From contig DATEOJ010000205.1 of the NCBI GenBank assembly GCA_035274235.1, positions 1 to 46,675 on the forward strand: a stretch of DNA of 46,675 nucleotides, in the 5' to 3' direction. The notes below the pieces were generated by a model. The model did no database searches. It saw only the letters and a program-made list of their open reading frames with translations, and was not told the DNA's origin. Positions within the stretch are counted from its first letter, which is position 1. The number at the start of each line of letters is the position of its first letter. The DNA is from Pyrinomonadaceae bacterium. GTDB lineage: Bacteria > Acidobacteriota > Blastocatellia > Pyrinomonadales > Pyrinomonadaceae. Shown piece after piece: positions 1-46,675 of the stretch. Position numbers and translations under genes: made by a program.

Positions 1-1150
1 TCGCGATCTGTGCGCCCGGGCGGACTACCAATGCTCGGGCGATTGCTTTCCAATGAGGCTTGTCGACGATATAGTTCGCGATCGGTGGCGACACCGTTTC
101 GTAGAAGCTTACGAACTTCCTGCCCGCAAAAAACTTCTTTAAGTCGTCGTCCCTGAATGAACGAAGAAGCCGCACTTCGGGTGAATCCGCGCCATGGACC
201 GCAGTTGCGATGAAGCATGGCTTGCCGCCCGAACCGGGGGTGATTTGTATCGGCGGCAGTTTGCTGAACACGCCTCCGAACGCTCCGAGCGCACCGCGAA
301 TTTCGAGGACGCCACCCGGATCGGGTGTTACGTTTGTAGACCGGACGGAGAGCACGACTCCCGGGGGCAGCGTGTCGCCGGTTTGCAGCGCGCGTCCGAT
401 CCCTTTCGCGATCTCTACGTTCAATGCCTTCTCCAATGCCTGTTGTATCTGCGGTCTCATTCGGGTAAGTACAAAACCGCTGAATGCGTTCAGTACCGAA
501 GCGATGATGGATGCAATGACGTTAGTGCCCGGGGCGAACGTCACACTCATATTCCGCGGGCCGACGTTCAGGCTTTCCGTCTCGGCTGCCCTCACATCAG
601 ACGAGGGAGACAATACGATCTGTCCCATGGCGGTGAACGCGAGCAAGGTACCCGTCGCCATCGTAGTACCAGTTGCCGCGATGTCGATCGCATCGTTGAC
701 GAGAGTAAGGGTGACCGCGGTGATGATGGTGGTAGTTCCGGGGTCGGCCGTGATTGGTAATGGGGGAAGCATCGCAGTGAGTTCAGCGTTGGTAAATCTC
801 CGCGTGGCCGTTACTATCTCGACCGCTTCGGCGGGAAGGTCGTCCGGGAATGCTCCCGAGCGGAACAGCCACCCGGTATCATTGGCAACCCGAGGAGTAT
901 CCTGGACGCTGAGCGCCACGCTTCTTGAAGCGTACGCAAAATTCGTCGGGCCCGGGAAATCGACGAGCAGCGGCGCCGAGAGGTCTTTCTTAACGAGACC
1001 CATTGTCGAACCCTGCTCCTGCTGCATGTTTCCGGATCCTGTTCCGGTTCCAACCACGGACCAACTCATCCAAACACGCGCGGTTACATCGGCCGTGGTG
1101 GATGCACCACCCTCCGTGTCCAGAAGGGTCACATTTGTCGAATATGGCAT
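1..1150 (-). CDS. hypothetical protein, N-terminal ~383 codons (ORF runs off the left edge); contains a CFIATA..(EV..LR.FRD) module
   Basis: Absent from the ORF track because it has no in-window stop. ATG at 1150-1148 is preceded by AAGGAG (1158-1163), and the frame is open to base 1. Manual translation: MPYSTNVTLLDTEGG...SGGKPCFIATAVHGADSPEVRLLRSFRDDDLKKFFAGRKFVSFYETVSPPIANYIV. The + ORF 210..1355 is its antisense shadow. Confidence 0.6.
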   Translation of the reverse strand, partial: MPYSTNVTLLDTEGGASTTADVTARVWMSWSVVGTGTGSGNMQQEQGSTMGLVKKDLSAPLLVDFPGPTNFAYASRSVALSVQDTPRVANDTGWLFRSGAFPDDLPAEAVEIVTATRRFTNAELTAMLPPLPITADPGTTTIITAVTLTLVNDAIDIAATGTTMATGTLLAFTAMGQIVLSPSSDVRAAETESLNVGPRNMSVTFAPGTNVIASIIASVLNAFSGFVLTRMRPQIQQALEKALNVEIAKGIGRALQTGDTLPPGVVLSVRSTNVTPDPGGVLEIRGALGAFGGVFSKLPPIQITPGSGGKPCFIATAVHGADSPEVRLLRSFRDDDLKKFFAGRKFVSFYETVSPPIANYIVDKPHWKAIARALVVRPGAQIA

Positions 1151-1328
1151 TGACGTACTCCTTATCTGCTGCGGACTAGGAGCACGACGATGTTCGATTT
1201 CGGTTTTTGCACTTGCCGGAACCCTGCATTCGAAGATACGAGTGGCAAAGCTCGAGGAGCACGAGGTCGGAGCGTGGGAAGGAGCACTTCACATTTACGG
1301 AATTACCGAACGACACCGATCCCGGAAA

Positions 1329-2327
1329 TCAGATGAGAGAAAACAGCGTCCGTAAAAACAAATCCAAAGTCTGGGCGGAGAACAACTCGTATGAAGCCGA
1401 CGCTGACTGCTTAGTCGCGCGGGCGCCCGGCATTTTGTCGACAGTCATGATGATCGCCGACTTTCCATCGGGCGTGATCTTTCTTACACGCGGCATCCAT
1501 TCGACACGATTGTCGCCGCCGGTGTGAAGGAACTCGAGTGAGTAGACGATGTCACCAAAAACCGCGACGTCGGTTGGGGCCCACGGGCTTTCTGTTTGAA
1601 CCAACGTGGCGATCTTTCCGTCGGGTGTGATCTTTAAGACACGAGCGTCACCGTTGTCAGCGACATACACGGCTCCATTTTGATCGACCTTCAAACCGCG
1701 AAGATATGGATGTTGATCGACGTCGGGAATCGAAGGTGCTCCTGCATGCGGGGCAACGGTCGCGATCGTCGTCGCTGTACCGTCGGCGGCGATCCGCCTG
1801 ATCGCGTTGTTCTCCGTGTAGTAGATCGAACCGTTCGGGCCGGTCGTGATCCCGTTGATCCAACCGAGTGCGGCTCCGGCGACGGATCGAGGAAGCGTGG
1901 CGAACGCCGATGTGTTGCCAGTCGGCGTAGTTCGCATGATCCGTACGTTGCGTTCGCGGACGGAGGGGTAGTAAAGATTTCCATCCTGTCCGACGACGAG
2001 CGGGAAGTCGGTGGAGATGACGATCGTCGGATTCGAGCCGGCGGATGTCAGCACCCAGTCGTGGCCGGTGTCAGTGGGCAGACGCGATTGCGTGAATCGA
2101 TTGCTCGGATCCATCGCGATCCAGTGATTGAGCAATGGTGACAGGTGGCTCGGGACACCTTTCGTATCGATCTTCCACAAACCGGAACCGGTGTCGATGA
2201 AATAGATCTGACCCGACGCGTCGACGAGAATGCCGGATCCCGGATGAGCGAAGGCTGACGTTCCAGGCAAGCAGACGAATGCAATGCTGAGAGCGATTCG
2301 ACAGAACTTTCTCCGGAGGTGTTCCAT
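1329..2327 (-). CDS. secreted NHL-repeat / beta-propeller-like protein
   Basis: 332-aa ORF with a GGAGGA SD before ATG 2327 and a signal peptide (IALSIAFVCLPGTSAFA). Blade-like motifs recur: GQIYFIDTGSGLWKID, GSIYYTENNAIRRIAADG, GAVYVADNGDARVLKITPDG, VRKITPDG. Confidence 0.7.
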   Translation of the reverse strand: MEHLRRKFCRIALSIAFVCLPGTSAFAHPGSGILVDASGQIYFIDTGSGLWKIDTKGVPSHLSPLLNHWIAMDPSNRFTQSRLPTDTGHDWVLTSAGSNPTIVISTDFPLVVGQDGNLYYPSVRERNVRIMRTTPTGNTSAFATLPRSVAGAALGWINGITTGPNGSIYYTENNAIRRIAADGTATTIATVAPHAGAPSIPDVDQHPYLRGLKVDQNGAVYVADNGDARVLKITPDGKIATLVQTESPWAPTDVAVFGDIVYSLEFLHTGGDNRVEWMPRVRKITPDGKSAIIMTVDKMPGARATKQSASASYELFSAQTLDLFLRTLFSLI

Positions 2328-2421
2328 ATGTCCTCCTCGACACCGAGTTTAGTTTCTCAATTGTACTCCTCGTCACCAGTCAAAGTTTGAAAACCTTCGA
2401 TCCTCAACTAATCTACAAAAC

Positions 2422-3540
2422 ATGTATCGACGCATCCTTATTCTCTCCGCCTCTGTCGGTAACGGTCACACGACCGCGGCAGAAGCGCTCAAGCGGGCAT
2501 TCGAGGACAAACAACTCGCTCAAGAGATCCGGCACGAGGACGTGCTGAAGTTTACGAATCCGCTCTTCCGACGTCTGTACGGGAAGGCGTATCTAGACTT
2601 CGTCAATCACATTCCCGAAGTTCTAGGATGGATGTACGACCAACTCGATGAGCCGTGGAAGGCAGAGAAGCGTCGGATGTTTTTCGACAAGCTCAACACT
2701 ACGCCGCTCGTGAAATTGATTCGCGAATACGAGCCTGACTGGATCGTGTGCACACACTTCCTGCCATCGGAGATCGTCTCGGATCTCAAGTCGAGCGGAA
2801 AACTAAAATGTCCGCAGGCGATCGTCGTCACTGACTTCGACATGCACGCGCTTTGGCTGTGTCGAAACTTCGAACACTACTTCGTCGCGCTCGATGAGAC
2901 GAAGGCGTATCTCGACACGCTTGGTTTTCCGGCGGAGAAGATAACCGTTTCGGGTATCCCGATCGCTCCGCTGTTCAGCGAAGCGAAATCGAAGACGGAG
3001 ATGCGTGAGAAGTATGGGCTAGCGCCGGATGTGCCGACCGTGATCCTATCGCTCGGAGGTTTCGGTGTCGGACGCATCGATTCACTTCTCGATGCGCTTC
3101 GATCAATCCGTCGACCGGTACAGATCCTCGCGATGTGTGGCCGGAACGAAGAGCTGAAAAAGAAACTCGAGTCCGAACGGAAACCGGACGATAGGGTGCA
3201 GATCATTCCGGTCGGTTATACGAGAGAGATGGACGAGTATATGTCGGCGTCCGATGTGATCGTCGGAAAGCCCGGCGGTCTGACGACATGCGAAGCACTC
3301 GCGAAAGGACTCGTGTTCGTCATCGTCAACCCGATCCCCGGTCAGGAGGAACGCAATTCCGATCACCTTCTCGAAAACGGTGCGGCGATCCGTTCGAACA
3401 ATCCGGCGACGCTTGGTTATAAGATCGAGAAGCTGCTCGACGATCCAAAGCGGTTAGAGCAAATGCGTAAGAACGCACTCGCGTTCGCTCGTCCGAATGC
3501 AGCGATGACTATTGCGGAAGAGCTTGCGAAGTTAGGGTAG
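2422..3540 (+). CDS. GT28 glycosyltransferase, MGDG synthase / UgtP-like diacylglycerol glycosyltransferase
   Basis: 372 aa. The N-terminal ILILSASVGNGHTTAAEAL and C-terminal GKPGGLTTCEALAKGLVFVIVNPIPGQEERN motifs are typical of this family. Confidence 0.8.
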   Translation: MYRRILILSASVGNGHTTAAEALKRAFEDKQLAQEIRHEDVLKFTNPLFRRLYGKAYLDFVNHIPEVLGWMYDQLDEPWKAEKRRMFFDKLNTTPLVKLIREYEPDWIVCTHFLPSEIVSDLKSSGKLKCPQAIVVTDFDMHALWLCRNFEHYFVALDETKAYLDTLGFPAEKITVSGIPIAPLFSEAKSKTEMREKYGLAPDVPTVILSLGGFGVGRIDSLLDALRSIRRPVQILAMCGRNEELKKKLESERKPDDRVQIIPVGYTREMDEYMSASDVIVGKPGGLTTCEALAKGLVFVIVNPIPGQEERNSDHLLENGAAIRSNNPATLGYKIEKLLDDPKRLEQMRKNALAFARPNAAMTIAEELAKLG

Positions 3541-3579
3541 GGTTTTCTTCGTTGGTTTGCGGCCGAGGCCTTGCGAGGT

Positions 3580-3700
3580 CGGGGTGGTAAATCGACCGAT
3601 AGGTCGAAGCTTCAGCCCCAAGGGCTGATTGACCACCCCGTCATCCGCTTCGCTATCGCTCAGCGGATGCCAGCCCTCCTTCAGAAGGAGGGGAGCTTTT
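3580..3700. repeat. multi-hairpin palindromic (REP-like) element; the last hairpin plus T5 could terminate the GT28 gene
   Basis: An outer stem CGGGGTGGT(3580-3588)/ACCACCCCG(3632-3640) encloses two hairpins: CGACC-GATA-GGTCG (3593-3606) and CAGCCC-CAA-GGGCTG (3613-3627). These are followed by CATCCGCT..AGCGGATG (3642-3669), then CCCTCCTT-CAG-AAGGAGGG (3674-3692) and TTTTT (3696-3700). The element lies between convergent genes. Confidence 0.4.
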
Positions 3701-3731
3701 TGCGGTCGGCTACCAGCTACAGGTTTTGTTG

Positions 3732-4889
3732 TCAGCGTACTTTGATCGAAAACGGTGAGACATCGATCGTGGATGTTCCGGTCAGTGCGAGTTCGGCCAG
3801 AGTCTCGCCGATCGCCGCGGAGTGTTTGAACCCGTGACCCGAGCAGGGGGATGCGAGAAAAATGTTCTCGTCGGCCCAGTCGATAACAAAATTGCAGTCA
3901 GATGTAGTCGTGTAAAGACACACGGCCGATCGAACGCATCGCTCGCCGACTCCCCGAAGCCTTCCGGAAACATAGGTATCGAACATCCTGCGTGACTCTT
4001 CGCCCGAAACGTCTCGTTCCGCATACTCCGGTGTTGTCGTTGCTTCGAATTCCTCGGTCGCTAGTTTGAGGCCGCCGCCGGGTCCGGCCACGGCGGGGAT
4101 ACCATAGAAGAAATCGGTCGGGCCGCTGCCGGTCGACCAGATAAAGATCGGGAAGGAGTCTGCCGAGTAGTCCTCATGAGCAGCGGAGATGTCGAACCAA
4201 AAGAACACCTGGCGATAGATCTTAAAACGGTCTGACGGGATTCCGTCGACGAGTTCATTCACCCACGGCCCGGCAGATACGATCGCTTTGGCCGCAGAGT
4301 AATTTCCACGATCCGTAACAACGCTGACACCATCGCCAGGCTTCTCGACTCGCAGCACGCGTTCGTTCCGACGCAACATCGCACCGTTTTTCTCGGCCTG
4401 TTTCAACTGCGCCGCGACACATGACTCCGGTCGGACGAACCCCGCCTCGTCCTCGAAGTATCCTCGTTCGTTGTCGCTGAGAATGAACTGGGGGAATTCG
4501 TCAGTGATCTCTCCAGCGTTTAGGACGCGATGCTTTATTCCAAACTTTTGCGCGGCGTCGATTGTTGTTTGGAGAAAGTTCGAGCTTCCGTGAAAGGAGG
4601 GTTCGGACGCGGACGACATTATCAAACCGCCCGTAATGGTCAGAAGATCGTCACCCGTCTCGCTTTCCAACTCACGCCAGATCTCGTGCGAGCGAAGGGC
4701 GAACGGAACAAAATGTTCGCCCTCGCCGATAGCCAGTCGGGTGACCCGTGTTTCACCATGGGTCGAGCCCAACGTATGCGGCGGGGAATAACGATCGATG
4801 CCGATAACTTTCACGCCGCGTTTAGCGAGTTGGTAACAAGCGGCGCTGCCCATAGCCCCTAGACCGATGACGATGACGTCGGAATTCAT
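3732..4889 (-). CDS. FAD-dependent N-methyl-L-tryptophan / sarcosine oxidase (MSOX/SolA family)
   Basis: 385 aa with an N-terminal dinucleotide fold VIVIGLGAMGSAACYQLAKRG and a C-terminal SPCSGHGFKHSAAIGETLAEL motif characteristic of SolA/MSOX. Confidence 0.8.
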   Translation of the reverse strand: MNSDVIVIGLGAMGSAACYQLAKRGVKVIGIDRYSPPHTLGSTHGETRVTRLAIGEGEHFVPFALRSHEIWRELESETGDDLLTITGGLIMSSASEPSFHGSSNFLQTTIDAAQKFGIKHRVLNAGEITDEFPQFILSDNERGYFEDEAGFVRPESCVAAQLKQAEKNGAMLRRNERVLRVEKPGDGVSVVTDRGNYSAAKAIVSAGPWVNELVDGIPSDRFKIYRQVFFWFDISAAHEDYSADSFPIFIWSTGSGPTDFFYGIPAVAGPGGGLKLATEEFEATTTPEYAERDVSGEESRRMFDTYVSGRLRGVGERCVRSAVCLYTTTSDCNFVIDWADENIFLASPCSGHGFKHSAAIGETLAELALTGTSTIDVSPFSIKVR

Positions 4890-4957
4890 ACGAGAGAAGT
4901 GTGCAATAAGAAGGGCCCCCGGGGAAATCCGCCCAGGGGTGAGGATCGTAAAATGTG

Positions 4958-5068
4958 AAAGGCGTTTTGAACGCGGATCAGGCGGATCGAGCGAATCTGA
5001 AAAATATCTTCACGTGCTTCACCGCCCAAATCCGCTCGATCCGCCCCATCCGCGTTCAAAACGCCTTT
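4958..5068. repeat. long imperfect inverted repeat (about 37-nt arms, about 36-nt spacer) occupying most of the intergenic spacer
   Basis: Left arm 4958-4994 is AAAGGCGTTTTGAACGCGGATCAGGCGGATCGAGCGA. The reverse complement of 5031-5068 differs at about 4 positions. The arms contain 9-nt periodic (A/G)NGCGGATC units. Confidence 0.7.
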
Positions 5069-5081
5069 TTACCAAAAGGCT

Positions 5082-5549
5082 TCAACGATTCGAATTTGAA
5101 TTCTGCTCGGGCGGCTTCGGAAGCTTCTTGTACTTCATCGAGATATTTTCGGTATCCGAGATCTCCCACTGCCTGAGCACCCAGCCGGTTCGCAGTTCCC
5201 ATTGGGTACGGATCTGTCCGGCCAGAGAAATCGGATTGCGGGATCGGGGGCCCGACTGAGTTTTGATATCCAGGACGATCGTCGCACTTTCGGCCCTCAC
5301 TTCTTTCTCGACGACGACGATCTCCTTCGGCTCATTATCATAGAAGGTCCAATTGACCTTATCGCCGTTTCCGGTTTCTTCCGGCACTCCACGAATGAAG
5401 GTGAAGTTGATTCGCTCGCGGATCACATCGTCACTAAGTTCAGGGACGCTCGGGTCGGTCGCACCATCACCCGACGACGGCGGTCCGCAGCCGATCGAGA
5501 AGAACAGCAGCATAGCGAAGGAGAGAAATAAGATTTTACTCACCCGCAT
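5082..5549 (-). CDS. lipoprotein, unknown function (last gene of the ABC operon)
   Basis: ORF 5082..5612 trimmed to ATG 5549 (GGAG 8 nt upstream). It overlaps the upstream permease stop by 14 nt. [21 protein letters not shown] gives a signal peptide plus lipobox. Confidence 0.6.
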   Translation of the reverse strand: MRVSKILFLSFAMLLFFSIGCGPPSSGDGATDPSVPELSDDVIRERINFTFIRGVPEETGNGDKVNWTFYDNEPKEIVVVEKEVRAESATIVLDIKTQSGPRSRNPISLAGQIRTQWELRTGWVLRQWEISDTENISMKYKKLPKPPEQNSNSNR

Positions 5550-6426
5550 AACTGATCTCCATTCGACGTATGTTCCGCACCGCGAGAAATAGAACGACAG
5601 CGGTAAAGACAATAAGACTCGGCACCGAGATCCACGCCGGTGTCGGCTCGACGAGAACCGCGAACGGCCCTTCCGACATGCGTACCGGAACCAGAGAATT
5701 CAAATAGTGGATCACGCTTATCTTTTTCAAGAGCGGCGGCAGCAGAAAGTTTGTCCACTCCCATCCGTAAAGAAACAGACCTGGAATTATTGGATTGCGG
5801 AAAAACAGACCGACGATCAGAAAGACCGCACCATAGCCAACGCACGCGAGGATGGTAACGCCGAGGTATGTAAATAAGTGGCCCGCTCCCGCTCCGCCGA
5901 AAAAGTACTCCGACGACTCAGCCGGGAAGAGGCCGAAGTAAAGGATCAAAAGTGAAGCAGCGGTCGTGATGCTGAATAAGACGGCAGTCGCGATAAGGCC
6001 TGCGAGATATTTTCCGACCAGCAGCACGTCTCGCCTTACCGGCGAGAGGAAGTAGTAGTGCAGGCTTCGATCAACAACCTCACCGCGAAATAGATTCATG
6101 AAGACCCACGCACACCCGAAGAAGACGAGCGTTCGCAGGATGAGTCCGCCGTACACCGCGGCATAGACCTGGCTCAGCATCCCAAAGCTCTGCATCTCGC
6201 TTGTGTCCGGAGGGAAGATCGCCAGCATGGTGATGAGAAAGATCGGCAGTCCGGCGATCGGATAAAGCAAGAGTGCGCGACGGCTGAAAAAATTCTTTTT
6301 CAACTCGAGACGCATGATCGCAAGCGCTTGTCGGGTCCAAAGCGCCCAGGATGTCGCCCGCGCCGCGACTGGTTGTTCGACATTCGTCGCGGCCGACGGA
6401 TTTGTAATTTCGGAGGTTGAACTCAT
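5536..6426 (-). CDS. ABC-2 type transporter permease (second copy)
   Basis: 296-aa polytopic membrane protein whose ATGA start/stop overlaps the upstream ATPase (6423-6426). Confidence 0.65.
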
Positions 6427-7412
6427 CGCGTTTGCCCTCCATCGGATGTGATCAAATATTGGTACACCGCGTTCAGATCATCGTCGACCGGCGCAACCGA
6501 TTCGACCTGCAGACTCTCCTCGGTTATGACCTTATTCAGTGACAGATAGAAGTCATCCGGCCGCAGCGTTTTCACAAACAGCCCTTTCCGGTCGTCATGT
6601 ATGCGAGCCTCGACCATATACTCATGTTGAAAAAGCCGGGCCGCTAATGTCTGCGGCCGATCGCAACGAATCAATATCTGGATCGGGTGTTCTTCGATCT
6701 CGTCACGCACGCCATGGACTTCACCTTCCGCCACCACGTAACCGTTATGCAGAAGCACCACGCTGTCAGACATCATATCGACTTCGTGGAGGATGTGACT
6801 CGAGATAACGAGATACATTCCCGCATCGGCCAGTCCGCGGAACAAGCGAATAATCTCAGCACGGGCCATGGGATCGAGACCGTTCAACGGTTCGTCCAAA
6901 ACGAGAACCGACGGTCCGTGGGCGATCGATTGTGCGAGCCGAACGCGTTGCCGCATTCCTTTGCTGAACGCGGAGATCTTGCGGTCCGCCGCTTCGAGCA
7001 TCGACACGCGTTCGAGAGCAGTGTGTGCAAGTTCGCGAGTCTGCTGTCGGGTATACCCGTGGACCAAAAGATAGAACTCTATGAAATCGCGTGCGGTGGC
7101 TCCCGGCGGAAACGAGTCGAACTGCGAACAATACCCGACCTTTTGAAACATCGCTTCGGGCTCGTCAGGGGATATTCCGAGAACCCGTATGCTGCCACGC
7201 GTCGGCCTGAGCAAGCCGGTCATCAAGTTCATCAACGTCGTCTTTCCTGACCCGTTCGGTCCGACGAGGCTGGTGATGCCGGGCGCGATCTGAAGGTTGA
7301 CGCGATTGACGCCGAGGATGTCGCCGTAGAATTTCGATACGTCTTCAAAGACGATCATCCGCTCAGAAGTTGGCGGTGCGGTCGCCGTAGCTGCCTGGGT
7401 GTGCGGTGTCAT
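6423..7412 (-). CDS. ABC transporter ATP-binding protein (second copy)
   Basis: Trimmed to ATG 7412, which forms an ATGA overlap with the stop of 7409..8338. Walker [10 protein letters not shown], signature-like FSKGMRQR and Walker B VLVLDEP are present, plus a C-terminal extension of about 100 aa. Confidence 0.8.
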
Positions 7413-8338
7413 CTGATCACCTCGTAAGCTCGCACGCGTCGGGTGAGGACGAGAACACAGACGGCGCAGACAATCGCGACGACGAGCCACGACGCCCATA
7501 GCGGCGGTTCTAACAACGCTATATCAAAGAACTGTTTTTCATAGATCGGATTTGTAACCGTTCCGCGAACGGAGCCCGTCTGTCGTTTGAAGAGACCGAA
7601 AAGACCAAGCCAGATATTGTTCACGGTCGCCCACAAACTGATCAGATGTCCGGCACGCGTCAGAAACAGATTGTTAACGATCTCGCCGAACGCACTCGGT
7701 ACGAAGAAGATTCCCAGCAACGCGCCGCTCGCGACTACCCGCCACTTAACGACCGCGGAAACGGCGAGTGCAAGCAGCGACAGCAACGTGATCCAAAGCA
7801 TGCTCGAGAGAAAGATGGATTGGATGATCCACACGTTACTCCAGAACCAGGTGAGGCTGGTGAGCGAAACCTGAAAGAAAAAGAGCAGCAGACCGGGTAC
7901 CCATGTGATGAGCGACAGAAGGAAAACTATAACGGCCATCTTGCCGAGGACGTATTCGAGTCGAGAAAGCGGACGACACAAGTAGAGTGGCAATGCGTTG
8001 TTGGACAAGTCGCGCGAGATGAGCGGCGGTGCGACGAGAATCGTAAGAATGAAGGCGAAGTATCCTTGAACCTCTACAAAGGTTCGAAAGAACGAAGCAT
8101 TTATCGGCAGCAGCTCGCGAACGTTGATCTGCAACATCGCAAGCGCGTTCGCGTTGTGATGCAGATAGACGAGTATGCTCGCGATTAGCGGGTAGATGAA
8201 GCAAAGGATAAAGAACGATGTGAAAAACTTCGACTTGAATACCTCGCGCAGGGCATAACGCGGGATCACAAGGAAGCGGGACAAAGGGGAATGTAACTCT
8301 CCCTCATACGCCCCGTACAAATTCTCATAAACCGCCAT
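7409..8338 (-). CDS. ABC-2 type transporter permease (first copy)
   Basis: 309-aa polytopic membrane protein that overlaps the upstream ATPase by 14 nt. Confidence 0.65.
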
Positions 8339-9284
8339 TGTTTACCCTCCCGACAGACGGTGCGTGTCCGTTCTCCATCGCCTTTAGGAAAATGTCCTCC
8401 AGCGAATCGCGTTTGAAATTGAGTCGCCTGATCTGAATCCCGTGCTCGAGCGCAAGGCGGTATAGATCGCTGATCTCGACCGTTTCCTGCATGATCAGTT
8501 TCAGACGACGTTCGCCCGACAGGGCGCACTCGCATCCCATGCGCGTGATCGCTTCCGCGAACGCCGCACGATCGCCGCCGCGTGTCTCTAGTTCGATAAA
8601 TTTTCGGTTCGCCTTCCGCTCCTCTTCCAAATTGCAATTCGCAACGAGGTTGCCATCCTTTAATACCAGGATCTCGTCGCAGCATTCTTCGACGTCACGG
8701 AGAAGATGGGACGACAAAAGTATGCGGGCACGTCCTCCGTCGCGTATCTTGCGGATCATGGAGATCATGCGGCTGCGCGTCGGCGGATCGAGGCCGTTGG
8801 TCGGCTCATCGAGGATGATCAACTTTGGTCCATGGACTATCGCCTGTGCGAGTTTCGCGAGCTGCTTCATGCCAAGCGAGTAACTGTCGATCGGACGGTA
8901 ACGAGCTTCTCCCAAGCCGACGTAAAAAAGGGCTTGATGCGCGCGTTCCAGTGCATGATCTGACGGTATGCCGGAGAGCTCGGCCATGAGTCGGACGAAG
9001 TGAACGCACGACATCTTTGCGACAAACGAATCGTTCTCCGGCATGTACCCGACAGAGGACCGGACCTGTTTCGCGTCGTGCGTGATGTCTTGTCCAAAAA
9101 TACGCGCGGTGCCGGAGGTCGGCGGGTGAAAGCCGAGGAGCGTGTGGATGAGCGTCGTCTTGCCGGCGCCGTTCGGTCCGAGAAGTCCGATCGCGCGACC
9201 GCTCAAAGCACCGTCAAGCGATTTCAGGATCGGCCGCTTGCCGAAGGTAACGCTCAGTTGGTCTAGTTCGATGACGTTTGTCAT
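8325..9284 (-). CDS. ABC transporter ATP-binding protein (first copy)
   Basis: 319 aa with Walker [10 protein letters not shown], signature YSLGMKQL and Walker B LIILDEP. Confidence 0.85.
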
Positions 9285-9348
9285 GCAGCTAAAAAATCTT
9301 TCCGGTTAGCTCATTGTAGACGGAACGAATTCAAGTTGGCATCGGTTT

Positions 9349-9413
9349 CTTTGCGAGCTTAGCGGGCTCTGCGTGAGAATAGATTTCACGCAGAGCCCGC
9401 CAAGCTCGCAAAG
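9349..9413. repeat. 28-bp-arm near-perfect inverted repeat (27/28) with a 9-nt loop
   Basis: CTTTGCGAGCTTAGCGGGCTCTGCGTGA (9349-9376), loop GAATAGATT, then TCACGCAGAGCCCGCCAAGCTCGCAAAG (9386-9413). It lies upstream of the ABC operon start. A related solo half (TTCACGCAAAGTCGCAAAGCCGCAAAG) sits at about 13073-13099. Confidence 0.75.
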
Positions 9414-9477
9414 GGCGATTCCGTCTGGAGCGATTAGCAACGATCAAGGAGCTCAAACACCGTCCGCAAAATATGAC

Positions 9478-9510
9478 AAAAACCGACGGACGATCGAGAT
9501 CGTCCGTCGG
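9478..9510 (-). terminator. Rho-independent terminator of the anti-sigma gene
   Basis: Perfect 13-bp stem CCGACGGACGATC/GATCGTCCGTCGG (9483-9510) followed on the minus strand by T5 (complement of A 9478-9482), 30 nt after the stop at 9540. Confidence 0.8.
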
Positions 9511-9539
9511 CGTGGTTAACTAACTTGCGAAGGGTTCGT

Positions 9540-12299
9540 TCATTCCGTTTTCTTTACGTCCTTATTTCCCATCGCGTTCATTAAAATATGCTGCATCTGA
9601 AAAGAATTCGGCAGACCGATCAAACTTGCCGGACTCAGACCGAACGCCCCACCCTCGGTGTTCGCAGCGATCGTGATGCGATCGCCTTGAGCGTAGGCAT
9701 AAGCGAGCGTCGGCGGAGCATTTACGTCAATCGACCCGAGTGCTTCGCTGGCCTTTGCATCGCCACCTGCGTTCTTCATCTTCTCAGCGAGCGGCCCGAC
9801 AAGCGGAGCGAGATCGTGATAGAAGATGGCCGAGAAATTCGTATTGCCATCCTGCGGCAGCGAACTCATGAATCTCGCCGATCGAACGAGGGTGTTGCCG
9901 GCTTCGCGATTGCTGATCGACTGCTCGAGCAACGCACGGCTCGGTCCGGCAATGAAATAACCGTTCGAATACGTGTAATGCACTTCGAGGCCCGTTTCGG
10001 ATCTGATCGAGTAGTAAGTGCGGTCACCCACTGCCGATTTCTCCAGCGCGAGTTTTCCCTTACCGTGAAGCATCGAGAACTGATTCAACTTATCAACCGC
10101 TTTCTCGAACGTGCCCTGCAGCTTTGGTTGGTCATAGACTTCGAGAATGATCTTCCACGAAGGAGTCGGAAGGATCGGACCGTCGATTGCGAACGCAAAC
10201 TCTCCGCCGAGCGGTGCCGCGAAATCGTTACGAAGATCGAAGCCCTGTTGCTTCTCGATAGCCTGCATCTGACTTCGAAGTTCGGGTTGGACAGTCTCCA
10301 TGAATCCGAGAAGATCGTCCGCGAGCAGTGCGGGTTCCTTGACCACGAAGGCGGTCGCAACGTTCGCGTTTGGTGAAATGAAATCCAATGCTCCCATCGA
10401 ACCCGGTGCTGCGAGCCACGATGCGATACCGTGATTCGATTCGCCGAACGTAAGGGCGGCACGAGTCAGGGTCTGACCGCCGACCGCTTTCTGTTCGACC
10501 ACGAAGTGCCGCAAGCTCGCGATGCCAAGCTGCGTTAAACCCTCGCGTCGCCGTGCGCCATCGGGTGTTTTATCTTCACGCATCGCGTTGGCGACGATCT
10601 TTTCCAGATCGGCTGCGACAACTAGTCCGGCACCGTCGGTGTAGATGTCGTTGATCCGCTGGTGGAACGGGGAAGTCACGAATCCATTTGAACCCGGCGT
10701 ATTCAGCGAGGTCGCGAACTTGCGGACCATCTCGATCTGCGGTGACGCGGCAAAGATGTCGTTATGGATCCAAACAAACAGCTCCGACTTACTCGCGGTG
10801 TTTTTCTCGCCGGCCGATTTCACCGGAGCCGGAGTCGTCGCCTTCGCAGTCATCGGATCGTCAATGATACGAACGTTCAGGCCGCCGCCGGATTCTTTCG
10901 CGAAACGATCCACCTGACCTTCGACGTAGGTCCGGAACGCGGTCGCGTCCTTAACTTCGCCCAACACGAGGACGCCACTGGGTTCACCCTTTACATTCAT
11001 TTCCGCAGTGACGACGATCTCGTCGCCCAACTGCGAACCAAACTTCTGGATTCGTGAGATGGTCTCTTCGTTGATTCCCACGCCGTCGCCATTGTTGCCT
11101 TTCCACCATTGCGCCAGCTCCGGATTCTGCTTTATCCGTTCCTGCATGAGCCGTTCCGACTCCGCAAGCGTCTCGCTTATATTCGGCAGAGCGGCGTAGA
11201 ACACGGTGTTCTCCGGTACGAGATCGACAAACCGCGAGGTGTAGCGAACGCCGGGACGTGCTGCGATCTTTTGGTTGACGTCGTGCCTCAATTTCGCGAG
11301 CTCCGAAACAAGATTCGCGTAACGGTTTGCGTTACGGCTCCATGCCACGCTCTGTGCGACCGAGGTCTTGTCGAGAGTCGGACTCGTCGTCGCCTGGTCG
11401 CCCGGAAGCAGCGTTTCGTCGTTGCGTCCGTGTTTTACTTTTACTTCTCCTTCTACAACAGAAACGCGCGAACCCTTGGTTCCGCTTTCGACTTCGAAGA
11501 TCGTGCCCTTCACGGAAACGAGCGAGTCGGGCGTCTGAACATAGAGTCGGCCATTGTGCTGCTTGGCGGCTTCGACGATCACGTCACCACGATCGAGGCG
11601 AACAGTCACGCCACGCATGTTTTCAGTTACGGCAAATTCAGACCGCTCCCGCATCTCGACCGACGAACCATCAGCGAGCCGCAGCACCGCATTCGAGTCT
11701 TTAGCCGTGCGAACGCGTTCGCCTTTCTGAACCTGTTCACCGACCGCGAGTGGACGCGTGAAGGCATCCGACATCACAAAAACCAATCCGTCTGCATTTT
11801 CGACGGTCGCCGCTAGCGTCGTACCGGACACGTCGAGACGTTCGTACGCAAACATTCCCACCAGTCCCAGGACGGCGACAAATGCCGCAGCGAAACTCCA
11901 ACGCATAACGCGAGGATTCCACCAGCCGGCACTTGCGGGGACCGCGGTGACCGGTGCGGTATTTGGTGCTCCGTTACGTTGAGCCGTCAGCTCGCGACGG
12001 CAGGGAATACACTCGTTCGAGTGGTCTTCCAGAAGAAGTGTGCGGGCTTTCGATAGTTCTCCGCTAACGTATGCCGGAATGAGCGATTGAAAATCGTCAC
12101 ATCCGCGAATTTGCTCGGTGGTGTTTGTAGCGTTCATTGTGTTCAGACCTTCCAGTTGTGAAATTTGGGGCTCCTGGCTGACGCGTGCCCATACTCGCAT
12201 TGCGGACTCATCGACGACCGATGAATCGATCTCTTCGTCGCGAATACCGCGCGTGATGTCGTCAATGATCGCGTCCAACTCTCGTTTACTGTGCTTCAT
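9540..12299 (-). CDS. large transmembrane anti-sigma factor (zf-HC2 + FecR domain + ~600-aa extracytoplasmic region)
   Basis: 919 aa with an H-x3-C-x2-C zinc motif (HSNECIPC), a single TM segment ([19 protein letters not shown]) and a FecR-like segment ([28 protein letters not shown]). It overlaps the sigma gene by 14 nt. Confidence 0.75.
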
Positions 12300-12930
12300 G
12301 ATGTTTCTCCAAGTAGCTTCCGATCTCCTTACGAAGGCGAGTTCTCGCGCGATGCAGGGTGACTGCGATGACCATCTGCGATGTGCCTAATGTCTCGGCG
12401 ATCCGGGCGTTGTCATATCCTTCAAAATATCGAAGAGCGAACGCGGCGGCGGCACGGCCCTCGAGCTTCGCAACCGCTAAGCGGATAAGTTTGCGAAGCT
12501 CCATATCCGCGAGGTCGGTTTCCGGACTCGACGCGATCGAGTGCTTCGAGCTTTTTTCAAAATCTATGACATCGAGTGAGACTGAGTTTGCGCGAACGCG
12601 ACTTCTAAGCAGGTCGAGCGACGAATTGATAGCTGCTCGATACAGATAAGCCCGCGGGTTCGGCGACAGGTCGCGCTTTTCCCAGCCCGGAGCGAGCCGT
12701 AGAAAAACGTTCTGCAAAACGTCTTCGGCGTCGGTCTCCCGGCCGGTTATGCGGTAAGCGACGCGAAACATGCCCTTATAGTGGTTACGAAAGAGCCCTT
12801 CGAGACCTAAAGCTTCCGCGGTCTGAGGAGTTGTTTCGGAATCGGATGAGCCAAGTAAATCGCTTGTCACTAGCTTTTTGGCGGCGGAAAGGGTCACGTC
12901 AGTCTCCTTTTGATCGTCATCTACAACCAT
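12286..12930 (-). CDS. ECF-type RNA polymerase sigma-70 factor
   Basis: 214 aa. Region 2 (DAEDVLQNVFLRL) and region 4 HTH (DNARIAETLGTSQMVIAVTLHRARTRLRKEI) are recognisable. The N-terminal ~40 aa are an extension, so the start is uncertain. Confidence 0.8.
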   Translation of the reverse strand: MVVDDDQKETDVTLSAAKKLVTSDLLGSSDSETTPQTAEALGLEGLFRNHYKGMFRVAYRITGRETDAEDVLQNVFLRLAPGWEKRDLSPNPRAYLYRAAINSSLDLLRSRVRANSVSLDVIDFEKSSKHSIASSPETDLADMELRKLIRLAVAKLEGRAAAAFALRYFEGYDNARIAETLGTSQMVIAVTLHRARTRLRKEIGSYLEKHHEAQ

Positions 12931-13125
12931 AAAACGTGACTTCTGCCGGATTATTAACAGTTAGGCAAAAATAATTTCAACGGGGATTTTATAGGAAGAT
13001 GAAGCGGAGTGGAGTATTTTTAAGCCGTTTCCGGTAATCGCGAGGTTTCTTGGCTCTGCCTGAAAACCTGTGTTCACGCAAAGTCGCAAAGCCGCAAAGA
13101 AAATCGAAGCCCCAACGGTCTAAAC

Positions 13126-13156
13126 AAAAACGACCGCCGAAATGGCGGTCGTTTTC
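13126..13156 (-). terminator. terminator hairpin downstream of tRNA-Pro (bidirectional shape)
   Basis: ACGACCGCC-GAAAT-GGCGGTCGT (13130-13152) is flanked by an A-run on the left and a T-run on the right. Confidence 0.7.
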
Positions 13157-13163
13157 TTGTTAA

Positions 13164-13240
<77 letters not shown>

Positions 13241-13255
13241 ATAATCAAGTACTAG

Positions 13256-13284
13256 AGTCTAGGTTACCAAGTTCGATATGTCAA
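13256..13284 (-). promoter_or_regulatory. sigma-70-like promoter for tRNA-Pro
   Basis: On the minus strand, TTGACA (13284-13279), a 17-nt spacer and TAGACT (13261-13256). The -10 element ends 15 nt before the mature tRNA 5' end. Confidence 0.55.
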
Positions 13285-13319
13285 AAGAACGTCAGAGGTC
13301 GTCTCTATATCCACACGAC

Positions 13320-13413
13320 CATTACAGAATTAGTAATTACCTCATTAGTAATTACACGCAGTAATCTTCCTCTCCATGTAATTACTAATGCGGTAATTAC
13401 TAATTTCGTAATG
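13320..13413. repeat. 37-nt-arm inverted repeat (34/37) built from GTAATTAC units, with a 20-nt spacer
   Basis: Left arm CATTACAGAATTAGTAATTACCTCATTAGTAATTACA (13320-13356). The reverse complement of 13377-13413 differs at 3 positions. The palindromic octamer GTAATTAC occurs four times. The repeat lies between the dedA stop (13421) and the tRNA-Pro promoter. Confidence 0.8.
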
Positions 13414-13420
13414 AGAAGTA

Positions 13421-14131
13421 CTACGAGACGGCCTTGTCTTCTTCGACAACGTTCTTCGGCTCGTGACTCTTGCCAAATCGATGTTTGAGAAACTCGATGA
13501 TCGGCGGCAGAAGAGATAAGAAGACAACGACGATGACGACCTTCTCGATGTGGTCTTCGAGCTTGATCCCGAGGGCCGACTCTATCACGCCGCCGAGGAA
13601 GTAGCCGCCGAGTACCATGCTCGAGATCCAAAGAGCTCCGCCGATTACGCTGAACGTCAGGAACTTTGCGTAAGGCATCTCGGCCGCACCGACTACTAGA
13701 GGTGCGAACGTGCGGACGATCGGAACGAAGCGAGCGAGAACGACAGTCTTGACGCCGTACTTTTCAAAGAAGTGCTTAGCCTTCTCAACCCGGCTTGGCT
13801 TGAAGAGAAACGAGCTTTCGCGATTGAAGAGCGTCTTGCCCATCATTCGTCCGGTCCAATAACCGGTGCTGTCACCGATGACCGAGCCGAGGAAAAACGC
13901 TAACAGGACCAGTCCGATCTGGAGTTTGCCGGCTGCGGCAAACAGACCGGCCACGACGAGCAGTGAATCGCCCGGCAGGAAGAAACCGACCGCCAGACCG
14001 GTCTCCGCGAAGACAATGAACCAGAGTCCGAGATAAACCCACGACCCCAACAACGCGAGAAGCCAGTCGATCAAGAATTTGGGATTCAGGTAGTCCTTGA
14101 TCTGATACAAAAAGTCGAGAATAGATTCCAT
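13421..14131 (-). CDS. DedA family membrane protein
   Basis: ORF trimmed to ATG 14131, because the longer ORF starts at TTG inside the repeat. The VFAETGLAVGFFLPGDSLLVVAG motif is typical of DedA/SNARE-associated proteins. Confidence 0.8.
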   Translation of the reverse strand: MESILDFLYQIKDYLNPKFLIDWLLALLGSWVYLGLWFIVFAETGLAVGFFLPGDSLLVVAGLFAAAGKLQIGLVLLAFFLGSVIGDSTGYWTGRMMGKTLFNRESSFLFKPSRVEKAKHFFEKYGVKTVVLARFVPIVRTFAPLVVGAAEMPYAKFLTFSVIGGALWISSMVLGGYFLGGVIESALGIKLEDHIEKVVIVVVFLSLLPPIIEFLKHRFGKSHEPKNVVEEDKAVS

Positions 14132-14136
14132 ACAAG

Positions 14137-14661
14137 AAAAGTAAAAAGTAAAAAGTAGAAAGTAAATTGGCAAATGCGACCAGCCTTTCCTACAAGACTG
14201 CCTACTTATTCTTCGACGTAACGATCCTCTTCGCTACGATTTTTGCAATCTCGCTTGATTCCTGCACCATTTGGAGGATGCCCGTCTTAGCCGCCGGTTT
14301 CAACGGTTCCGTCGCCAGGATCAATCGGAGCCAGAAATTGGATTCTCGCGCCTCCTTTAACGAGATTGCGTTCTTGTGAATAAAGTCGGCCCGACTTTGA
14401 CCCGCGACCGCTTCCTCCAGATTCGCTCCGATGGATGTGCCAGCGTCAAGGAGTTGGTTGATCACACTCCTGCTGACGTTGGTATGCTTTTCAAGGTATT
14501 TGCAGAGCTTAACGATCCTTACGGCGAAGGCGAATGCTCGCTCGGTAATTGGAACAAGCTTCGACGACGCGTGCTTACGAGTATTGGTGGGAGCCATACT
14601 CTCTTCCTCCTGCTGTTTCCTTTTTAAGTAATTTACTTTTTACTTTCTACTTTTTACTTTT
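14137..14661 (-). mobile_element. IVS-like cassette: four-helix-bundle ORF bounded by 32-bp terminal inverted repeats (30/32)
   Basis: IR-L 14137-14168 is AAAAGTAAAAAGTAAAAAGTAGAAAGTAAATT. The reverse complement of IR-R 14630-14661 is AAAAGTAAAAAGTAGAAAGTAAAAAGTAAATT. The unit fills the whole pcm-dedA spacer. Mobility is inferred, not shown. Confidence 0.45.
14202..14597 (-). CDS. four-helix-bundle protein (TIGR02436 / PF05635, 23S rRNA intervening-sequence protein family, Avd-like fold)
   Basis: 131 aa with a strong SD AGGAGGAAG before ATG 14597. The family signature QLLDAGTSIGANLEEAVAGQSRADFIHKNAISLKEARESNFWLRLI is present. Confidence 0.85.
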   Translation of the reverse strand: MAPTNTRKHASSKLVPITERAFAFAVRIVKLCKYLEKHTNVSRSVINQLLDAGTSIGANLEEAVAGQSRADFIHKNAISLKEARESNFWLRLILATEPLKPAAKTGILQMVQESSEIAKIVAKRIVTSKNK

Positions 14662-15343
14662 GGCTCTTTCCATCCCATCCATGGGTGCCGATCAGCGGTA
14701 CGAACGCACACGGACCGAAATTCTCCGTTGCATATCCTTTTTCACCGCGCGTTACGCGAATGAGCACCTGCGACTTTTGCTCCGGACCGACCGGGATCAC
14801 CATTCGTCCGCCGACCTCGAGTTGCTCGACCAGCGGTTGCGGGATGTCGGGGCCACCCGCTGCGACGAGGATCGCGTCGAACGGTGCGTAAACTTCCCAA
14901 CCGTTTGTCCCGTCGTCGCAGCGATATGAAATGTTTCGATATCCGAGTTGAAGCAGTTTCTGCTTGGCCTCCGCATGAAGGGAGGCGAGACGCTCGACCG
15001 CGAAGACTTTTCTCGCAACGGTCGCGAGTACGGCAGTTTGATATCCCGACCCGGATCCGATCTCGAGAATACGTTCACGACCCTTGAGCTCGAGCAGCTC
15101 CGTCATACGCGCGACGATGAACGGTTGCGATATCGTCTGGCCGCCGGAGATCGGCAGGGCGTTGTCTTTATAAGCCTGCGATCTGAGGGCGTCCGGTACA
15201 AAGGCATGACGCGGAACGCGGTTCATCGCATCGAGGACGCGTTCATCGGCGATCTTGTAATGCTTGCTGAGATGCTCGACCATCCGCGCACGCGGTATCT
15301 CGAAGCCATCTGAGCCATTAGGTTTTATCGCAAGACCGTTCAT
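14654..15343 (-). CDS. pcm: protein-L-isoaspartate O-methyltransferase
   Basis: SAM-binding motif ILEIGSGSGYQTAVLA and the conserved ISQPFIVARM. The start was trimmed out of the repeat to ATG 15343. ATG 15283 (MVEHL...) is an alternative start. Confidence 0.85.
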   Translation of the reverse strand: MNGLAIKPNGSDGFEIPRARMVEHLSKHYKIADERVLDAMNRVPRHAFVPDALRSQAYKDNALPISGGQTISQPFIVARMTELLELKGRERILEIGSGSGYQTAVLATVARKVFAVERLASLHAEAKQKLLQLGYRNISYRCDDGTNGWEVYAPFDAILVAAGGPDIPQPLVEQLEVGGRMVIPVGPEQKSQVLIRVTRGEKGYATENFGPCAFVPLIGTHGWDGKSQK

Positions 15344-15345
15344 TT

Positions 15346-15442
15346 GATTTTGGATTTTGGATTTTCGATTTTGGATTGTCGGAATCACATGTGCGCTATC
15401 GCATCGACGGAATCCAAAATCCAAAATCTAAAATCCAAAATC
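15346..15442. repeat. heptad-periodic (GATTTTG)n inverted repeat filling the surE-pcm spacer
   Basis: Left core 15346-15377 is GATTTTGGATTTTGGATTTTCGATTTTGGATT. The reverse complement of 15411-15442 matches at 30/32. About 33 nt separate the two 32-nt cores, with a short GTCG/CGAC pairing inside that interval. The right arm overlaps the surE stop, and the left arm ends 3 nt from pcm ATG 15343. Confidence 0.8.
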
Positions 15443-16187
15443 ACGCTTCCCAGTTCTTCATTGTATCGAGAGCCGCGTGGTTCGTCAGGTCGCTTCGCAT
15501 CGGTGTGACCGAGACATAACCTTCATCGACGGCTTCGAAGTCAGTTCCGCCTTCGGCACGGAAGCCTTCGCGGACTTCGCCGATCCAGTAGTAGGGCTTT
15601 CCGCGCGGGTCGATGTGTTCGCTGATCACAGGACGAGCTTCCTTAAAACCCTGCTTGGTTACGCGGATCCCGTTTGGAACGCCTTTTGGAATATTTACAT
15701 TGAGAAGCGTCCACGCGGGGATGCCTTCGGCCAGCGCTTTTCGTGTGACGTCGATCGCGACGCGTGCCGATTCGGTGAAGTCATGACTTCGGGATGCGAC
15801 GAGACTAAACGCGAGACCGGGGACGCCAAGGATCGTCGCTTCCATTGCTCCGGCGACAGTGCCGGAGTAGGTCGCATCGTCACCGAGATTCGCACCGTGG
15901 TTGATTCCAGACACGCATATGTCGGGAAGCGTGCCTTCGCCTAGGATGCGGTTGATCGCAAAAGTGACGCAGTCGGTCGGAGTGCCATCGACCGTCCAGT
16001 GACGATCGTCGATCTGACGAATTCGGAGTGGGCGTCCAAGCGTCAAACTGTGCGACGCTCCGCTCATCTCCGACTCCGGTGCGACGACATACACTTCTCC
16101 GATCTGCTTCATCGCCGCCTCGAGGGCCTCGATACCTTCGGAGTGTATGCCGTCGTCGTTTGTGATCAGGATGCGTGGTCGATCCAT
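15441..16187 (-). CDS. surE: 5'/3'-nucleotidase SurE
   Basis: N-terminal ILITNDDGIHSEGI signature. The start was trimmed out of the repeat-derived N-terminus to ATG 16187. This is the conserved surE-pcm gene pair. Confidence 0.9.
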   Translation of the reverse strand: MDRPRILITNDDGIHSEGIEALEAAMKQIGEVYVVAPESEMSGASHSLTLGRPLRIRQIDDRHWTVDGTPTDCVTFAINRILGEGTLPDICVSGINHGANLGDDATYSGTVAGAMEATILGVPGLAFSLVASRSHDFTESARVAIDVTRKALAEGIPAWTLLNVNIPKGVPNGIRVTKQGFKEARPVISEHIDPRGKPYYWIGEVREGFRAEGGTDFEAVDEGYVSVTPMRSDLTNHAALDTMKNWEA

Positions 16188-16204
16188 AGTGAAACAGTTT
16201 AAGA

Positions 16205-16313
16205 GTGAAAAAGTGAAAAGGTGAAAAGGTGAAAGAGTGAAAGGGAAAAAAGTAAAAGGTGGAAAGGTTAAGCAAAGCTTTTTCACCTTTCCACCTTTTC
16301 ACCTTTTCACTTT
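16205..16313. repeat. octamer-periodic (GTGAAAAG)n / (CACCTTTT)n inverted repeat filling the rpsU-surE spacer
   Basis: Left units lie at 16205-16253. A central perfect 15-bp stem AAAAGGTGGAAAGGT (16254-16268) / ACCTTTCCACCTTTT (16285-16299) is followed by right units to 16313, ending 2 nt before the rpsU stop codon. Confidence 0.75.
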
Positions 16314-16315
16314 AG

Positions 16316-16558
16316 TTACCGGCTGCTCGGTCCACCGCCCATCGGACGCGGTCCCGTGTTCATCGGTCGCTGCTGACGGAAGCGTCGGCGGTTTCGCTTA
16401 CGAGCGTTTACCGACTTGAGCTTCGCCTTCTGACCCGGCGGGATGAAGTGAGCATGTTTCTTCAGGTCCTTGATGATCTCTTCGCTGATCACCTTACGTT
16501 TGAACCGGCGCAGTGCGCTTTCGATCGATTCATTCGCATTAACTGTTATATAAGCCAT
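16316..16558 (-). CDS. rpsU: 30S ribosomal protein bS21 (with a basic Gly/Pro-rich C-terminal tail)
   Basis: MAYITVNANESIESALRRFKRKV... is the canonical S21 N-terminus. SD GGAGGTG lies upstream. Confidence 0.9.
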   Translation of the reverse strand: MAYITVNANESIESALRRFKRKVISEEIIKDLKKHAHFIPPGQKAKLKSVNARKRNRRRFRQQRPMNTGPRPMGGGPSSR

Positions 16559-16679
16559 TTATTGTCTCACCTCCTCTCGGCTAAGATTTCCGTCCTAAAG
16601 ACGAATGGTAATTAAACCACTTTCACCACCCGGAGCACAAATCCCGCACGGCATTTTCGGGTCAATTCCTTAGGAGGGT

Positions 16680-19600
16680 TCACTTAGCTTGCTTGAGAGG
16701 CATGGAGAGAAGGTGCCCTTGGTAGACAAAGTATGCTTTACCATCGGCGGCATCGACCCACATATCGGTGCTGCTGAAACTGATCTTCGGCAACGTCGCG
16801 AGGGTCTTCATGGTGAATGTCCGTGTATTGAAGATCCCGACGATCGTCTCCTTAGACCTTGGGATCGCCGCCCAGAATTCGAACGGACCAGCCGCGGGTT
16901 GCAATGCCCGCCATTCTTGTTGGGCGATCGGCCGTACCTCGCCGCGGGCGGTGACAACCGTCCCGGTTTCCGGATCGAGCCAGGAGTACTGATTACCAGC
17001 GTCGGCCTCGTCGCTCGGAGCTACGTCAACGTCATACTCCGAGTAATCCTCACGGTAGGGTCCGACAAGCATTCGGTTGATCGAAGGAACGTACGCGATC
17101 GCGCGGATCACTGGTAGTTCGTCGGAATTTATTTCAAGTTCTTTATTCGTAGCGAGATTTACTCTAACCAAACGATCCCCCGAATCATCGTCGTACTTGG
17201 TCGCGACCACCCAGCGACCATTCGGAGTGACGACCGGATCCCGATAGCTGCCCGTCCTGATCTTTGTGAGCTTTCCGTTCGCGAGCTTGAACAGACCTTC
17301 GTCAGAAGCACGGACCTCGACCGTCCCGCTCCGCGCCTTCCACTGGCCCCTACCCGCCGGAACCTTGAAATCATCCTTTGCGGGAATGAATGGTACCTCA
17401 GCCGGCTGACTCGCCGAGCCGCTTAACGCTCCGGACGAAAATGTCTGCCAGGCATAGTTCTCGTATTCACGCCGCGTGCGCTCGGCTTCGCGCTTTACGG
17501 CTATTTCCTCAATGTCAGCGATGTCTGGTTGGTCATTCTCGTCAGGATCTTCGACAAGTTCCTCGATCTGATTATCGATCTCCGTTCGCTGAACTTTGTC
17601 GGCGGTTAGTAATCGGAAGTCCGACCCATTCTTGAAAACGGACATTGCATCGAGCCGATCGTTTGCGAAAACTACCTCGAGACCGGGCACGTCCTTGCTC
17701 GCCCAGTACTTGATCGTTGACGGTGGAACCCGGAGGTCGGCAAACGTGCGTTCGAGTTCGGCGAACAGCGGCGGAAGATTATCGGTCCTGATGTAGACTC
17801 GTCGCCCGCCACTACGCCCGACCATCAGCAGTTGACGACTCACGCACTGAGTACAGGAAAGGAAGGGAGGCAGTTCATCGGCTTTGAAATGGGCGATGAG
17901 GCCTTTGAAGTTGTCGAACTCCTCGGAAGTCAACTGACGTTCTCTATAGCGTGCCGGATCGTCTTCCCAACTGAAGACCGCATGTTCCTTATAGATGTGG
18001 ATGTAGTTCAACTCCCAATTATAAACGCCCAGGAGAGCAGGATCTTTCTTGAGTTCGTCTTGGACGCGCGTCTCGGTAGACTCCGCTTGCTGACGGAAAT
18101 ACTCAGGGACCATCACACTCGAATTCGGAAGCTTGTAATACGGACTAACGGTAGCGAACAATTCCTGGAGCATTCCGATGTCGCCTGCACCCGATAGATC
18201 GTGATTACCGAAAAAGCCGATCGTCGCGCCAAGTATCTTCGCCTCGTTCGGATGGAGCGATAGGACGATCCGCCTGGCCTCGGGTGAGTCTTCAGTTTCG
18301 AGATATCGCTCGGCGGCGTTCGTCAGTAGCGGGTCTTTGCTCCTTAGCAACTCGGCGACTTTCTTGACGGGGAGCTCGGCCCGCACCAGTCGTCCGCACG
18401 CTAGCAGAGCCGTCTTCGCCTCATTGCTTTCTCCATCGAGAATCGCTTCGTAGTCGTTCGGATCTTCGATAAGACACGCGGACACACCGACGGCGATCGG
18501 ACTACCGGTTCGAATTTCGAACAAGCTCGGCATTTGCTTCTCGCGGAGTTCCGCTCGAACAGTAAGCAGTCGGACTATCGACTCCGCAGACGCCTGGTTG
18601 TTCTTTAGATCGGCGAGGAAAAGTAGATTGACGGCCGCGGAGTGCCACCGGGTAACCAGCCGGCGAAGTACAGTCGCGGTCTTCGGATCAGAACGATCGA
18701 GTGAGGTGATTCTGTCGACGATCGCTTGCGCGAGATCTTCCTTAACATCGGTCCGCTGCGCGAGATATGAGCCAAGTGCACTTTTTATATCGAACGCCCC
18801 GGTTCCACCGTCGACGCCAGGCGTTGGATAAGGAAAGTAAAAACGGGAAGGGGCGGAGGCGTTCGCTACCAGATTGGACGCGCCGGCGCTGATGGCAAAA
18901 GAGGCCTCGCTATTCTTAGCAAGACCTTCGATCGCATCGACCTGTTCTGCAAGCGTGAAGCCGCCGCACTCGTAGATCGCCGAGATGAGTCCGGGTGCTT
19001 CGTAAGTAGATTCGACGCTGTTCAGCAGACGTCTCAACGCTGGTACGGCCCGAGGATCTGCCTGATAACCAAGGGCTCCGATCGCGGACGAGCGAAGAGG
19101 ATAATAAGAATGCGAACGCCAGCTTGTGGGGGCTTCTCCATTCGCCGCGTTGCCAGCGGTGTTCGCCATCATCTGAGCTGCAGTCCAAGCCGCATTTGTT
19201 GCGGCATTCGAGGCATTCGAGGCATTGCCATAAACCGGAATTCGCTGCTCCTGTTTCTCATCCAGCGCCGCAATCAAAGCCGGCACGCTCTCGGGCATCT
19301 TGATACGCTGAAGAGCCATGATGAGCTGACTACGATTTCCTTCGTCAGTCGTCAACCACTTCGGATCTTGCAACCACGGCAGCAACGCTCGCACGACATC
19401 GGGATTGTTCGTGTTGAGCCGGTGGGCCAGATTCTTTGCGGCAGCCGTTCGGACGGTTTTGTTGTCGCTCTTAACCAGCTCGACCATCTTGTCGATGTAC
19501 TTCTCGTCAGGAGAGTAGTACATGATCGTCGTCAAACCCGTGTAACTCGTCCCATTGACGCGAAGATCCGCGAGCGTTTCGTCAGATAGCAACGAGTAGT

Positions 19601-20423
19601 ACCACTCGTCGCGACCTTCCCAATCCTTTTCCTTTACTAGCGCGTCGAACGCCAGATCTCGCATCCCGGCGGTTGCGTTCCTGTCTTCAACGACGGCTTT
19701 TAGCTCATCTCGATACCGGCCGATGTCCAATGAGTTGGTGTCGAGCGCGTTCCGATAGAGAGCCCATTGAGCGAGAACACGCGAGACTTTCTGACTGCCG
19801 TTGTATAAACGGTCGACGATCGGACGTGCCCGGTCCCAGTCGACCTGTCCGAGAGCGAGTAGCTCGTCCTGGTTGCTGACATACTCGTTCACATCCGCGA
19901 CGCGTGCGGCCCTGCGCGCAAGATCAGTACTGAAAAACGGACTGTTGTAAGTTAGCCAGCGACGCAACTCCGACCGTCGATTGCGATCACCTTCGTTGGC
20001 AGACGAATATCGGTCGTAGATATCCTTCACCACCTCGCCGGCTTTCTTCGACCCGCGAAAAGCGTTGAGTAACTCAAAAACTTTCTCCGGATCCTTCAAT
20101 ACCTCGGCGAGCAGTCGTTCGACCACCTTGTCTGAAGGTGCCGGATTGTAACCGAGCTCCCGATAGGCCGAACTTTGGGTGCGCCAGTATTCCATCAGGG
20201 CACCGAGCGGAGCATCGTCGGGCGGGGGCTTGCTCTTATTAAAGAAATCCGGCTCGAACTCGCTCGATGAATACGTGACCTGCGGATTCGGCGGCGGCGG
20301 TGCGGGCAAATTAATAAGAAGGACAAGCGGATTCTCCGCGGCGTTTGAAACTGGAAAAAAGAAAACGGAGAGCAGTACCAGAAGCAAGGCACAAAAAAGG
20401 ACTGTTGTGAGAAATCTCTTCAT
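16680..20423 (-). CDS. very large secreted/anchored HEAT-repeat protein with a C-terminal beta-rich region, function unknown
   Basis: ORF 16680..20477 (TTG start) trimmed to ATG 20423 (MKRFLTTVLFCALLLVLLSVFFFPVSNA signal/anchor). PBS-lyase-type HEAT motifs are present (NKTVRTAAAKNLAHRL, ESVPALIAALDE, DPRAVPALRRLL). The start is uncertain. Confidence 0.6.
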   Translation of the reverse strand: MKRFLTTVLFCALLLVLLSVFFFPVSNAAENPLVLLINLPAPPPPNPQVTYSSSEFEPDFFNKSKPPPDDAPLGALMEYWRTQSSAYRELGYNPAPSDKVVERLLAEVLKDPEKVFELLNAFRGSKKAGEVVKDIYDRYSSANEGDRNRRSELRRWLTYNSPFFSTDLARRAARVADVNEYVSNQDELLALGQVDWDRARPIVDRLYNGSQKVSRVLAQWALYRNALDTNSLDIGRYRDELKAVVEDRNATAGMRDLAFDALVKEKDWEGRDEWYYSLLSDETLADLRVNGTSYTGLTTIMYYSPDEKYIDKMVELVKSDNKTVRTAAAKNLAHRLNTNNPDVVRALLPWLQDPKWLTTDEGNRSQLIMALQRIKMPESVPALIAALDEKQEQRIPVYGNASNASNAATNAAWTAAQMMANTAGNAANGEAPTSWRSHSYYPLRSSAIGALGYQADPRAVPALRRLLNSVESTYEAPGLISAIYECGGFTLAEQVDAIEGLAKNSEASFAISAGASNLVANASAPSRFYFPYPTPGVDGGTGAFDIKSALGSYLAQRTDVKEDLAQAIVDRITSLDRSDPKTATVLRRLVTRWHSAAVNLLFLADLKNNQASAESIVRLLTVRAELREKQMPSLFEIRTGSPIAVGVSACLIEDPNDYEAILDGESNEAKTALLACGRLVRAELPVKKVAELLRSKDPLLTNAAERYLETEDSPEARRIVLSLHPNEAKILGATIGFFGNHDLSGAGDIGMLQELFATVSPYYKLPNSSVMVPEYFRQQAESTETRVQDELKKDPALLGVYNWELNYIHIYKEHAVFSWEDDPARYRERQLTSEEFDNFKGLIAHFKADELPPFLSCTQCVSRQLLMVGRSGGRRVYIRTDNLPPLFAELERTFADLRVPPSTIKYWASKDVPGLEVVFANDRLDAMSVFKNGSDFRLLTADKVQRTEIDNQIEELVEDPDENDQPDIADIEEIAVKREAERTRREYENYAWQTFSSGALSGSASQPAEVPFIPAKDDFKVPAGRGQWKARSGTVEVRASDEGLFKLANGKLTKIRTGSYRDPVVTPNGRWVVATKYDDDSGDRLVRVNLATNKELEINSDELPVIRAIAYVPSINRMLVGPYREDYSEYDVDVAPSDEADAGNQYSWLDPETGTVVTARGEVRPIAQQEWRALQPAAGPFEFWAAIPRSKETIVGIFNTRTFTMKTLATLPKISFSSTDMWVDAADGKAYFVYQGHLLSMPLKQAK

Positions 20424-20503
20424 CGCTAGAGGAACGAGCTGCGAACTGAATATCGTATTTTTGTTGGTAAAAAGCAATGAGGATTCCCACGGCGTCTAGA
20501 AAC

Positions 20504-20534
20504 AAAAAGGCCCGCCGAAAAACCGGTCGGGCCT
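20504..20534 (-). terminator. Rho-independent terminator after the Gln/Tyr-rich protein gene
   Basis: The minus strand reads AGGCCCGACCGG-TTTTTC-GGCGGGCCT followed by TTTTTGTTT, 24 nt after the stop at 20558. Confidence 0.7.
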
Positions 20535-20557
20535 GATCGTTGATCTGGTCTGCGGTT

Positions 20558-22306
20558 CTAGCTGCGCAGACTGATCGCACTCGTCATCAGAAGGCTGACA
20601 AGGTCGATGTCGCCGCCCCGGTCGACATAAAACTCATCGTCTCCCTGAAGACCATCGTTGTAGCCCATCTCATAGCCTTCGCTAAAGTATCGCCGACAAT
20701 CGCCGATGCTCGACGAGTAAGGATCGTAGACCGCCTGGTCGTACACATAAGGATCCGAGTAATACTCGTCGCCCCATCCACGCCGGCGGGCTGCCTCGCC
20801 TTCGAGGAGACCCTGATAGTATCCGGTGCTCAAAGAGCGTTGGATCAACTCGGCACCGAGTCCGCCCGAGTAGAGCGTGACCATGTCGTTGTACGGGAAC
20901 GTTGGATATCCAACGTAATCGTACGGGGCACCGTAGTTCGAGTACTGGTCATAACCGTAGTACGCGGCCGGTTCGTAGTACGTGTAGCTCGGTGTATTAC
21001 CAAACGTGTAATACGGTTCCTGATACCTATACTGCGGAATGTAGCCGTAGTAACCGTTGTCGTTATAAGACGTGTAACGCGGATACGGATCGTAATAGCC
21101 AACATTATCGCCATTGGAGAAGAACGCAGCTATCACGCTTCGGAAGAGAAGGCCCTTCCAGTCTAAGCCGCCGCCATACCCGTAATACGGCTGATCGTAA
21201 ACGTACGACCGATAGATCGGGAACGTGTCCGGATAGTAGTAGTCGTACGCCGTATACGCCGGCGTGTACACGTTGTAATAACCGAATCGATCGTAGTCCG
21301 AATAGTCATCGCCGAAATACACGTTCACGGTTCTGGAATCGTAGTAATACGTCTGACCGTTACCGTAGTAGTAAGGCTGAACGTTCGAGTAGTAATACGG
21401 CTGAACATTCGGGACGTAGTTCCAGTCGCGGGTTCGATAGACGTCGCCGAACGATTGCTGGTTCCGAAGGCCCGTATAGTAGCCGAGCTCCTCGCGTTCA
21501 AAGGCCCTGCTATCGAGGCGCTGCTGCTTGTGTTCGAACTTCCGCGAATCGCGATCAAAGCGCTGAGCTCTTACCGCGTCGCCGTACTGTCTCGCGTCAT
21601 TGGTAAAGTCTCGTCGAACCGGACCCATATTGGCATCCGGCTGAACACGTACGCGTTGTTGTCGGTCCGACTGATTCCAGTTACGCGGCTGACGCTCGAC
21701 CTGACGGATATCGCGCTGCTGCATCTGCCGGCGTGCATTCATTTGCTGCTCGCGTTGGTTATTCTGCCATTGCGGCATTTGCTGACGTCGCGCGTTCTGC
21801 TGTTGTTGACGCTGATCCATCTGCTGGCGTCGAGCATTTACCTGCTGCTGGCGCAGGATATTCTGCCCTCGGTCCATCTGCTGACGTCGCGCGTTCTGCT
21901 GTTGCTGGCGTTGGTTGTTCTGCCACTGGTCCATCTGCTGACGTCGCGCGTTTTGCTGCTGGCGCTCGTTGATCTGCCGCTGCTGCATCTGCTGTTGACG
22001 CTGCACGTGAACCTGTTGCTGACGCTGAACCTGCTGTTGTTGCCGCTGCACCTGCATCTGCTGGCGCTGCGCTCCACCACCACCGCCACGATCCTGGCGC
22101 TGCTGAGGTTGCGGTTGCTGTCTGACGTGTCCTTGACCACCACCGCCACCGCCCGTCGGGCGCTGTTGCTGTGCTGGAGGACCGCCACCGCGACCGCCTC
22201 CGCCACCACCGCCTTTGCCCTTACCCTGGGCAAACGAAGACCCGGCGAACAACATCGCAAGAGCGAAAACCGAAATAGCTTTAATAAGAAAAAATTGAGA
22301 TCGCAT
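20558..22306 (-). CDS. secreted low-complexity protein: poly-Gly, Gln/Arg tandem repeats, then a Tyr-rich C-terminal half
   Basis: 582 aa with SD GGGGAGG before ATG 22306 and a signal peptide (ISVFALAMLFAGSSFAQ). Runs of G6-7 are followed by five NARRQQM(D/P)QWQNNQRQQQQ-like units, then a long region rich in YY/YYY (VQPYYYSNVQPYYYGNGQTYYY...). Confidence 0.75.
   Translation of the reverse strand: MRSQFFLIKAISVFALAMLFAGSSFAQGKGKGGGGGGGRGGGPPAQQQRPTGGGGGGQGHVRQQPQPQQRQDRGGGGGAQRQQMQVQRQQQQVQRQQQVHVQRQQQMQQRQINERQQQNARRQQMDQWQNNQRQQQQNARRQQMDRGQNILRQQQVNARRQQMDQRQQQQNARRQQMPQWQNNQREQQMNARRQMQQRDIRQVERQPRNWNQSDRQQRVRVQPDANMGPVRRDFTNDARQYGDAVRAQRFDRDSRKFEHKQQRLDSRAFEREELGYYTGLRNQQSFGDVYRTRDWNYVPNVQPYYYSNVQPYYYGNGQTYYYDSRTVNVYFGDDYSDYDRFGYYNVYTPAYTAYDYYYPDTFPIYRSYVYDQPYYGYGGGLDWKGLLFRSVIAAFFSNGDNVGYYDPYPRYTSYNDNGYYGYIPQYRYQEPYYTFGNTPSYTYYEPAAYYGYDQYSNYGAPYDYVGYPTFPYNDMVTLYSGGLGAELIQRSLSTGYYQGLLEGEAARRRGWGDEYYSDPYVYDQAVYDPYSSSIGDCRRYFSEGYEMGYNDGLQGDDEFYVDRGGDIDLVSLLMTSAISLRS
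21716..21952 (-). repeat. in-frame tandem coding repeats (about 57 nt / 19 aa, 4-5 copies) inside 20558..22306
   Basis: The DNA motif CCATCTGCTGACGTCGCGCGTT(C/T)TGCTG recurs. The protein level shows NARRQQMDQWQNNQRQQQQ / NARRQQMDRGQNILRQQQV / NARRQQMDQRQQQQ / NARRQQMPQWQNNQREQQM / NARRQMQQRD. Confidence 0.75.
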
Positions 22307-22481
22307 ATCGCCTCCCCTATTCGATATCTGCTGAGAAGCAGAGTTGTATACCCGAAAAATTCAGCAATCACCGTTCCGTTTCCGTAAAGTGTTGAACTTC
22401 GACACCGTAAAGAAATGTAAGCGACGATATCGGGTGCTGAAGAGACAATATGCGTCGCGAAAGGGTATATTCGAGAAAATT

Positions 22482-23420
22482 ATGCAGATCAGCGACATTG
22501 AACAGGCTCGCGAGCGTATCGAGCCGTACGTCAAACGCACCCGACTGGAACGCAGCGAGACACTTAGCGAGTATCTGGGAACGAATGTCTACGTGAAGCT
22601 TGAGCTGTTTCAGAAGACAGGGTCGTTCAAAGTTCGAGGAGCATTTAACAAGCTTCTTTCGCAATCCTCTGATCAACTCGCTAACGGTGTTGTCGCGGTC
22701 AGCGGTGGCAATCACGCTCAAGCTGTGGCGTACGCATCAAGTGTGTTGGGTCTCGATGCGATTGTCTTAATGCCGGATTCGACTCCCCAGAATTATGTAG
22801 ATGCGACTCGGGGTTATGGGGCAAAGGTCGAGTTGACGCCGACGATCGCCGACGCGTTCGCGGAGGTCGAGCGTTACAAGTCGGAAGGGCGCGTTTTTGT
22901 TCACCCGTTCGATGATGAAGTCGTGATGGCGGGACAAGGAACACTCGGACTCGAAGTCGTGGAGGACCTGCCGGAGGTGACCGATGTTGTCGTCAGCATC
23001 GGCGGTGGCGGATTGATGAGCGGCGTTTCGTTCGCGATCAAGGAGAGTAAACCCGACGCGAGGGTGTGGGGCGTAGAGACGGTCGGTGCCGATGCGATGT
23101 CCCAGGCACTTGCGGCTGGAGAAATTGTGACGTTGCCTGCGATCACTTCGATTGCGAAGACGCTCGGTGCACCGGCTGTCTCGGCCTCGACGCTCGAAGC
23201 TGCGCAGAAACGCCTAGAGAGCGTGACGGTTGTCACCGATGATGAGGCTGTTCGCGCGCTGCGGTTTATTCTTGAACGATTGAAGGTCCTCACCGAACCT
23301 GCTGCGTCGTGTACGCTCGCGGCAGCGGAGAAGTTGAAAGCGAATTTCGGATCACATGTCGTTCTGATTCTCTGCGGCGGTAACCTCGCGCTCGACGATC
23401 TTTGTTCCTACACAAAATAA
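22482..23420 (+). CDS. PLP-dependent threonine/serine dehydratase (threonine ammonia-lyase family, no ACT domain)
   Basis: Trimmed to ATG 22482 (MQISDIEQARERI). The PLP-lysine motif GSFKVRGAFNK, GGNHAQAVAYAS and the glycine loop SIGGGGLMSG are present. Confidence 0.85.
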   Translation: MQISDIEQARERIEPYVKRTRLERSETLSEYLGTNVYVKLELFQKTGSFKVRGAFNKLLSQSSDQLANGVVAVSGGNHAQAVAYASSVLGLDAIVLMPDSTPQNYVDATRGYGAKVELTPTIADAFAEVERYKSEGRVFVHPFDDEVVMAGQGTLGLEVVEDLPEVTDVVVSIGGGGLMSGVSFAIKESKPDARVWGVETVGADAMSQALAAGEIVTLPAITSIAKTLGAPAVSASTLEAAQKRLESVTVVTDDEAVRALRFILERLKVLTEPAASCTLAAAEKLKANFGSHVVLILCGGNLALDDLCSYTK

Positions 23421-23534
23421 TTTCGCGCACTCTGCAAAATTAATTCGCGCATCTTCGCGCATTTCCGTGCGCACTCCGATTCGATTTTGATAAACTTGTT
23501 GTCGTTATAATCCATTCCAATTCGGAGGACCTTA

Positions 23535-24317
23535 ATGGCAACAGCAAAAAAATCCGCGGCGAAGAAGACCGCGGCGAAGAAACCGGCGGCTAAAAAACCC
23601 GCAGCAAAAAAAGCAGCTGCAAAGAAACCCGCAGCAAAAAAAGTAGCTGCTAAGAAACCGGCAGCAAAGAAGGCGGCGGCAAAGAAACCAGCTGCGAAGA
23701 AACCGGCTGCAAAGAAAGCGTCGGCGAAGAAACCGGTCGCAAAGAAAGCAGCGGCAAAGAAGCCAGCAGCAAAGAAGCCGGCGGCAAAAAAGCCGGCGGC
23801 TAAGAAGGCGACTGCAAAGAAAGCCACGGCGAAAAAGCCCGCGGCGAAAAAGACAGTTGCAAAGAAGCCGGCAGCGAAGAAAACGTCTGCTAAGGCATCG
23901 GTGAAGAAACCGGCGGCGAAGAAAGCAACGGCCGTAAAAGCGAAGACGGCACCGAAGGCCACTGCAAAGAAAGCGCCGGCGAAAAAGACGACACCTGTCG
24001 CTGCAAAGAAGAAGACCACCTCGCCAAAGTCGGCGGCAAAGAAAAAGACTACCGTCGTGAAGACGACGTCCGCTCCAAAGGCGAAGGCTCCCGCTCGACG
24101 TAAGCCGGCAGCTAAAACGATCGTAAGTAAAGCGGTCGAAACGATCACTGAGGTCGCGCAGGGCGCTGCGGCAGGTGCAGCCGTCGGAGCTCTCCACGGC
24201 GTGGCGACGACAGTTGAAGCGATCATCGCTCCGTCAACTCCGGAAGCAGAAACGACAGGCGAGCCTGAAGTGGCATCGTCGGAAACAAGCGAAGAAACAG
24301 AAACGGCGACCAATTAG
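23535..24317 (+). CDS. histone H1-like Lys/Ala-repeat protein with a distinct Ala/Gly/Val-rich and acidic C-terminus
   Basis: 260 aa with SD GGAGGA. About 170 aa of (A)AKKPAAKK repeats are followed by [31 protein letters not shown] and an acidic tail [18 protein letters not shown]. Confidence 0.75.
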
Positions 24318-24743
24318 GTCGCCGCTCCCACCTTAGCCGGAGTAAATATCTTTAGTCTCGTCTTAACTCACGCGCCGCATTTTCCCGCGTGATATAGAAC
24401 CCGTACACAGGAGATCCTGAAGAGTTTGTCCCCTTCCGGAAGAAGTGGGCCCGCTCGATCTTTTCACCGGCCGGCCACGGTCGTGTCGGGAGTTCCGAAC
24501 TGCGACGCTTACTGAATATAGCCGGCAGCGGAAAACGCGGCTTTCGGATCGGCCTCTCCCAACTATTTGCTCGACTCATTTTACCGTCCATGTTCACCCC
24601 CTTGCCGTAACATTTCAGTACGGTCGATTTCTCCTATTGGCTAATTTCGCAAGCTCCGTTCCACAAAACGCGGGTGCTTCGGGCACGGCACAACGGTTGC
24701 TCAAGGTAACCGCGAATACATTCATATTTTGTGAGGAACGGTG

Positions 24744-25721
24744 ATGATCAAGCAGGTAAAAAGAACAATTCTATTTATGACCCTTCTTGCGGTGGCGACG
24801 CTATCCGCGACTGCGCAAGAAAAAGATAAGTCTGATAAGAAAGCGAGCGGACCGCTAACCAACCCGGTTCTTTGGGAGTCGGTAGACGGTAAAGATCTGG
24901 ACCTCTATAACGGTCCCGGCGGCGAGGCGATGGTGCCTGACGTGAGTCGAGTTGAGTTTATAAAAGAGGAACTGCAGGGACACAACAAGAAGTACCGGAT
25001 CAAGGATGCGAAAGGTCAGGTATGGGTGGCGAAACTTGGTAGCGAAGCACAACCCGAGACGGCGGCAGTTCGTCTGCTCTACGGCCTGGGCTATAAGACG
25101 GAGATCAATTATCTCGTCCCGAAACTCACGATCCCCGGGAAGGGAAGTTTCGATAACGTTCGTCTCGAAGCTCGGCCGGAGAATGTCGAGCGGCTCGATG
25201 AGTGGAAATGGAAAGACAATCCGTTCGCCGGTACGAACGAGCTTCAAGGTCTGAAGATCATGATGGTCTTCTTGAAAAACTGGGACCTGCTCGATCTGCA
25301 GAATAAAGTTCTCCGTGTTGATAACAACGGCAGCATCGAGCATCAGTTCGTTATCAGTGATCTGGGGGCGACGTTTGGAAAACTCGGTAACAACAACCTG
25401 CCGTTCTTTTTCCGTCTCGGACGCAAGACGAACGATCCCGCGACATGGTATGAGGCCGGTTTCGTGAAAGGCGTTGAAGGCGGGATCATCGATTTCGACT
25501 TTAAGGGCAAGGGCAGGGCGATGATGGACGACATCACCATCGCCAACGGACGTTGGCTCGCCGATCGGCTGGAACAGCTTTCCGATAAGGAGCTAACAGA
25601 CGCGTTCCGTGCGGCGAACTATTCGGCCGAGGATATCAAACTTCTAAAGGACGGTTTCAAAGCCCGACTTGCAGAGCTGGAAAAGGTTTCCGGCCGCAGC
25701 AATGTTGCGAACAATAAATAA
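24744..25721 (+). CDS. secreted protein with protein/lipid-kinase-like motifs (tentative)
   Basis: SD GAGGAA precedes ATG 24744 (GTG 24741 is also possible). There is a signal peptide (ILFMTLLAVATLSATAQE). Kinase-like motifs are VWVAKLG (Lys), ETAAVRLLYGLGY (Glu), LKIMMVFLKNWDLLDLQNKVL (catalytic-loop-like D..N) and VISDLGATFG (DFG-like). Naming the fold is inference. Confidence 0.55.
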   Translation: MIKQVKRTILFMTLLAVATLSATAQEKDKSDKKASGPLTNPVLWESVDGKDLDLYNGPGGEAMVPDVSRVEFIKEELQGHNKKYRIKDAKGQVWVAKLGSEAQPETAAVRLLYGLGYKTEINYLVPKLTIPGKGSFDNVRLEARPENVERLDEWKWKDNPFAGTNELQGLKIMMVFLKNWDLLDLQNKVLRVDNNGSIEHQFVISDLGATFGKLGNNNLPFFFRLGRKTNDPATWYEAGFVKGVEGGIIDFDFKGKGRAMMDDITIANGRWLADRLEQLSDKELTDAFRAANYSAEDIKLLKDGFKARLAELEKVSGRSNVANNK

Positions 25722-25746
25722 GCGATCCGTTCGAACAATAGCGAAG

Positions 25747-25780
25747 ATAGCCCGGCCAGTTATGCCGGGCTATTTTGTTC
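25747..25780 (+). terminator. Rho-independent terminator
   Basis: ATAGCCCGGC-CAGTTAT-GCCGGGCTAT followed by TTTGTTCTC, 26 nt after the stop. Confidence 0.75.
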
Positions 25781-25943
25781 TCGGCAGGACGTTTTCGGAA
25801 ATCGGCTGCAACTGGTCGTCCTCTTCCCGCAACTAAACCGCTTGTTTTACGGGTCGAAAAAAAAGCTGACCTCATTGGCTTGCTCAGCGCGGACCGGTAA
25901 AGCAAAATAGAATCACCCTGTTATTCAAAGTAAGGATTTAATA

Positions 25944-26483
25944 ATGAAACGCATATTTCTAGCTGTATCCGTGTGCATGATGCTCGCAATGGCCGCGTTT
26001 GGCCAGGCGGCGCCCGCGACCGCAACCGCGAAAGGCCCGTACAAAGCGATCGAGTTCGAACGTTTTTCCATCCGCCAGGGCGTGGAGTTTACCGACAAGG
26101 AACTCGACGAGCTGATGAAAGCAGCCGTTAAAAACTTCACGAAGTCCAACCGTTTTGACAGCGTGGCTATGGCGGGCGAGACCCCGGCCGAGTCCGTAGG
26201 GCCGAAACTCAGGATCTCGGGCGAGATCACCAAGTACGTAAAGGGAAGCCAGGCGGCCCGTTACCTGATCGGCTTCGGAGCCGGAAAGACCAAGATCATG
26301 GCCGACATCAAGATGACGGACGCGGCAACCGGTGAAGTCGTATTCAATCAGGTCGTCGATGGCGACGTGACGTGGGGAGTTTTTGGAGGCGACTCGGACG
26401 ATGCTAAGGGCGGAGTTGCCGACGAAGTGATTCGCGAGATGAAGAAGCGCGGTCTGGCCGGAGATAAGAAGAAGACCAAATAG
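25944..26483 (+). CDS. secreted protein, resembles the DUF4410-type family
   Basis: 179 aa with a signal peptide (LAVSVCMMLAMAAFGQA). The motif SQAARYLIGFGAGKTKIMADIKMTDAATGEVVF recalls DUF4410. The family assignment is from memory only. Confidence 0.55.
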   Translation: MKRIFLAVSVCMMLAMAAFGQAAPATATAKGPYKAIEFERFSIRQGVEFTDKELDELMKAAVKNFTKSNRFDSVAMAGETPAESVGPKLRISGEITKYVKGSQAARYLIGFGAGKTKIMADIKMTDAATGEVVFNQVVDGDVTWGVFGGDSDDAKGGVADEVIREMKKRGLAGDKKKTK

Positions 26484-26545
26484 AACAGGTTTTCAAGTTT
26501 GGCATTTTAACGCTGTTGCCATAGCAAAAAAATGCCATTGGAAAA

Positions 26546-26579
26546 GCACCGCTCTCCAGCGCGGTGCTTTTTCGTTTTT
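26546..26579 (+). terminator. Rho-independent terminator
   Basis: GCACCGC-TCTCCAGC-GCGGTGC followed by TTTTTCGTTTTT. Confidence 0.75.
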
Positions 26580-26617
26580 AATCGATCGTGGGCTTTGCTG
26601 TATCATCAGGCCCGTTT

Positions 26618-27283
26618 ATGACGGATCCGATATACTGTCGCATCGCGATGTTCATCGTCGCACTTGCTGCCTGGCTTGGGCTTGGCATCCAGTTCTACGC
26701 CACACAAACCAACCCAAACCTCGCGAGCGTTTCGCCGTTCGAACGCACGATCCGCTATCTCGAATACTTCACCATACTCACGAATCTGCTCGTCGCGGTC
26801 GCTACGACAATTTCTCTGATCGCTCCAAAAACAACCATCGGGAGATTCCTTTCGCGACCTTCAGTGCAAACAGCGATCGCCGTCTACATCGCGCTTGTCG
26901 GTCTCATATACAACCTCGTTCTCCAAGGGCTTCACGAGTTCAGCGGTCCTGCGTACGTCGCGGATATGCTGACGCATGACATCGTTCCGATCCTCTACGT
27001 CGTCTATTGGGTGGTGTGTGTAAAGAAGGGCGGGCTGACGTGGAAGATGCCTATAGTCTGGACGATCTATCCGCTCGTCTATTTGGGCTTGGTGCTGATC
27101 CGCGGACCGTTTACCGGAAGGTACCCGTATCCCTTTCTCGACGTCGGGACGCACGGACTGGGCGGGGTGATGATCCATTCCGTTGTCGTAATGATCGTGT
27201 TCCTTGTGCTCGGGGAGATCTTTGTCGTCGCCGACCGGCTGCTTGCTCGACTCCCGAGTCAACGTCCAGAGCTCGCGCAATAA
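26618..27283 (+). CDS. integral membrane protein, Pr6Pr / FAR-17a-AIG1-like family
   Basis: Trimmed to ATG 26618. There are six hydrophobic segments, and the motif ERTIRYLEYFTILTNLLVAV is typical of the Pr6Pr family as I remember it. Confidence 0.6.
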   Translation: MTDPIYCRIAMFIVALAAWLGLGIQFYATQTNPNLASVSPFERTIRYLEYFTILTNLLVAVATTISLIAPKTTIGRFLSRPSVQTAIAVYIALVGLIYNLVLQGLHEFSGPAYVADMLTHDIVPILYVVYWVVCVKKGGLTWKMPIVWTIYPLVYLGLVLIRGPFTGRYPYPFLDVGTHGLGGVMIHSVVVMIVFLVLGEIFVVADRLLARLPSQRPELAQ

Positions 27284-28916
27284 ACTCACGGCTGTATTCC
27301 GGGGCCAGGAGCCGATCAGTGTCATGACCCTGGTCCGGATAGAAATAGAAAGTGGACTTTTCGCGACCTTTAAGTTCGGCCTCTAATTTTCTACCGTTGC
27401 GAACCGGCACGAATGGGTCTTCCATTCCATAGTGATGCTGGCTTAACGGCAGTCGCTTCGCGAAGTAAAGAGGCGAACTCGCGATCATCCGATGACGAAC
27501 ATCCGCCAACGTAGCATTGCCGTCGATCGCACGCTTTAGAAAACGTTCGACATTCTGCCCACCGGTTTGCACGGGCGTCGCACGCGTACGCAACGCTTCG
27601 CCCCATAACTCCTGCTCGGTCCACCCTTCTGTTCCCATCAGATAAAACCAATCGGTCGGGCCGGACCAATTCACGACGCAGCTTATACGTTTATCGCGAA
27701 TGCCGGTGAGCATTGCGACTGTACCGCCGCGGCTGCGGCCGAATGCGCAGATCCGCTTCGGATCGATCCCAGGCGTTGTTACAAGCGCGACGTTCAGCAG
27801 CGCGATCGCATCGTCAGTCGCGCCGTCGAGAGCATCGGTGCGGTCGCCTTCGGACGTGTAAGTTTTACCATCGAAGTTCAAAACCTCGCCGCGATACGCC
27901 GGGATGACGTAGACAAAGCGGTCGGCAAGTTCGCCAAGCATGCGCGGTGCGGAAAGGTTTTCGAGATCGAGCGGGAAGTAAGTCGGTGAAACTCCCTTAG
28001 CCTCGATGACGACCGGAAGCGGTCCGGGCGGAGCCGTCTTAGGGATCAGGATCACGCCATAATGACGCTTGCCGAGAACAATGTGCGAGAGGATCCGAAC
28101 GAAGTAGGAGTGCTCGGCGATCGTCACCATGCTGCGAACTTCGGTCTGCACGCCGCGAACACCAAGCTCACGTGTAGACCAGTCCTTCTCGACCAACGCG
28201 ATCTCGGTTGCGGTCGGCGGTGCAAATACGGATGAAAGTGTGAACGGGAGTTTCCAACCCTTTTCGACGTTCTTGCCCGGAAAGGCTCCCAGGCGGGCGA
28301 GAGCGGAGATCGTGACTTCGTTCTTCGGATCTAACTCGTAAGCTTTGCGAAAACTCGCGAGAGCCTTTTGGCGATCGCCCGCTTGGACAAGGGCGTAGCC
28401 AAGTAGCGTGTGGAACTTTGCGCTCCCGATAAACTTCGGAGCAAGTTGGTCGAGGAAGGAAACGACGAAGCCCGTCTTTGTCGGCAAACGTTTAAGAACT
28501 TGCTCTGCGACACCGAGTGCAGTCGTTAAATCATCTCGGGCCGCATAAGCCGCCGCGGCTTCTCGAGTGTGTCCGTCGAGGAGAAGTTCCACGGGAAGCG
28601 ACGGACTGTCCGCGCGTCGAAGCACAAGACCTTCGCCCTCCATTCCCATGATGCTTACGCCGACAACCTTTCCCGTCTTGTCGCGACGAAACTCCGCTCC
28701 TCGCGAAGTTCGATCGACGACCACGAACTTGTCCCTTCCTTCCTGACGCAGAAGCTGCGTGGCTGACCACATAACCGGCCGCACGGTGAGGCCGAATTTT
28801 GTTTGCTCAAAATAAACTGCGTAGTTCTTATCGTCCGTATAGCGTCCCGGGAATTGGGCGCCGGCCGAAATTGCACAGAGCGAGACCGCCACGATGAGTA
28901 GGGAAAAGCGAGACAT
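27111..28916 (-). CDS. secreted alpha/beta hydrolase (S9 peptidase / dienelactone-hydrolase-like) with an N-terminal TPR-like region
   Basis: 601 aa with signal peptide MSRFSLLIVAVSLCAISAGAQ, nucleophile elbow GRSRGG (G-x-S-x-G) and a C-terminal His (YPDQGHD). The last ~55 codons are Arg-rich and overlap the convergent gene. Confidence 0.7.
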   Translation of the reverse strand: MSRFSLLIVAVSLCAISAGAQFPGRYTDDKNYAVYFEQTKFGLTVRPVMWSATQLLRQEGRDKFVVVDRTSRGAEFRRDKTGKVVGVSIMGMEGEGLVLRRADSPSLPVELLLDGHTREAAAAYAARDDLTTALGVAEQVLKRLPTKTGFVVSFLDQLAPKFIGSAKFHTLLGYALVQAGDRQKALASFRKAYELDPKNEVTISALARLGAFPGKNVEKGWKLPFTLSSVFAPPTATEIALVEKDWSTRELGVRGVQTEVRSMVTIAEHSYFVRILSHIVLGKRHYGVILIPKTAPPGPLPVVIEAKGVSPTYFPLDLENLSAPRMLGELADRFVYVIPAYRGEVLNFDGKTYTSEGDRTDALDGATDDAIALLNVALVTTPGIDPKRICAFGRSRGGTVAMLTGIRDKRISCVVNWSGPTDWFYLMGTEGWTEQELWGEALRTRATPVQTGGQNVERFLKRAIDGNATLADVRHRMIASSPLYFAKRLPLSQHHYGMEDPFVPVRNGRKLEAELKGREKSTFYFYPDQGHDTDRLLAPEYSREFIARALDVDSGVEQAAGRRRQRSPRAQGTRSLRQRNGSSPRPVRASRRRERDTGTFR

Positions 28917-29176
28917 AGTTGTGCGTGCTTAAGACTTCGAATGGAAAACACCGCAGAGACGATGTTTGTGACGTCGAAAGCCACCGGTCAGCCGTTTGGG
29001 AATAGTTAAATGGTTTCTCTTTGCAACGGGTCCAAGCACGGGTTCCCTAATTTCGTACAATTCGTGTATTGACTGAGGACAACAGGAACTTACCTGTTCA
29101 CGCAAAATGCACGTTATTTCGGTCACGAGCTAACGGCACAGTGCTTGCGACTACTGCGGGTGACAGGAGGAACTAC

Positions 29177-29491
29177 ATGAGCAGGAAAATAGCTATCTTT
29201 TCTATTTTGATCGTAGCGATCTTTGGCGGACTGCCGATTTCAGGATCGGCATCAACGGCCGTTAACGCAACGACGTTAACAACGGGCTCACCTCCGATGG
29301 GTCTGAGAAACGGTCAACCCGGACGTCGGCACCACCGTCGCGGTTATTGGGGGCACGGACGTTATTACAAAAACTATGGTCAGTATCGCCGAACTCAGGT
29401 CGGGTGGAGACGATACCGAATGGCGCCGCGTTATTACTGGAGAGACGGTCGACGCTATACGACATTCCGCCGTGTCTATTATTTCCGTTAA
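29177..29491 (+). CDS. small secreted Arg/Tyr/Gly-rich protein
   Basis: 104 aa with SD AGGAGG 7 nt before ATG 29177 and a signal peptide (IAIFSILIVAIFGGLPISGSAS). The mature part is RRHHRRGYWGHGRYYKNYGQYRRTQVGWRRYRMAPRYYWRDGRRYTTFRRVYYFR. Confidence 0.65.
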   Translation: MSRKIAIFSILIVAIFGGLPISGSASTAVNATTLTTGSPPMGLRNGQPGRRHHRRGYWGHGRYYKNYGQYRRTQVGWRRYRMAPRYYWRDGRRYTTFRRVYYFR

Positions 29492-29513
29492 TTCTACCGG
29501 GGAGTTGAATGAC

Positions 29514-29544
29514 AAGGGAGCTCTGAAAAGGAGCTTCCTTTTTT
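29514..29544 (+). terminator. Rho-independent terminator of the small Arg/Tyr gene
   Basis: AAGGGAGCT-CTGAAAAGG-AGCTTCCTT (one G-U pair) running into T6. It overlaps the stop of the convergent gene. Confidence 0.65.
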
Positions 29545-30193
29545 AGGTCCCGGGTTCTCGATGTCGATCGGCCCAAGCAGCGAGTGCTACGAAGATCCAG
29601 GCGAAGGGTGCGAAGTAAAAGATCGCGGTTTCACTCGCGGGCGGTGGCCCGAGAGCTGTACCTAAATAACTCAAAACGAGAATCGCGATGAAAAGCCAGA
29701 ACGCGTACGTACCAGCTCTATCGCGTGCACGTGTTGCTCTAAGGTAGATCCATATTCCCGCAGCGAACAAGATGCTCTCGACGAACACCGTTCCGACGAT
29801 CGAGTTCCAAAGACCAAAACCGTACTTCTCACCTCCGGCATAGATCGGCAGGTCCGGTCGGTGAACGACAAGATCAAGAAACCAGTGACTGAGAACGCCG
29901 ATAGCCAGGGCGATCGCTCCGATCCGATATTTGGTAAAGACGTAATACACACCACCCAAGAAGATCGACCACACGATCGCCATCTGCAGACTGTGTGTAA
30001 ACGGATAGAAAACGAAGTCGAGCGGAGTGAACGCTGTATTGCCGGGATCGATGCGCACACGCTCTAGTCCCGCGAATAGAAAGAACGGCCAAAGCAGATC
30101 GAGAAAGCAGACGGCTGCGATTAACCACCCAAGGTTCGTCCGCGGTGCTAACCGTTTGAGTGCGAGACCCGCAGCGAAGTGTCCGATAAACAT
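29543..30193 (-). CDS. membrane-bound metal-dependent hydrolase-like protein (YdjM/DUF457-like)
   Basis: Trimmed to ATG 30193 (MFIGHFAAGLALKRLAPRTNLGWLIAAVCFLDLLWP). It is polytopic and starts 5 nt after the patatin gene stop. Confidence 0.6.
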   Translation of the reverse strand: MFIGHFAAGLALKRLAPRTNLGWLIAAVCFLDLLWPFFLFAGLERVRIDPGNTAFTPLDFVFYPFTHSLQMAIVWSIFLGGVYYVFTKYRIGAIALAIGVLSHWFLDLVVHRPDLPIYAGGEKYGFGLWNSIVGTVFVESILFAAGIWIYLRATRARDRAGTYAFWLFIAILVLSYLGTALGPPPASETAIFYFAPFAWIFVALAAWADRHREPGT

Positions 30194-30198
30194 CCCGG

Positions 30199-31713
30199 TT
30201 AGTTCAGCGGTTTGAACTTCTCGATCTCGCTTGCCTCGAGATATCCGAGTGCGATGAATGCCTCGAGTTGGTCCCGATAGTAAGTTTGATCGACCGTCGC
30301 GAGCTGCGGAAAGTTGTAGTTGATATACGGGAACACTTTGAAGAAATAGCGCCAGGTCCACTTGTCGTTGATGTAGCGACTGTAAGAAACCATACCGTCA
30401 TAAAGCGAATCTTTCGTGACGGGAGTCAGCCCCGCTGCAGGACACGCCACCGGGCGCGTCTTACTTCTTTTTGCTTCGGGAAGCGGCTTGCCGTTGGGCC
30501 AGATCTTCTTCTCGTGCATTTCCGAGGTAAAAATGGTCTTCGGTCGCGACATCTTTATGTAGTAAACCGTACTCTCTCCACCATCCGGATATTTCACCGA
30601 GCCCTTCGCAACGGCTGCGGCATCAAACAGCTTTTTGCGTTCCTTGTTGTCGAGGAATGTGTCGATGTCGTCGACTTTCAGCTCGATCTTACGTTTGTCG
30701 TCCTTAAGATACGCTTTGAGTGCTTTGTATGATGGAAACCCGTAGGCCGCGTCATTCTCAGCATCGACGATAACGATGTTCTTCATGCGGCGTTGAATCA
30801 GCGGTAGTGCTCCGAGGTTCTCCGAGAAGCCGCCGTCATACATCTTTATCTCTTGAGTGTTTGGTAACTCCGCCGAATAATTCGGCAGCTTGCGGTTTAG
30901 CTTGAACCTGATCGCTGCCGCGGAGAGAGCGACACCGCCGCACCATGTTTTGACACTCGGATTGTTGTCCGGCCAATCCGCAAAACCGAGTAACGAACTG
31001 CCGCGGTATGAAGGAGTGATCTCGAAGGATCTATCAATGTTGTCTCCACGCTTTCCTTTCATGTGATCCGTCGCGATCGTCGTGTTCAGAATAAAATACG
31101 GAGCATTGCCGTTCTTTATCTGTTGCTCGAACGCCATGAATGGCAGAAGCGGATCTTCGCCGACGTGTCGTTTCTCATCACGAGTCTTGATGTCGTCGGC
31201 ACCAAAAGTAAACTCGATCGCCTCGCGGTACTTTCGAAAAGCATTATCGTCGGAGCTAAACAGTCCGCCGAACATTCGCCTCAGCGGCAGGAACTCACTC
31301 TTGCGTGCAAGATTGCAGACGTTGGTCGTGAAGACCGCGTCATCAAAGGCGCCCGCACCGAAAGTTGTTCCGGGCTTGCCGTCGTACTTGGAGTACATCC
31401 AGTAGGACGCGTATCCGCCTCCGGACACAGTGGAGATCACATCGATCTGCGTGATGATTCCTTGCTCATACAACGCCTTCAGCACGCCGATACTAAATGC
31501 CGCAGAACGGAAGCCGCCTCCCGAGAGAGCGAGACCCCAATCGACCTGACCTCCGCGTGCAGGGAACGGGCTCGGGTAGGCGAAACTCGTCGGTTCGCCG
31601 GAGCTGCCTGGAAGCAGCGTTTCCCCGTCGATGTCAGTCCCGTACTGCGCGAACGTCACCGGCTGCAGAAAGACAAAAAGTAGAAAAATACTTAGGGGAC
31701 TTCGGATGTTCAT
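30199..31713 (-). CDS. secreted patatin-like / cPLA2-like phospholipase
   Basis: 504 aa with a signal peptide, oxyanion motif SGGGFRS, nucleophile motif TVSGGG and catalytic Asp motif YDGGFSENLG. Confidence 0.75.
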   Translation of the reverse strand: MNIRSPLSIFLLFVFLQPVTFAQYGTDIDGETLLPGSSGEPTSFAYPSPFPARGGQVDWGLALSGGGFRSAAFSIGVLKALYEQGIITQIDVISTVSGGGYASYWMYSKYDGKPGTTFGAGAFDDAVFTTNVCNLARKSEFLPLRRMFGGLFSSDDNAFRKYREAIEFTFGADDIKTRDEKRHVGEDPLLPFMAFEQQIKNGNAPYFILNTTIATDHMKGKRGDNIDRSFEITPSYRGSSLLGFADWPDNNPSVKTWCGGVALSAAAIRFKLNRKLPNYSAELPNTQEIKMYDGGFSENLGALPLIQRRMKNIVIVDAENDAAYGFPSYKALKAYLKDDKRKIELKVDDIDTFLDNKERKKLFDAAAVAKGSVKYPDGGESTVYYIKMSRPKTIFTSEMHEKKIWPNGKPLPEAKRSKTRPVACPAAGLTPVTKDSLYDGMVSYSRYINDKWTWRYFFKVFPYINYNFPQLATVDQTYYRDQLEAFIALGYLEASEIEKFKPLN

Positions 31714-31760
31714 TTACACGGGAATAATACAGGAAAGCTTCCGGCTGGCGTGAAGAATTT

Positions 31761-31790
31761 CAGGGCCGGCACTTGAATGCACCGGCCCTG
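31761..31790 (-). terminator. GC-rich hairpin downstream of 31806..32867 (weak T-tract)
   Basis: CAGGGCCGG-N12-CCGGCCCTG, 16 nt after the stop. Confidence 0.45.
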
Positions 31791-31805
31791 TTCAAGTTAA
31801 AAGAT

Positions 31806-32867
31806 TTACATCTTTCGCATCGGCGTCTCAAAGATATAGACGGCCTTCCATGCATCGCCTTCCTTGATTGCGACAGTCGTTCCCCAGATCGGGGTCAGCT
31901 TCATATCACCGCACGCTCCGACAGCGGTGCCTTTATATGTCAGGATCGCGACATCCGCGTTGATCATCGCGGCTTTGCCGTCCGAGATGTCAACACTGCT
32001 CACTTTGCACTGACCATTCATAAATTCTTTCATTACGGCTTCCTTGCCGAAGTACAAATGGCCAGCCGGATCGACGAACGAGACGTCTTTGCCGAGGGTT
32101 TCCTCGATAGCTTTAGCGTCCTGCTTCATCCATGACTCCCAGCCTTTCTTCTCGACCGCCATCAATGCATCGGTCAAGGCGTCGGAAGTCGAGGCTCCTG
32201 AATTCGAATTGCTCGCCGAATTGCTGTTCGAGGAAGTGCTTGCCGAGTTTGCCGGGGCCGGTTTTTCTTCCTTAGTCGGGGCCGGTGGCGGTACGTCTTT
32301 CTTTACTGCCGGCGCGGCTTCCTTATTCGATGCTGCAGCGTTGGTGTTCGCACCCTCCGCCGGTTTTGGTGCTTCGATGATCAGGACCTCATTGTGATAG
32401 GCGCCTTTCCATGTGTCGCCGCTTCGGACAAAGACCGTCGCGACCTGCACCGGGCTCGGAAGCTTCTGGCCTTCACAGGTACCGTCGACTGTCGCCTTGT
32501 ACGACAACACAGCGGCATCGGCACCGACCATCGACACCTTTTGATCCGAGAAATTCGTACTCTTGATCTCGCACTTATGTTCGGAGATTCCCTTTACGAC
32601 TTCGGCCTTGGTCGGACGTTTTCCATCGTCGCCGAAACCGACAAACTTATCGTCAAGATAATTTTGGAAGAACGTTCCGTCCTTTGCCTTGTACGCCTCC
32701 CATGCCTTTCCATCCAGAGCCATCAGGCTGTCCGCCGTCGGCGCGGCTGCTTTCGGAGCGGTGTTGGTGTTTGTATTGGTGTTTGTGTTCGTATTCGCAG
32801 GCGGCTGACACGCCGCAAGCGCGAATGCCGCGATAGAAAACAGGGAGACTCTCATCAAGGTCTTCAT
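31806..32867 (-). CDS. lipoprotein with two tandem NTF2-like (DUF4440/SnoaL-like) domains
   Basis: Trimmed to ATG 32867 (SD AAGGAG). MKTLMRVSLFSIAAFALAAC is a lipobox, followed by a (TN)6 run. Two homologous ~120-aa modules (DGKAWEAYKAKDGTFFQNYL... and EKKGWESWMKQDAKAIEETL...) are joined by a Pro/Ala/Ser/Asn linker. Confidence 0.7.
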   Translation of the reverse strand: MKTLMRVSLFSIAAFALAACQPPANTNTNTNTNTNTAPKAAAPTADSLMALDGKAWEAYKAKDGTFFQNYLDDKFVGFGDDGKRPTKAEVVKGISEHKCEIKSTNFSDQKVSMVGADAAVLSYKATVDGTCEGQKLPSPVQVATVFVRSGDTWKGAYHNEVLIIEAPKPAEGANTNAAASNKEAAPAVKKDVPPPAPTKEEKPAPANSASTSSNSNSASNSNSGASTSDALTDALMAVEKKGWESWMKQDAKAIEETLGKDVSFVDPAGHLYFGKEAVMKEFMNGQCKVSSVDISDGKAAMINADVAILTYKGTAVGACGDMKLTPIWGTTVAIKEGDAWKAVYIFETPMRKM

Positions 32868-32952
32868 AGAAGTAGCTCCTTTTCGATTGAATTGATCAGA
32901 CTGTGCGCGAAATATGACACACTTTCGGGAAGGCGACAAGGCGCGGGCGTTC

Positions 32953-33048
32953 GTTGATCGTGGTTCGTTGTTCGTTGTTCGTGGGGCGGTGGTTTATTGT
33001 TTGTGGTTCGGTCCACCAACGATCAACGAACGACGAACTACGATCAAC
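32953..33048. repeat. heptad-periodic (GTTCGTT)n inverted repeat in the spacer before the TMEM175 gene
   Basis: Left arm 32953-32984 is GTTGATCGTGGTTCGTTGTTCGTTGTTCGTGG. The reverse complement of 33013-33048 is GTTGATCGTAGTTCGTCGTTCGTTGATCGTTGGTGG (about 28/32). Confidence 0.7.
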
Positions 33049-33072
33049 TAACCCCCTGCTATAATCCCACCC

Positions 33073-33660
33073 ATGAAATCTACCCGACTCGAAGCATTCT
33101 CCGACGCAGTGATCGCGATCATCATGACGATCCTCGTACTGGAGCTAAAAATCCCTCACGATACCGGGCTCGCTGCACTTCAGCCATTAATTCCGGTCTT
33201 CCTGACTTACGTGATGAGCTTCGTCTACCTCGGGATCTACTGGAACAATCACCATCACATGTTTCAAGCGACCGAGAGCGTGAACGGCAAGGTCCTTTGG
33301 GCGAACATGCATTTGTTGTTCTGGCTGTCGCTTGTTCCGTTCGTGACAGGATGGATGGGTGAGAACCACTTCGCTCCTCTGCCGACCGCCTTCTATGGCG
33401 TAGTCCTTCTCTGTGCGGCGATCGCGTACACGATCTTGCAGACCGCCATCGTCAAACATCACGACGGAAAAAACGCATTGCTTGCGCAGGCGGTCGGGAA
33501 CGACTGGAAGGGAAAGATCTCGATCGTGATGTATATCATCGCGATCGGTTCGGCGTTTCTACACCAGTGGATCTCACATGCGCTATACGCGGCTGTCGCA
33601 ATAATGTGGCTGGTACCGGATAGCCGGATCGAGAAGCGGATGGCGAAACAGGAAGGATGA
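33073..33660 (+). CDS. TMEM175-family potassium channel (DUF1211)
   Basis: The N-terminal RLEAFSDAVIAIIMTILVLEL signature helix is present, with six TM segments in 195 aa. Confidence 0.85.
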   Translation: MKSTRLEAFSDAVIAIIMTILVLELKIPHDTGLAALQPLIPVFLTYVMSFVYLGIYWNNHHHMFQATESVNGKVLWANMHLLFWLSLVPFVTGWMGENHFAPLPTAFYGVVLLCAAIAYTILQTAIVKHHDGKNALLAQAVGNDWKGKISIVMYIIAIGSAFLHQWISHALYAAVAIMWLVPDSRIEKRMAKQEG

Positions 33661-33680
33661 GGGGATGAAGGATGAACGAT

Positions 33681-33724
33681 GCGGCATCGATGGCTCGAGA
33701 GAGTTGCGCGATGATCGATGCCGC
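33681..33724. terminator. 11-bp-stem hairpin between convergent genes
   Basis: GCGGCATCGAT-N22-ATCGATGCCGC. There is no clear T-tract. Confidence 0.4.
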
Positions 33725-33753
33725 CGGGCAATATTTCAGGAACGCATTCAGAA

Positions 33754-34320
33754 TTACCTTACGGACCCGCTCCGTACTTGAACACCCATCAACCTACCCG
33801 GAAACGTTCCGAAGTCCTCGACCTCGATGGTGTCGGCGCCGCGAAATCTGATCTTCGCTGCCGGGATGATGGTGCCGTCGCCCTTGCCGTTCTGGTTCAG
33901 GATTATCTCGACATACCCAAATGGATAATCCGCTGAACGCAGCCCGTTGCGAAGTTCGCCAAAGCCTACGTTTCGCGTAAAGATCGCTCGGATCCGGGTG
34001 CCATCGCCGTTACGATCGACCGTGATCGAACCGACCGGAACACCGACACCCGATCCGAGTGAGAAACGTCCGACATCTCGACGATCGAGTTCTCGCCTCA
34101 ACGAATCCTGTCCGCCGCTCTGCAAGACCTCAACAAAACCGGTCATATCCGAACTCGACGAACGGTTGTTGATGATCAGTGTAAACGGACGCGTGATCGT
34201 CCTCGTGCTGTAACCTGATCCATAGATGACGGCGGTCCCCGTGATAGTCGTATTTCGCTGAGCCGATACGGTCAACGTCCCAACGACAACTGCAATAAAA
34301 AGAATGATGGCCTTTTTCAT
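33754..34320 (-). CDS. secreted hypothetical protein
   Basis: 188 aa with a signal peptide (ILFIAVVVGTLTVSAQ). I recognise no family. Confidence 0.6.
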   Translation of the reverse strand: MKKAIILFIAVVVGTLTVSAQRNTTITGTAVIYGSGYSTRTITRPFTLIINNRSSSSDMTGFVEVLQSGGQDSLRRELDRRDVGRFSLGSGVGVPVGSITVDRNGDGTRIRAIFTRNVGFGELRNGLRSADYPFGYVEIILNQNGKGDGTIIPAAKIRFRGADTIEVEDFGTFPGRLMGVQVRSGSVR

Positions 34321-34488
34321 TTCTTACTCCTCCAAGGAAGTATGAAGCGATTTTGGCCCGACGAGTGTACTGTAAAATGCAGACTTTGGTCCGACCATCC
34401 CGCAGGAAACGACGATTTTTGTAGGTCGAGACGCTCGGTCGGTGTAGAATTCCGCAAACTACTGAGACCAGGCCGTCCGAATTAAGAG

Positions 34489-35625
34489 ATGGACATCCTC
34501 GACCCGATCCTAAAGGCGACCAAAGATTACTGGTTCCTGATCACTCTTGTGGCGTCAGTCGTGCTCACCCTGGCCTACATGATCATCTTCCGGATCAATC
34601 CATGGGATCAGCAGCGGGCTGTAAAGCTCCGACGTGACCGAGTTAAATTTCACAACGCGATCGGCTACTCGCTAATCGAATCAGGCCGGTTCACGGAAGC
34701 GTTGAGCGAATTCGAAGAGTCGCTCAAACTCTCGGCCGAAGACGAAACCGCGCTGAACGGCAGGTACATTTCAAATCTTTTTCTCAGCTTCGACGCTCCC
34801 GTTTCCGATCCTGCAGTTGGCATCGCCATCCAACAACATCTCAGCAAGACGGACGCACTAAAACGAGAGTGCCACCTCCACGTCATCGAAAAGTATCTCG
34901 GAGATCTTCATGATCGTATCGGGAATCGGCCTAGGGCCGAGGAGCATTACGAAGCCGCTCTAAAACAAAAGCCCGACTACCCGCATGCCCTCTACTCGGT
35001 AGGCTGGTTGCGATATGCCGACGGACGCAGCCGCGTTGGTGAAATGGAGCAGCTGTTTCGGAAGTTGACGGAGGTCTCTCCGTACGATTTTCGCGGTTAC
35101 CACGGCCTCGGTTACGCCCTGTACATGAAGGCCACGGGCGACGGCCTGGACGCTCAGACGCGTAAGACGCTGATGACGGAAGCGACGGACCACGCCGGGA
35201 GAGCACGTGACCTCATCTACAATCAGTTGAATGTGGTGATGGATTTTGGGGAGGTCGCTCGTTCGACCGATCCCTGGTTGTCGCTCCACTTTCACAAATT
35301 CGCCAAGAAGATCGTGACGGATCCGGAGTTGAGAGACAGCGGCGAAAATCGTTTTCCGATATGGGCGAAGTTGTTGATGAGTGACGATTCTCTGGGGATC
35401 GAGGGCAAGGATGCGAAGCTTTCGTGGATCAATTATCAAAGGGCTCTCGACTATCTGGCCATGGAACGCATGAACCTTGATCCCGGGGACGGCGGCGATC
35501 ATAAAACGTTCTTCGATAGGGCGCGGCGTCTCGATACGGAAAACCAGATTCTTAAGATCTACAACGATCAGCTCGAGGTGTTGAATCTGTTGCTGCCCGA
35601 GACGGGGAGTGGTCAGAAATATTGA
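34489..35625 (+). CDS. membrane-anchored TPR-repeat protein
   Basis: 378 aa with an N-terminal TM segment (YWFLITLVASVVLTLAYMIIF) and TPR-like helices (AEEHYEAALKQKPDYPHALYSVGWL...). Confidence 0.65.
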   Translation: MDILDPILKATKDYWFLITLVASVVLTLAYMIIFRINPWDQQRAVKLRRDRVKFHNAIGYSLIESGRFTEALSEFEESLKLSAEDETALNGRYISNLFLSFDAPVSDPAVGIAIQQHLSKTDALKRECHLHVIEKYLGDLHDRIGNRPRAEEHYEAALKQKPDYPHALYSVGWLRYADGRSRVGEMEQLFRKLTEVSPYDFRGYHGLGYALYMKATGDGLDAQTRKTLMTEATDHAGRARDLIYNQLNVVMDFGEVARSTDPWLSLHFHKFAKKIVTDPELRDSGENRFPIWAKLLMSDDSLGIEGKDAKLSWINYQRALDYLAMERMNLDPGDGGDHKTFFDRARRLDTENQILKIYNDQLEVLNLLLPETGSGQKY

Positions 35626-35713
35626 GAGCACGTGGTCTTCGCCGTCTGCAGTTAACTGGCGTGCTTTCAGAACAGCGAACGCATTGTCACAAACTTCAGA
35701 GCGCCGGTGTTTA

Positions 35714-36670
35714 ATGCGTAAGATGCTAAGACGCTCCATCCTCATCATTCTTATCCTGGGTTCGGCGACGGTCTCAGCCCAAATTCCAACAGCCGATCAC
35801 CATCAACATCTATTCAGCCCGATGATGGCGGAGTTTCAAAAGATAACACCCATCACCGCCGCGGACGTGATAAAGCTCCTCGACGAGGCTGGCATCAAAC
35901 GCGGTGTGCTTCTCTCGACCGCCTATGCATACGGACGGCCGGGACGTGAACCTAAGAACGAGTATGAAAAAGTAAAGGAAGAGAACGATTGGGTCGCAGC
36001 GGAGGCCGCTAAGTTTCCAAAACGCCTGATCGCGTTTTGCGGATTCAACCCGCTAAAGGAGTATGCACTCGAGGAGTTGGCACGCTGCGCGAACAATCCG
36101 AACAAGCATCGAGGAATAAAACTTCATTTTGGAAACTCCGATGTCCAGCTCGAGAAACCTGAACACATCGAAAAACTGAAAGCGGTCTTTCGAGCCGCTA
36201 ACGAGAATCGAATGGCGATCGTCGTTCACATGCGCGCTTCGATCTCCCTCAACCGGCCATACGGTGCAGAACAGGTTCGAGCGTTTCTCGATCAGCTCAT
36301 GCCTCTCACCGCCAAGATCGTGGTGCAGGTCGCACACCTCGTCGGATCCGGCCCGGGCTTTAACGATTCGAAGCAGGACGCCGCGCTGGATGGGTTTGTT
36401 GAGGCGATCCAAAACTCAAAATCTAAAGCCCCCAACAATCTGTGGTTCGACCTCACCACCTCGGCTCATCCGTCGAACACACCCGAGCGAACGACCGCCC
36501 TTCTCAAGCGGATCCGTCAGATCGGGGTTAGGAGGATTCTCTATGGCACTGACGCGGCCCTCGGATCGAACCTCAAGCCAAAAGAGTCGTGGGCGGAAGT
36601 TACAAAAATTGGTCTGACCTTCCCAGAGTTGAAAACGATCGCGAACAATCGTGCGCCGTATTGGCGTTAG
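35714..36670 (+). CDS. secreted amidohydrolase-family (TIM-barrel metal hydrolase) protein
   Basis: Trimmed to ATG 35714 with a signal peptide (ILIILILGSATVSAQ). An N-terminal metal motif DHHQHLF is present, and later HFGN and VVHM motifs are consistent with amidohydrolase_2. Confidence 0.65.
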   Translation: MRKMLRRSILIILILGSATVSAQIPTADHHQHLFSPMMAEFQKITPITAADVIKLLDEAGIKRGVLLSTAYAYGRPGREPKNEYEKVKEENDWVAAEAAKFPKRLIAFCGFNPLKEYALEELARCANNPNKHRGIKLHFGNSDVQLEKPEHIEKLKAVFRAANENRMAIVVHMRASISLNRPYGAEQVRAFLDQLMPLTAKIVVQVAHLVGSGPGFNDSKQDAALDGFVEAIQNSKSKAPNNLWFDLTTSAHPSNTPERTTALLKRIRQIGVRRILYGTDAALGSNLKPKESWAEVTKIGLTFPELKTIANNRAPYWR

Positions 36671-36780
36671 CGATGGGGCGCATTTTTTCAGCAACCTATA
36701 AGCAAAAATGCTCGACTAATAAATTTTCAGACGTTACAATAAATCTCCGTTCACTCCGTCACAGGAGTTCCGAAGTAAAA

Positions 36781-37419
36781 ATGCGAAAACCAAACGAAAG
36801 CCTCGATGAATTCTCTGTTCGAGTTGCGGGTGAAGCCGCTGAGCCACCCCGAATGGTAACGCTCCATTTCGGAGGCGATGTCGAAGTATTGAAGCCCCTT
36901 GTCCGCCGTCAAGCTGCCGACCATCCGGATCCTGTAACGGGTAATCCGTTCCGTGGGCCCGCTCCGAATCGATTTTCGTGGTTCCAAAGCGCGATGGCCG
37001 CTGCCGCGGTCCTCGGGATCATGCTGGTTATCCTATTGAGCGCGATCTTTATAGGTGTCTCTGATCCGGCGGTGTCGCCCGACATCGCACATCTCGACAC
37101 GTTCGGTGACGCTACCGAGTTGGCAATGGATCAATCGGCGACCTACGAGTCCGTCGATCCTGAAATTAATGTTGCAGAGAATCCAACTCTTACCGACGAT
37201 GAGATCGCGGTTATTCGACCCACTGTAAGACGGGCGATCTCGAGGCGCGTCCGGCGTATGGCTTATCGGCCACGCCGACAAGTGCCGGCACCGCAGATAA
37301 CGGTCTCAACGTTTGTTCCCACCACGCTAATTATTTACCCGGAGAATGGCGAGATAAAGTCGCGAATCGAACCGCAGATCGCCGCCGTTTATAAGAGGCC
37401 CCTGGTTCTTTCCAACTAA
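36781..37419 (+). CDS. single-pass membrane hypothetical protein
   Basis: Trimmed to ATG 36781. The TM segment is AMAAAAVLGIMLVILLSAIFIGV. Confidence 0.5.
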   Translation: MRKPNESLDEFSVRVAGEAAEPPRMVTLHFGGDVEVLKPLVRRQAADHPDPVTGNPFRGPAPNRFSWFQSAMAAAAVLGIMLVILLSAIFIGVSDPAVSPDIAHLDTFGDATELAMDQSATYESVDPEINVAENPTLTDDEIAVIRPTVRRAISRRVRRMAYRPRRQVPAPQITVSTFVPTTLIIYPENGEIKSRIEPQIAAVYKRPLVLSN

Positions 37420-37535
37420 TACTGTCGGATCGTCCTACATCTTGTTCGTGTGAGTTCGTGGTTCCAGACTTATCGAACCCCGACTGGATCTTTCATCCAT
37501 CTCGAGAACCGAACGTGTCCGCGTAGGATCATCGC

Positions 37536-37907
37536 ATGAGTATTAAAAAGATCGCACCCCAGTTGCGCACGACCGACATGGACTCGACCGTTCGGTTCTA
37601 TACTGAGAAGCTCGGCTTTGCTGTTGACTTCAACTACGAGGGTTTCTACGCAGGACTGAGTTCCGGCGGTCACGTGATCCACCTCAAGCACGTCGACGAG
37701 AAGGATCCATCCATTCCGTTTGTCGATGAGGGCGGACATTTACATCTCTATTTTGAAGTGGACGGTGTGGTCGCTTTTGCTGACACGCTCAAGGCGAAAG
37801 GTGTCGAACTAGCGAAAGACGTCCACGAGACCGACTGGAACACACGCGAGTTTATCGTGCACGACGATCAAGGACACACGTTGTATTTCGGCGAAGCAGT
37901 TTCGTAA
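37536..37907 (+). CDS. VOC family (glyoxalase/bleomycin-resistance fold) protein
   Basis: 123 aa. IAPQLRTTDMDSTVRFYTEKLGFAV and a C-terminal REFIVHDDQGHTLYFGE are typical of the fold. Confidence 0.8.
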   Translation: MSIKKIAPQLRTTDMDSTVRFYTEKLGFAVDFNYEGFYAGLSSGGHVIHLKHVDEKDPSIPFVDEGGHLHLYFEVDGVVAFADTLKAKGVELAKDVHETDWNTREFIVHDDQGHTLYFGEAVS

Positions 37908-37910
37908 ACG

Positions 37911-37939
37911 AAAAAGCCCGCGATCGATTCGCGGGCTTT
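37911..37939. terminator. bidirectional terminator (better T-tract on the minus strand, serving the SDR gene)
   Basis: AAAAAGCCCGCGA-TCGAT-TCGCGGGCTTTCC. Confidence 0.7.
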
Positions 37940-37958
37940 CCTCATCCACCCCTCACCG

Positions 37959-38699
37959 TTACCTCAATCCGCCAGAGGCGAGAACATGCTCGCCTGTCAG
38001 CCATCGCGAGTCATCCGACGCGAGGAAGACCGTCGCGTTCGCGATATCTTCCGGCTGACCCACGCGACCGAGCGGCGTCTGTGCGACCGTCTGATCCGCA
38101 AACTCAGATCCGATGAATCCGGCGGTTACCGTCCCTTCCGTTTCCACGATCCCGGGGTTGATCGAATTGACTCTGATCTTACGTGGACCGAGCTCGCGCG
38201 AGAGAACGCCCGTGATCGCATCGACCGCTCCCTTCGTTGCGGTATAGACCGCGCTGTTCGGTGGCGTGACCCGCGTTACCGCTGATCCGATATTGATGAT
38301 GCTACCGCCCTCGCCGAGATGTTTTGCTGCCGCTTGAGTAACAAGCAACAAACCGAGTACGTTCGTATTGAACAGTCGGTTGTAATGCTCCTCGGTGATG
38401 TCCTCGACGGGCGAAAATTCATATACACCGGCGTTGTTGACGAGGATGTCGAGCTTGCCATAGTTCGAGACCGCCGCGTTCACGATCGCGTTCGCGTCAC
38501 TCGCAACATTGCCGCCAATGGCGACCGCTTTTCCACCCGCCGATGTGATCGCCTCGACCACCTTGTCTGCTCCCGCCTTGTCCGACGAATAATTAACTAC
38601 GACCGATGCACCCTCGGCACCGAGCGTTTTCGCTATCGATGCTCCGATACCTTTTGACGCTCCGGTTACCACTGCTACCTTCCCTGATAATTTGCTCAT
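37959..38699 (-). CDS. SDR family oxidoreductase (FabG-like)
   Basis: TGASKGIG cofactor motif, NNAG, and a YTATK catalytic Y-x3-K. Confidence 0.85.
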   Translation of the reverse strand: MSKLSGKVAVVTGASKGIGASIAKTLGAEGASVVVNYSSDKAGADKVVEAITSAGGKAVAIGGNVASDANAIVNAAVSNYGKLDILVNNAGVYEFSPVEDITEEHYNRLFNTNVLGLLLVTQAAAKHLGEGGSIINIGSAVTRVTPPNSAVYTATKGAVDAITGVLSRELGPRKIRVNSINPGIVETEGTVTAGFIGSEFADQTVAQTPLGRVGQPEDIANATVFLASDDSRWLTGEHVLASGGLR

Positions 38700-38769
38700 T
38701 CGTTTATTCTTCCCTTTATGATTTCGAACAACCGGGCCTGGGATCAGACCATCTAATCCGCAAGTCCCG

Positions 38770-38798
38770 TAGTTCAGAGATTATGAACTATTGAACTA
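38770..38798. promoter_or_regulatory. candidate operator in the SDR/ArsR divergent promoter region
   Basis: TAGTTCA-N7-TGAACTA palindrome (38770-38790) plus a third half-site TGAACTA (38792-38798), about 30 nt upstream of the ArsR-family gene. Confidence 0.35.
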
Positions 38799-38826
38799 AT
38801 TGTCAAGAGGAAATATTATCTAGGTA

Positions 38827-39162
38827 ATGAAGCCACTATTTCACCCGGGTGCGGATGACATTACGGTCGAGGGAATCTTACATGCGTTGTCTGACCCGGT
38901 TCGCGTCGCAATCTTTGCCCACATCGCCGATTCGGATGACTCGCATAAGTGCGTTGCATTCGCCACGGTCGGCGAGAAGGACATTCCGAAGTCGACACTC
39001 TCGCAGCACTTCAAGGCGCTTCGCGAAGCAGGACTGATCCGCAGCGAACGTCAGGGCGTCGAGATGCGCAACACCTCACGATGTACCGAGGTCAACAAGA
39101 AGTTTCCGGGCCTCTTACCGGCGATCATCGCAGCGCATAAGACTCAGAAGAAGAAAAAGTAA
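38827..39162 (+). CDS. ArsR/SmtB family winged-helix transcriptional regulator
   Basis: LHALSDPVRVAIFAHI ... KSTLSQHFKALREAGLIRSERQG matches the ArsR HTH pattern. Confidence 0.8.
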   Translation: MKPLFHPGADDITVEGILHALSDPVRVAIFAHIADSDDSHKCVAFATVGEKDIPKSTLSQHFKALREAGLIRSERQGVEMRNTSRCTEVNKKFPGLLPAIIAAHKTQKKKK

Positions 39163-39171
39163 ACGGTAGAC

Positions 39172-39239
39172 GAGAGACAAGAGACAAGAGACAGGAACCG
39201 CATCGAGGGGTTTCTCTCTTGTCTCTTGTCTCTTGTCTC
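39172..39239. repeat. heptad-periodic (GAGACAA)n inverted repeat between convergent genes
   Basis: A perfect 20-bp stem pairs 39174-39193 (GAGACAAGAGACAAGAGACA) with 39220-39239 (TGTCTCTTGTCTCTTGTCTC), with a 26-nt loop. Confidence 0.8.
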
Positions 39240-39250
39240 CCGTCCCCTCT

Positions 39251-39868
39251 CTACCTCTTCCCCTTCCCCTCGAAATCATCAGGCTTGAACTCAGCAAACG
39301 TGATCAAACCAAAATCCTTTGGCGGTGTTGAGACATGCCGCTTCTCGGTTCGCTTCGGATCAAGCGCGTGAAAATTGGTTTCCTCGACTCGCACTAGCTG
39401 CCATGTGCGATCGCGACGGGAGTAATCGAACGTGTAGTCGTAGGCCCAACGCGAGTTGCTTCCACCATAGTTAGAAACCGTGAACTTCGTCCCGCGGATC
39501 GCCACGCCAGCGAACGGATCGCCAAACACACCGCCGCAATTCTTACACATCGCGACAAGATCGTTCCGTCCCGCAACTGATAGCACACCTTTGCTATCGC
39601 GAATAAGAATCAACACCGAGCGCTCGCCGGCACCTTCTTCGTATGGCGCGTCCTGCGCGACGAAGTCACTCACGACCAGGATCAGATCCTTCTGTCCATC
39701 GTTGTTCAGGTCGCCCGTCTCGAGTGCGATCGGTATCCGATCCTTTTCGACAAACGGTTTGACGTCATCCGGGATCTTTACCGCATCCTGCGCCACGACC
39801 ACTGCCGGGAGCAGCGCGAGCACAAGGGCGAAGTTCGTGAGTCGGTGACTAAATGTATGTTCAAACAT
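39251..39868 (-). CDS. secreted hypothetical protein with an FG-GAP/VCBS-like motif
   Basis: 205 aa with a signal peptide (FALVLALLPAVVVAQ) and the motif TGDLNNDGQKDLILVV. Confidence 0.6.
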   Translation of the reverse strand: MFEHTFSHRLTNFALVLALLPAVVVAQDAVKIPDDVKPFVEKDRIPIALETGDLNNDGQKDLILVVSDFVAQDAPYEEGAGERSVLILIRDSKGVLSVAGRNDLVAMCKNCGGVFGDPFAGVAIRGTKFTVSNYGGSNSRWAYDYTFDYSRRDRTWQLVRVEETNFHALDPKRTEKRHVSTPPKDFGLITFAEFKPDDFEGKGKR

Positions 39869-39931
39869 AAGTTTATAGACGCGGCACCACGAATGATTTG
39901 CGACACGACAAACATTGCTCCCGGTCCCGCA

Positions 39932-40669
39932 TCACCCCGCTGCAGGCCCGGCCAATTTCTTCAGCACACTTAGAACCAAAGGGGATCGGACGACGATCTT
40001 GGCTCCTGTCTCTGCCTTTGTAAGTTCGCGCTCCAGCTTCCGAACCAACCATCCGTGCGTTTTAATCTTGTCGCGTTCGATGAGCCATGCGATGAAGTCG
40101 TCGAGATAGTCGAACAGCCGATAGCATTGGAATCGTTCGCGACCGGCTGGCTTAAAGAGTCCGTCACGGACGACATGCGCAACCGCGGCATCAGCAGCTC
40201 GATCGTCGTCAAAACTTTCCGGCATACGCCAGCGAAGACGATACGCTCCGTCGTCGGTTAACCCGACTCGTCTCTGTACTGCGACCGGTCGGAGATCGAT
40301 AAGCAGTCCATCGGACTTTAATACTCTATGTGATTCGCGGAGGGCATCGACCATGCCCTGGTGAGAAACTCATCACAACGACCAAGCGAAGATCACGACG
40401 TCGAACTTTTCATTTCGGTGATGTAGCTTCTCGGCTTTACCGGCGCGGAAGTTGATGCGGTTTGCAAAACGCTTTGGCAACCCGCTCCGTGCTTTTCGAA
40501 CGAGTTTTGGATCGGGATCGATCGCGTGGACGATCGCACCGAGCGCGGCGATCCGCCTCGAAAGCCGCCCGCTTCCACAGCCGATCTCAAGTACACTCTT
40601 TCGACGCCACAACATTACATCCGCTAGAGCCTTAACTTCGTTTTGTTCAGGATCGACGATCAGAGGCAT
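39932..40669 (-). pseudogene. class I SAM-dependent methyltransferase interrupted by two adjacent in-frame TGA codons
   Basis: The N-terminal part 40373..40669 (VLEIGCGSGRLS motif I, ...DVVIFAWSL) and the C-terminal part 39932..40354 (MVDALRESHRVLKSDGLL, post-II/III motif) are in the same frame. They are separated only by TGA TGA GTT TCT CAC CAG GGC (40375-40355). Confidence 0.55.
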
Positions 40670-40751
40670 GTTCGGACGTTATATAAGACTTTGCTTCGAT
40701 ACGCAAAGTGTTCTTGCCCGAGCAATACAGGTGGGACCACCCTTTCCTGAC

Positions 40752-40783
40752 AAAAAGCCCGCGACTTCTCGCGGGCTTTCCTC
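40752..40783 (-). terminator. Rho-independent terminator of 40808..41272
   Basis: The minus strand reads AAAGCCCGCGA-GAAG-TCGCGGGCTTTTTG. Confidence 0.75.
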
Positions 40784-40807
40784 GGTATATGCGCTTAACG
40801 CGTACGT

Positions 40808-41272
40808 CTAATCTTTGGAAGCATCCCAGTAGTACGTTCCATACTCGTCGACACCCGTACCGGTTAGTGATTTGCCATCCAACGAGAATGCTCCGGTGTT
40901 TGTCCCCAGCGACCAACGTCTGTGCTGACCGTGGTTGATAACCTTTGTCTCCTGGATCAAGACCGTGCGCGAATTGGCATCGAGCGTTCCTACAAACTTC
41001 ACCACGGCTCCGTTCTTCCTGAGCGTTCCGTAAAACTTCTCACCGGCGGCTCGATCGATCGTGAGCGTGCAGCTTGCGTGGTCTTTGTCCCACGTGCCCT
41101 TCCAGAGACCAACCATGTTCTCCGCCCGTACCGGTGCAGGTTCGAAGATGGGTAAAGGCGGGATCGCCTCCCGGCATTCGCGAGTGCCAGTCGGGATCAG
41201 GTATGACGGCAAGACGCCGATGGCGAAAGCCAAGAAGAAAGTAAGCAAGGACACCGCTTTGGATAAATACAT
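40808..41272 (-). CDS. membrane-anchored/secreted hypothetical protein
   Basis: 154 aa with SD GGAGG and an N-terminal hydrophobic segment (AVSLLTFFLAFAIGVL). Confidence 0.6.
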   Translation of the reverse strand: MYLSKAVSLLTFFLAFAIGVLPSYLIPTGTRECREAIPPLPIFEPAPVRAENMVGLWKGTWDKDHASCTLTIDRAAGEKFYGTLRKNGAVVKFVGTLDANSRTVLIQETKVINHGQHRRWSLGTNTGAFSLDGKSLTGTGVDEYGTYYWDASKD

Positions 41273-41797
41273 AACGCCTCCAACCTGTCAGATGCCGCAC
41301 AACGCAAATCGGATTGTCGTCTGTGAAAAAAGATACAACTAGTAAGGGCCTTTCAACAAGGTTCTTCCGCCACGAATTTAGGGTCACGTCCACGCCCCGT
41401 GCCTTTCTAAGAGTTCGCAAGATCAAAGTGACCGGACGACGATCTTTGATTTAGCGTGAGTCTTCTCGCTTTCTCGTTCCACCCGACGAACGAGCAAGCA
41501 AGTCATGCGACTCGAAGTTTCCTTTGTTGATGAAGTCGTCCAACCCATTACAAATTCATCAACTCCATCCATCACACGCTAGCAGTCAAACTTCAGCGGC
41601 CGTTCTTTCGTGGATAGTCTCTCTCGCTCGACGTACGCGATGGCGTGATCCGCCGCGCGATCATAGTCGAACGTTTCCCAATGACCGACGCAACCGACAA
41701 CCCGGAGAATCATTCTCTTAGTGCCAGCTTGTGTTCGGTCTAACGACACTGGCGTATACTTGCCGTCGGCGAAATGCTCGTCAGAGGCGCGGGAATA

Positions 41798-42205
41798 TTA
41801 GCCGCATCGTTCCAAGGTGGGAGATTGACCCAGTCGGACCGTGAAAGTACCCACGTTCCGATCCAGCTCGGGCAGCCGAACCGTAATTTCCAATTCATCT
41901 TCTTTCCGCACACCTTCATACTGTGCGTCGCGCGGTTTCGACGCGGCATCACCCGGTCGCCGTGGACCGCCGCGACCGAATATATGTGCGCCTTTTGCGG
42001 AAAATTTTCCGTGCGAATCAGTCTGCAACCGTTGGTCGATGGTCCCCGAGTCGCAGCCGTAGTCGATCAAGCCTCCTTCTTCAGTCACCGTCAGTTGTAT
42101 ACCCTTGCCACCCCACACACCGGTAGGCACGGGCTCGTTCGCCATACGCGTTTCTCCGACCTGACACGCGAGCATCGACATCATAAGGGCTGTAACAAGT
42201 CGCAT
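41798..42205 (-). CDS. lipoprotein, unknown function
   Basis: Trimmed to ATG 42205 (SD GGAGGGAG). MRLVTALMMSMLAC is a lipobox. Confidence 0.6.
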   Translation of the reverse strand: MRLVTALMMSMLACQVGETRMANEPVPTGVWGGKGIQLTVTEEGGLIDYGCDSGTIDQRLQTDSHGKFSAKGAHIFGRGGPRRPGDAASKPRDAQYEGVRKEDELEITVRLPELDRNVGTFTVRLGQSPTLERCG

Positions 42206-42318
42206 GATCTCCCTCCGGATTGACGTTAAATGGACGGGGCGCCAACCTCGTTGCCGCCCCGTCGCGAAACCGCGTAACCTACCCCGAAACTGTGGGTCCG
42301 GCATCAAGTCGCGCGGAG

Positions 42319-45300
42319 TTACGGGTTGTTATTCCCACCCTTTAGCTTCGTCTGAACCTGATCCGAGTTATTCACCAGAGTCGGATCGGCTGTCGAACTA
42401 ACAACCGACGCGTTGTTGGTAATGTTGCTAACACTGCCCTGCGTCTGGATGTCGATGGTGAACGAGGCAGCCTGACCGGCCGGCAACGCACCCACGACGG
42501 TGCAAACAATAGTGTGTGTCGGCTCGTTGTAAGCACAGTTCTGCGAGACGAAGATGACCTTGATCTTCTTTGGGTCAAGCGGGAGCGTGTCGGTCACAAC
42601 GACATTTTGTGCGTCGGATGGACCGCCGGTACCGCAAGACAGCGGGTCATCAGCTTCGCAACCCGGTCTGTTGTAGACGGTCAACGTATAGCGAACCGCC
42701 TTTGACGGGTTACCCGTAAGGATCTGAGCGGTCTTGTCGATCCAGATCTCCGCCTGCGCGTTGACGAGCGTCGGTTCCGTGTCGGTATTGTTAGCACCGA
42801 CCGGGTCCGGGGTCGTCGACGTCACCGCCGAGGTGTTATTGATCAACGTACCATGCGGTACCGACGACGCGACCAGCGTCTGTAGTGTGATGACGCGGAT
42901 ACCACCGTTGGCAATGTCACCCAGACTGCACTGGACGACAGTTGGCGTGCCACCAAGCGCCGAACACGTACCACCGCCACCGCTGATCGACGCGCTGACG
43001 AAACTCACTCCTGCGGGCAGCGTGTCGGTGACGGACACGTTACGAGCCCACGAGGGTCCAAGGTTGGTGACCGTCAGGACGTACGTTAGATTCGCTCCGG
43101 CCAGGACCGGATCCGGCGAATCTGTCTTGGTGATGCTCAGATCCGCGCTCGCGATCACCGGTGTGGTCGTCGTCGCGAGATTGTTGGAGTTGTTATTGTC
43201 GGCCGTGTCGCTCGACACGGTAGCATTGTTAGTGATCACCTCGCCCGCTCCCACACTTGGATTGACAAGCGCAACGATCGTCATGGTTCGCACGTCACCG
43301 TTAGCCATCGTACCGAAATTGCACGTTGTCGGAACGCTGGCGGGTATACCAGAGTTGCAGGTTGCTCCGCCACTCCCGACAACTGATACGACACTGAGTG
43401 TGGCCGGCAACAGGTCACTGGCGACTACGTTGGTTGCTGCTGACGGCCCGTTGTTGGTGACCGTTATCGTGTAAGTAAGGTTTGTCCCCGCGACTACAGG
43501 ATTCGGACTCGCGGACTTTTCGATCGCGAGATCCGCCGCGGCGATAAAGACCAAACTGCCCGTGTCCTGGTTATTGCCAGGGTCGCTGTCTGCGGATTCA
43601 CTCGTGACAGTTGCTGTGTCAGTTACCGTCTGCGGATTTAGAGCAGTCACATCGACATTAACCAGGACAGTTTCGTTCGCGGCGAGTCGGCCGAGGTTGC
43701 ACGTGACGGTTCCGGTGTTCACCTGCGGGTTCGGAGTCGACGTGCACGATCCCTTGGTTGTAGTTGCAGGCGACGGGAACGAAAAGCTGCCGCTGCTCAG
43801 GTAGTGATCCGTCAACTGGACGTCGAGCATCGCGTTCGGCCCAAAGTTGGTGACACTAACTTGGCAGGAACCAGTCTGACCGACAAACAAGGGCGACGCC
43901 ACACAGGTTTTCTCAACTGCCAGATCTCCGCCAGTGAGTTCGTTGAAGGTCAGCTCGACTGCGCGGATTCCCCAAAAACCTCCTTCGGCCTCGCCCGGTC
44001 CGACGTCTACATTCCCGGCGTCCTGCGCCGTGTACTCCTGAAAGATCCAGAAGGTGCCCGGGTCAGACGGATCGACAACTGTGGCGCTGTAATCGCCCCA
44101 GCGGTTGCGTTCGCTGCATCCCGGTGGCGTACAGAAATCGCGATAGTAGGTTCCCGATCCGGCGAAGACGATCGCCGACGGCTGGAATGTCGTCACACCG
44201 CCGGCGGTCGTTCCGACGGATGCGCAAACACTTGCGGCGAGATTCGGTCCCGAGCAGGTGTAGCCGATCACGACGTGGCCGGCGTTGTTGACCGCGATCG
44301 AGGGTTCGTGAAAGTCCACATTGGGATCCTCGATCACTCCTGTTTGCTGGACGGTGTTCGTGGCCTCGTTGATCTGGTACCAGCGAATACCCGAGTTTGT
44401 CCCGGCGGCCGGGCCTTCAACCGCGTGTGCGGCCCAAATGCTCCCGCCGACAACGATGACATTGCCAACGAAGCGCGGAGCTACATTCTCGAGGTCTTCA
44501 CTGTCGCCAGGATCACTGTCTTGCGGTTGCCGGGCGGCTGAGGGCGCCGCATGACCCGGATCGCCCGCGATCGCAACGTCAGCACCAAGCGTCGCTCCTG
44601 CGCCTGTGGCACCAAATATGTTCGAACGTCGCAACGCCGTACCGGTCGAGCCCAGCAGAGGCGCACGACCGATCGACAATCCGCGATTAACAGCGGGTTG
44701 CCAACTGCCGGCGACTGCGGGTAACCCCGCCGGTGTTGCTTCAAAGCTCGTCAGGTTAGCCGCCGTTGGAGCTGCGAGTAAAAGGTCCGCTTTCGGAATC
44801 GAATAACAGGACTCGTTGCCGCCGCCGTCAAAGTCCTGAGTACAACTGTATAGTCCATCAGCGTCGACACCGAGAGTCGGATAATCATGAAACTCAAGAG
44901 CTCCGACTGAATCGGCATTGAACGTAACGCCGTCCCAATCGCCGGTCGGATCGTTGGTGTCCGACCTTGCGACGAAGAAGTTATTTGCTGCCTCGTTGGT
45001 GCCGTCATTATCGGCGTCGATGGTGTTGTCGATCGAGATCGCGAACCACCGTCCGCTCGACGGGTCGAAAATTATCCGAGGATCGAAGCGCCCGGTGTTG
45101 ATGATGCCGAGCCCGACGCGATTGGTCCAAAAAGCGTCAAGCGACATGCTCTGTATCGATGCGCCTGTCGTTTTGTTGATGATCTCGAAATTGCCGTTGA
45201 TCATCTCGACTATATGATTTGGCCCAACGGCTGCCATGGTGTCGGGAGGAATAAACGTACTGCCTCGAGTCGCCTCGAATAGGCGACTTATCTCGACGTT

Positions 45301-45654
45301 CAGTCCTACACTGACGATTCCGCCGATCTGAGGTAGCGCTTGTTCTTCCCTAGTTCGTTCTTTTAAGGACCATTCCGGTCTTGGCGGAGCCGGCATGACC
45401 TGGTCCGACGCCGTCGCTTGTCCGGGTGTTGACCTGTCTTCGAGCTGCTGCTGCTGCTGCTGCGACGTGCTGGTGACAGCTACAAGGATTACTAAAGACA
45501 GTACTGGCAGCAAGCGACGAAGTGTCCATGTTGCTCTTAGGGAATCGAATGTCTTCGCGACTTCGTCACGAGTGATCCGACGGATAAATGTTCGAATATG
45601 TACCGGTGGTTGAGACGATGCGTCGTTCGACGATCGAAGTGGAAAGTGAGCCAT
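42319..45654 (-). CDS. large secreted surface protein: ~550-aa N-terminal beta-rich domain plus 4-5 DUF11 (conserved repeat domain) modules
   Basis: 1111 aa with SD GGAGG and an N-terminal anchor/signal (LLPVLSLVILVAVTS) followed by Q6. DUF11-type motifs are LTYTITVTNNGPSAATNV, LTYVLTVTNLGPSWARNV, CQVSVTNFGPNAMLDV and VRYTLTVYNRPG. Confidence 0.7.
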   Translation of the reverse strand: MAHFPLRSSNDASSQPPVHIRTFIRRITRDEVAKTFDSLRATWTLRRLLPVLSLVILVAVTSTSQQQQQQLEDRSTPGQATASDQVMPAPPRPEWSLKERTREEQALPQIGGIVSVGLNVEISRLFEATRGSTFIPPDTMAAVGPNHIVEMINGNFEIINKTTGASIQSMSLDAFWTNRVGLGIINTGRFDPRIIFDPSSGRWFAISIDNTIDADNDGTNEAANNFFVARSDTNDPTGDWDGVTFNADSVGALEFHDYPTLGVDADGLYSCTQDFDGGGNESCYSIPKADLLLAAPTAANLTSFEATPAGLPAVAGSWQPAVNRGLSIGRAPLLGSTGTALRRSNIFGATGAGATLGADVAIAGDPGHAAPSAARQPQDSDPGDSEDLENVAPRFVGNVIVVGGSIWAAHAVEGPAAGTNSGIRWYQINEATNTVQQTGVIEDPNVDFHEPSIAVNNAGHVVIGYTCSGPNLAASVCASVGTTAGGVTTFQPSAIVFAGSGTYYRDFCTPPGCSERNRWGDYSATVVDPSDPGTFWIFQEYTAQDAGNVDVGPGEAEGGFWGIRAVELTFNELTGGDLAVEKTCVASPLFVGQTGSCQVSVTNFGPNAMLDVQLTDHYLSSGSFSFPSPATTTKGSCTSTPNPQVNTGTVTCNLGRLAANETVLVNVDVTALNPQTVTDTATVTSESADSDPGNNQDTGSLVFIAAADLAIEKSASPNPVVAGTNLTYTITVTNNGPSAATNVVASDLLPATLSVVSVVGSGGATCNSGIPASVPTTCNFGTMANGDVRTMTIVALVNPSVGAGEVITNNATVSSDTADNNNSNNLATTTTPVIASADLSITKTDSPDPVLAGANLTYVLTVTNLGPSWARNVSVTDTLPAGVSFVSASISGGGGTCSALGGTPTVVQCSLGDIANGGIRVITLQTLVASSVPHGTLINNTSAVTSTTPDPVGANNTDTEPTLVNAQAEIWIDKTAQILTGNPSKAVRYTLTVYNRPGCEADDPLSCGTGGPSDAQNVVVTDTLPLDPKKIKVIFVSQNCAYNEPTHTIVCTVVGALPAGQAASFTIDIQTQGSVSNITNNASVVSSTADPTLVNNSDQVQTKLKGGNNNP

Positions 45655-46014
45655 TCTAAACCTCCTCTGCGGGGGTGAGGCGGTTTCAACTTCGGCAGTA
45701 CAACTCCGCCAAAAGCTGCGACCGGTCTAGTTGTTGGGTGAACGCGGGCATTCTATCAGGTAAACGTGGGAAGTCAATTTAATTCTTTAAACAAGAACAA
45801 CCGAGTTTTGCATGCCGTTGCGTACACGCCGAGATCTCGTATGCCTTTGCGTCGACACGGGTCGGCACTCGGCGACTTCACGAGTCAGATATCTCGCTTG
45901 CGCTTGTGACGCTTCTCTGCGAACGAATTTGCACGCGATCGCTCGCGCTGCGGATCGGCGTAACAGCCGGCAGCATTTAGAGAGCCTCGGGGCGGAACCG
46001 TTAGTTCCGGCGGA

Positions 46015-46064
46015 CGACAAACTTTAGTTTGTCGCTTCCGGGAGCGAACAAACTAAAGTTTGTT
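46015..46064. repeat. two adjacent perfect palindromes sharing the core ACAAACT-NN-AGTTTGT
   Basis: CGACAAACT-TT-AGTTTGTCG (46015-46034) and AACAAACT-AA-AGTTTGTT (46047-46064). Each is preceded by TTCCGG(C/G). Confidence 0.7.
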
Positions 46065-46074
46065 TTCCGAACGT

Positions 46075-46103
46075 AAAAAGCCCGCGATCGCTCGCGGGCT
46101 TTT
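46075..46103 (-). terminator. Rho-independent terminator of the radical SAM gene
   Basis: The minus strand reads AAAAGCCCGCGA-GCGA-TCGCGGGCTTTTT, 29 nt after the stop at 46132. Confidence 0.75.
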
Positions 46104-46131
46104 CTACTGACTTCTGAATTCTGGCTTCTGA

Positions 46132-46675
46132 CTATTCAGCCACCGCCATTTCCTTGTCCTTCGACTTCTTCAAACCACCGATCTGGACGAGGTTGTCGCC
46201 CTTGATCTGGTTTTTCTCGAGGACCATCTGGTTGTAGAGTTTGCGCATCATCTGCATCTCTTCAGCAGCGGTCTTCGGACCTTCCATCTCCGGTTTGTTC
46301 GGACGTGTAAGGTCAACCTGGTTCAGCACGAGGTTGTGCGACTGATCGCCGAGTTCAACTTCCTTGCCGCGTGCGAAAACTTCGTGACGGCCGTGATCTT
46401 TGTACCACTGTGCGACGGTCGCGTTCTGGTGCATGTGCTCGATGATATTTCTCCAACCGATACCAGTGTTGTATGCACAGAACGAGATCTCGCCTTCCTG
46501 CGTGCCGTACGGGATGATGCACATCTCGGTGCGGCGGAAGTCGTAGTTGAAAAGATCCTGGAACCACATGCCTGCGATGAACAGGAAGTTCCACGGGTCC
46601 TGACGACGCTTCTCGATATCTTCAGCGGTACGATCCGGACCAACCTTTCCGTAGTCCTTACCCGACAGACCAAAT
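46132..46675 (-). CDS. radical SAM protein, COG1964 / tetraether-synthase (Tes)-like family, C-terminal fragment (gene continues beyond the right edge)
   Basis: The frame is open from the window edge to stop 46132. The motif FIAGMWFQDLFNYDFRRTEMCIIPYGTQEGEISFCAYNTGIGWRNIIE matches the C-terminal signature I associate with COG1964 radical SAM enzymes. Confidence 0.6.
   Translation of the reverse strand, partial: FGLSGKDYGKVGPDRTAEDIEKRRQDPWNFLFIAGMWFQDLFNYDFRRTEMCIIPYGTQEGEISFCAYNTGIGWRNIIEHMHQNATVAQWYKDHGRHEVFARGKEVELGDQSHNLVLNQVDLTRPNKPEMEGPKTAAEEMQMMRKLYNQMVLEKNQIKGDNLVQIGGLKKSKDKEMAVAE

Follow-up and report, generated by a model that had tools for sequence, protein, structure and literature searches.

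The intergenic spacers of the window (the whole stretch of 46,675 nucleotides that was analysed) hold a class of hairpins that is real and has more than one origin. On balance, we think that these are stem-loops of the transcript, each arm being an array of 7-9-nt modules inverted relative to the other, and that they have two sources in this lineage: (a) ordinary hairpins, in which modules of both arms are duplicated in tandem so that the hairpin grows where it stands (most clearly the rpsU terminator), and (b) an S23p / four-helix-bundle "intervening sequence" (IVS) cassette, to which some of the arms belong.

Hairpins of the window

When the window was scanned for inverted repeats (ungapped; +1 for a match, -2 for a mismatch, loop of at most 80), seven short-loop repeats with scores of 23-30 were observed; a cassette that carries a four-helix-bundle gene (4HB, PF05635) adds its own pair of arms. 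Such repeats are commoner than in shuffled sequence, as none of 100 dinucleotide-preserving shuffles scored above 16 and the mean count at a score of 20 or more was 0. RNA folding of the elements gave stems of 28-45 bp with energies of -44 to -80 kcal/mol and z-scores of -5.7 to -12.8. All eight elements are intergenic (the intergenic share of the window is about 13 %; chance ~8e-8), and five consecutive spacers (13241-16315) are occupied. The four repeats that the sequence-only reading had placed in the gene string and the four it had reported elsewhere all exist; its range of 9-36 nt for the loops is corrected to 9-46 nt. The genes of the string were identified using Pfam, NCBIfam and ARAGORN (S21, SurE, PCMT, 23S_rRNA_IVP/TIGR02436, VTT/DedA and tRNA-Pro(CGG)). 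The features are:

4958..5068, no strand assigned: 42-bp hairpin whose inner stem contains 9-nt GCGGATCNN units; both strands have a U-rich tail (z = -11.7)
9349..9413, no strand assigned: 28-bp hairpin, weakly periodic (9 nt, CTNNGCGNG), lacking a U-tract (z = -12.8)
13164..13240, minus strand: tRNA-Pro (CGG), from ARAGORN
13256..13284, minus strand: promoter-like site TTGACA-17-TAGACT upstream of tRNA-Pro (consensus match only)
13320..13413, minus strand: dedA-tRNA-Pro hairpin, ATTAGTAATTAC-type units (inverted-repeat scan; folding z = -9.0)
13421..14131, minus strand: dedA / VTT-domain gene, true start ATG 14131
14137..14166, minus strand: 3' arm of the 4HB cassette, (TTTACTT)x4.3 on the plus strand, ending 5 nt before the dedA ATG (14131)
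14202..14597, minus strand: 4HB gene (PF05635 / TIGR02436, S23p family), the cargo in the loop (profile matches)
14632..14661, minus strand: 5' arm of the 4HB cassette, (AAAAGTA)x4.3, containing the pcm stop codon (14654-14656)
14654..15343, minus strand: pcm, true start ATG 15343
15345..15443, minus strand: surE-pcm hairpin (inverted-repeat scan; folding z = -5.7)
15441..16187, minus strand: surE, true start ATG 16187
16204..16313, minus strand: rpsU-surE hairpin (inverted-repeat scan; folding z = -8.2)
16316..16558, minus strand: rpsU (ribosomal protein S21), from Pfam
32945..33056, no strand assigned: hairpin with GTTCGTT/GATCGTG heptamer arms, T-rich arm first, between divergent genes (scan, folding)
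39147..39266 (core 39163-39243), no strand assigned: hairpin with AGACAAG heptamer arms, A-rich arm first (scan, folding)

The genes on either side of the last of these converge, and the element runs over the stop codons of both. The true starts of surE, pcm and dedA were taken from homologue alignments, which begin at 16187, 15343 and 14131; the mechanical open reading frames begin at 16286, 15424 and 14173, within or beside the repeats, so that the N-termini are inflated as had been suspected.

The class is set by architecture and not by sequence. Practically no 13-mer of a hairpin is found anywhere else in the 46.7-kb window than in that hairpin, the two cassette arms excepted, and no consensus is shared, which agrees with the earlier view that this is not one multicopy REP/MITE family. 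The class is also not confined to this locus, and 19 of 20 periodic hairpins of related loci have period 7. We therefore consider it very unlikely that the hairpins are a multicopy family of the REP/BIME or MITE kind, spread by a transposase (RAYT or IS200/605-type) that acts in trans from another part of the genome. They are palindromic and intergenic, and REP-type families do occur in this clade, as a separate non-periodic palindrome (GGTCAGAACCGGGAGCGATAGCGACCGGGTTC-like) recurs in the relatives L007, L038 and L055; GGATTTT and GGGATTT units also reappear at different spacers in L027 and L001. However, orthologous hairpins are vertically inherited and diverge in place, and no transposase-like Pfam match (RAYT/TnpA) was found in the 20 window proteins scanned, which include most hairpin-adjoining genes. 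No evidence was found for the structure-specific enzyme that had been proposed as a maker of the sites.

Growth and insertion at rpsU-surE-pcm

The rpsU-surE hairpin has arms of 31-34 nt (91 % complementary) built from the 8-nt unit GTGAAAAG. It is asymmetric, with four GTGAAAAG-type units in the 5' arm against eight CTTTTCAC-type units in the 3' array, and its arms pair in at least five registers, in line with the pairing in several registers read from the letters. The proximal register forms a 15-bp stem followed by UUACUUUUUU. The source organism is a soil acidobacterium of the family Pyrinomonadaceae, and when this spacer was compared in about 50 Pyrinomonadaceae relatives, the simplest versions were canonical terminators or 1+1-unit AAAGTGAAAAGG...CCTTTTCACTTTTTT hairpins. 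The unit numbers form a series of 1+1, 2+2, 3+4, 4+8 (window) and ~4+13 (L173). Judged from these orthologous spacers, the hairpin is most likely the rpsU intrinsic terminator with its 8-nt module tandemly amplified, and slippage with retention of the hairpin, one of the mechanisms suggested earlier, is directly visible in the series. Since periodic arms pair in many registers, gain or loss of a unit in one arm spares the stem, and the arrays can grow. They may also be homogenised between arms by the known process of quasipalindrome template-switching.

Unit number is stable on short timescales. There were no changes in any hairpin between the window and the 99.85 %-identical strain L172 (8.2 kb, 10 SNPs), and the arms were identical among nine samples of another strain (L083-L091); slippage is thus slow on that timescale, and the hairpins could not be placed among phase-variable simple sequence repeats (SSR). 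For this reason we give almost no credence to the hairpins being contingency loci at which SSR unit number switches the expression of neighbouring genes. Tandem 7-8-nt arrays directly 5' of start codons, unit numbers that differ between species and a heptamer number that varies among Coxiella strains (PMC4990558) would suit such loci, but the neighbours are housekeeping genes.

In the surE-pcm hairpin, (GATTTTG)n / (CAAAATC)n, the T-rich arm comes first; the arms are 33 nt long (94 % complementary; GATTTTG x4.6), and neither strand has a U-tail. The stem opens with the surE stop TGA (15441-15443) as its first 3 nt, and the pcm ATG (15343) sits 1 nt past the stem. Most relatives are without this hairpin, and there the surE stop abuts the pcm start (TAA-ATG, 0-4 nt). 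The hairpin was thus inserted exactly between ancestrally abutting stop and start codons. Orthologues are found in L081, L001 and L002, in which the units co-vary between the arms, having changed in concert to GGATTTT, GGGATTT and CGATTTT. All four genomes retain the hairpin although dS of pcm and dedA between the window and these relatives is saturated (1.3-3.6), and the loops are unalignable while the arms persist.

The dedA-tRNA-Pro hairpin (42-nt arms, 88 % complementary) sits between the dedA stop (13421) and the promoter-like site for tRNA-Pro. In L081 and L001 this spacer is occupied by heptamer hairpins of unrelated sequence (CGCGAAA and GGGATTT, respectively), and in L007 and L011 it measures just about 40 nt.

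The 4HB cassette and its remnants

The two cassette arms (14632-14661 and 14137-14166) are mutually complementary and enclose the 4HB gene, which has its own GGAGG 8 nt 5' of the start codon. The protein matches its profiles well above the cut-offs (Pfam 57.8 bits, cut-off 33.8; TIGR02436 69.4 bits, cut-off 24) and matches PDB 2RLD in sequence (E = 4.8e-19). Its AlphaFold2 model (mean pLDDT 90.4) consists of four helices and resembles 2RLD (Foldseek E = 2e-7, TM 0.76/0.91), 2GSC and Avd. By its dN/dS of 0.04-0.11 the reading frame is under purifying selection; a 2-bp frameshift is present in the gene of L172.

Association of such arms with 4HB genes is general. Inverted heptamer arms (flank-to-flank inverted-repeat score of at least 14) were found at 62 of 75 metagenomic PF05635 genes (83 %), compared to 0.6 % of 175 control genes, which are the other genes of the same loci (median score 7), and nearly all 62 armed cassettes have period 7. 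The AAAAGTA arms thus belong to an S23p/IVS-type cassette. The adjacent upstream gene is co-oriented with the cassette in 26 of 26 cases, some of which are orthologues, so that the independent insertions are fewer, and its stop codon lies -23 to +22 nt from the 5' arm. The hosts are diverse housekeeping genes (atpD-like, fabA/Z-like, fabG-like, pdxA, PALP, acyl-CoA dehydrogenase and HMG-CoA reductase). Being dispersed, the cassette is presumably mobile; no target-site duplication was evident when filled and empty junctions were compared.

Several states of the pcm-dedA junction were observed among the relatives. The cassette is intact in the window, L081, L085, L092 and L093, and these four relatives also carry the 5' AAAAGTA arm. 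In L025 the 4HB gene is internally deleted inside GTAAAAC arms, L001 has both arms and no gene (a cargo-less hairpin), L041 and L028 keep a solo 3' arm, and the junction is empty (3-18 nt) in L007, L009, L011, L014 and L026. The suggestion of cargo-less relatives or remnants of the cassette is therefore borne out at this junction; it does not hold as a general rule, given the expanded terminator at rpsU-surE and a cargo-less polarity unlike that of the cassettes. Cargo-less periodic hairpins are A-first in 13 cases and T-first in 10 of 23, compared to 55 A-first and 3 T-first among 58 cassettes (Fisher p = 1e-4); the T-first polarity of the surE-pcm hairpin almost never occurs in cassettes.

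That each cargo-less hairpin is a 4HB cassette minus its gene thus appears distinctly improbable. The intermediates in L001 and L025, the solo arms and the GAATGGT units of the L046/L049 hairpins, which recur in the arms of cassettes L135/L161, fit it. It is opposed by the polarity difference, by the origin of the rpsU-surE hairpin from a terminator through unit amplification, by the 7 to 1 excess of hairpins over 4HB genes in the window, and by the lack of 4HB genes in about 720 kb of relatives' surE neighbourhoods, the L025 remnant excepted.

For the two-source reading, we propose that the cassette inserts co-directionally where one gene's stop codon is followed by the next gene's start codon, and that an internal deletion may later remove the 4HB gene, so that a cargo-less hairpin and finally a solo arm would remain. 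Whichever the source, the stem would close the insertion, rejoining the upstream stop and downstream start at the helix base, so that the operon would tolerate the insert as an rRNA helix tolerates an IVS. By analogy with the Coxiella IVS, stems of 28-45 bp would be substrates of RNase III, and cleavage would set free the mRNA of the 4HB gene while punctuating the rpsU-surE-pcm-4HB-dedA transcript. Hairpins of the A-first type, in which the U-rich arm follows the A-rich one, may act as terminators as well, while T-first hairpins such as surE-pcm presumably cannot terminate, so read-through would be allowed.

We also considered that the hairpins may be neutral, DNA-level by-products of heptamer slippage during replication and quasipalindrome template-switching, which would build up in spacers only for want of harm and play no part in termination, coupling or the processing of RNA. 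Units differ from site to site, and sister lineages can have different units in one and the same spacer. The two arrays of a hairpin can be unequal (4 vs 8 in the window; in L081, 3 vs 12 after tRNA-Pro), cargo-less hairpins occur in both polarities, and many relatives have none (0 in 20 kb in L006, L008, L009, L012 and others). Among the mismatches of cassette stems, G.U-compatible ones outnumber A.C ones by a margin that is not significant (45 vs 28, p = 0.06) and does not establish selection at the RNA level. Nevertheless, a purely neutral origin seems rather unlikely to us. The arms, unlike the loops, persist across saturated dS, the stop-to-start placement is exact, the rpsU-surE element keeps a functional-looking terminator register, and the uniform co-orientation of cassettes with the upstream gene points to a transcript-level constraint.

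Comparison with known systems

The closest system is the IVS of 23S rRNA (Coxiella burnetii, Leptospira). The Coxiella IVS has a 28-bp stem of terminal inverted repeats, an S23p ORF, which is in decay, in the loop, and GACAGAT heptamers in tandem, more in some strains than in others; RNase III was shown experimentally to excise it with cuts within the stem (PMC4990558). Both systems share a terminal-repeat stem of ~28-30 bp, a four-helix-bundle ORF in the loop that is prone to decay, tandem heptamers in the arm and an insertion tolerated through stem closure. They differ in that the element here lies between protein-coding genes of an mRNA operon and not in 23S helix 25 or 45 (no rRNA was found by Rfam in the window or in 20 cassette loci), that its ORF is under purifying selection (by dN/dS) with a strong Shine-Dalgarno sequence, and that neighbouring spacers are filled by cargo-less versions.

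Rho-independent (bidirectional) terminators are represented by the canonical rpsU terminators to which the rpsU-surE element is orthologous; the element itself has a stem and a U-rich tail in its proximal register, and the A-first hairpins show the A-tract / stem / U-tract layout on both strands. However, the stems here are 30-45 bp long and made of amplified 7-8-nt modules, a U-tail is lacking on both strands of T-first hairpins (surE-pcm), and a simple consensus terminator scan flagged no hairpin of the window. Early mRNA of phage T7 carries intercistronic RNase III hairpins, where cuts give separate mRNAs with protective 3' stems. Long stems between cistrons are common to both, as a functional analogy only, cleavage here being inferred; the T7 sites have no tandem modules.

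REP/BIME elements, which are thought to influence mRNA stability, and MITEs are likewise intergenic imperfect palindromes, often within operons, whereas the present hairpins are internally periodic, without a common consensus and without an evident target-site duplication. Cyanobacterial STRR and the TAACTGA repeats of Beggiatoaceae are intergenic heptanucleotide repeats and resemble the hairpins here in that 7-nt units stand in tandem and cluster in spacers. There, one unit or a few are used throughout the genome, mostly in direct arrays, while in the window the unit differs from site to site and pairs with its reverse complement to form a hairpin. The TAACTGA repeats and the general excess of heptamer SSRs have been proposed to arise by slippage (PMC4679880).

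The 4HB protein also shares its Pfam family and its four-helix-bundle fold with Avd, the accessory protein of diversity-generating retroelements (Foldseek against 4DWL and 8UB7: target-normalised TM ~0.7; sequence identity 13-17 %). Such a retroelement was rejected as a candidate: the window holds no template repeat or variable repeat, no reverse-transcriptase domain was found in the window proteins scanned, and the neighbours of the cassette are pcm and dedA. The long hairpins with short tandem repeats as arms that fill these operon spacers share their design with the flanks of the 4HB gene, a gene known from rRNA "intervening sequences". This design seems to be a widespread means, so far largely undescribed, by which sequence is inserted between genes that stay intact.

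Inverted repeats of the window

The genes of the minus-strand string (rpsU, surE, pcm, a PF05635/TIGR02436 four-helix-bundle gene, a DedA/VTT gene and tRNA-Pro) were confirmed using Pfam, NCBIfam and ARAGORN. When the window was analyzed by a repeat search and TRF, the inverted repeats that the sequence-only reading had placed along this string were recovered, together with the four sites that it had named elsewhere. The four-helix-bundle (4HB) gene with its inverted heptamer arms is referred to as the cassette.

Inverted repeats of the window (the first four entries lie along the minus-strand string)
16204-16313: rpsU-surE hairpin; 31-34-nt arms, 91 % complementary, 8-nt unit GTGAAAAG
15345-15443: surE-pcm hairpin; 33-nt arms, 94 % complementary, GATTTTG x4.6
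14137-14166 and 14632-14661: cassette arms; AAAAGTA x4.3, bracketing ORF 14202-14597
13320-13413: dedA-tRNA-Pro hairpin; 42-nt arms, 88 % complementary
4958-5068, 9349-9413, 32945-33056 and 39147-39266: four additional sites

The arms at 16204-16313 pair in several alternative registers, each scored as a separate repeat pair. In an ungapped inverted-repeat scan, seven short-loop elements of the window scored 23-30, and the maximum score in 100 dinucleotide-preserving shuffles of the window was 16. RNA folds of the window elements gave stems of 28-45 bp with z-scores of -5.7 to -12.8. On a rough gene map of the window (about 35 spacers of at least 40 nt; 12.9 % intergenic), 8/8 elements are intergenic, and five successive spacers within 13241-16315 each hold an element. 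An Rfam search of the window (E <= 1) placed no curated family on the hairpins, just sub-threshold look-alikes of eukaryotic miRNA precursors.

The repeats had also been expected to inflate annotated N-termini, and this proved correct. The mechanical ORFs of surE, pcm and dedA begin at 16286, 15424 and 14173, within or beside repeats, and homologue alignments begin at ATG 16187, 15343 and 14131, respectively. Annotators should be cautious, as ORF callers stretch all three genes into repeats.

Hairpins with an inverted-repeat score of at least 18 and an arm autocorrelation of at least 0.75 were defined as periodic. Beyond the window, 19 of 20 had a period of 7. Their density was uneven, as per 20 kb some relatives had none and locus L050 had seven inverted repeats, five of them periodic.

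Periodic hairpins per 10 kb
Window: 0.86
Pyrinomonadaceae (721 kb): 0.19
Surroundings of metagenomic 4HB genes (438 kb): 0.14
Other Acidobacteriota (114 kb): 0
Outgroups (338 kb): 0

Several other repeats were observed. A non-periodic GGTCAGAACCGGGAGCGATAGCGACCGGGTTC-like palindrome, found in three acidobacterial genomes (L007 502-581, L038 1358-1456 and L055 6518-6605), looks like a true REP-type family separate from the periodic hairpins. Three solo arrays of the window have no inverted partner and may be decayed half-hairpins: (CGCAAAGN)x3 past the tRNA-Pro terminator (13077-13099), (GAAGGAT)x4 at the 3' end of a TMEM175-like gene (33652-33681) and (CTGACTT)x4 adjoining a canonical terminator (46107-46133). 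A 22-bp palindrome with a ACAAACTAAAGTTTGT core, followed by the canonical terminator 46078-46103, occupies 46011-46105, where the Rfam Leu_leader match is sub-threshold (41 bits; gathering score 50) and probably spurious. The long array at 23544-23882 (period 15/30/45 nt; GCAAAGAAACCGGCGGCAAAGAAGCCCGCG, about 11 copies) lies in an ORF without a Pfam match and probably encodes an Ala/Lys-rich repetitive protein. Tandem repeats at 21810-21994 (57 nt x3.3) and 21341-21411 (24 nt x3) lie in ORF 20558-22306 (582 aa), also without a Pfam match.

Hairpins at the conserved gene junctions

SurE relatives assign the window to the Pyrinomonadaceae (Acidobacteriota, Blastocatellia). About 50 related loci (at most 10 kb per side) were compared. 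L172, the same region from another sample (99.85 % identical to the window), L081, the closest other species (Pcm 92 % identical), and 80 metagenomic loci encoding relatives of the 4HB protein were compared as well. The order rpsU-surE-pcm-dedA-tRNA-Pro is conserved across the related loci. Even against its closest relatives, the window shows saturated synonymous sites in pcm and dedA (dS 1.3-3.6), so the spacer features that they share are maintained and not merely inherited. Synteny past tRNA-Pro was conserved in none of the related loci, and no orthologous spacers were found for the distant hairpins, including 9349-9413. Among the near-identical strains compared, no strain-level variation in unit number was found.

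In most relatives, the rpsU-surE spacer contains either a canonical terminator (GCGTGA...TCACGC, then a T-run) or a one-unit hairpin, AAAGTGAAAAGG-loop-CCTTTTCACTTTTTT. Eight lineages have one unit in each half (1+1, 5' + 3'), others have 2+1 to 2+2, and the count rises to 3+2 in L009, 3+4 in L001, 4+8 in the window and about 4+13 in L173. In the window, transcription first forms a register with a 15-bp stem and, after it, UUACUUUUUU. From this graded series and its terminator-like orthologues, the element appears to be the amplified rpsU terminator, in which an 8-nt "stem plus A/U-tract" module was tandemly duplicated in both arms. The series is direct evidence for slippage plus hairpin selection, which had been proposed as an alternative to cassette remnants, and is clean natural material on the growth of terminator hairpins by module duplication.

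Where relatives lack a surE-pcm hairpin, surE ends right at the start codon of pcm (TAA-ATG, 0-4 nt). The window, L081, L001 and L002 carry an 80-140-nt hairpin exactly between the two codons; in the window, the stem opens with the TGA stop as its first three bases, and the pcm ATG lies one base past the stem. These four orthologues vary in unit (GGATTTT, GGGATTT, CGATTTT), yet each 3' arm fits its own 5' arm, and their loops are not alignable. The junction is also an insertion hot spot, with inserts of 0.9-2.6 kb replacing the hairpin in L085/L086 (a Ser/Thr kinase gene and small ORFs), L020, L032 and L173/L175 (an antisense ORF of 135-137 aa).

In L007 and L011, dedA and the tRNA gene are about 40 nt apart. 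In the genus of the window, this spacer contains a hairpin of about 95 nt whose unit changes from species to species. Directly after tRNA-Pro, L081 has a very asymmetric periodic hairpin, (GCAGAAA)x3-loop-(CTTTCTG)x12, then (TTTCAAA)x3 (11423-11550), where the window has an ordinary terminator (13127-13155).

The 4HB cassette and its decay

The 4HB protein was modelled with confidence as a four-helix bundle (mean pLDDT 90.4), and its nearest structures are 2RLD and 2GSC of the S23p family, followed by Avd, an accessory protein of diversity-generating retroelements (DGRs). An inverted repeat from flank to flank, scoring at least 14 and nearly always of period 7, was found in 62/75 cassettes from metagenomes and relatives (83 %); 175 other genes of the same loci, taken as control, had a median score of 7, and 0.6 % reached 14. 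Arm units include AAAAGTA, AAAAGGC, GAATTTA/GAATTGA, GAATGCA, GAATGTT and GGAATTT. An HMM built from 120 homologues revealed no 4HB genes beyond the known cassettes in 1.29 Mb of loci.

In each of the 26 cassettes with an adjacent upstream gene, that gene is on the same strand and its stop lies -23 to +22 nt from the start of the 5' arm; some of the 26 are orthologues, hence fewer independent events. Cassettes follow diverse housekeeping genes, which encode ATP synthase beta-like, FabA-like, short-chain reductase, PdxA, PLP enzyme, acyl-CoA dehydrogenase, HMG-CoA reductase and planctomycete PSD1 proteins. A universal Shine-Dalgarno sequence was rejected (present in 21/70, with uncertain start codons), as was a role of the arms as a source of stop codons in all three frames, since none occurs in the units GAATGCA and AAAAGGC. 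As a probe of RNA-level selection, G.U and A.C mismatches in cassette stems were compared (45 vs 28, p = 0.06).

Several states of the cassette were observed at pcm-dedA. Gene and arms are intact in the window, L081, L083-L091 (one clonal strain, e.g. L085), L092 and L093; dN/dS values of 0.04-0.11 indicate purifying selection on the intact orthologues. The gene is internally deleted between GTAAAAC arms in L025, it is missing between both arms in L001 (weak fold, z = -1.2), and the 3' arm (TTTTACT)n stands alone in L041 and L028. Many relatives are empty (3-18 nt, typically TGG-AAG-TAA, then ATG), and other lineages carry other heptamer hairpins (GAGAATG, GATAGGT, GTTGCGG, GTCCAAA). In this series, decay of the cassette gives rise to cargo-less hairpins, those without a 4HB gene.

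Over 8,245 nt, L172 (a 46,703-bp contig) differs from the window by 10 SNPs and a 2-bp deletion (99.85 % identity). The deletion (window 14295-14296) frameshifts the 4HB gene, shortening its product to 102 aa; either the assembly is wrong here or the cargo gene has begun to decay. In loci with the cassette (window 14654-14680), pcm gains 4-8 C-terminal codons and ends at AAG-TAA within the first arm unit. As empty junctions read TGG-AAG-TAA, the unit AAAAGTA is similar to the stop context of the ancestral junction, perhaps through seeding or a target preference.

The idea that the cargo-less hairpins are remnants of the cassette was upheld in part. The decay series at pcm-dedA speaks for it, but not all hairpins can have this source, as the polarity of the arms differs. 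An A-rich-then-T-rich hairpin reads alike on both strands, so polarity is intrinsic to the element; since reverse complementation leaves it as it is, polarity as a mirror of gene orientation was rejected. Cassettes have the A-rich arm first in 55 cases and the T-rich arm first in 3, compared with 13 and 10 for cargo-less periodic hairpins (Fisher p = 1e-4). T-first hairpins of the window are surE-pcm and 32945-33056. To judge from their layout, A-first hairpins are putative bidirectional terminators. T-first hairpins would not terminate on either strand, which fits the read-through needed from surE into pcm.

Mechanism and relation to known intervening sequences

The architecture is real, was amplified in place and is associated with the 4HB cassette, which decays. 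The elements fit exactly from stop to start, and arms persist as loops turn over. The stem would bring the stop and start codons back together and so keep the coupling of the ancestral junction, a simple rule for the tolerance of intergenic palindromes. Template-switching at quasipalindromes is a known mutational pathway, and such switching between arms, with slippage inside them, would explain the concerted change of units. Some phyla have long intergenic palindromes that stand unexplained, and heptamer cassettes offer a testable origin for part of them.

A broader reading, which we consider doubtful, is that the PF05635 4HB gene and its inverted heptamer arrays form a widespread mobile "operon intervening sequence". 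The intervening sequences (IVSs) of 23S rRNA may be merely its long-known special case. In several phyla, the element may insert where the stop codon of one housekeeping gene meets the start codon of the next in the same transcript. It may be removed or neutralised at the RNA level through stem closure and RNase III, and may end up, through decay, as the cargo-less periodic hairpins strewn across these genomes. For the Avd-like protein, binding to the periodic stem is one possible role, and recruitment in trans of a reverse transcriptase, leading to RNA-mediated spread, is another. If true, structurally self-splicing-like mRNA inserts would be a bacterial class.

IVSs with an S23p ORF and heptamers, an excess of heptamer SSRs, terminators and REP-like palindromes are already known. 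Our judgement of novelty is restricted to a limited literature search, which gave no account of near-universal inverted heptamer arms on PF05635 genes outside rRNA, of co-directional cassettes lodging at stop codons of housekeeping operons, of a decay series down to cargo-less hairpins, or of terminator growth via module duplication; TIGR02436 had no match and PF05635 matched a DGR review.

For 35 years, IVS elements have been regarded as an oddity of rRNA genes, and we know of no agreed origin or function for them. Their gene-plus-stem design is also present in ordinary operons, right at stop codons, across many environmental lineages, and the heptamer stem, as a consistent RNA/DNA partner, is a concrete lead to the role of the very common PF05635 protein. 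In the Coxiella 23S IVS, a 28-bp terminal-inverted-repeat stem holds a decaying S23p ORF in its loop, GACAGAT heptamers occur in tandem in numbers that differ by strain, and RNase III cuts at the first repeat (PMC4990558). By analogy, the stems of 28-45 bp may be RNase III substrates. Rfam found no rRNA in the window or in 20 cassette loci. The cassette shares the terminal-inverted-repeat stem, S23p ORF and tandem heptamers of the Coxiella IVS, but lies outside rRNA.

Follow-up and report, generated by a model that had tools for sequence, protein, structure and literature searches.

A four-helix-bundle gene boxed by inverted arrays of 7-nt repeats (heptads) occupies the junction between pcm and dedA in a Pyrinomonadaceae bacterium. 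This is a cassette of the intervening sequence (IVS) type that lies outside rRNA, in a protein-coding operon. The heptad-boxed layout is general to most of the family members we sampled, and the copy in the window (the whole analyzed stretch of DNA, 46,675 nt) is an ordinary, old member.

The cassette in the pcm-dedA spacer

The cassette lies in an operon of the order S21-surE-pcm-cassette-dedA. The upstream host gene pcm (14654..15343), which encodes protein-L-isoaspartate O-methyltransferase (PF01135), the cassette gene and the downstream host gene dedA (13421..14131), which encodes a DedA/VTT-domain membrane protein (PF09335), are all on the minus strand. The pcm-dedA spacer measures 522 nt (14132-14653), and the 525-nt cassette (14137-14661) fills the junction exactly, from the pcm stop to the dedA start. 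An initial annotation, made from the letters of this DNA, had described the spacer as one unit in the orientation of the operon, and these positions bear it out.

The cassette is bounded by inverted repeat arms at 14137-14168 and 14630-14661, each 32 nt long, which are complementary at 30/32 positions (94%) and stand 461 nt apart. Tandem Repeats Finder resolved both arms as arrays of period 7 with 4.3 copies and 91% matches, the units being AAAAGTA and TTTACTT, in agreement with the inverted arms of AAAGTA(A/G)-type heptads claimed previously. In gene orientation, the 5' arm (14630..14661, minus strand) consists of about 4.3 AAAAGTA heptads and is A-rich on the sense strand. The stop codon of pcm (14654-14656) comes from the first heptad of this arm, and the C-terminus of pcm runs into the arm and is longer than in relatives with an empty site. 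The 3' arm (14137..14168, minus strand) consists of TACTTTT heptads that complement the 5' arm and are U-rich on the sense RNA, and it ends 5 nt ahead of the dedA ATG (14131). The overlap of the right arm with the pcm stop and the 5-nt distance of the left arm from the dedA ATG had both been noted before and were reproduced here. The inverted-repeat flank score of the cassette was 26, as against maxima of 8-13 in shuffled flanks of homologous loci and a 99th percentile of 11 for control ORFs.

The arms enclose a PF05635/TIGR02436 four-helix-bundle gene of 131 codons (14202..14597, minus strand), assigned by family models and under purifying selection. Its product scored 57.8 bits against PF05635 (cut-off 33.8) and 69.4 bits against TIGR02436 (cut-off 24), above the curated thresholds of both models, which upholds the membership proposed for this ORF. 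The Shine-Dalgarno sequence of the gene, AGGAGGAAG as read directly at 14603..14611 on the minus strand, lies in the loop, 18 nt past the 5' arm and 5 nt ahead of the ATG; the strong ribosome-binding site ascribed to the ORF is therefore present, at 14611-14603. Three antisense ORFs of 66-83 aa overlap the gene on the plus strand and are taken to be shadows of it. No second family member was found in the window with the family profile. PADLOC and PHROGs yielded no matches, on which grounds an anti-phage defence function or phage origin was rejected.

The protein is basic, with a pI of 10.1 and a net charge of +10, and the median pI across the family is 9.35. Among solved structures, the best match is 2RLD, a protein of Bacteroides thetaiotaomicron (E = 4.8e-19 when the single sequence was used, 2e-37 when the family profile was), which places the protein in a 2RLD-like subfamily. 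XCC0516 (2GSC), the solved structure that has been likened to Coxiella S23p and described as a pentamer (PMC4990558), matches the profile of this subfamily only at E = 0.05. As deposited, the PDB entries 2RLD and 2GSC contain five chains each, and by analogy with these homologues the window's protein is probably pentameric.

The minimum-energy fold of the sense RNA predicts that the arms pair as a stem of ~31 bp that closes off the whole ORF (z = -4.8). A promoter scan found no sigma-70-like promoter inside the cassette. A terminator scan found no intrinsic terminator at the arms, whose stem is A-U rich and encloses 461 nt, unlike a short G+C-rich stem with a U run. A search of the window against Rfam gave a tRNA as its sole match, and the cassette is not inside an rRNA gene.

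ORF-bearing IVS of rRNA have been known since about 1990. Those of 23S rRNA are inserted at helix 9, 25 or 45 and occur, besides Coxiella, in Leptospira, and rRNA IVS are excised by RNase III without religation. The IVS in the 23S rRNA of Coxiella burnetii is 428 nt long and has terminal repeats that form a 28-bp stem, with three or four GACAGAT heptamers, depending on the strain, ahead of its S23p ORF; in vitro, RNase III cuts at the first repeat, and the ends have been mapped (PMC4990558). The window cassette resembles it in size (525 vs 428 nt), in its PF05635 ORF, in the terminal inverted repeats that form a stem of ~28-32 bp around the ORF, and in the tandem heptamers in the 5' part ahead of the start codon. 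Like 23S rRNA IVS, it also lies in sense orientation within its host transcript and is sporadic among relatives (PMC4990558). This match substantiates the stem-plus-ORF layout of rRNA IVS that the initial annotation had recognized. The two differ in their host RNA, which is a protein-coding operon here and 23S rRNA in Coxiella, and in their protein subfamily. The window gene has a strong ribosome-binding site in the loop and is under purifying selection, whereas the ORF of Coxiella is in decay, and cleavage deprives it of its ribosome-binding site. RNase III cleavage is established for the Coxiella IVS, while for the window cassette it is suggested by analogy and stem length. A limited literature search returned no published account of this element type outside rRNA, which is weak evidence that there is none; the same limited search found no mention of TIGR02436 and found PF05635 only in a review of diversity-generating retroelements (DGRs).

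Boxed genes across the family and heptads elsewhere

We sampled 80 loci encoding homologues with 43-77% identity, picked by similarity to the window's protein, from at least eight phyla, which included Acidobacteriota, Cyanobacteria, Chloroflexota, Planctomycetota, Verrucomicrobiota, Desulfuromonadota, Actinomycetota and others. Inverted repeats were sought in the 150-nt flanks of every gene, a score of at least 13 being counted as positive, and the 74 testable genes were compared with 323 control ORFs from the same loci. A flanking inverted repeat was present at 60/74 homologues (81%) and at 1/323 controls (0.3%; Mann-Whitney p = 6e-30). The initial annotation had proposed a test of other family members for flanking inverted repeats, and in this sample most of them had such repeats.

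Self-match of the arms was high at lags 7 (0.82) and 14 (0.84) and stayed at 0.23-0.44 at lags 1-6 and 8-13. In the sampled loci, the array that is purine-rich on the sense strand invariably preceded the gene. The median numbers of heptads were 4.4 in the 5' arm and 4.0 in the 3' arm, and the median cassette length was 476 nt. A strict period-7 array detector found only 15/82 cassettes, because variant heptads are mixed within the arms.

Two main heptad classes were distinguished. AAAAGTA/AAAAGGC characterizes the window's clade, including Nostoc and Calothrix, and GAATTGA/GAATTTA occurs in Planctomycetota, Chloroflexota, some Acidobacteriota, a Trichlorobacter isolate and a Clostridia genome bin. 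The class tracks protein similarity, not host phylum: the nearest relatives of GAATTGA-armed acidobacterial proteins are planctomycete and chloroflexal ones, and those of the AAAAGTA-armed Nostoc and Calothrix proteins are acidobacterial. These results indicate that gene and arms travel or evolve as one unit. In the XCC0516-like second subfamily, both arms were seen in only 2/5 distinct contexts examined, namely the accB-accC junction of Xanthomonas and the metagenome contig L170, which has GTAGAGY heptads upstream and the complement CTCTACR downstream. The arrays were one-sided in the metagenomic loci L167, L169 and L172, and both L167 and the Xanthomonas arboricola locus L163 have a truncated XCC0516-like ORF.

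Heptad hairpins also occur without an ORF. The window contains six further long intergenic hairpins of this kind, giving 1.5 per 10 kb in all, and the density of long intergenic hairpins is 0.93 per 10 kb in close relatives and 0.22 in other Acidobacteria. Nearly every spacer of the S21-surE-pcm-dedA operon has its own long heptad hairpin without an ORF, and at the S21-surE and surE-pcm junctions such hairpins fill the space from stop to start. Each of the window's hairpins bears a heptad of its own, unlike that of the cassette. It would thus be conceivable that heptad hairpins are generic cistron punctuation and that a four-helix-bundle gene came to lie in one loop by chance. The abundance of ORF-less hairpins in the window and their enrichment in the lineage fit this explanation, as do the ORF-less heptads found at the very same junction in three relatives (L083, L084 and L096). 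It is largely refuted, however, by the boxing of 81% of the family across phyla as distant as Planctomycetota, Cyanobacteria and Chloroflexota, compared with 0.3% of neighboring genes. Moreover, the cassette heptads are conserved, whereas at least one ORF-less hairpin, that in the surE-pcm spacer, keeps its syntenic position and changes its heptad between relatives. We regard chance as a highly improbable explanation.

Intergenic 7-mer repeats are known in their own right, among them the STRR heptamers of cyanobacteria. In two Xanthomonas genomes, accB and accC enclose the XCC0516-like gene, and all three genes have the same orientation. The accB stop is followed by GGGAATC heptads, and on the other side ATTCCCC heptads run up to the accC ATG. 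The heptad that flanks the gene is the GGGAATC repeat of Rehm et al. 2015, which occupies ~186 intergenic sites per genome in Xanthomonas, mostly with 4 units, and forms 70-75 convergent (inverted) pairs per genome (PMC4692102). These repeats lie between aligned ORFs and are transcribed, with the G-rich strand just past the stop codon (the purine-rich strand within 50 bp of it) and the complement just ahead of the start, and the authors read them as G-quadruplexes (PMC4692102). Further examples are the intergenic heptamer GGGGAYT of Nostoc (PMC4692102) and the TAACTGA repeats of Beggiatoaceae (PMC4679880); neither paper mentions a link of heptamer repeats to PF05635 genes. Paired repeats of the Xanthomonas type and the window arms share ~4 tandem 7-mers, co-directional ORFs, a purine-rich array after the stop and its complement before the start. 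In contrast to the window arms, which box a gene, the published repeats were reported alone, as G-quadruplexes or regulatory sites. AAAAGTA has a single G and no G-tracts, and therefore cannot form a quadruplex.

We also compared the cassette with other known systems. Avd, the accessory protein of DGRs, forms basic pentamers and binds both nucleic acid and the reverse transcriptase. It shares its fold and superfamily with the window's protein, and PF05635, the Avd family, is the commonest Pfam family in DGR loci (PMC10053308). Unlike Avd, which is found beside a reverse transcriptase and a template/variable repeat, the window gene stands alone in a housekeeping operon: no reverse-transcriptase Pfam was found beside the gene or in the 4-kb flanks of syntenic loci, and no template/variable repeat pair was found in the 1 kb searched (13900-14900). 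DGR membership was rejected, as no reverse transcriptase is nearby. MITEs and REP/REPIN elements are likewise short intergenic inverted repeats able to fold as long hairpins. No RAYT, transposase or target-site duplication was seen, and no direct repeat borders the arms. A REP, REPIN or MITE family was rejected, since each window hairpin has its own heptad and no repeated copies were seen. A TIR transposon or MITE was also rejected, given that the sole cassette ORF is the four-helix-bundle gene, that there is no target-site duplication and that orthologues have saturated synonymous sites. An integron attC cassette was rejected on anatomy. attC is a single site downstream of an ORF and integron arrays are direct; here the arms are inverted, and no integrase is found among the flanking genes.

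Inheritance at the junction

Four relatives (L081, L082, L003 and L090, the last a partial contig) share the order S21-surE-pcm-cassette-dedA with the window. Among the orthologous cassettes, pS was 0.64-0.98, which is saturated, and pN was 0.12-0.24, indicating that the protein is under purifying selection. Pairwise identity was 0.81 in the 5' arm and 0.88 in the 3' arm, similar to the 0.83 at second codon positions; third codon positions reached 0.38, and the non-coding stretches of the loop 0.27-0.30. The arms are thus as conserved as second codon positions and far more so than the non-coding loop, and we conclude that arm sequence itself is constrained.

Other relatives differ at this junction, as the initial annotation had anticipated in looking to relatives for empty sites or different cargo. 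In eight of them (L091-L094, L099, L104, L105 and L149) the junction is empty, and pcm and dedA overlap or stand 2-28 nt apart. The junction of L084 contains U-rich heptads only and no ORF, and that of L096 has a small hairpin with a different heptad and again no ORF. In L088, it is filled by unrelated cargo of ~950 nt. L083, placed by a rough dedA tree as sister to the window's group, retains a 3' array resembling TACTTTT and a short remnant of the 5' arm but has lost the ORF. This patchy occupancy indicates gain and loss. No sign of recent movement of the cassette was seen at the pcm-dedA junction of the compared relatives. As four orthologues have saturated synonymous sites, the sequence comparison identifies the cassette at this locus as old, vertically inherited and not recently mobile. 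The earlier proposal of a mobile or formerly mobile element therefore stands in part: patchy occupancy and empty sites agree with it, and recent mobility does not hold.

These data bear on a reading at the DNA level, according to which the heptad arrays are TIRs that the four-helix-bundle protein or a recombinase of the host recognizes in DNA form to insert and excise the element, the RNA stem being a by-product. Both arms are the same double-stranded site in inverted orientation, and the heptad, conserved beyond what pairing needs, follows the phylogeny of the protein; the lack of a G-U wobble bias in the arms (see below), the patchy occupancy with clean empty junctions of 2-28 nt in close relatives and the sharing of protein and arms by several phyla would all suit such an element. 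We nevertheless consider it quite unlikely. The protein has no known catalytic motif, no transposase or recombinase is nearby, no target-site duplication was seen at the arm ends, and no near-identical copies were found of a cassette that has been inherited vertically for long enough to saturate synonymous sites. The sense orientation at 95% of loci and the exact abutment on stop and start codons, in turn, point to constraints at the level of the transcript.

The arms in the host transcript

The orientation and placement of the cassette were examined across the sampled loci. The upstream neighbor was co-directional with the cassette gene at 53/56 loci (95%; p = 2e-5 against a baseline of 72%, which is our assumption), and the downstream neighbor at 47/59. 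The upstream stop codon lay in or beside the 5' arm at 47/60 loci, and the downstream start was mostly 0-13 nt past the 3' arm, a distance for which the start-codon choice in our script is biased to short values. Because of this sense orientation, the stop and start placement and the lack of a promoter inside the window's cassette, the cassette appears to rely on read-through from the host operon.

We consider it probable that the element is an IVS-type cassette in mRNA that is transcribed with its operon, has its stem cut by RNase III and encodes a protein that recognizes its own heptads. The four-helix-bundle gene and two inverted arrays of ~4-5 purine-rich heptads are inherited together, and the cassette would most likely be co-transcribed by read-through from the S21-surE-pcm-dedA operon. 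In the transcript, the arms would pair, and the resulting stem of ~31 bp would close the cassette and place the stop codon of pcm beside the start of dedA. Most likely, this stem would act as a substrate for RNase III, as it does in the homologous cassettes of 23S rRNA; the cassette would be cut free as a separate mRNA capped by the stem, and the insertion would thereby be tolerated by the host transcript. The basic, probably pentameric protein would recognize its own heptads, ~4-5 per arm; we infer this because the heptad is conserved far beyond the need for pairing and follows the phylogeny of the protein.

Several observations weigh on the RNA stem. Selection on an RNA helix should favor G-U over A-C mismatches. 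On the sense strand, the arm mismatches comprised 40 of the G-U type and 54 of the A-C type (p = 0.18), that is, there was no G-U bias. Pairing extends to only 87% of the arm positions, and a variant heptad in one arm has no compensating variant in register in the other. Selection on the RNA helix is therefore not demonstrated by these data. The A-U richness of the arm stem also counts against the RNase III reading, and if the stem were simply a target of RNase III, both the 7-nt period and the conserved heptad sequence would be left without an explanation.

The stem may alternatively serve translational coupling. Ribosomes leaving pcm would open it or re-initiate across its base, by which dedA would be translated and the coupling of the empty junction, where pcm and dedA overlap or lie 2-28 nt apart, would be restored. 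No Shine-Dalgarno sequence precedes dedA, pcm or surE, which all lie behind hairpins, whereas that of the cassette gene is strong. This is consistent with coupling, as are the arms, which at most loci reach from the stop codon up to a point 0-13 nt ahead of the next start, and the ORF-less hairpins that fill the S21-surE and surE-pcm junctions from stop to start. On the other hand, RNase III normally cuts RNA stems of ~30 bp, and such a cut would disconnect the cistrons; the family members in rRNA are untranslated, and coupling accounts for neither the period of 7 nor the heptad conservation. We therefore hold this role to be possible, albeit doubtful.

A further reading takes the arms as operator arrays, in which a ring-shaped protein would wrap single-stranded heptads, about one per subunit, much as TRAP wraps RNA triplets, and so regulate its own gene and perhaps other heptad-bearing transcripts. 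Such a reading is unlikely in our estimate. The number of ~4-5 heptads per arm would match solved homologues that have five chains or are described as pentamers, the family is basic, and heptad type follows protein clade; the heptad that flanks the Xanthomonas gene is also the GGGAATC of ~186 intergenic sites, mostly of 4 units (PMC4692102). However, the two arms differ as RNA, one being A-rich and the other U-rich, so a single binding specificity cannot explain both. The ORF-less hairpins in the window's lineage carry heptads other than that of the cassette, and the optimum of arm length could equally reflect ~three turns of double-stranded RNA. Mobility TIRs, a coupling stem and operator arrays are not mutually exclusive.

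Taken separately, the protein family, the IVS of rRNA and the intergenic heptamer repeats of Xanthomonas, Nostoc and Beggiatoaceae were all known; our limited literature search found no link that joins the three. The present data tie the gene and its inverted heptad arms into one heritable unit across phyla, which sits in sense orientation at the stop/start junctions of operons and of which rRNA is a special case. More speculatively, PF05635 pentamers might be sequence-specific readers, perhaps propagators, of intergenic heptamers. The boxed gene would then be the autonomous copy, the ORF-less hairpins its satellites or footprints, and the rRNA IVS the same element in rRNA. We offer this view tentatively and give it a low probability. 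If the view were true, one mechanism would cover the IVS elements, the excess of heptamers and the function of the thousands of free-standing Avd-like genes annotated as "four helix bundle protein". For annotation, such spacers are structured elements and not simple intergenic DNA. The pattern is strong and phylogenetically broad, and with it long-standing questions become testable.

Intergenic hairpins without an ORF

Besides the cassette, we found seven long intergenic hairpins without an ORF in the window, with arms of 28-38 nt. Five of them (15345-15443 at the surE-pcm junction, 16188-16311, 13320-13413, 39163-39243 and 32945-33056) were folded and gave z values of -5.6 to -10; the remaining two, at 4958-5068 and 9349-9413, lie outside that set. 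Most of the seven are built of a 7- or 8-nt unit of their own (GATTTTG, GTGAAAAG, AGTAATT, AGACAAG or GTTCGTG). A co-directional gene precedes at least five of the seven, three of which span from the stop codon to a few nucleotides short of the next start, so that a hairpin occupies every spacer of the S21-surE-pcm-dedA operon. Long intergenic hairpins occur at a density of 1.5 per 10 kb in the window, against 0.93 for close relatives and 0.22 for other Acidobacteria.

The repeat unit at the syntenic surE-pcm junction differs among loci: GATTTTG in the window (15346-15442), GATTTGG in L081 (3165-3245) and AGACGGT-like units in L082 (2305-2335), the latter two being loci of relatives that keep the orthologous cassette. 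An altered unit seems to spread to all copies in both arms, and this turnover looks like concerted evolution.

The window also carries repeats of other kinds. Across the regions 23544-23882 and 21810-21994 there are two types of long tandem repeat, one GCAAAGAAGCC-like with a period of 15/30/45 and 11-21 copies, the other with a period of 57 and 3.3 copies; long ORFs span both regions, and the repeats are probably repetitive low-complexity protein segments. At 46010-46105 the palindrome ACAAACTTTAGTTTGT occurs twice, the copies about 30 nt apart; after them comes a terminator-like hairpin (46078-46105), rich in G+C and with a T-run.

The pcm-dedA junction and cassettes in other lineages

In L083, the closest relative without the cassette gene, the junction (520-672) keeps five TACTTTT/CAGTTTT heptads immediately 5' of the dedA ATG and a 5' arm reduced to a stub behind the pcm stop; between these array remnants, where the ORF would be expected, lies a small new hairpin of GGGATGA heptads. 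In the related locus L088, the junction (2545-3500) is filled by about 950 nt of unrelated, heptad-free cargo with a kinase-like ORF (P-loop GLPGAGKST) and small ORFs resembling a toxin-antitoxin pair. The pcm-dedA junction may act as a hot spot for insertions in general.

The XCC0516-like four-helix-bundle gene of Xanthomonas is located between accB and accC, with the published GGGAATC heptamer repeats on either side of it (L163 2410-2860; L166 2425-2845). In X. arboricola (L163), truncation has left an ORF of 57 codons, suggestive of decay like that in Coxiella. Tandem arrangements of at least two heptad-boxed cassettes, or of arm arrays, occur in Nostocales loci (L020 1956-2517 and 2900-3420; L026 1689-2912).

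Translation signals at stems and arms

The start codons of dedA, pcm and surE lie 2-13 nt past the stem, with no Shine-Dalgarno sequence before these hairpin-following genes (14132-14136, 15344-15345 and 16191-16203), whereas a strong AGGAGG is limited to the cassette gene. Since 7 and 3 are coprime, 21 nt of an AAAAGTA, GAATTGA, GAATTTA, GAATGAA or GACAGAT array suffice to place a stop codon in each of the three frames, a property missing from the AAAAGGC and GGGAATC arrays. With such three-frame stops, the 5' arm therefore terminates translation of any upstream gene, in any frame.
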